The notes below the pieces were generated by a model. It made no database searches and was not told the origin of the DNA. It was given only the letters and a program-made list of their open reading frames with translations. The translations under genes were made by a program, and so were the position numbers. From Sminthopsis crassicaudata (lineage: Eukaryota), in NCBI RefSeq assembly GCF_048593235.1, contig NC_133617.1:754536282-754573896 (forward strand): DNA of 37,615 bases. The letters run 5' to 3'. Position 1 is the stretch's first letter; every line of letters starts with the position of its first letter. Below are positions 1 to 37,615 of this stretch, one piece after another.

Positions 1-200
1 GCCCAGGCCGGCTCCGCTCCCTCAAAGACTCTGTCCTTGCTTCCATCCAGTTCCTTTCCGAGAGACAAGAAGAGAGAGGGAGGCAACAGAGGCAGGAGGG
101 GGAGGGGCCCTGAACCTCAAGATGGCGGCGCGGGGAGAACGAGAGGCTCCTCCAGCAAGACTGGCTGTCCGTGGGCGAACCGCGGCACGATAAAGCTCAC

Positions 201-291
201 CTTCCTCTTCCTCTTCACTCTCGCTTTCCAGAAAGCGAGCATCCATTCGAAACCGGTCGTCGGCGCCAAAGTGGGACTGTAAATTCATGAG
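201..291 (-). CDS. NOL8: NOL8 exon (91 nt)
   Basis: cag|CTC ATG; LMNLQSHFGADDRFRMDARFLESESEEEEE; donor G|GTGAGC. Confidence 0.93.
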
Positions 292-3200
292 CTGCCGACA
301 GAAAACAGACGATAACCTGCCTCAGAGGGGCCGGGACGGGCACCGGACCGGGGACTCCCAGGTGCCAATACTCGGCCCATCCATCAACCTCAGAGGGGGA
401 AGGGGGACTCTGGGATCACATGACTTATCCAGGGTCACCCAGCCTGTCCCAGGCGGGACTTGAATTCAGGGCTTTGGGGTTTCCAGCGCAGACAACTGCC
501 AAGCCCGCTCTCACCGTCCCACCAAACCCGAGAGTCCCGAGCGTCCGGCTCCCCGGGCGCCCAGCAGCACTCGGCGCTGCCCCATCACCCAGGTCACCCA
601 TCACCAACCTTCTTTCCAGCTTTGCCTTCAAACTGGGGCTTAATCTGGAAGCGGGCTCGGTCCTCCTCGGCCTCCTCCTCATCCTCGCTGCTCTCAAAGA
701 GTTTCCCGGAGGCTTTAGAATCCTTGAAAAACCCAAATGGCGATTACGGCTGCACTAAACCGCAAGGCTGGCAGTCACTAAGTCGTTACGTCCCAGAACC
801 CCCTCCCTACGGCTCCATCGCAGGCCAGCTGGCCAGAGAATTCGCCACATTAACTGCAGGGGCACGGGCAGGATCCGCACTCAGGTCTCCGGGCTTCAAG
901 GCCCGGCGGGGAGTCGCAGAGCCGAGACCACAGTTCAGTCTGGAAGGGGTCAGAGGGAGGACCCGAGGTCGCCCAGGCGCAGAGAGCAGGGAGCCGTGGG
1001 GGACGGCGGGCAGCCTCACTGGGAGGGGAGGTTCCCCAAAGGAGGGAGGCGATCCTCCAATGCCAGCAGAGAGCCGGCTGAACAGTGCCATAGACCGCCC
1101 GGGCAATGGGCGTCCCGCCCCGTCAGCCATGCCAGCCCTGGGAAGGAGCCGCCATGGTCACCTACTTGCTTGCCGCCACTGCCCGGAAGGGGCTTCTCAC
1201 AGGCGTCATCCCTCACGTCCGTCTCCTCTTCGCTGTCGGAGCTGAACAGGATGTGCGTCGGTTTGCTCACCGGCCGGCCGTCCTGGGGAGGCACAGAAAG
1301 CAGCAGAGAGGTCACAGCCCACCCCGAATCCGGACCGTAAGCAGGGGCCAGCGCGCCCGGACGGGGGGCACTATCTCTGCATCCGCTCATTAGCCGGCGC
1401 TCAGCTGTGCCAAGCCAAGAAAACCACTGGTCCCCTGGTGGCGAGGCCAGCGTGGGCAGAAATCCAGCTCGCCAATGCGCTTCAACCCCCCTGGGGAAGT
1501 ACGGGGGCTTTTGGGGAGAAAGCTTCTGCCCAGGCTCATGGGGAAGACGCTCACCAAGCCGGAGAGAGCGCTGTGCACCAGCTGCTTCTGCAGCTCCCGC
1601 GCTCTCTGCCTCTCCTCCAAGGCTGCCAAGCGCTTCTCGTTATCCTGAGAGGGCTTCTGAGGGCCGGCGGCCTCGGCGGGAGCATCACGTGGGCCTTCTG
1701 CATCCTTTTGGACCGTCCCTGGGGAGTCCTTCCCTGGCACACGAGAGGAGGCCCTGCCTGGAGGGGGCCCGAGGGTGACGGGATCGCCCCTTTCCCGGCG
1801 GGGGTCTCCCACTGCAGGGGCGCCAAGGCCACCATGCCCTCCGGAGTCCATCCTGCAAGTCTCTGCAGGAAGCCTCGAGGGCTTCTTGGCGCCCGACGGG
1901 GTCAGGCCAGAAGCAGAACCAGGGGAGGGGGAGGATCCAGCGCCAAGCTGCTGCTCTCCATTGGCTGCCCGCCTCCTTGGCGGGTTTTTAGGACGACGTG
2001 GAGAGCTGTTTGCCCCTTCTGCTTCCCTCCCATCTTGGGGCACGGACATTTCATTGCGGGAAGGAGTATTCAAATCAAAGGCTCGTTTGCCCAGGGTAGG
2101 AGACGCTGCCTGTTTCAGAGAATTGGGGGCTTTTGCGTGAGCAGTGATTTCGCCATTCGGAAGGGGTCTTGTTGGTGTCTCCCCGCCATAGAGCGCCCCC
2201 ACGCCTCTGAAAGCCTGAAACTTGGATTTCGGCGCACTTTCCTTCAGTGGGTTCTGGTCTCTGGCTTTCTCGTCCCCTTCTAAGAGAGAAGCCAGGATGT
2301 CCGTGGGATTGATGCACCGGGCCCCTTTAGGAGCTTTCTTAGTCTTCCGGGCAGAACCAGTGCCCTCTCCCTCAGGCAGCGCCCGCTTGGCCCGTCGGGC
2401 GCTCCCCCCGGGGCCCTCGGCGGCTTCGGTTGCCAGCTTTTCCAGGTCGGCCAAGGTGAGGTCCAGGCGGTAGCAGTTGGTCATCATGGCTTCGTAGTCC
2501 AGATCCTCCTCAGACTCGCCACCCTCGGATCCAGGGGACGCGCCCCCTGGCTTTTTAGTGACGCGCCTCGAACAATCGGCTGCCTCCCTTTCGTCACTCC
2601 CACAGGTAGCGCGGGCACGCTCTGTTCCGTTTCTCACGGAGGCCTTCGCTTTTGCTTTGGGTTTCTTTTTTGGCGACGTTTTTGGCTCGTCTTTGCTCTG
2701 GTCGCCATTTTTCCTGCAGGCAATGATTTCGTCTGTGTCCCCCGAGTCGTACTCCTGGTCGTCTTCGGCAAGCTGAGCGGGACTGTCTGAGAGAGGGGCC
2801 CGGGGTCTTCCCCCTGCTCCAGGGGGGTTTGGCTTGAAGTCACAGCTGACCACTTCAAAGGAATCCCTCCCACTGCCGTTTGTCTCGGGGAGGCCGGGCC
2901 TTCGGGATTTCTCTTCTGCTATCATGGCTTTCAATTCTTCTTCAGAATCGACGTCGTCATCAGACGTGACGTTTCTGCTTCGGGCGCCGAGTGGCTTTGA
3001 CGCGTGAAGGGAGCCCGTTCGTGGCTTCAGGGCCTCCTTGGATGCGGCGGGCTGGGGACGGGGAGACGGCGGCTCAGGTCGTCCCGCGGCTCCGGAGGAG
3101 GGGCGGGGACTGCCCTCCACCTTTGCTCTCTTCGCGGGGTGGCTTCTGAAGGCAGGGAACTGTCCTTGTCGCTTCTTACTCATCGCGTCCTCTCCCCCTT

Positions 3201-6200
3201 CCAGTTTCCAAGTGAGGTCAGAGATGGAGACGGGATCTGCGACGTCTTGCTCAAACTTCTTGAGGTTGTGGCAATATTTTGACGGATCGTATTTTAAGAT
3301 GTTGGGAAAAGTTAAGGTACAAAACAAAAGTCATTTAGCAGGAAAACATTCTACAAAACCGGTACAGAGGGGGCCCTGAGCCGGGATTCTGGGGCCCTCG
3401 TTTGCTCCTCTGGAAAGCGAGCGATTTAAGCGAGGTGATTCTGGGATCCTTCGTTACGTTCCTAACGTTTTACAGTCTGCACGGGGCAGGGCTCCGGCTC
3501 CACTGTCAGCCAGCAGCGACCGCTCTGGCTTGGGGGAGGGTGACTCAGACCCCAGCACCCCCCGACGGCCCCGTCTGAGCTCCCAAGGGAACGTTCCCAC
3601 CTCGAGAGGGCGCACTGTGAGGCCCGGGGTCCCACGAGACTCTAGCCAATGGGATGGATCCCCAAAGCACTTCCTAGTTTATCCCTAGATCACCTCCCCA
3701 AGTTAACACGGAAACGGGACCAGGGGAGACGAGCCGGCGCCTCTGTAACCAAAGCCGGGCCTTCCGTCCCGCCAAGCTCAGGTCCCGCGGCCCAAGGCTT
3801 CTCTCACAGCCGCGCCTGCCCCGGGCGCCCTGCGGGGCCATGCAGGGCCCGGGCCCGGGCTCAGACCGAGGGGAGGCCCGAAGGGAAAGGATATCTTGCG
3901 CCGGTTCTGGCTCCTCAGGTGAAGGACGGGCAGAACTCGCCCAAACTTGCTCACGACCCAGTCCTGCGGCAGAAGGGAAACGGCGGATGAAGCAATGTCG
4001 GGGACACCGACACACAGGCCGGCGACTGGGGGCCGATGGGGGGGAGGGGGGGGCCTGGCTGTGGGATGGGGACCCCGCCCCCGCCCCGTCTCCCACACCT
4101 GCCTTGTGTCCCGGCACCTCGGTTCCCGGCACGGCTTTTTTCATATGGAGCTCCAGGACTGTGGGCGGGTTGACTGTGCTGCCCCCTTGTGGGCAGGCCT
4201 CCTGCTGCGCTTTGGCTCTAAGCCTCTCCTCTGCCAGCCTGAAACCCAGAATGCCAACCAGGGCGCCAGAGTAACCCCTGTGCCCTGGGCAGGAGAGGGG
4301 GCAGCTCAGTACCCAGGGTGCCAGGTGCGTCCTGCCCCCTGACCTCTCTGGGGCACCCGCTCACTGCCCCCCCCCCCCCCCGCTGCGGTGAGCTCTCTGG
4401 TGACGACGTCCCCCGTCCCCAGCGGCGGTGCCCCCGTACCTGTGCAGGAAGCTCTCTTTGGCCAGCTGGACCTGCAGGGTGCCGCCTTTCCACGTGGTCT
4501 TGTTTAAAGCGGACATACCTGCGGAGCAGAACCGGCCTTCCTTTGTGCCCGCCCCAAGGGGCGCCCCCAGCTGGCGCGCCAAGCACAAGGTTTAGTCACA
4601 TCAGAGCCGTGCCCCGCGTGCCGCTCCTGGCTCTGCTGATTCCCGGGCCCTTGCTTTCTGCGCCCCCCCCCCCATCCTCTTACGTCGGGGTCTTCAGAGG
4701 TGGAACCAGACCCCGCCCCAGATGTGGCCCGGCCTCCGCCCCCGGACCCTCAGATCCCGCCAGTGCGAGGCAGCGGAGCCTGGCTACGGGCCCGGCCTCG
4801 TGGGGTCTGCCCGCCCGGACCTCGAGCCCTGTCTGGGGCGGGGGCGGGGACTCACGAGCCCATCCCCCTCAAGTCACCCCGTGACGGGCCCCAGGCCCTG
4901 AGAGAGCCGGCCCGTGGGCCCCCACTGCGTCCCTGCGAGGGGCCTTTCCCTCTAAGAGTCCCCCCGACACGGAGCGAGGGGAGAGGACGCCGCACTCACA
5001 CTTCTTCAGGTCCCCGTCGGACAGGCGCACGTTGGCGTAGGCGAAGGTCTTCTCCGGGAGCCCTGGGAGCGAGCGGCAAACGCGGGGTCAGAGCCGGGTC
5101 ACGGGGTGGGGGGGGGCAGAGAGAGCACTTAGCAAAGGGTGGGCCAGGGCAGCACTCGCAGGGAGCACTCAGAGTGTGGGCAAGGAGGGCCCGGGGTGAG
5201 GGTGCAGGGAGAGCTGGAGGAGCACTCGGGGAGCACTTGGGGAGCACTGACAAGGAGGGCCTGGGGTGAGGGTGCAGGGAGAGCTGGAGGAGCACTCGGG
5301 GAGCGCGGGCGAGGAGGGCCCGGGGTGAAGGTGCGGGAAGAGCTGGAGGAGCACTCGGGGAGCACTGACAAGGAGGGCCAGGGGTGAGGGTGCAGGGAGA
5401 GCTGGTGGAGCACTTGGGGAGCATTCGGGGAGTGTGGGCAAGGAGGACCCTAGGTAAGTGTGGGGGAGAGCTGGGGGAGCACTCAGGAAGCATGGACAAG
5501 GAGGACCCAGGGTGAGGGTGCAGGGAGAGCTGGAGGAACACTCAGGGAGCACTGACAAGGAGGGCCTGGGGTGAGGGTGCAGGGAGAGCTGGAGGAGCAC
5601 TCAGGAGCGCGGGCAAGGAGGGCCCGGGGTGAGGGCGCAGGGAGAGCTGGAGGAGCACTCGGGGAGCACTCAGGGAGTGTGGGCAAGGAGGGCCCGGGGT
5701 GAGGGTGCAGGGAGAGCTGGAGGAGCACTTGGGGAGCACTCAGGGAGTGTGGGCAAGGAGGACCCCGGGTAAGTGTGGGGGAGAGCTGGGGGAGCACTCA
5801 GGAAGCATGGACAAGGAGGACCCAGGGTGAGGGTGCAGGGAGAGCTGGAGGAACACTCAGGGAGCACTGACAAGGAGGGCCTGGGGTGAGGGTGCAGGGA
5901 GAGCTGGAGGAGCACTCGGGGAGCACTCAGGGAGTGTGGGCAAGGAGGGCCCGGGGTGAGGGCGCAGGGAGAGCTGGAGGAGCACTCGGGGAGCACTCAG
6001 GGAGTGTGGGCAAGGAGGGCCCGGGGTGAGGGCGCAGGGAGAGCTGGAGGAGCACTCGGGGAGCACTCAGGGAGTGTGGGCAAGGAGGGCCCGGGGTGAG
6101 GGTGCAGGGAGAGCTGGAGGAGCACTCGGGGAGCACGGACGAGGAGGGCCCGGGGTGAGGGTGCGGGGAGAGCTGGAGGAGCACTCGGGGAGCACGGACG

Positions 6201-7678
6201 AGGAGGGCCCGGGGTGAGGGTGCGGGGAGAGCTGGAGGAGCACTTGGGGAGCACGGGCAAGGAGGACCCCGGGTAAGTGTGGGGGAGAGCTCGGGGAGCA
6301 CTCAGGGAGCATGGACAAGGAGGACCCAGGGTGAGGGTGCAGGGAGAGCTGGAGGAGCACTCGGGGAGCACAGGCGAGGAGGGCCCGGGGTGAGGGTGCG
6401 GGGAGAGCTGGAGGAGCACTTGGGGAGCACTCAGGGAGTGTGGGCAAGGAGGACCCCGGGTAAGTGTGGGGGAGAGCTGGAGGAGCACTCGGGGAGCACT
6501 CAGGGAGTGTGGGCAAGGAGGGCCCGGGGTGAGGGTGCAGGGAGAGCTGGAGGAGCACTTGGGGAGCACTCAGGGAGTGTGGGCAAGGAGGGCCCGGGGT
6601 GAGGGTGCAGGGAGAGCTGGAGGAGCACTTGGGGAGCACTCAGGGAGTGTGGGCAAGGAGGACCCCGGGTAAGTGTGGGGGAGAGCTGGGGGAGCACTCG
6701 GGGAGCACTCAGGGAGTGTGGGCAAGGAGGGCCCGGGGTGAGGGTGCAGGGAGAGCTGGAGGAGCACTCGGGGAGCACTCAGGGAGTGTGGGCAAGGAGG
6801 GCCCGGGGGTGAGGGTGCAGGGAGAGCTGGAGGAGCACTTGGGGAGCACTCAGGGAGTGTGGGCAAGGAGGGCCCGGGGTGAGGGTGCAGGGAGAGCTGG
6901 AGGAGCACTTGGGGAGCACTCAGGGAGTGTGGGCTAGGAGGACCCGGGGTAAGTGTGGGGGAGAGCTGGGGGAGCACTCAGGGAGCATGGACAAGGAGGA
7001 CCCAGGGTGAGGGTGCAGGGAGAGCTGGAGGAGCACTCGGGGAGCACGGACGAGGAGGGTCTGGCTGGGGGAGAACATGCAGGAAGGCCCTGGTGTGGGC
7101 TCCCAGAGGGGTCAGAGGTCAGCCTCCAGTTGGAAGCCAGGAGGGAGAGCCCAATAAGGGCTGACCTGGCCCTGCCCGCTCCTCCTAGGGGCCAGGCCAG
7201 GGACACTGCTCTCCTCACCCTCAGATCTTCCCACAGAAAACCCAGGAAGCAGCAGGCGCTTAATAGCTGCTTGGGGCGGGGCACCGTGGGCATGCATTTA
7301 GCGCCTGCGGTATGCCCCAGGCGCCGGACAGGCTCCCTCCCCAGATCCTAACCTTGCTCTGGGCACACAGCAGGCACTCAGTAAGTGCACACACACCAGC
7401 ACCAACATCTGACAGGAAGAGCTCGGAAGGGGCGGGGAGGGGCCCTACGGAACCCCGAGGGGGGGAAGGGGCCGAATGGGGATCCCAGCCCGGTGACGGC
7501 CCCAGCGCTGGGCTCCCGCTCCCTTCCCTTTGGTCTTACCGAGCTCATTGACCCGGGACACGAGCTCCACGGAGGACACGGCCCCGAAGCGGCCCAGCTG
7601 CGCGCGCACATCGTCCTGCGTGACCGAGGGCCCGAGGCCGCCCAAGAAGAGCCGCCGTTCTCCGGGACTCGCAGCCAT
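201..7678 (-). CDS. NOL8: Nucleolar protein 8, 3'-partial multi-exon CDS: complement(join(201..291,609..722,1166..1282,1555..3300,3895..3963,4103..4238,4440..4518,5000..5062,7540..7678)); continues beyond position 1
   Basis: Spliced translation gives the N-terminal RRM (RRLFLGGLG...KTFAYANV...LNKTTWKGGTLQVQLAKESFLHR), then AVPGTEVPGHK, WVVSKFGRVLPVLHL, KYDPSKYCHNLKK, YDSGDTDEII, DNEKRLAALEER and LQSHFGADDRFRMDARFLE, all recognised from NOL8. Exon phases join in frame (2554 nt). Confidence 0.96.
609..722 (-). CDS. NOL8: NOL8 exon (114 nt)
   Basis: tttttcaag|GAT; DSKASGKLFESSEDEEEAEEDRARFQIKPQFEGKAGKK; donor AAG|GTTGGT. Confidence 0.92.
1166..1282 (-). CDS. NOL8: NOL8 exon (117 nt)
   Basis: cag|GAC; DGRPVSKPTHILFSSDSEEE...GGKQ, matching the remembered KPTHIIFGSDSE motif; donor CAA|GTAGGT. 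Confidence 0.9.
1555..3300 (-). CDS. NOL8: NOL8 large exon (1746 nt)
   Basis: Part of ORF 1390..3327: ILKYDPSKYCHNLKK...VHSALSGL; starts after the AC acceptor; donor TTG|GTGAGC. Confidence 0.95.
3301..3894 (-). other. NOL8: U12-type (minor spliceosome) AT-AC intron, 594 nt
   Basis: 5' end ATATCCTTT; branch site CCTTAAC at 3317-3311; 3' end ttttcccAAC|. Removing it joins RRK|ILKYDP in frame. Confidence 0.95.
3895..3963 (-). CDS. NOL8: NOL8 coding exon 5 (69 nt)
   Basis: cag|GAC TGG; DWVVSKFGRVLPVLHLRSQNRRK; followed by ATATCCTTT (U12 donor). Confidence 0.94.
3964..4102 (-). other. NOL8: GC-AG intron, 139 nt
   Basis: AAG|GCAGGT...cag|GAC; required to keep the HK|DWVVSK frame. Confidence 0.85.
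4103..4238 (-). CDS. NOL8: NOL8 coding exon 4 (136 nt), ends at a GC donor
   Basis: cag|G CTG GCA GAG; LAEERLRAK...HMKKAVPGTEVPGHK. Only AAG|GCAGGT keeps the frame into the next exon. Confidence 0.9.
4440..4518 (-). CDS. NOL8: NOL8 coding exon 3 (79 nt)
   Basis: cag|GT ATG TCC; (C)MSALNKTTWKGGTLQVQLAKESFLH(R); donor AG|GTACGG. Confidence 0.95.
5000..5062 (-). CDS. NOL8: NOL8 coding exon 2 (63 nt)
   Basis: cccag|GG CTC CCG GAG AAG ACC TTC GCC TAC = (G)LPEKTFAYANVRLSDGDLKK; donor T|GTGAGT. Confidence 0.93.
5150..7060. repeat. G-rich minisatellite, ~59 and ~70 bp units, roughly 30 copies, in NOL8 intron 1
   Basis: 70-bp unit GGAGTGTGGGCAAGGAGGGCCCGGGGTGAGGG(T/C)GCAGGGAGAGCTGGAGGAGCACTCGGGGAGCACTCAG; the 59-bp variant lacks TCAGGGAGTGT. 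Periodicity is directly visible at 5941-6240. Confidence 0.97.
7540..7678 (-). CDS. NOL8: NOL8 first coding exon (139 nt), RRM N-terminal half
   Basis: ACCATGG Kozak at 7678 (a second in-frame ATG at 7684); MAASPGERRLFLGGLGPSVTQDDVRAQLGRFGAVSSVELVSRVNEL; donor G|GTAAGA. Confidence 0.92.
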
Positions 7679-7719
7679 GGTCATCTCCACAGCCAGAGCC
7701 TTTTTGCCCGGCCCGGGCT

Positions 7720-8150
7720 TCCGAGACACGTGCTTCCGACTTCCGGTCACGTGGGTGCGCAGCTGTCCGTTCTCCCTCTGCCCCGCGAGCGGGACCCGGG
7801 TTCCCGCATGCAAAGTTCCGGGACTCTGTTTCCGCCCCGTCGATCTCTCCGGTTCCGGACTATGTCCCTGTCCTCTTTGCCTCTGGTCTGGGGTCTCTGT
7901 CGCGACTCGTGGTGATGGACCGAAGTCACTTGTCTGCTAAGTTAGGGAGCCCTCGGACGTCAGCCGAGCTCGGGTATCTAGGGGGAAGCAAAATAAAGCG
8001 ACACAACCTTCCTCTTTCCCCAACTGCGTCTCAACTTCCTGCTGGGGTTCATTAATCCCGCCTCCTCAAAGACGCGCATGCGTATATCAAGTTGTTGAAG
8101 CTTTTATTTCCCTCCCCCCCCCCCGTGCCAGACTCTGACGTCACTCAAGG
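7720..8150. promoter_or_regulatory. Bidirectional CpG-island promoter of NOL8/CENPP
   Basis: Lies between divergent ATGs (7678 minus, 8456 plus). E-boxes CACGTG at 7727-7732 and 7748-7753, ETS ACTTCCGG at 7739-7746, NRF1-like CGCGCATGCGTA at ~8073-8084, CRE TGACGTCA at 8136-8143; CpG-dense. Confidence 0.75.
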
Positions 8151-8455
8151 ACCAGCTCCAAAGTAAACTGGTCCTTCAGGAGGGGGGTTCAGGAGCCACG
8201 GGTCGCCGGATATTCGCTCCCCAGCCTGGGTGACGGATTCTCCGGGGAGAGCGGGCTCATCGTTATGACTCTGTCCCGGCGCCGTCTCTGATAACTCTGG
8301 GATGGGTGGTCTCGACCAGGCCCGCGCCGCCCCAAGCGCCGTCTCCCCCCCAAAGCTGAGAAGTTGGTATGTGCCGGCAGCGCGCGGGAGCCTTGAACAG
8401 CTGGGCTCTGGCGCGCGCCGCCCCCGCCCCCTGTCCCTCAGAGGCTGTGGCAGAC

Positions 8456-8733
8456 ATGGAAGAGGAGCGGCGGCGGCGGGAGCGGCAGGAGCGGCGGCTG
8501 GAGCGGCGGCGTCGGCGGCGGGAGCAGCTGCTGAAGGAGCAGCGGCAGCGGCAGCAGCAGGAGGAGCGGCGGGAGCAGCGGCGGCAGGAGGAGGAGGAGC
8601 AGCGGCGGCGGGGGCAGCGGCTGAAGCAGCAGCAGGAGCTCCGGGCCCTGCGGGCTGAGGTCGCCGCGCTGCGCAGGCGCCTCGAGCAGGGACGTCCTGA
8701 AGCCGACCCGGTCCCGGACCCGGACCCGACCCT
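8456..8733 (+). CDS. CENPP: CENPP coding exon 1 (278 nt) with E/R/Q-rich N-terminal extension
   Basis: GACATGG Kozak; ...QQELRALRAEVAALRRRLEQ...; phase-2 donor CT|GTAGGC. Confidence 0.85.
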
Positions 8734-11700
8734 GTAGGCCCCGGTGGGGGGGTGCGGCAGGCGGGGGAGGGGCTCGGGGGCGGGAGCTGAGGGGAAGGCG
8801 TGATTGGCGGCTGACGGAGTGGGGGCAGGGAGTTCCGCAGGATGCCTCCTGTGATGTGGGGGGAGGGGCTGTGGCCCCCCTGTGCAGTGGCCCGAGGGGA
8901 TGGGGACCTGTCATGGCCCTTCGTAGTCCGCAGAGCCTGATGGGAAGCTGGAGGGAGAGCCGGGGAGGGGCGGAGAGGGGGCGAGGGTGCTGGGGGAGGG
9001 GCGTCCCCCAGCCTGCCCCTGTGGAGGGCACACTGCGCACTGACACCCAGAGCGTGCACTCTCACAGGACTCCAAGCGCGCGCTGCCGGGGGCCGGGAGG
9101 CTCTGGGAAGGGAGGCCGGTGGCGAGTTCTCCCTCTGAGTCACCGTCCTCCCCATTCCAGACGGTTCTGCCAGGAAGGCCCCCCGCCCCCCGCGGGCCCC
9201 GCGGAGTCTGGCAGCGCCTCGGAAGCCCGGCTCGGGCGCCTGGAATCCGGCGTGTCCTTCCTCTCCAAGCTCACGGGCATCCGGGTGACGGAGTACTCCC
9301 TGAGCAGGGCCGAGCTCCGCGGAGGCGCGGAGGGTAAGCTGCGCTCTCTCCATCCGGCCTCTGGGAGCCTCGGGCTGGGAGCCGGGGTCACTTCCGGCGC
9401 GGCCCCTCCCCCCGGGTCACCGAGGCCCTTGGGGAGGGACCGGGGGAGAGTCGTCTAAAGGGGGGGGGCTCCTGCGGGAAACGTTTCCTGGGCTGGGTGA
9501 GGGTCCGGTCCGGGCCGAAGGTTCAAAGGGAAGGAAAGCCGCCTCAGCCGGGCCTGGGAAAGTCCATCGGGTGCCCCGGGGCAGGAAAAGGGGCAAGAGC
9601 CGGCCGCCTCACAGCCCCGCCCCCCAGAGCGTGGTGGGAGGAGACAGGAGACCACCCGCAGAGGGGGGGGCGTGCAGACCAGGCCCCCCCCCCAAGGCCT
9701 TGGGCGGTGGCACGAGGAGCATGCCCCCCAGGGGCGCCGTGCCATCGCCTGGGTGTGGGGGGTGACTGGGCGGCTGCCTCCTGAGCTGGGGCCCGAGGTC
9801 TCGCCCGCTGACCGAGGGCTATGGCGTCTCCACCGCCTCTTCACGCACCCTCTGACCGCTTTTCCCTGGGCGCGTCCTCGGGAAGAAGTGCCATAAGTAC
9901 CACGGGGGGAGGGGGGGTGACCACAGGAAGCGCCTGGTGTGTGCCAGGCATGGAGCCCCATTCCAGGGGCACTTCGGGAGGGCGGCCCAGCGTCCCCCCG
10001 TCCCCCCCCCCCTGTCCCCCTCATCGCTGACGCTTGCGTCTCTTCCGTGTCACAGACGGGCCCAGGATCCTGAGGAAGGGCCGCCTGGCCGGACACTGCC
10101 GAGATGTGACCTTTCACCTTGAGTTCCAGCTCCTGGAGATGCAGGTGAGTGTCGGGGCCACGCCCTGCCCCCTCCCCCCATCCACAGGTCCTTTGTCTCC
10201 CCCCCTCCCCACCCCCCCCTTGGATGCCTTTCCCCACTTCCGGGAGGGGGCAGCCTAAAGAACTGGCTCCTCTGGGGCGAGGAAGAAGCCCAAGTAACTG
10301 GAACGAGGAGAAATCAGGGGAGGCTTCTTGGGGGAGGAGGCCTGTGAGCTTGAACCAAGTCTAAGGATTCCCATTGGGACACGAGTGCGAGAGCAAGGAG
10401 CCTCTGCTCCTCCCGGCGCCGGCTGGCGTTTACGGAGCGCCCGAGGGGGCGAGACGTGTCTATGAGCCCATTTTACAGAGGAGGCGCCGAGGCAGGCAGA
10501 GGTCAAGGGCCTGCCTGGTCTCTCTGGTGGCTTGTGGAGGGGGCAGTGGGAGGGGGCCCTGGACCCCTGGAGCCACCACAGGTGGGAGAGATCGGGGGGA
10601 GGACGCAACCGGGGGACCAGCCAGACTTTCCCGCCATCACCTCATTTGGGGCCAGGCTGCGCAGAGCAGCACGTGGTGGGGCTGCAGGGGCCCCGGCCTC
10701 CTGCTGGGGGCATTGTCAGGCGGCCGGCCCGTGGGGGTCTGAGGCTGCTCCTCCAGGGTCCCCGGCCCGGCGGGTCTCTGACGCCTCCAGCACTTCCTGA
10801 GCCGGGGCTGATGACATCGGCCCACGGGAGCCCTCAGGACATTGTGCCAGCTGCAGGGGGGGGCACTTTCCCCACCCTCTTTTTGCCCGACACCAGCTGT
10901 GCAGGTTCATAAGCTAAGTGCACAAATTGAGCGCTTACCGATGATAAATTGTGACATCGCGACCCCCACGTTCAGTTCCAAGACCCAAGAAGCTGGGTTT
11001 AGAGGATGACCTCGTCCTGGGAGGAGAGAAAGGGGGACATCGCGCAGCACGTGGCGTGGCTGATGCGCTGGGACAGGGGGCAGGCCCAGGGCACAGGTGA
11101 TCTCCAAGTGCCTGGGCCTTGGGGGCCAAGGCCCCGGACAGCGGGCATGGCAGCAGCCCTGGCTGTGGGGGGCTGAGTGGGCGGAGCCTTGGGGGTCTGG
11201 GGGGTGCTGTCCTGCAGTGGCCGCCAGAGGCAGCCCCTGGGTTTCTTAGCCGTCGGCCACCAGCAGAGGGAGGCCTTTCATCATTGGAAATCTGAGAAGC
11301 AGCCCGAGCTTCAGCTGCGCCCAGAGATGTCAGGGCGTCCCGGAAGCGCTGCCGGGAACCTGAGGGGCCAAAAAGACTTAACCAGCCGGAGCCAGAGAAA
11401 GCTCCAGCGTCGTCGCTCTCTTCCTACAGAGGAGGAAACTGAGGCGCCCAAGGCTGCTCACACTGCCAGCCCTGTCCTCTGGCCCCCTGGCACATGCCCA
11501 GGGTGGGTTCTGCTCTTAAGGATGCCTCCAGGACCCTCCTCTGAGGCCCAGCACCCTGAGCACCACTGCTCCTTGGGACCCAGGCCCTCTGGGCAGAAAG
11601 GGAAGACCAGGAGCCACGCCCAGCCCCAGAGTCCGGAGTCTAGAGCTCTAGAGGGCAAAGCCCCGGGGCCCAGAATCTAGAGCCTCAGAACCCCAAAGCC

Positions 11701-14700
11701 CCAAGGCCTAGAGTCCCAGCCCCAGAGGCCAGAGCCCGGCTCCTGCTTGCCTCCATTCTTGTGCTCCCAGAAAGAGCTTTATCGACCACTTCCCGTTTAT
11801 ACGTTTCCTTTGGGAGTCATGACTTCTGTTCTCTGGGTGTCCATCTGCTCCCAGATCTGGGGTGGGGAGGCTGGGGTGCCAGGTGAATGGACACATCCTG
11901 AGCGGCTGCGCGGGAGCTTCCGTTTCCAAGGCCTGGATTTCTCTCGGGAGCAGCCGTGAGTGGCTGTATTGCCCACGGTGGCCATGTGGGCCGGGCACGT
12001 GGGGCCACGGATTTGCAAGGACCAGACGTGCTGCCCTTCCTCTTCCTGTGTGCACACGCCATCCCTTGGGGGTCCCGGGAGCCCCCAGAGTCTCTGCTCC
12101 CAGGTTTCCTTTCACCATCTGTTTCCATCTCCATAAAAGTGGCTTCTGTGTCATGGCCCTCCGAGCTGTCCCCAGGCTCTCTGACCCCGTGGCTGGGGTC
12201 CCTCCTGTTCTCCCTGCAGCGGCGGCAGCTTTAGTTCCCTTTTGCCTGCCCTGGTCCCACAGAAAAAGTGCAAGTTTTTAAAAATTGTATCAGGACCAGG
12301 AAATCCTGAGGCAGAAAGGACTCGTGGGTGCGAGTCAGCATCGGGCCGGGGCCAGATCAGCCGCAGAATGTGGGTGTTTTGGGAAGGGGATTCTAGGCCG
12401 TCTATGCAGCACGTAGAGAGCTGGCGGACACAGGACTGAGGGGCAGCCATACCTGGGCTGGCTGTCACCTCACAGGCCCCACTGAGCTCTTGGGGAGGAC
12501 CTCGGCGCCCACAGAGAAGAGATGGCCTTGGGCCTGCCAGGGAAGCCAGGAGTGAAGGGTAGTGCTGGGCCTTGAGCCATCCTCAGGGTGGCAGTCCTTG
12601 GCACTCTTGTGGTGGGCAGCAGTGTGGGGCAGGGCCAGCGGGCTTCTCATCTGCCCTGACCCTGCACTGCCGCAGCACCCCCAGCGGCTGTGGAAATGAG
12701 GGGCGGGGACAGTGGCGAGGGTTTGATCCCATTCCGGTCTCTGAATGTTGAGCAGGCCCAGAACAGCCCCCAAGATCCAGCCTGGACTCCCCCGGGGGCC
12801 TCAGCGACGAGACGACGATTCTCTTAAGTACTGAGGGTTTGAGTTTTATTGCTCACCTGGCCATGTTTCGTTCCCAGCACTTAATAGGTCCCTGGCATGT
12901 AATAGAGACTTAATAAGCGTGAGTTGACTTGAGTTCCCATTAGACTGGCCAGTCCTCCCGACTCCTGAATTGGAACTTTGTGTTAGGCAGGCCTAGGGGA
13001 TGGTGGGGGCCGTGTGAGGGGCTCCTGGCCTGCTTTCTGTGGAGTTGCCTTGCTGGGTTCTGTGGCTTCCAGGGCAGCTCAGGCTGGGCTGTCCCCACAA
13101 ACAGAATCACGTCCTTGCTGCCAAGCTCTGGCCCCTCTTGTGGGCCCACGGCAGCAGACTTTGCCAGCCCTGGCCCCCTGCAAAGGCTGCAGCTCGGGGC
13201 TGAAGGCCCTGCTTGCCTGGCTCAGGCTGTCCCTGGCATTTGGTCCAGACCTGCCTTGCTTGGGGGGCTACGACAAGTGTCTCACGCCTGGCTGATCCTC
13301 CCCGCTTCGAGCACCGGCTTCTCCACCCTGGGAGCAAGGGAACAAGCTTCCAGCAGGCTCCCCTTTAGGCCCCCTGGCTGGGCAAGGCTGACTTCAGCGG
13401 GCAGAGTGACTTCTTGAGGCTCTTCGTGAGACAGGTTGTCCGGCGGAGCTGAGCCGTCCAGGTCAGGCTTCCTCCCAGTGGCAAGAGGAGCTGGCACTTG
13501 TCCCCAAAGCCTCCGACTTGACAGCGACACAGCTTCAGGGAAAAGGAAGGCCTGCCTTCGATGACCTTGGGGTTGAAGGGAAATCAGAAAAGAGAGAATG
13601 TGATGTTCAAGGGCAGCGAGAAGAGTTTCCTCTGAGTAAATGGGAAGGCAGTGGAGGGTCGCCGGAGGCAAACGTCCATCCCTCAGTGTGTGTGCATGAG
13701 AAAGAAGCTGCTCTCACACGCATACAAGCTGGCCTCAAATGATGGTATTCTTGTCACGTGCCCGCCCCCGGGGCCCAGGAGAAAGACGAGGGCAGAGCAG
13801 AAGAGCAAGAGCTGGGGAGGGGATGGTCCGGGGAGGCAACCCTGATGGGGAAGACAGTTTGTACGTTGTAAAAAATAATCACCCCAGAGGATTCCCCTTT
13901 CTTTTTTCTCTTTCGCTTTCCTCTTGAGCATCTTTAAAGGGCTCCACAAACCAGGTTCTACCAAGGAGAGCCGTATTTATTCCTGCTTCCGCGGATCTCT
14001 GGCCAAGATTTCGTTCTCTTTTTTTAGCCGCTTTTGTCCCGTTTTTCTCTCCTTTGGGACAGAGCTGATTTTCTTCAGATTCTCCAAAAGAGGGCCCGTT
14101 GTAATCCGGGGTCTTCTCTGCTGACCATCTCTCTCCGCTTGGCCGGTAACAAAGTCCAAGAAAAACCACAAACTCTCTTAGGCACGGGTCTGCCGGAAAC
14201 CAGTTGGATTGATCTCTCGTTAATGTAAATGCCAGCTTTGCTCTGTTCAAGGGAACGGCCAGCCTCCTGGGACGGATCTCTAACACCCCAAGAGATTCTG
14301 GAGTGACGTTTCCAGAAATCTTGAGCAAGAACGTTTTATGATGTGACAAAGTCTAGTCACACAATTCAGGGGAGCTACAAGTTCTACTCTGTCTTATCAG
14401 GCCCAGACAGACAGTCCTGGTGGTCGCAGACTATTGACTAGAGCCCCTCCCTCCTTAACTGCTGCTCCGGGGTGATGGAAGCAGTCAGACATGTTCCCTC
14501 CCCCGAGTTAGTCCCTTGGGGAAAGGCAGGAGACTCTGCTCCGAGGTGGGTCCACCTGGGGGTTTCTCGTTCTTGGTCACTGCCCCCAGTCCCTCGCCAT
14601 CTGCCATCTGCCTTTTACACCCTTCCCTAAGAGAAGGGGGGCCGCTACTTCCTGGGAAGTGCTTAAAAGCATCCACCAGGTTTCCTTCGGGGAGATCTGG

Positions 14701-17700
14701 GAACTTTGCATTGAGAAGAGAAGCTCTAACGTGCTTTGACACAGTCAGTCCAAAAGCATTTATTAAGCCCCTGCTGTGTGATGCCTGGTGCTAAGAGATC
14801 AGGGCCCAGAGGAAGGCAATGAGACAGGACAGGCCCGCATCTCCCAGCTCTATGAACACCTGATGGCCGGCAGTTCCCACGGTGACGGGTTTATAACCTA
14901 TGGATGAGCTTTCGTGGTCTCTTTCCCACTTTTTCTCCTCTTAAAGCAGCGACGACCAGCTTCGTACTGATTGCCCAACAGCCCGTGGCCCGAGAAAAAA
15001 GTGGCCGTTTCTGGAAAGACTTTGTGTCCGATGGGGATCTAAGCCGGGTCTTAGGAGGGGAGATGGGAAAGAAGCAACAGGTGTTCCAGATATTACTGGT
15101 GGTGCCAAAGGTGGCAAAGGGTTGGGGGTCTCGGGAGTAGGGGGAGTATCAGAGGAACTCGGCAGGAAGGGCGTGGGAGTCATGGCAGGGCCTTGGACGC
15201 CAGCAGTCAAGGCCTCCTTGGAAGGGAAGTAGGCCCAGGGAGATGGGCCGGGGGTGGGGAGCCACCAGATTGTTCTGGGGGTGGTGGAGGTCGCTCTGTG
15301 GGATGAGAAGAGGTGGCCCCTCCAGCTTGGGAGGTAAAGGGGGTCCAAGTGCGTGCGGCGAGCCGGGGGTGCAGAGGACAGGGCAGAGAAAATAGGCGGG
15401 CCCTGAGAGCTCCCTGGGCCAACAAAACAGCCTTTCTCTGCTACCAGCTGGGCGTCACACCAAGCACTGAGGGTCCTTGCCCTCAAGGACTTTGCAGTCT
15501 GTCGGGCAGGGGGCACCAAGTGACGGACCCTTCCTGAACCTGAGTGGAAGTGGAGAAATGCATTTGTCGTTTCTGAGCGCCTGGTTTTAGACACTTCTCG
15601 GGATGGAATCCTTCGTCATGAATTCCCCAGGGAGGGGCGGGGATCCTGCCAGTGGGTCCGCGTTCAGTTAAAAGGTCTTTGCACGGCTTCTCTGCTTTAG
15701 GATGAAGAGAACCCCTCGGCTGCCATCACCGAGCTGAACATTATCCTGGAGCCCATGGAGTACAGCGAGCTGAGCCGCTTTGTGGCCCGGTAAGACCCTT
15801 GACCAAGGCTAACTCCCCGAGGGAAGCCCCGTCCCTTTCTTTGACTGCAAGGTGGGGTAGATGGAGGCGCTTTTAAGTGACTTGTGTGGGCCCCTTTGGC
15901 TCCTGCCCTTGCCGTCGTATCTCTCCCCTGCCCTCCTTTAGAGCAAAGATTTTCTTTCTTTTTACCCGTTTCCGCGGATGTCTTTTTTTCACCGTCAGGA
16001 CTTCCCCAGTAGCCTTCCTCCGGCCCTCCCTGAGGGCCTTCTCTGTTTTGGAAGACAGAAAGATCAAGCTGGCTGGTGGAGGGGCACCACGTGGGGGCTG
16101 CCCCTGCCCCTGTACCCCTTTGGGACAGTCTCTCTTGACCGCATCAGACAGTCCTACCCTTGTTCCTCCCTCGGCTTCTTCCCAGCCTCTCGATGTCCGT
16201 CATTGCCCTTCCTGACAACCCCGCGCTGCTCCCTCCCCTCTCGGACCACATGGGAGCATCTCTGCGTCCAGCTCTTGACCATCACAAAGGTGCTGCTGCA
16301 GTGCCTGGGCACAAGGGGCATGATTCTTTTTAATGGCCATAGAGGGCTTTATCTGCACCCTCCCAAACCACTTCCGGGTCATTTGTGCTGATTGGCAGCT
16401 GTGCCCAAAATGCACCAGGGCCCTTCTCCCATAGTCTCCCCAACATTGACAGTCGCCATGCTCCGTCATCTTTACCAGTCTGTAGCATGGGGACCTCAGG
16501 GCTGTTTTAATTCGTCTTCTCTTGTGACGGACGGCTTGGAGCTCCAATGAGGAGACGAGATGACATCCCTCTCTCCTGCACCCAAATTGGCCTCAGAGGC
16601 TTGCAGCGGCCTGAGAGGAAGGGATCCCGAGATTAAGTCCGTTTATAGAGTTAGAAAAGCAAACGGAGATCAGCTGAGCAGCAAGCCTTTATTAAGTGCC
16701 TACTGTGTGCCAAGCATTCAGGTGTGCTGAGAGAGGCTTGTCCATGGCTACCCCCCAGGGGGACAGGTCTTTCTGAGTGCGGGCCCATCTGCCCCAGACA
16801 CTGCCCAGCCCTCTGCTCTCACCCGCCCCCCGGCCCCACAGACCCTGTGATGTCTTCTGGGGTCCCTTACAAGGGGTGCCTTTGCCCAGGCCCCTGGGAC
16901 CCTTTATGTCAGTGCAGGGTCCAGGGATGGGAAGGCACGCTTGATCTGGGGGGCCCAGGGAGGATTCGGAAGGAGAGGAGGGCCACGTTGGCTGGGCTGT
17001 ATGGCATGTCTCCCCAGGGCGCTGTGAGGGTGTCCGGTGAGGTGCCCTTTAACCTTCTCTCTGCGGGATTAGGGGCAGGAGCTGCTGCCAAATCTGGCCT
17101 TGGGCACTGAAGAGCCATGTGACCTGGAAGAAATCACTTACCCCTGCTTGCCTCAGTTTCCTCTTCTGTAAAATGGGAATAACAGCACTAGCCTCCTATT
17201 CGCTCCTTGTTTGTCCTTCATTGGCAAGGAGGGCCATGGCATTGGGGAGGTGATACCGGGACAGGAGGGCAGGGCTGGTCAAAGTCACTGACCTCCCTGC
17301 CTCCTCCAGAGCCAGACACAGATCTGGGCAATGGAGATGGCCCTGGATGGGGGGAGACCCTGGCCTTGTGAAGCAGGTCCCTGTTTGTCTGAGGGGCCTG
17401 ATCCAGGATTAAGGCCAGGTAAGATATGAGATGGAGGAAGACTTCTTGTACTTTGTCTCTCTGNNNNNNNNNNNNNNNNNNNNNNNNNNNNNNNNNNNNN
17501 NNNNNNNNNNNNNNNNNNNNNNNNNNNNNNNNNNNNNNNNNNNNNNNNNNNNNNNNNNNNNNNNNNNNNNNNNNNNNNNNNNNNNNNNNNNNNNNNNNNN
17601 NTCAGGATTTCTGGCTATTGACATTGACCCTGCCCAGCTGGGGCTTGGCCTGGAACCCATTTCTGGTTAAGTAACAAGAGCCAGACGATTGGTCCTTCAG

Positions 17701-20700
17701 GAAGAGCTCTGACCCATAAGCCCCAAGGTGCTTTGCAAGGGCCCAGCCCCCAAAACTTGATTCCTCTGGGCAGAGGTTGTGAGGCTCCAACTGGTGGTGG
17801 GGACCCTTGAGAGGTCTGCCCCCCTCCCTGTTTCTGCCCTCCCCCATTCTCTGCTCTCCTGGAGACCCTGGGTGTGCTGATGAGAGAACTAGGAGACCCT
17901 CAAGGGGTCGGTCGGGGCTCAGCACTGAGGGCTGGGGGCCTCGGCTCAGTCTGTCTTCTGGGGTCTCCTTGTCCCGTCCTGCATTCATCTGTTTGGCCCT
18001 GATGGCATCTGGGCATTGAGCCGTGAGTTATCTGGCAGGGAGGGGGCCAAGATGCTTGGAGACCGGCTCCACAGGGATCCACCATCAGAGACAGGGGAAG
18101 ATCAGTCGGTGAACCTTAATTAAGCACTTACTCTGTGCCGGGCATTCACGGCAGGATCGAGTCTGAGACCTTGGACATCTACAGGGGAGCCTCCCGACAG
18201 AAGCAACAGGGCCTCCAGCAGCTGCAGCCTCTAACAAGGACCCTGGCCCAGCCTTGGATGTGGCCAGGCCTTCGGCGCCCACGTTCCCCACGTAGGGCCG
18301 CCGTTTGACAACTGTCAGCAAACACGTGCCTCCTGCTGACTGCGGTCACTTGCACTCCAGGGCAGGCTCCTGTCCCATGCGTTTCCACGTGTGGACACTT
18401 TGGTCAAGGGACCTCTCCTTTTGGTCGAGATCGATCCCTCCCTGCTGCTTGAGCATGGCCTTTCATCTGCTTTCCCAGCCCCGCCTGGGTCCGAATCCTC
18501 CTTTTTAGCTTTTTAACTGCTGCGGTTAAGGCTGGAGCCTCCAGCAGTGCAAGAAGTTCACAGACACAAGTCAGGAACAGCTGTGTTCCATTAAGTTTGG
18601 ACTGGAAACATGGCTCCCGATTCACCAGGTCATAAAGGCTTGTTCTTTTTCCTTTCAGCAGAGAATGACCGAATCAACTAGTGCAGAAACTTTAATCAGC
18701 CTCTTGCCCAGAACTAGGGATCTGGATCCCAAAGCAGAGCCCCTCGAGGAGGGTGCATCCCAAGAAGAAGGGCTTCTGGGATGGGCCGGGGCTCCCTGGA
18801 TGGGCTGGGGCTCTTGAGAGGTGGTCTTGGACACAGGCTTGCCAGCAGCCAGGGAACGGCTGATGGAGCCCGGCTCTAGCACTGTAGTTCTCAGCCAGCC
18901 TTCTTACAAAGGTTTGCAAAGGCTTTTATAAGTTGTATCTCTTGTTCTCCTCCCAACAAGCCTGGCACTAGGTGCTATTTGCCCATTTTACACATTAGTG
19001 AGGCAGATGGAGGGGAAGGCCCTGCCCTGCGTCGCCAGCCTAGAGGGCCTGCTGAGGGGTTTGAGCTCAGGCCTTCTGTTCCAGACTGAGAGACGCAGAC
19101 TTTGGCTTTCTCAGCTCTAGCTCTGATTCCCGTAACTCAGATCCTTGGGGGCACTGCCTCCCCTGCTTCGACACCCCCGGTCTTGTCTCTGCAGCGGGGG
19201 GTCGGGGGTAGCTGTAGCCAGTTCCTCGTTCTACCAGTCGCCCGTCTGGGCCCCTCCCCTGCCACGGATCCCCCTGGATGCGCTCTCCGTGTCTGGCCAT
19301 GACACTGCCCCCGACTAAGCTAATGTACCCCCGGGCTGCCCGTTTGGATCGAGCTCTAGCTCCTGTCTCTCCATCCTTCTCTGTACGATTTTAGGAGCAA
19401 GGAGACCAGGCGCTCTTTCCCAAATCGTAAGGGTCTCTGTTTAGCTCGTCCCCTTTGGCTAGAGGACAGTTGGTGTGTAGATGGATGGAACTGCTGGGTT
19501 CTGACCCGTGTGGACTAAATGACCTAGGGCAAGCCCCTCTGCCTCCGTTTCCTGAGCTGTAAAATGGGAATTAGAGCACCGGTCTTCTAAGTTGGTTGTG
19601 AGCCTCCAGTGAGATAGTATTTGTAAAGCGCGTGGCCCAGTGATTAGCGCATAGTAGACCCTTAACAAAAGCCTTTCCTCCTATTTAGGAAAGGATACAG
19701 TAGGAATTCCCCCCCCCCCATCCCATATACACATTTGCAAAATCCCCACCTTGGGGTTCTGGATGTTCCAAAGCCAGCTTAGATGCCCCTCCTGCTTTGT
19801 GCTCTAGGCCTTTGGGCAATTAATGGCCTCCCCTCTGCAACCCCAGGCGGTGCCCCCTGAGCTCAGCATCCTTGCTCTTCCCCCTGCTCTGCACTGTAGT
19901 GGAATGCGCTTTACATTGTTTATTGATATTTATTTCTTTTCCTCCACCTTATTTCTCTTAAAAAATAAAGTTTTTCCTGATGTCCTTCTCTTCCTGTCTC
20001 CTACAATATTCTGAGTACCCCCTCTGCAGGGCCAGTTCTTATAACAAAGGATGTTTTTTAAAAAAGAGAAAAAGCACTTTAGCAAAACTAACCCACACAC
20101 TGAGGACGTCGGACATTGTATATAGCGCAAAGTTCTCCCGTGGCCCCTCCCACCCCGCGGCAGGCCCTGAGCACCTCCCACCTAGACTCTTGCAGTAGCC
20201 TGAGTCTCCGTTCCTCCCCCCCACCAATCCCCGTTGTGCTCCACCAAAGGGGTTTTCCTAAAGTGCATGTGTGGCTATACTCTTCCTTCCCATGTTAAAC
20301 TCCAGGAGGTCCCTTTGGCCTTCACATACAGAACACTCTGGTTGGCTTTCAGGACCCTTCCCGCCTTTCCAAGCTTCATCCATCCCACTCCCCAAAACAA
20401 GCCTTTGGTCTGGGGTCTCCAGCCTCCCTTGTGCGCAAGAGGCTTCCTCTCCGCTCTGGGCATTTTCTCTGTCCGCCTGCCCTGCTTGGGGTGCTCTCCC
20501 TCTGCTGGGACCACTGACCTACCTCTCTGGCATTTGGGTCCCAACAAAAGTTCCACTTCCCACAGGAAGCCTCCCCCTACCCTTGTTTCTAGCGCCTCCC
20601 TCCTATTAAGTATTTCCTTTTTGTCCTGTATATAAAGTGTATACACTGTCTTTTGCCTCCTTTTTTAAAGCATATACAGAGGGCCTAGTACAGAGCAGGC

Positions 20701-21032
20701 ACTTCCCAGATGTTCACAGTAGACTGCCTGACTGTGCCATGCGCCCGTTGGCGCTGCCTTGGGGCTTGTTCTGGGGCCATACTTTGGTACAATCATTCCA
20801 TTGCTTTTGGTTTCATTTATTTGTTGTTGTTGTTTTTTTTTTTTTTCCTTTTATACTTTTCTAGTTGTTGCATATATTATTTTCCTGATTATTGCTATTT
20901 CTGGGCCTTGCTCATCAGAGATTTTATTTCTATAGGACAGAAGAGACGCGGGACCTTTTCCGGTTTTTCAGAAGCCTTCACTTTTTCCTGCAGTGGTGCG
21001 AATACCGTAAGCGGACATTTCAGTACTTCAAG
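8456..21032 (+). CDS. CENPP: Centromere protein P, 3'-partial multi-exon CDS: join(8456..8733,9161..9333,10056..10144,15701..15789,20936..21032); remaining exons beyond the window
   Basis: Spliced translation gives LRALRAEVAALRR, LGRLESGVSFLSKLTGI, VTFHLEFQLLEMQ, AITELNIILEPMEYSELSRFVAR and DLFRFFRSLHFFLQWCEYRKRTF, all recognised from CENP-P. Phases are consistent, and exons 3-5 are 89/89/97 nt, as recalled for human. Confidence 0.95.
9161..9333 (+). CDS. CENPP: CENPP exon 2 (173 nt)
   Basis: ccattccag|A; ...ARLGRLESGVSFLSKLTGIRVTEYS...; donor G|GTAAGC. Confidence 0.92.
10056..10144 (+). CDS. CENPP: CENPP exon 3 (89 nt)
   Basis: cacag|AC; GPRILRKGRLAGHCRDVTFHLEFQLLEMQ; donor CAG|GTGAGT. Confidence 0.94.
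12870..12935 (+). mobile_element. L2/MIR-type 3' tail remnant
   Basis: CCTGGCATGTAATAGAGACTTAATAAGCGTGAGTTGACTTGA resembles the remembered tail cctggcacatagtaggcacttaataaatg. Similar tails lie on the minus strand near 14740-14795, 16675-16720 and 18105-18145. Confidence 0.55.
13879..14349 (-). mobile_element. Possible L1/HAL1 ORF1 C-terminal domain-derived fragment (open 156-aa frame)
   Basis: RAKLAFTLTRDQSNWFPADPCLREFV loosely resembles the remembered L1 ORF1p CTD PAKLSFISEGEIKYFIDKQMLRDFV. By-eye match only. Confidence 0.3.
15701..15789 (+). CDS. CENPP: CENPP exon 4 (89 nt)
   Basis: ctttag|GAT; DEENPSAAITELNIILEPMEYSELSRFVA(R); donor CG|GTAAGA. Missed by the ORF track. Confidence 0.94.
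16265..16490 (-). mobile_element. Decayed L1 ORF2 3' fragment
   Basis: Minus strand cagactggtaaagatgac...tgtcaatgttgggg...gtgcattttgg...gcagcagcacctttgtgatggtcaagagctgg follows the remembered L1 3' pattern (cagattggctaagatgac / aaatgttggagg / atagcagctctttttgtggtggcaaagaattgg). Confidence 0.65.
17085..17195 (+). mobile_element. MIR-family SINE core
   Basis: tgtgacctggaagaaatcacttacccctgcttgcctcagtttcctcttctgtaaaatgggaataa matches the MIR core. Confidence 0.8.
17208..17450 (+). mobile_element. Marsupial-type RTE-related SINE (WALLSI/RTESINE-like; family and orientation uncertain)
   Basis: ttgtttgtccttcatt...gggaggtgat...aaagtcac...ctcctccagagcca...ggagatggccctggatg...ggagaccctggcc...gattaaggccaggtaaga matches a marsupial repeat as I remember it. 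Confidence 0.6.
17464..17601. other. Assembly gap (138 N) in CENPP intron 4
   Basis: Run of N. Confidence 1.
19490..19670 (+). mobile_element. MIR-family SINE (core plus tail)
   Basis: gacctagggcaag...ctgcctccgtttcctgagctgtaaaatgggaatt...gttgtgag...gagatagtatttgtaaagcg. Confidence 0.75.
20285..20715 (+). mobile_element. Decayed L2 3' fragment
   Basis: aaactccaggaggtccctttggcc...ctctggttggctttcaggaccctt... followed by the tail gggcctagtacagagcaggcactt; L2 3' pattern. Confidence 0.5.
20936..21032 (+). CDS. CENPP: CENPP exon 5 (97 nt)
   Basis: tatag|G; TEETRDLFRFFRSLHFFLQWCEYRKRTFQYFK; donor AAG|GTAAGG. Confidence 0.95.
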
Positions 21033-22569
21033 GTAAGGTCCTCTCATTTGTCGTCCTCCTGTCTGTTATGCTCGTGTTATGAGAACATTCAGGGATGTTC
21101 GGAGCCCTCCCCACTCCGGGCAGTGAGTCTCTCTTTTCTGGGACCATTTGGAGGACTTTCCCAAGTGTAGCTATCATGAGACACCAGCCTTGCTGGAGGA
21201 GGTTCGCTCTTTGTGTGAGAGTGAGAAGTCCTCCTTCTGGGCCTTGAGCTCATGGGCGGTTCGGCCCCCTTTCTCCACGGCCTCCCAGCTCCGGACTCGT
21301 GCCCATGTGAGGCTCCCCGTGCTGGGGCCGCGGGCACGAGAGGCTCGCATTCCCCTTCCCCCGTCAGGCGCTCCTGCTTCACGAGGCCGTTGATGAACCC
21401 CTGTCCTTCCTTCGTTTTCTCTGCCCTCTCTTCTCCTGGAGAATGTCTGGCTCGCCGATGGCCAGATTTTTGCCGGGTGCCACAGATCGGGCGTGACAGA
21501 CAGGTTCTCCCTTGTGGCCTCTTGAATTTCCATCTGTTTGTTGACTAGTCACCAAAGAGGTATGGAGGTCATAGAGTTTAATTTTTCCTTGGTTTGTTTT
21601 TAATTTTTATGTGATCCCCCATTTTGAACTTAGCGTGACGCACGGATTGAGATGTTGGGGCAACAGACCATTCTGAGGGCCACGTCCTCTCGCCGGTTCA
21701 CCGTCCCTTGGGGTGAAGGACTGGCTCTTCCCCGGGCCCGTGGGTGCTCCGACGCCAGCCTTGCAGGCGCCCCGCTTTGTTTGGCCGTTTCTGATTACCT
21801 GCATTTTGTCTGCTCCTTCCTGTGTTTACTTCTCCGGCTTATGGCTTTGGCCAGACGACATTCAGATCTTTGCCAGAGAATGGCGCGGGGGCGGTACGAC
21901 TTCTGTTTTATACCAGAAGCAGCTTGTTGTCATGAGAAACATGTGTGTGCGCGCAGTCAGACTGAGGAAAGCCACTCGCTCATTCGTGTGTGGCCACAGG
22001 CATCTGCATTAGCTGTGGCTTTTACACGACCTTTGTGTTCTCGCTCAGTTTCCCCATATGCATTTTATACAAATAGAAGAAATTCAATCGTATTCATCGT
22101 TAGGTAATAAACGACATCAGAAAAGGGATTTTAGCCGTGGTGTTATAATCGGTGATTGGGCTGGCCACCGGGAGGGATGGGGGATCTTTGTTTCTCTCAG
22201 TGATGTCTTGCAATTTTCTCTCTCACCCACTGCATGGGATGTTAATTCCCAGATGTTTCATGTTTTTTGGTGTTTCTATAAATAGGATTATTTTTGGTGA
22301 TTTTTTTAGAATATAACTGTTAATTATGTTTGTAGTTTCATCTTTGATTTTGTTAGAGGATTTCTTTATTTTCTCCATTCTCTTTTGGTTTTGAGACTAG
22401 TGTTCTTGGATCCTGATTATCATCCACTAGAGTTATTGTCTCTTGTAGCCCGCTACCAGCTGCCCACTTGGTAAGCGTGGTTACCATGCCAGACTCTGAT
22501 GGAAGTCAATGATGGAGAGAGAATGAGGATGAACAGCCAAAGCCTTGTTGAGCAAGGTATTGTTACACC

Positions 22570-22895
22570 TAGGTGAGGGCTCCCTCTGCATACAATCACT
22601 GGGCTCCCTCCGTATTGAGGAGCTTCCATGTGTACGATCTCTGAGCGTCCATTACGTTTGATAACTTCTCTGTGTACAATCTCTGGATTCCCGCCATGTT
22701 TGATAGATTCTCTGTGTACAATCTCTGGACTCCCGCCATGTTTGATAGATTCTCTGTGTACAATCTCTGGACTCCCGCCATGTTTGATAGATTCTCTGTG
22801 TACAATCTCTGGACTCCCGCCATGTTGGGGAGCTTTTCTGTGTATAATCTTCGGACTCCCGCCGTGTTTGATAGATTCTCTGTGTATGATCTTTG
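22570..22895. repeat. 42-bp tandem repeat, ~7-8 copies, in CENPP intron 5
   Basis: Unit ATGTTTGATAGATTCTCTGTGTACAATCTCTGGACTCCCGCC at 22696, 22738 and 22780; diverged copies at 22612, 22654, 22822 and 22864. Confidence 0.95.
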
Positions 22896-23019
22896 GAAAG
22901 ACTTGGAAAAGAATCACAGAGAACTGGAGGGCATGAATGGCACAGGGTCTCCACTGCTTAGAGGCTGAAACCACATGTACACTGGAATATATTCCAAGTG
23001 TTCTGATCGGCGTTAAGGC

Positions 23020-23095
23020 GACCTGGGTTCAAGCCCAGCCTCAGACTCTTGGGAGCTGTATGGCCTTAAACAGTCACTTTCCTGTTCTTAGCTTG
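23020..23095 (+). mobile_element. MIR/MAR1-like SINE fragment
   Basis: gacctgggttcaagcccagcctcagactcttgggagctgtatggccttaaacagtcactt (B-box-like GTTCAAG, then core start). Confidence 0.65.
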
Positions 23096-23399
23096 CTTCC
23101 TTTCCACTACAAAAGGAGTGCCTTCCTCTCAGGGCTGTGTAAGAATCAATGGGGACATTTCAGCCCTAGGAGATGAGTGATCACATTTGATAAACTGAGA
23201 CCGACTGAGACTTGCAATTGAATTCTTCTGCAAGTAAATTGAAACTAGCAAAATCTTACTTTGTTTTTATGTCTGTGTAAAACTCTCATTAATAAACTGG
23301 ATGTCTATTCAGCCAGATGAGCAAGGCTTGGTTGGATGGCTGCTGTGCTAGTGCTCCGCAGTGTGATCCGGCGAGCGAGAAGGCCGGTGGAAACTCGAG

Positions 23400-23870
23400 G
23401 GCAGAGCTTTCAGAAATAAGAGCGCCTCTGGATCTCTGCCTGGGCCAGACCACATGATGAAGCATCGTGTCCAGCTCTGGGCACCAGAGTTCAAGAAAGA
23501 TTTTGATGAGTTTAAAAGCCTCAAGAGGAGGGTGGTCAGCCTAGGGGTGGGCATTGAGTCTAGTCACATGCTTGTAAGAACTGAAGATCTTTAGCCATGG
23601 AAGGGGAAGGAGGAGGTAGGGCACACAGGAAGCGGGGAGGGCTCCACGATCGTGGTTTTCAGGTATTTGAAGGACTTGGCTGTTAAAGAGGGATGGGATT
23701 ACTTCTCTGGCCCTAGGAGGCACCACCAGTGGGAGAAGTGGGGGAGGGGTAAAAAAAGACAATTTTAGGCTCGGATTCAGAGAAACTTTCCTAACAGAGT
23801 TTTCTAAAAGTAGAAGGGGCTCCCTTGGAAGGTAATGGTTTTTTCTCATTGAAGTCTTTTGGGTTCTAAA
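23400..23870 (+). mobile_element. CR1/L3 LINE 3' fragment (ORF2 C-terminus)
   Basis: Encodes HRVQLWAPEFKKDFDEF, like CR1 YCVQFWAPQFKKDIDKL; later ttttcaggtatttgaagg and tttaggctcggattcagagaaactttcctaaca match the CR1 3' end. Confidence 0.8.
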
Positions 23871-24876
23871 TTTTTCTCCCTTCTTCCCTTACCTCCCTGG
23901 ACCCAGGGTGATATAGGTTAAATATGTGCAGTCGTTGGAGGTCTTCAAGCATACTCTGGCTCACCCCTGCTCAGATGGTTTTTATTGGGGATTTTTTTTC
24001 TCATAGATTGGCCAAGGGGACTGCTGGGGGCTCTTTCACCTCCAAAGTTCTGTCATTCTTCCCAATAAATGATGTAGTTTTACAGAGATCTGTTGATTTG
24101 CACCTAGAATCCATGGATCACTATAGGACCTCCCCAGTCAAATCCAGTGTCCCTCCAGAGAGATTCTCCTATTCATGTACATGGGGAAGGGAAGAAGCTG
24201 ATAAGTGCTTATCGTCCAGGTGATTCTGTGTCAGTGACTACCCGTGTCATGGATGATGAATCAGAGAGACTGACGATCACGTTTGGGAAGTGACAAATAC
24301 CCTTCAATATTCCTGAGCTGGGCGTACAACGTGGTCTCAGTGTGTGTGGGGGGGTTGGGGGGGGGCATGTGCAGGAGCCTGTAGTCCTGCAATAATACAA
24401 CGTCTGGGGTCTGTTGCGTGGGCCATTGATGGAGGCTTTGGGCAAGGACATGGCTGGGATGGGAAGATAGGAAGGGAGAGGAGGCCTTGGAATCGCTCTC
24501 TGTGGGAGCGATGTCCACCAAAGCCTCTCATGATTTAGCATGTGGGGGCTGAGCCTTTCCTTGAAACTACAGATGAAACATGGGCTCACGTGGAGCACAG
24601 GAGCATTCCCCTCACTAGATGCAGTCTCCTGGGCTGAAGAAACAGGACTAGACCAGGATCAGAAAGACCAAAAATCATTTCCCAAATCTAACTTTGCTTT
24701 GCCCTTTAACCCTTGTGTAAGCCTGTAAAAGGGAAAGGATGTTCCTACTCATGGTAACCCCCTCAGAGCTATAGGGAGCAGCCCCCCTGAGAATGGGAAG
24801 CATTCTGGGAATGCTGCCAGAGAAGTCGTCTCGAGCGGACCTCCACAAACCAGAGTCAGTTCCTGTAAATGAACAT

Positions 24877-24882
24877 TTTATT
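24877..24882 (-). terminator. Candidate OGN polyadenylation signal AATAAA
   Basis: ~585 nt past the OGN stop, followed by a GT-rich element (tctggtttgtgg). Usage not shown. Confidence 0.5.
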
Positions 24883-25466
24883 GGGACTTGACCAAAGGAA
24901 TGGAGAAGTTTTCTCCAGTTGAAAAGTTTAGTATAGACACGTGTCTTGTAGCAAACTACTATATTTCGTGGCCTAAAACAGTAATGAGTCCCTCACAGAT
25001 GTCAGTCCAGCTTGCAAAAACCTGGGTGCCTGAAAATATTTCACTTTGAGCCAGGGAGGCATCCTCAGGCAGGAAGGAGAAGGAAGGGCGTCAGAGAGCC
25101 AGTCCTGGGAGGGTACCCACACTCACACATTGGTAGCGATGAGAAGGTGCCCTCAGCTGAGACACAGCCACAGAGACATTGTCACAGTGTGCCCGACATC
25201 TTGCCATGAACCAAATGGGGTGTGCGGGGATATTTATCTGTCTCCATTATTCACATTATGTTACATTTTGAACTCAAAATGTAAGGTAGATGTAAAGTTT
25301 TCTAAATACTCTAGTTTAAAAAAGAATAAAAAAAAAGGTGTAGGTATCTGAAAGCTGCCAAGGATATACAAAAATATTGTTAAACGAGACTATAGATCCT
25401 TTAAATGAGAGGTGAGCCATCAGCTGGCTTTCCCTTTAGGGGTACATGGGGCTGAGTGTGCCTCGG

Positions 25467-25637
25467 TTAATAGTAGGTTCCAGTGGGCAGTCTTTTTAGG
25501 CAGATGAAACTGTTGGGATGCTTCCCCAGGAGGATGGGATTGCCTTCCATTCTGATCTCATCCACGCGGCTGCGGATGTAGCGCGTGTCGTTGGACTTGC
25601 AGAATGTATCATCCGTGATGTCGGCTATGTTGTTAAA
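25467..25637 (-). CDS. OGN: OGN last coding exon (171 nt including TAA)
   Basis: [56 protein letters not shown]. Confidence 0.97.
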
Positions 25638-28600
25638 CTGTGACACGAGAGAGACGGGTTAGGAAGCTCCAGGCGTGGCGAGCTGTGGCCTCCGCCTCAA
25701 ACTCCCCCCAGTTTTCTTTGGGCACAGAAAGACAAATGTGTTTGCTTGTCCGGGGCAAGGTGGCTGTTTCAGGCCTGGGAAGCCCCCAACTGGCGGGGAA
25801 GACTCGGACAGACTTGGCCCAAGCCACCAACAAAGCAATGGGGAAAGCTTCCTCTGCATGGTAGGGTTTGGGGGCATCCTCAGACATGGACCAGGCGCCT
25901 TGAATTTGGGGTCATGCTGGAGAAATCACCGAAATGAGCAGAGCCTCTGACCCCACCCGAAAACTCTAGTATGGACATCCCAAAGAGGTCAAAGAAAAAG
26001 CAAAGGAACGGGCATTTCTGCAAGTCTTTTGTTAGCGACGGGATTGCAAACCAGCGGTTCTGACCGGCCCTGTATTGGAGGGGGGCTGAACAAGGCTCGG
26101 TGTGTGAGTGTAAGGAAATGATGGGAGGAGATATAAGGAAAGAATGATGGAACGGGCAGTTTCAGAGGAAACGGAAAAGACCAAGTGAAGGGAGAACTAA
26201 CAATTCATAAAAAGACCGCAGCGCTGGGGAGGAAGCAACTCGGAAGGACTCGAGGCCTCGAGTTAATGCAGTGATAAGCTCTGAGTCTGTGAGGGAACAC
26301 AGAGATGGGGGAAAGGAGAGCGGAAAGAAGGGTGGTGAGAGGAAGGAAGGAGGACAGACAGATACGGAGACACACACACACATAGAGGCAGAACGCTCAA
26401 TTAATCAGCCAAATGCAGGTATTACGGCCTAGCAGGGTCAGGCAATGTGAGGACTGCTGGGATTGCATTCGGGGTCAAAGAATGAGGCGATTCCCGTCGG
26501 CATAAATTTGGGTTAGGCCCAACTAAAGGTTCCAGAGCACTGCTTACCTGAAGGTGAAGGATTCTTAGGCTCTCGGGCAAATGCGGGGGCACAGAATCCA
26601 GGTCGTTGTGGTCCAGATAGAGGAAGGAGAGGTTCTTCAGCTTCTGGGGGAAGAAGGGCTTCTGGGTTAACCTTCCTCAGAAGGCTTAACTGGGAGCCTC
26701 CTCGGGGGCCGCTGAGCTCTGAGGGAGCCACTGAGGAGGAAGGCAGGTGGGGCTCACCCGAGGGCCTCAAGCTCCTTTGCTGGGGCTCCTTCCCATTGGT
26801 CTTGGCTCAGGGTAGTTTGGGGTGGGGGCCATCAGGAAAGGCTTTCTGCAGAAGGCACCCCAAGCCCCAGCCTTTGGAAGGGAGCCAGGGATTCTATCGT
26901 TCTAGAGTTGGGGGACAGCCTGGGCAAAGTCACGTGGGCTAGAGGGGACGGAATGTGGGAGAGCCAGGAGGCTCTGCCTGCTGCAGAGTCCTGTGTAGCC
27001 AGCCTGGACAGGGGGCCCGGAGCCAGACTGGAAGGGCTCTCTGGGCCCTAGCTTGGAGGCACTAAGGAGCCACAGAGGAGTGGGAGGAGTGGTGTGGTCA
27101 GGCCCAGCTGGGCTTCAGTACCAGCAGGGGCCGCTGTGTGGAGGACTGACTGTGGTTGGACAGAAGGGCACAGAGGCCTTGTTTCAGCCAGTAAGCCCAA
27201 GGCCCTCAAGCTGGCAATAGAGCCCAGCTGATCGGCAGCCCGCCAGCCTGGGGGCTTCCCCTCTGGGCCAGTTTTGATAAGGACCGTTCTTACCTTGAAC
27301 GTGTTTGCTTTGATGCCTTTGCTTTTGAGCTTGTTGTGTCTGGCATTAAACAAAGTCAGCTTAGCGGGCAGAATGGGAAGCTTTAACAGCCGGTTCTCTG
27401 CAAGCGTGAGTTCCTCAAGCAGGGAGAGCTTGGAAAAGGCCCCGTCCTCTATGTCTTCTATCAGGTTTCCGGTGAAATCGAGTCTTCGTAAGTTAGCTTG
27501 AGGGAAAGAACCCCAAATAAAAATATTGATAAATATTACATTTTATTTCATCTTAAACTAGCGCTATTTCACAACCGTTTAAAAGCATAGAGAGAGAGAG
27601 ACTCCTTTAGCAGCTGCATTGTCCAGGTCACCTGTTCTACAGCAGAGGGAATGAGATCGAGCCTTTCTTTGTCCCCTGCTTTGGCTCAGCTTGGTGCTCC
27701 CATGATGTGGAAACTGAGTCACAAGAAATGAAGTCACCAGGTTCCGATAAGATCCACATATGCTAACTGTCCAAGCCCCAGACAAGGGGGATGAAGGGCG
27801 TACCCCTGCTGCTGACGAGGATCATCAGAGCAGAGGAGAGAACCAATCAGAGAGGGAGAAATCACTTGGCTCTATCAAGTTCTCGGCCCCAAAGCTGAGC
27901 CCTGAAGGATGAGAGGGTCCGTAATGTTGGGCTCAGAAAGGGTCTCATCCCAGCCTCGGGGAACGACTGCCCAGGGCTGGGAGGTGGTAATACAAATTTG
28001 GGGGCCAGCCAAGGGCCCCATCCGGCTGGAACGTTGAGGGGAGAGGAAACCACAGCTTCACCGGAGGATCCGGCAGAGGGCCTTCAACACTGGTCGTAGA
28101 TGTTGGCGTTGTGTCTTGGAGGAGGAGGAAGGAAGGAAGAAAGGAACGAAGGCTTCTGAGGAGGGGTACGACAGGGCTGGAGAGTGGAGGAGGAAGAACC
28201 TGAGGAGGGGACTCTGGTCCGGAGGCTACTGAGACAGTCTGAGAAAGAAGCCATAAAAGTCTTGGACCGAGACGCCCTTGTGAGTGGAGAAGAAAGTCTG
28301 AGTGAACTGCTAGCTGGCACCAAGGTGGGCAGCCCAGGGAGCTTCCAGAAAACCCCCAGTGAATCGGAGGGTTGTGTGCGCTTCTGGGAGCCAGGTTCTT
28401 GGTGGATCGGGTTGGAAAGTAAAGGGGGCATAGAAGGCGGGCTGTCCTGGTGCAGAAAGGAGGAAAATGCCAGCCTGGAGGAAGCAGGAGGACAGCAGGT
28501 CCCCCCACCCCCATTTCGGAAAATCTTTGATTCTGGTGACGCGTGAGCACACAGACGTGGGACAGAGGCCTCTTCCCCCTTAAGAGGTGATGGGCGCTGA

Positions 28601-30857
28601 GGCAGAGATCCCACTCACTTTTCCGAGACCTGTTTCATTTTGTTTGCCTGTTTCTTTGCTTCCCCTCAGTGGGAGTGGGGTAGAAGAGAGGAGGAGGGTT
28701 AGCATTATTATGGCAAACGAAGACCAGGATAGCCCTTTAAAAAACACGCACAGAAAAGAATAGAAAGGCGTTCACAGGGCGTCACGACCGCAAGTTTTAA
28801 AATGTTGGATAGAGTTTTTTAAATTAAATTTCTTTCCCTTTTCCTCCTACTTTCCTTCCCTCCTTCCCATTGGGGGAAAAAAAAAACAATGGCCTTGAAC
28901 AGATACACACAGACAAGCTGAACAAGCGCCCACACTGGCCGTGTCACCCCCAAACACAGACATGGACCTGGGCGTGTATTTCAGCCCGAGCCCTGCATTT
29001 ATTGCTGGGCCATCAGAGCATGGCGGCAGGCTTCATCCCAGCCCCTCTCCGGAGCCGGTAGCTGCACGCAGAAGGGAGAGTGAAAAAGGCTGTTTGTCTT
29101 TGGGTTGTGGTGATCATTGTCGTATACATGACTCTCCTGGTTCTGCCCACCTTTGCCACCATTTCTTCTAACACAGTCACCCATAAACGCCATTGGAGGC
29201 CCTCCCTGTGCCAGCCACTGTCCTGAGTGCTGAAGGTTCAGGAGGAGCGCCTGATGGAAAGTTTAAAAACAAACCCAGCGGGCTGTGCCCTCGGAGTCTC
29301 TCGGTCTCACCCAGCGCCTTCTCTTCTGCTCTCGACACAGAAACGCCCCTTTCTGTCTGAGTTAGAATTCCCAGAAATGTAATTCACTTACGGATGTCTG
29401 CAAAGTCCTTGGCCGTGATCTTCTTGATCTTGTTGAAACGGGCGTAGAGGTAGTTCGTCTCCTTGGGCAAGGGGGGCACGGCGTCGATGTCCGTCTCCTC
29501 GCAGTACACGGAGCCGCTGAGACAGACGCACAGGAGGCAGGTCGGCATTTCTAAGGGACGAAGGGGTAGTGAGCCACGGCAGGCTCGAGGGCCCTCCCCG
29601 CCCCGGCTGGCCCCTTCCCAGGGGAGGGTTTCTGCTTTCAGACTTTCCCCCTCAGGTGACAGACCCAGACCCCCGCTGAGTGGCTGAAGGGACAGCCATC
29701 TCCAGCAGGGATGAAAATTTAGGCTTTTTAAAAGCATCTGTTGGTCCCAGATTCGACTCTTGCACATCACGTGCATGTGCGTGGGGAAGGACACTGCGTG
29801 GGGTACTCTGTGTGGGAGTGCACTGTTGGGGGGCACTGCGCCCTAGCGCCACTTCTCTGGCTTCCTTGGCACATTGGCTTAAGCAGTCAGTCTCCAGACA
29901 TTTTAAAACATCTCTTCTGTTCCAGACCCTGTGCTGAGGCTCCCCATTGTCCTCTCTGCCCCAAGGAGGCCTCCCTGCCTCCCATGCTGGGCAGGGACTG
30001 GGCCCCCATATAGGTGTAGACAAAGAGCTTTTGCTTCCAGGATGGGGAGGCCCATTGCTGCTCTGGTCACTTCCTGCTGAGCTGAGTCAGCTCCCACCAG
30101 GCCACAGGTCCTGGGGGTCCCGCCCAAGCCAGCCCCGGGTCCCGCCCGGCCCGGCCTCCTTACCGCCGCCAGCTTCGGCTCTTTCTGGCTGTTCCGTCGT
30201 GCTTTGGTCTTTCTGTAAGTCGTGTAGGATGGTCAGGATCTCATTTCTCTATTAGAAGAATACAGGTGATCAAGGTTATTTGACTTAGCCAAAAGGCAAA
30301 CCCAAAGACCCTTTGTCTCCACCGTCCTCCAGGCCCAGTCTAGGAAGCTGCCCCTTATTAGGTAAGGGATCTTTAGAGACTTACAAGTCTGCCCCAATTC
30401 AATGCTGCTTGTACTTTCTGGTCCTGTTCCCATCTCTGAATCACCCTGGGACTGTCGCCCCAAGAGCCCGGCCAGCATGTGGGGAGGTGTCGGGCCGAGC
30501 ACAATGTGCCCTTTGCTGCTCTTTCCCACCCCCCAGACTCTTAAGTCACCTGGGCTGACATTTCTCACTTTAAACACCCCTGGGAGTCCATTTTGGGACG
30601 GGGACGATGAGGAGTGACTTTAAATCGCTTAAATGGCAGCCTCTTTTGTGCAGGAGCAAGTGGCGTCAAGAGCCACCGCATGCGGCTGTAGAATAAAAGA
30701 AATCTGATACCTTCATGTCATCCCCGTCCCGCGGCGGCTCCTCATAATCCCATATTTCTCCAAAAGTCTCTGTCGGAGAGCTCTGTACAGCGGGTGGGGC
30801 CGGCTTTACCCAGGGCACCAGGAGAAGCCAGACCAAGGCGGCCTGCGGGGTATTCAT
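25467..30857 (-). CDS. OGN: Osteoglycin/mimecan (class III SLRP), complete CDS, 286 aa: complement(join(25467..25637,26548..26643,27294..27496,29392..29550,30164..30248,30711..30857))
   Basis: Signal peptide ending VKPAPP; class III cluster [13 protein letters not shown] (CX2CXCX6C); LRRs; C-terminus [19 protein letters not shown]. All GT-AG, 861 nt in frame. Confidence 0.97.
26548..26643 (-). CDS. OGN: OGN coding exon 5 (96 nt)
   Basis: [32 protein letters not shown]; donor CAG|GTAAGC. Confidence 0.97.
27294..27496 (-). CDS. OGN: OGN coding exon 4 (203 nt)
   Basis: [30 protein letters not shown]...GIKANTFK; donor AAG|GTAAGA. Confidence 0.97.
27690..27785 (-). mobile_element. MIR-family SINE remnant in an OGN intron
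   Basis: gatgtggaaactgagtcacaagaaatgaagtcacc is the reverse-orientation MIR core. Confidence 0.55.
28130..28520 (-). mobile_element. Decayed L2 fragment in an OGN intron
   Basis: ggaggctactgagacagtctgag...tgtgagtggagaagaaag resembles the reverse L2 pattern ggaggctattgcaatagtccagg...tgtgagtggagagaagg. Confidence 0.45.
29392..29550 (-). CDS. OGN: OGN coding exon 3 (159 nt), Cys cluster
   Basis: [53 protein letters not shown]; donor C|GTAAGT. Confidence 0.97.
30164..30248 (-). CDS. OGN: OGN coding exon 2 (85 nt)
   Basis: ttctaatag|AGA; [28 protein letters not shown]; donor G|GTAAGG; LQKD conserved; phase fits both neighbours. Confidence 0.82.
30711..30857 (-). CDS. OGN: OGN first coding exon (147 nt CDS)
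   Basis: GCCGCCATG; [22 protein letters not shown]...DGDDMK; donor AAG|GTATCA; upstream acceptor at ~30891. Confidence 0.9.
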
Positions 30858-32532
30858 GGCGGCCCAGAGCAGAGGTGGCGGCGGGGGTCTCTGAGGAGGC
30901 CAGTGGGTGGGCTTCTGTTCCCTCTTGGGGCCCTAAGAGCAAAGAAGGAGAGAGACAGGAACAGCGAGGGCCACAGCACTGGCCCCAGGCTCCTCCCATC
31001 TTAATCAGCTTCTGACCCTCCCAAGGGGGGCTTCAGAGTTCCCTGTAATCTCAGTGAACGATCCTGAGGCACTTTGTTCTAACTGCTCTATGTGGGCTCA
31101 TCACACGCCTGCCATCTTGTCTCTTTTTGTATTATTAACATCGAAAGCGACAAAGAACCCCGAGTCCCAAGGCAGGGTCGCCTTGTTGCCGCTCCCTGCT
31201 AGGTGGACGAGCGCCTGTTCTGCGGGAGTCTAGACCTGACCCGTTTCCGAGGAAGCGGGCCGTCCGTTTGAGCTTTCAGAGAAATACGAGAACTACTCGT
31301 CTCCATTGTGTGTGTTTTTAAAAACCATAAATCCTTTGTATTTGTCTTCACTTGGTGATTTCAGATAAACTTTCTTCCCCCACCTCCGACCCCTTCCAGT
31401 GAGTCCTTCAGTGAGTTTGTGAAGGAGGCACTTGGGGCACATACTTTCCAGAGGCCCTTGTGCAAACCCAGCAGTATTTGCAGTGGGGGTGGGGGCCTCT
31501 TCCCCCGCAAGTGCTCTGGGCTGGACTGCACACGAGCCTCGGCCCCTCCAGGACAACCACCCGACGGGGAGCCGGGGCAGCACCTTGTCCCTCCTGCCAC
31601 GAGTCTGAAGGTGGACAGGGCTCCGAAAAGATCCCTTCAAGGCTGATTTTAAAGTCTGCGAGCCCACCTTCCAAACTGCTCTTTTGGCCGGGGACGACTG
31701 CTTACAGTCGCCCTGATGGCGACACACGGCGCTTGGAGAGCCTACCTTGCCTTGTTTTCCAGTGTCTGCGGCTCTCTTCTCCTCGCTCGCTCGCCGGAGC
31801 CCACAGTGGGAGGGCGCAGGCAGCTCAGGAAGCTGCAGAGGGTTTCAGGCTCTCCAGTGTTCTGGGGGCGGACAGCTCGCAAAGCCCTTTCCATGGGGGA
31901 GACGGGCCTGCCAACATTCCTGCCGCTGTCGGCGAGCGCCGAGGCTGCTCAGAACATTCCTCAAACGAGGTGCCGGAGTCGCTCCGAGCCCCCGCCCCCG
32001 GCCGCTCGCGGACCCCGGCTGCTTTGTGTCGGGGGAGATGAATTTATGAAGATGGCCGAGTTATTCAATCATCTGACCCCTCTCCTAGGAGACGCGCCAT
32101 CTGCTTTCCGAATCAGCTCGGGCGCCAACATATGTATCCCATTAATGTACCTCCCGAGGAGTTCATAGTTTACGTCTTAGTGGGAATGTTTTCACTGTTG
32201 GACCCGTTAGCGTTTTTCCTATTGCTTCCTTGTGCAGTTTTATGTGTAAGCTCGCTCCTCCTGCCTGGGGGACCTCTGGGGGTGACTCACAGTACGGATC
32301 TTTGGGACACGGTGCTCAGGTGTGTCGGGAAAATGAACCTTCCCGGAGACCCTGTTTCGTCACGTATTTTGTGGTTTGGACAATGGCATAATTACCGGGT
32401 CAGGCAGCCTGGGAGGGTTAAACATCCGTGAGATGACGGGTATGCCCACATGGGGCATGGTTGGGCACCTCGCTGCCCCTCCTGCAGGCTCCCACCTGAC
32501 AGGGGTCTCACCCATCAAAGGCACTTAGCACA

Positions 32533-32630
32533 CACGTGTACCGGGATGGCGAGGGGCGGTCCACATGTGCCGGGATGGCGAGGGGATGGCGAGGGGCGGT
32601 CCACGTGTACCGGGATGGCGAGGGGCGGTC
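32533..32630. repeat. 29-bp tandem repeat x3 (middle copy has an internal duplication)
   Basis: CACGTGTACCGGGATGGCGAGGGGCGGTC at 32533 and 32602; variant at 32562. Confidence 0.9.
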
Positions 32631-33599
32631 CAGAACCGGAGGAGCAGCTTGAGCTCAGGCCAGCGCTTCCCTAGGTTCGGGGGAAGCATTTGTTCAAGCG
32701 TCTCTGCTCATATCCAAGATGTGGAAATGGGCGGTCCACAGTGGAATGAACTGAGCCAAAGTGGCGTCCTTGGTGATGGAAACATGGGCCCTGCCGTGAC
32801 TGCCCGGCAGCTGGGCATGTTGGAGCTCCCCTGGGCAGTGGAGGAGCACAGCTGCCAGTCAGCAGAAGGACTTGGGCCCAGAGCGGGTCACTGTCCCTTT
32901 GCGATTGAACACTGGCCGAAGTTAGAGCACCCACGATCTCCAGAAACCCTGCGGCCAGCCTGGAGCAACAGCCGTAGACTTGGGGCTGTCTGGACATCCC
33001 GCTCCCCGGCTTCTCGTGTCCGCAGACGTCTCCCTTGGGCCCAGCTTCAAAGCCTGAATCCCTCAGCTTTTGCCCACTGCCCCCCAGCAGCTGAGAGCTC
33101 AGGCTCTTCTCAGACAACAAACCCTGGTGAACCGCAGTCAGAATCCCCGGCCTCCAGAAACTCCCGTCCTGCCGTCCGCTCTAATACAAGAACTGGAGCA
33201 GCAGGGGCAGCGGGGTGGACAGCTCTTGTACAAGGCTGCCATGCTGAGGGGAGCAGCCGGGGTCAAGGGGCGGCCGGGAGGAGGCTCGTCCAGGACATTG
33301 ACCAGGGCAGTCACGAGAGGCAGGCAGCAGGAGTGGCCAAGGTGGTCTCAGGTGGAGGAGGGGCAGGGGAGGAAAAGAGAGATTGGGTCTTTTTGGGGTG
33401 CATGAGGAGCCCCGGGAGGTGAGGAGGCAGAATGTGGGAAGGGGGACGGGAATGAGCTGGGAAGGACTCCCTGAGCCAGATGGCAGAGGAGACAATGAAG
33501 GAATTCATCCCATGTGGCCTTGGTTCCAAGGTTACCCTGAAGGAGGAAAGCTCAAGGCAGACAAGCCGAGAAAGGGGCTCCTGAAGCAGCCACTAGGTC

Positions 33600-33925
33600 A
33601 GGGGAGTGGAGGACCAGAAGGGGGACTAAAAGGGAGTCATGTGGGGGATGAGGAGGGAGCCATGTGGAGGATGAGAGGGAACAGGAGGGATCCATGTGGG
33701 GAAGCAGGAGGGAACTACATAGGGGACCAGAAGGAAGGCGCCATGTTGGGGATGAGCAGGGAAACCAGGAGGGAACCCTGTGGAGGGCCAGGAGGAGGCC
33801 ATGAGGAGGACCAGGAGGGAACCAGGGGAAGCAGGGTGGGTGAGAGGATATGAGGAAAGAATGAGGAGGACCAGGAGGGAACCAGGGGAAGCAGGGTGGG
33901 TGAGAGGATGTGAGGAAAGAATGCA
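33600..33925. repeat. Purine-rich degenerate tandem repeat ending in two near-identical 60-bp copies
   Basis: 33801-33860 and 33861-33920 differ at about one base; looser GGAGGGA.CCATGTGGGG motifs upstream. Confidence 0.85.
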
Positions 33926-34883
33926 GAACACTGGCAAACATGGGGACGGGGCAGCAGGGATTGAGGATGACTGAGGCGCCCCGGGCAAGGGCCTCCAGCC
34001 TCCCCTGTAGAAACAGGGAGGTGTAGTTGGTGGGGGCTCCTGAGGATGCTGGAGCCAGGTAGGGGAAGAAGGAGCCAAGGTGGCCGTCTGGAGAGCAGTC
34101 TCACCTGGCTTTTTTTAGGGAAAGGGAAGCCTCAGAAATGTAGCTGACCTTCCTATGTGGTATGGAGGCCTCTGGGGCTGGGGGTGGGGGGACGATGCCA
34201 CGTGCAGCTACCCCGGGCCCTTCTACTGTCTTTGTTTCTTATCAAGCACATTAACTATGGTGGTGATGTAAATACTCATCGGAAGCTCCTGCTCGTGTCC
34301 CCGCTGCCACCCCGCACCTGCCGCTGCCGCCTTTTGTCTGGGGGCCCATGTTTGGGCCATCGTGCAACCTGAGGACTTCTGGGTTTGGCCTCAGAGACTC
34401 AGTTCTGATCCATGTGACCTTGAGCCTTTAGGTCTAGTTCTAGAGGTTCTCCTGTATTCCTCCCCATTCTCATTCTGCTTTCCTGACTCACTTGTCAAAC
34501 TCCCAGAGAGCCAAAGGCTCCGGGTGCCATTTCTGCTCCCCCTTTGTGATTCTCCATTCACAGACCTTGTTGGCCAAGTGCAATTCTGCCTTCTTTTAAC
34601 ATGAGTGATAAAGTGGGGGGCCATCATAACTAACTAGTCAGGGGGGGCCTTGTAACTACCAGTGGGGCGGTGGAATCGGACTCTGGGTGTGGCAGAAATT
34701 GGAGCGGTCTGCTTTGTGACATGTGACCTCTTTTCCTATTTGGGGGCATTTTCTCCTCAGGCGTTAAACATTGAGGAGAAGGCAGTAAGATCCAGGTTGC
34801 TATGGGGGGGGCACAGGGGGCTCTTTCAGGCTTTAAAAATTTCGGACCATTTGCATTCTGCAGACATGCAATGCTGGCTTTGG

Positions 34884-34889
34884 TTTATT
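34884..34889 (-). terminator. Candidate proximal OMD polyadenylation signal AATAAA
   Basis: ~86 nt past the OMD stop. Usage not shown. Confidence 0.35.
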
Positions 34890-34974
34890 TGTTAGCATCA
34901 TTGGCATCTGGCATGGCTGTTAAACCTGTGGAAAGGGGAAACGTAAAGCTCCGGGTTTCTTGTAGTTATTGAAT

Positions 34975-35288
34975 TTAGTAGAAGTAAGGATCCAAGTTCT
35001 CCTGGGTTCTTCCCCGCTCCTGCCCTTCAGGCTCATTCCCTTCTCCATCTCCTTCTTCTTCTTCTTCTTCTTCTTCCTGAAACCTGCGGAACACTTGGGT
35101 CCTCAGCAGTATCATTTGCCCATTGGGCTTTCTTTGTTCACCGTAATAAATGCTGTGGATGTAAGGGAAGCAGAAGAACACGTAGGAACTAATGGGTTCT
35201 TTTAGCCTGTTTTGGTCCAGACGAATGTAGGTTAAGTGATGGTAATGCATCGGGTCAATTCGGGGGCACATCCGGGTGACATTTATGT
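34975..35288 (-). CDS. OMD: OMD last coding exon (314 nt including TAA)
   Basis: (Y)[20 protein letters not shown]...[12 protein letters not shown]...LDPYFY*. Confidence 0.96.
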
Positions 35289-36649
35289 CTGTAAAGTAAA
35301 AACAGAGAGTTAGCATCCCCAAGGCCCCGATTGTCACTGCAAACCCATCTAAGGACATATCTGGGGTTACACTTAAATACCTCCCCCAGGGAGTGACGCT
35401 TCGACCATTAGCAGCGGCTATACCAGCTACAGCGAGCCCTTGGAGAAGTCATGGTTCAATTGTCTTTCAAGTGAATCAGAGAAAGGGAAGTTAAGCAGTG
35501 ACAGGATTTCGGCATGCCGAAGTCTATAGAGGAGAGTGCCATTTAGCAGAAAGGATCGTTGTTTTTACTTCTAGTCAGGAGCTGTTGTGGTTGCACATAA
35601 TTTCAGCCTCTTCCCGCCCAGGTCCTACCAGCAGCTGTACGTGAGGATCAGAGCTCATTCACTGTTGGAGCCCCCCCCCCCCCCAAGCCCCTGTGTAAAA
35701 AGTTTTACGTACATTCGATGTCGTTGTCTTGCATGTACAGATGTTGCAGGCTTCTCGGGATGTAGAACGCTTGCTTCAGTTTGTTGTGGCCCACGTTGAG
35801 CTCTATGAGGCTGGAAATGTTAAAAACGTCATAGGGAATTTCCCGCAGGCTGTTGGACGACACTCTTAAAGCGAGAAGCTTGGGGAACTTTTGGAAGTAA
35901 TTGTCCGGGATGAGAGAAATGGAATTATTTTCTAGAGAGAGATGCATGAGCGAGGAAGGTAAGTCCTGAGGCATCGACTCCAATCTGTTGCTACCTAAAT
36001 TGAGTTGCACCAGTTTGCTCGTGTGGGCAAAGTTTTCTCTTAAGGAAGAGTCTTGAAGCCGATTGTGGCAGAGGTCCAGCATAGTTAGATTCATTAATCC
36101 TGCCATGGCATTCGCCTCCACTCTGGAGATCTCATTGTAACCAAGAAGAAGTTTTTCTAAAGAATTCGGAAGAGGAGATGGGAAGTCTTCTATGTCGTTA
36201 TGATCCAGATGCAGCTGTAAGAGATTGGAAAGCTTTTCAAACACGCCGTGTTCGATCTGGTGAGACTTGATCTTGTTGTGGCCAAGGTTGATTTCCTTCA
36301 GGTTGGAAGCATTGGCAAACGGATGGGCCGTCACGGCTTCTATTTCATTGAACTGGAGATAGAGCTGTTCGATGTGCTTCGGGATCTTTGGGATCGTTTT
36401 GAGCTTGCGGTTGTCACAGTACATGGCGGATGGAAAGGTCAGGGGACAGAAGCATTCCACGGCACAGCCGAGGGGATTTCGGTGAGGGGAAATGTCGTAA
36501 TCTCGGTCGGAATGAAAATAGAACGCGGGTGAATATTCGTCATCGGCCTCTTCGTCATAGTCTTCATCCATCTGGTACATGGCATATTGACAATACACGG
36601 TGACTTTGAAAAAGCAGAAAGCGATCCAGAGTCGACCGAGAAGACTCAT
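34975..36649 (-). CDS. OMD: Osteomodulin/osteoadherin (class II SLRP), complete CDS, 416 aa: complement(join(34975..35288,35713..36649))
   Basis: Signal peptide; Tyr/acidic N-terminus; [17 protein letters not shown] (CX3CXCX9C); LRRs; [28 protein letters not shown]; acidic tail; phase-1 intron 35289..35712 (T|GTACGT...acag|AC). Confidence 0.97.
35713..36649 (-). CDS. OMD: OMD first coding exon (937 nt CDS)
   Basis: ORF 35705..36649 up to DNDIE; acceptor ccattag| at 36661, 11 nt before the ATG, implies an upstream non-coding exon. Confidence 0.96.
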
Positions 36650-37615
36650 GTTCTTGTGCCCTAATGGAGGGGAGAAATAAGAGGGGAAAAGCTCTGGGCG
36701 ACATTCATTAAACTCATGTTGAGAAACCTGACAGCATATTTGTTGTCACAAGTAAAGGAAGTAATGGGAGAAAGAACGAGTGACGATGCAGGAGTTCACG
36801 CCAGAGCCCCGACGGGCAACAGAGCATGTCTGTCATGCCCGGCAGGACTGGTCTACCCAGACGCCACAGACTGGCTTGGAAGACCCACTTTGGTATCGTC
36901 ACTTAGATTCGTTCTGTTTAATACAGCCCAGTTACACCTTCACCTGGTTCCCCCAGAGCTCGGGATTGTCATGGGCTGTTTAACACCTCAGCCCAGGCCT
37001 CCCACCTAGCTTTCTCTCTGCCTCAGTCTCCCCAGTCGCTGCAGGATTCTTCCGCCTTCAAATCCTAATTCATTGCATTTTTGTTCCCCCCTCCCCCCAA
37101 TCCATCTCCACGCTCTGGCATAGTGTAGCTCAGGTAGAAATTGTCCTTCCTGCATGTAGAACACCTGCTCCAAACTTCCCCTCACTTCCCGCCTGCTCCC
37201 TAGACTTTTGGGGTTTAAGTATTGATGTTAAGTGATTTTAGTCATTTATTTGAGCTTTTGCTAAGGCCGTTTCTCCCAGAAGTACCCCTTCTCCCCCTTT
37301 TCTACCCTGACCTGTCTAGGGCTCTGTCCAGTGTTTACCACAGAGCTTTTGGGGACTATTTCCCCAAAATTACTGTCGAGAGCTCAATGCAGACATAAGT
37401 TTGAAAGGAGTTTAAAAACAAGGTTTCCCTTTAATGAGTTTTTCTCCTCCCCCCCTTAATGATTCAGATAGGAGTCACAAATTCAGTCCAAAGCACTGAG
37501 GTCAGTCATCCCTCCTTGGATTCTCAGTGTCTGCATCCAACGGGTATTAATTAATGCTTTGGGGACCGAATTTATTTGGAGAAAGGGTTCCTTTGTTCTT
37601 GGGTTAAGCAAAATG

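What the first reader, a model, noticed from the sequence alone, without database searches (positions are those of the whole stretch)
8456..8640. CENP-P carries an apparently obligatory ~57-aa Glu/Arg/Gln single-alpha-helix-like N-terminal extension built from triplet repeats
Seen: the only ATG in frame within the exon-1 CDS is at 8456 (GACATGG, strong Kozak). It is followed by MEEERRRRERQERRLERRRRRREQLLKEQRQRQQQEERREQRRQEEEEQRRRGQRLKQQQ before the conserved ELRALRAEVAALRR. The exon is 92 codons, against ~35 recalled for human (MDAELAEVRALQAEIAALRR...), and there is no Met where the human protein starts. The DNA is a mosaic of CGG/GAG/CAG triplets, suggesting slippage expansion. Known: alternating E and R blocks are the signature of stable single alpha-helix (ER/K) domains, such as the one in INCENP. 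Inference: a lineage-specific ~8 nm rod was added to a CENP-O/P/Q/U/R kinetochore subunit, may be length-polymorphic, and could alter kinetochore contacts.
Basis: partly seen in the sequence, partly recalled or inferred. Interest (0 to 1): 0.72.

Follow-up and report, generated by a model that had tools for sequence, protein, structure and literature searches.

The report
Dasyurid CENP-P charged N-terminal extension
The fat-tailed dunnart's kinetochore protein CENP-P carries a 60-residue Glu/Arg/Gln stretch after its start codon, made by triplet-repeat growth and shared at very different lengths with antechinus and Tasmanian devil; it is probably a tolerated helical tail with no shown function.

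Summary

The window is Sminthopsis crassicaudata. The database CENP-P model P0041 (369 aa) matches window exons 1-5 at 100%.

The extension is a dasyurid trait:
- The leader before the conserved helix is 60 aa in dunnart, 55 in Antechinus and 154 in Tasmanian devil.
- It is 8-12 aa in diprotodonts and Dromiciops, 6 in eutherians and 11 in a bird.
- The bilby has a different, independent repeat expansion.

The upstream peptide shared with Dromiciops shows that 8456 is the ancestral start. The tract therefore grew inside the coding sequence. Codon use (22 of 23 Arg = CGG; 58 of 60 codons end in G) points to DNA-level repeat growth.

AlphaFold2 predicts one long helix (pLDDT 97-98). The charge pattern is a weak single-alpha-helix signature, no better than shuffles and almost Lys-free.

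My best reading is a real, translated, largely tolerated low-complexity helical tail. A functional rod is possible but unshown. The models are already in RefSeq, and I found no paper on the feature. No RNA or DNA from relatives could be obtained.

The parts
8074..8143 (.). Probable core of the shared NOL8/CENPP bidirectional CpG-island promoter: NRF1-like GCGCATGCGT (8074-8083) and a perfect CRE, TGACGTCA (8136-8143)
   Evidence: Read directly. Function is inferred from the motif consensus only.
8265..8291 (+). Short upstream ORF (8 codons). It matters only if transcription starts upstream of it.
8302..8658 (+). Out-of-frame upstream ORF (118 codons, context GGGATGG) that overlaps both CENP-P start candidates. 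It would inhibit translation if it lies in the mRNA, which argues for a transcription start downstream of 8302.
   Evidence: The conclusion is an inference.
8369..8455 (+). Upstream in-frame segment (29 codons) used as the N-terminus by the database model P0041. It is homologous to a 24-residue upstream in-frame peptide in the Dromiciops model. It may be 5' UTR or an alternative N-terminus.
   Evidence: AlphaFold2 pLDDT is 48-55 over residues 1-20.
8456..8458 (+). Conserved start codon, with A at -3 and G at +4. Antechinus and devil models start at the equivalent MEE. It is positionally orthologous to the canonical Met of Dromiciops.
8456..8635 (+). E/R/Q-rich extension, 60 codons (23 R, 15 E, 14 Q, 4 L, 2 K; net charge +10), built from CGG/GAG/CAG codons.
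   Evidence: Predicted helical with pLDDT 97-98.
8636..8733 (+). Conserved CENP-P N-terminal amphipathic helix (ELRALRAEVAALRRRLEQ) plus a Pro/Asp-rich linker, to the exon 1 donor (CT|GTAGGC).
9161..9333 (+). CENPP exon 2. It contains LESGVSFLSKLTGIRVTEYS, which matches human CENP-P residues 57-89.
10056..10144 (+). CENPP exon 3
15701..15789 (+). CENPP exon 4
20936..21032 (+). CENPP exon 5. This was the query that retrieved the orthologues.

Best explanation
This is exon 1 of CENPP in the fat-tailed dunnart (Sminthopsis crassicaudata). The 60-residue Glu/Arg/Gln tract is real coding sequence.

Origin. The tract arose in the dasyurid lineage by in-frame growth of GAG/CGG-type triplets, with CAG and occasional TGG as one-step derivatives. 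The growth began just after the ancestral start codon, inside a short leader that was already E/R/Q-rich (about MDREREEQQQ in other Australian marsupials). It has kept changing in length since: 55 aa in Antechinus, 60 in dunnart, 154 in Tasmanian devil.

Translation. It is translated from ATG 8456. If the mRNA reaches that far upstream, it may also be translated from ATG 8369, which adds 29 more residues.

Structure. The tract probably forms a charged alpha-helix continuous with the conserved N-terminal helix. That helix sits on a flexible tail that the solved human structures probably do not model.

Function. Most likely it is a tolerated, nearly neutral low-complexity expansion that acts at most as a passive spacer, not a new functional module.

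Shown: sequence, frame, gene identity, taxonomic distribution and codon signature. Inferred: translation start, helicity in solution and neutrality.
For: Identity. P0041 (S. crassicaudata CENP-P) is 100% identical to window exons 1-5. Pfam CENP-P scores E 2e-74. The fold matches human CENP-P chains at TM 0.84-0.88. NOL8 lies head-to-head and OMD is nested antisense.

Distribution. Leader lengths are given and the alignment.

Ancestral start. Dromiciops and dunnart share a homologous upstream in-frame peptide that ends directly at their respective Met-Asp/Glu starts. The tract therefore lies downstream of the old ATG.

Age and constraint. The proximal ~45 residues are alignable in all three dasyurids. 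Dunnart-Antechinus identity is 41/55 (75%) in the tract against 85% in the rest of the protein, with one 5-residue indel.

DNA-level origin. Arg is CGG in 22 of 23 tract codons, against 2 of 6 in the rest of exon 1 (Fisher p = 0.003) and 7 of 17 in exons 2-5. In the tract 58 of 60 codons end in G.

Helix. AlphaFold2 gives one helix over residues 23-107 of P0041 with pLDDT 97-98, and over residues 2-172 of the devil protein. Only 4 Leu occur in 60 residues, so there is no heptad seam.

Tolerance.
- N-terminally GFP-tagged human CENP-P still localises to kinetochores (PMC6162344).
- Solved human chains model only 219-233 of 288 residues.
- The bilby independently expanded a different N-terminal repeat.
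- Net charge is not conserved: +10/+11 in dunnart and Antechinus, -5 in devil.
Against: No RNA, CAGE, ribosome or peptide evidence could be obtained, so neither the start codon nor translation of the tract is directly shown.

All orthologue proteins are computational gene models. The two devil models disagree (400 vs 438 aa).

Sequence conservation of the proximal part across dasyurids (75%) and the conserved MEE start could reflect purifying selection, and hence function, rather than neutrality. I could not compare it with a neutral DNA rate, because relatives' DNA was not retrievable.

AlphaFold2 tends to draw confident helices for E/R/K-rich low-complexity sequence.
Confidence: 0.7

Rival explanations
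1. One reading: a functional single alpha-helix (ER/K-type) rod. The tract would be a stable monomeric helix of about 9 nm (about 23 nm in the devil) that acts as a spacer or tether and repositions the CENP-P N-terminal helix within the kinetochore.
For: - AlphaFold2 predicts a continuous helix with pLDDT 97-98 in dunnart and above 90 in devil.
- 67% of residues are charged and 23% are Gln, with no hydrophobic seam.
- The length falls in the 40-200 residue range reported for such helices (PMC5347031).
- The devil tract shows charge patterning above shuffles (opposite minus like pairs p = 0.009; 6-9 residue band p = 0.015).
- INCENP offers a precedent for such a helix in a centromere protein (PMC4571873, listed).
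Against: - Dunnart and Antechinus tracts have only 0.48 and 0.33 opposite-charge i+3/i+4 pairs per residue, with nearly as many like-charge pairs. Neither exceeds shuffles (p = 0.18 for both). Ideal patterns give 1.3-1.6.
- Arg:Lys is 23:2, and Arg-only designed repeats aggregated instead of forming single helices.
- A 2.8-fold length difference between dasyurids argues against a tuned spacer length.
Confidence: 0.18
2. An added electrostatic binding or targeting tail. The Arg-rich tract, including a six-Arg run, would bind microtubules, DNA or RNA, or act as a nuclear or nucleolar targeting signal. It would be analogous to the basic N-terminal tails of CENP-Q and NDC80.
For: Net charge is +10 in dunnart and +11 in Antechinus. 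The basic, disordered CENP-Q tail in the same complex binds microtubules (PMC6162344).
Against: The devil tract has net charge -5, with runs of up to ten Glu, so positive charge is not conserved. The tract is predicted helical rather than disordered. No binding data exist.
Confidence: 0.07
3. The tract is not translated. It would be 5' UTR or a gene-model artefact, with the true protein starting at a non-AUG codon near the conserved helix or coming from an alternative transcript. One candidate route uses the GTATGT donor-like site at 8367.
For: - GC-rich triplet repeats stay open in several frames, so an open frame alone is weak evidence (one search shows ORFs in other frames and on the other strand).
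- All evidence is from predicted models.
- GC boxes at about 8420-8435 could place a transcription start near or beyond 8456 (inference).
- One devil model (P0001) enters the tract from a different first exon.
Against: - The ATG and the frame are kept in three dasyurids despite a 5-residue and a ~94-residue indel.
- ATG 8456 has a strong context and is positionally orthologous to the canonical start of Dromiciops.
- No in-frame ATG lies between it and the conserved helix.
- The ancestral marsupial leader is already a short version of the same composition.
Confidence: 0.05

Closest known systems
CENP-P (Pfam PF13096; human CENP-P in CENP-OPQUR/CCAN structures 7PB8, 7QOO, 7R5V, 7XHO)
   Same: Same gene. 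It has the Pfam domain, the tandem RWD fold, the conserved N-terminal amphipathic helix (ELRALRAE[IV]AAL), and the same neighbours: NOL8 head-to-head, with small leucine-rich proteoglycan genes nested antisense.
   Different: Between the start codon and the conserved helix there are 60 residues (89 from the upstream ATG). Eutherians have 6 and other Australian marsupials 8-12.
Dasyurid CENP-P models already in NCBI/UniRef (Sminthopsis P0041, Antechinus P0040, Sarcophilus P0039 and P0001)
   Same: They carry the same tract. P0041 is identical to the window.
   Different: They are uncurated predictions that differ in start codon (8369-type vs 8456-type) and, for the devil, in tract length. I found no paper that describes the feature.
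ER/K single alpha-helix domains (myosin-6/10, INCENP coil; PMC5347031, PMC4571873)
   Same: Highly charged E plus R/K composition, no hydrophobic seam, length over 40 residues, and a predicted long isolated helix.
   Different: It is almost Lys-free and 23% Gln. It has a weak i+3/i+4 salt-bridge pattern and a net charge of +10. It sits at the N-terminus rather than linking two folded domains, and it has not been tested biophysically.
Coding triplet-repeat expansions in GC-rich first exons (poly-Ala/Gln/Gly type tracts)
   Same: Uniform codon use, imperfect 3-nt periodicity, location in a CpG-island first exon, and large length differences between related species.
   Different: It is a three-codon mosaic (CGG/GAG/CAG) giving a mixed-charge tract, not a homopolymer. 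Pure runs in the dunnart are 4 units or fewer.
Greater bilby CENP-P N-terminus (P0007)
   Same: A marsupial CENP-P with an expanded N-terminal leader (73 aa) produced by tandem repetition in exon 1.
   Different: The repeated unit is the conserved helix motif itself (AELRAPRAEL-like), not E/R/Q codons. It is therefore an independent event.

Membership tests
CENP-P (PF13096) | Significant match to the Pfam CENP-P model | tested here: met
   P0041 is 100% identical to window exons 1-5. It matches PF13096 at residues 187-362, E 2.1e-74, 249.5 bits against a cutoff of 25. Exons 6-8, which encode most of the domain, lie outside the window.
CENP-P (PF13096) | Tandem RWD fold like solved CENP-P/Ctf19 | tested here: met
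   The AlphaFold2 model of P0041 matches 7pb8_P (E 4e-24, TM 0.87 by target, 54% identity) and yeast Ctf19 chains.
CENP-P (PF13096) | Orthologous gene position | tested here: met
   NOL8 exons lie on the minus strand upstream. An OMD-like LRR gene is nested antisense at 34975-36649. The same neighbours (a >1000-aa upstream minus-strand gene, taken here as NOL8, nested LRR genes, Ins_P5_2-kin downstream) appear in the Antechinus and devil loci. The human arrangement is from my own knowledge.
CENP-P (PF13096) | Kinetochore localisation and assembly into CENP-OPQUR | not testable with these tools
   This needs experiments.
ER/K single alpha-helix (SAH) domain | Rich in E and R/K, at least ~40 residues, no hydrophobic seam | tested here: met
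   40 of 60 residues are charged and there are 4 Leu, not in heptad register. The criteria are from PMC5347031.
ER/K single alpha-helix (SAH) domain | Dense opposite-charge pairs at i+3/i+4 (salt-bridge network) | tested here: inconclusive
   The tract has 0.48 opposite and 0.40 like pairs per residue, against 1.34-1.62 and 0-0.25 in ideal repeats. It does not exceed shuffles (p = 0.13-0.18). The devil tract does (p = 0.009). No published predictor (Waggawagga, SCAN4CSAH) was available.
ER/K single alpha-helix (SAH) domain | Predicted or observed long isolated helix | tested here: met
   AlphaFold2 predicts a helix at 23-107 (pLDDT 97-98 over 31-80) in dunnart and 2-172 in devil. This is a prediction only.
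ER/K single alpha-helix (SAH) domain | Monomeric, stable helix in solution (CD, AUC, non-cooperative melting) | not testable with these tools
   One caution: Arg-rich designed repeats aggregated (PMC5347031), and this tract is 23 R to 2 K.
Coding triplet-repeat expansion | 3-nt periodic, codon-uniform DNA with length differences between relatives | tested here: met
   TRF result. CGG makes up 22 of 23 Arg codons and 58 of 60 codons end in G. Leaders are 55, 60 and 154 aa.

The most novel reading that the evidence does not exclude
The dasyurid CENP-P tract is an adaptive kinetochore innovation. On this reading it is a rapidly length-evolving charged helix that changes how the CENP-OPQUR module reaches microtubules, DNA or a partner. 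It might evolve under centromere-drive-type conflict, with devil, antechinus and dunnart each tuned differently.
Probability: 0.12. Interest if true: 0.65.

Novelty: new variant of a known kind. Interest (0 to 1): 0.36.

Why it matters
CENP-P is a conserved inner-kinetochore subunit whose N-terminal tail is probably unresolved in the human structures. A family-wide extension of 55-154 residues, variable in length and predicted helical, in one marsupial family is a natural experiment on what that tail tolerates or does.

It also shows how GC-rich first exons generate new protein sequence by repeat growth downstream of a fixed start codon. The bilby provides an independent second case in the same exon.

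On present evidence it is a modest curiosity rather than a new mechanism. The practical point for annotators is that the dunnart and Dromiciops models probably begin at a non-conserved upstream ATG, and that the two devil models disagree.

Tried and rejected
Searches that gave nothing:
- Exon 1 alone against solved structures and Pfam matched only designed coiled coils and noise.
- The word-index protein search with the stop-free frame around exon 2 and with the exon 1 ORF returned nothing. This is because of the length window (the real protein is 369 aa) and because no unspliced ORF calls exist for this locus. A blank here says nothing about relatives.
- DNA of exon 1 from Antechinus and devil could not be fetched, because the gene range exceeds 100 kb. 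I therefore made no DNA alignment, no dN/dS estimate and no check of the upstream ATG in those species.
- No opossum or monotreme CENP-P appeared among the hits. Polarity rests on Dromiciops, diprotodonts, bilby, eutherians and one bird.
- Literature searches found nothing on marsupial CENP-P N-termini. The monotreme paper mentions only expression.

Explanations considered and rejected:
- Assembly artefact. The tract is present in four independent assemblies of three species.
- Coiled coil. There is no heptad seam.
- 5'-UTR recruitment through a new upstream ATG. The upstream peptide shared with Dromiciops shows that the old ATG was retained.

Steps left out by rule:
Each exon was searched by reference, and full-length work used the database protein P0041.
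- No contig taken for human was fetched.
- The N run at 17464-17601 was left untouched.

Full report
**What is in the window**

Positions 8456-8733 on the + strand form an open frame. It starts at ATG 8456 (context GCAGACATGG) and runs through 60 codons of Glu/Arg/Gln-rich sequence (window:8456-8635). It then encodes ELRALRAEVAALRRRLEQ and a Pro/Asp-rich linker, and ends at a GT donor after 8733. The tract has 23 R, 15 E, 14 Q, 4 L, 2 K and 1 G, with net charge +10.

Its 60 codons include 22 CGG, 14 GAG and 14 CAG, and 58 of 60 end in G. Tandem Repeats Finder reports imperfect 3-, 24-, 30- and 36-nt periodicity over 8463-8639 at 67-73% matches.

One point needs correcting. A second in-frame ATG lies at 8369, with no stop before 8456. 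The nearest upstream in-frame stop is at 8357-8359.

**Gene identity and species**

Exon 1 alone matches nothing in the PDB or Pfam. The frame continues cleanly into an exon at 9161-9333. Its product gave human CENP-P residues 57-89 as the only PDB hit. Further exons were recognised at 10056-10144, 15701-15789 and 20936-21032, all with canonical GT-AG borders.

Each was used by reference. Exon 5 (window:20937-21032) was searched against the 1.84-billion-protein representative library and returned 31 CENP-P proteins. Source names identified marsupial orthologues.

A word search with the devil protein then returned P0041, the CENP-P model of Sminthopsis crassicaudata. P0041 is 100% identical to the window over exons 1, 3, 4 and 5; the exon 2 hit is identical within the exon and drops to 88% only because it runs into the flanking intron. 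The window is therefore fat-tailed dunnart.

P0041 carries Pfam CENP-P at E 2e-74. Its AlphaFold2 model matches human CENP-P chains at TM 0.84-0.88. NOL8 exons lie head-to-head on the minus strand, and an osteomodulin-like gene is nested antisense at 34975-36649. The Antechinus and devil loci have the same neighbours.

**Start codon**

P0041 begins at ATG 8369, not 8456. The Antechinus model (P0040) and the longer devil model (P0039) begin at MEE, the equivalent of 8456.

The Dromiciops model also begins at an upstream in-frame ATG. Its 24-residue peptide is clearly homologous to the dunnart's 29-residue one (MRRQRAGGLNSW vs MCRQRAGALNSW). That peptide ends directly at the Dromiciops canonical Met. 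This supports two conclusions:
- ATG 8456 is positionally orthologous to the ancestral CENP-P start.
- The E/R/Q tract grew downstream of that ATG, inside the coding sequence. It was not recruited from 5' UTR by a new start.

ATG 8456 has the stronger context (A at -3, G at +4, against G at -3 and T at +4 for 8369). Two further upstream ATGs, at 8265 and 8302, are out of frame. The 8302 ORF overlaps both candidate starts. Efficient translation therefore suggests a transcription start downstream of 8302.

Whichever AUG is used, the tract is in the protein. No in-frame ATG lies between 8456 and the conserved helix. No RNA or ribosome data were available, so the start remains an inference.

**Taxonomic distribution**

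I measured the length of the leader before the conserved helix motif (alignment):

| Species or group | Leader length (aa) |
|---|---|
| Dunnart | 60 (89 from ATG 8369) |
| Antechinus | 55 |
| Tasmanian devil | 154 (68 in an older model that enters from another first exon) |
| Brushtail possum | 12 |
| Koala | 10 |
| Sugar glider | 10 |
| Tammar wallaby | 8 |
| Dromiciops | 10, from its canonical Met |
| Eleven eutherian models | 6 (a twelfth, Phyllostomus, did not match the motif) |
| Cormorant | 11 |

The short marsupial leaders already read like a seed of the tract, for example MDREREEQQQ. The bilby has a 73-residue leader, but it is built from repeats of the helix motif itself. That is a separate expansion in the same exon.

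No opossum or monotreme sequence was recovered. On this sample the tract is a dasyurid character.

**Origin and evolution**

Within the tract, Arg is CGG in 22 of 23 codons. It is CGG in 2 of 6 codons in the rest of exon 1 (Fisher p = 0.003) and in 7 of 17 in exons 2-5. This uniformity points to DNA-level repeat growth.

CAG (Gln) and TGG are single-step derivatives of CGG at its CpG. The Trp residues seen in the Antechinus and devil tracts would be TGG. That would explain the Gln content, but it is an inference.

The proximal ~45 residues align in all three dasyurids. Dunnart and Antechinus share 41 of 55 residues (75%) with one 5-residue indel, against 85% for the rest of the protein. The devil has about 94 extra residues of (Glu 4-10)-Asp-Gln-(Arg 4-9) blocks inserted just after MEE. 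The tract is therefore old enough to predate the split of these genera, and it has kept changing in length. In the dunnart, pure triplet runs are at most 4 units, so large present-day polymorphism is not expected there.

**Structure**

With an 18-sequence alignment, AlphaFold2 predicts a single helix over residues 23-107 of P0041. pLDDT is 97-98 across the tract. A low-confidence linker follows at 109-140, and then the RWD body. In the devil the helix spans residues 2-172. Sixty helical residues correspond to about 9 nm, and there is no hydrophobic seam.

The salt-bridge pattern that defines ER/K single helices is weak:
- The dunnart tract has 0.48 opposite-charge and 0.40 like-charge i+3/i+4 pairs per residue. 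Ideal repeats have 1.3-1.6 and 0-0.25.
- Neither the dunnart nor the Antechinus tract exceeds composition-matched shuffles. The devil tract does.
- The tract is nearly Lys-free. Wolny et al. found that Arg-only designed repeats aggregated, and that the K:R ratio matters (PMC5347031).

I therefore rate 'helical' as likely and 'stable single alpha-helix rod' as unproven.

**Function**

The solved human chains contain 219-233 of 288 residues. From where the fold alignment begins, I infer that the N-terminal ~55 residues, including the conserved helix, are not modelled. Pesenti et al. 2022 list the CENP-P N-terminus among several candidates for an unassigned short helix near CENP-I/K (PMC9235857).

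N-terminal GFP-CENP-P localises to human kinetochores (PMC6162344). Additions at this end can therefore be tolerated.

The same paper shows that the basic tail of CENP-Q binds microtubules, which makes a charge-based role conceivable. But net charge flips from +10/+11 in dunnart and Antechinus to -5 in the devil. Together with the 2.8-fold length range and the independent bilby expansion, this favours a tolerated low-complexity expansion over a tuned module. The moderate sequence conservation of the proximal part keeps a functional reading open.

**Novelty**

The proteins are already in NCBI/UniRef as predicted models. I found no paper describing the feature. It is a new variant of a known protein family, of modest interest.

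That fits a general tendency and is not independent evidence.

**Limits**

- All orthologues are gene predictions.
- Relatives' DNA could not be retrieved because the gene ranges exceed 100 kb.
- No transcript or peptide evidence was available.
- No published single-alpha-helix predictor could be run.
- The N run at 17464-17601 was not examined in any other copy, and no human contig was fetched.

Noticed in passing
window 5181-7059: A large GC-rich minisatellite (70-nt unit, about 28 copies, 85% matches; also scored at 139-, 187- and 209-nt periods). It lies in the first large intron of NOL8 on the minus strand.
   Followed up: partly
window 1393-7640, minus strand: NOL8 exons lie head-to-head with CENPP. 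Recognisable pieces include MTMAASPGERRLFLGGLG, NKTTWKGGTLQVQLAKESFLHR, DWVVSKFGRVLPVLHL and a 646-codon open exon at 3330-1393.
   Followed up: partly
window 8074-8083 and 8136-8143: An NRF1-like GCGCATGCGT and a perfect CRE (TGACGTCA) lie between the NOL8 and CENPP starts. This is the likely core of the bidirectional promoter.
   Followed up: no
window 8302-8658: An out-of-frame 118-codon upstream ORF with a strong start context overlaps both CENP-P start candidates. An 8-codon upstream ORF lies at 8265-8291. Both matter only if transcription starts that far upstream.
   Followed up: partly
window 8367-8372: A GTATGT donor-like site overlaps the upstream ATG at 8369. Any use as a splice site is untested.
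   Followed up: no
window 34975-36649, minus strand: An osteomodulin-like leucine-rich-repeat gene (314-codon exon at 35705-36649, plus a last exon at 34975-35358 with a Glu-rich tail) is nested antisense in CENPP intron 5.
   Followed up: partly
window 22656-22897: A 42-nt tandem repeat (5.8 copies, 90% matches) lies in CENPP intron 5.
   Followed up: no
P0007 (Macrotis lagotis CENP-P), residues 1-85: The bilby CENP-P has an independent N-terminal expansion made of repeated AELRAPRAEL-like copies of the conserved helix motif.
   Followed up: partly
P0001 vs P0039 (Sarcophilus harrisii CENP-P): The two devil models from different assemblies disagree. One is 400 aa, starts MVKLFF and has a read-through C-terminus. 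The other is 438 aa, starts MEERRRR and has about 86 more tract residues. This suggests annotation or assembly trouble in the repeat.
   Followed up: partly
P0043 (Dromiciops) residues 1-24 vs window 8369-8455: The upstream in-frame peptide is conserved between Dromiciops and dunnart (about 14 of the first 18 residues). It may be a conserved 5'-leader element or an alternative N-terminus.
   Followed up: partly
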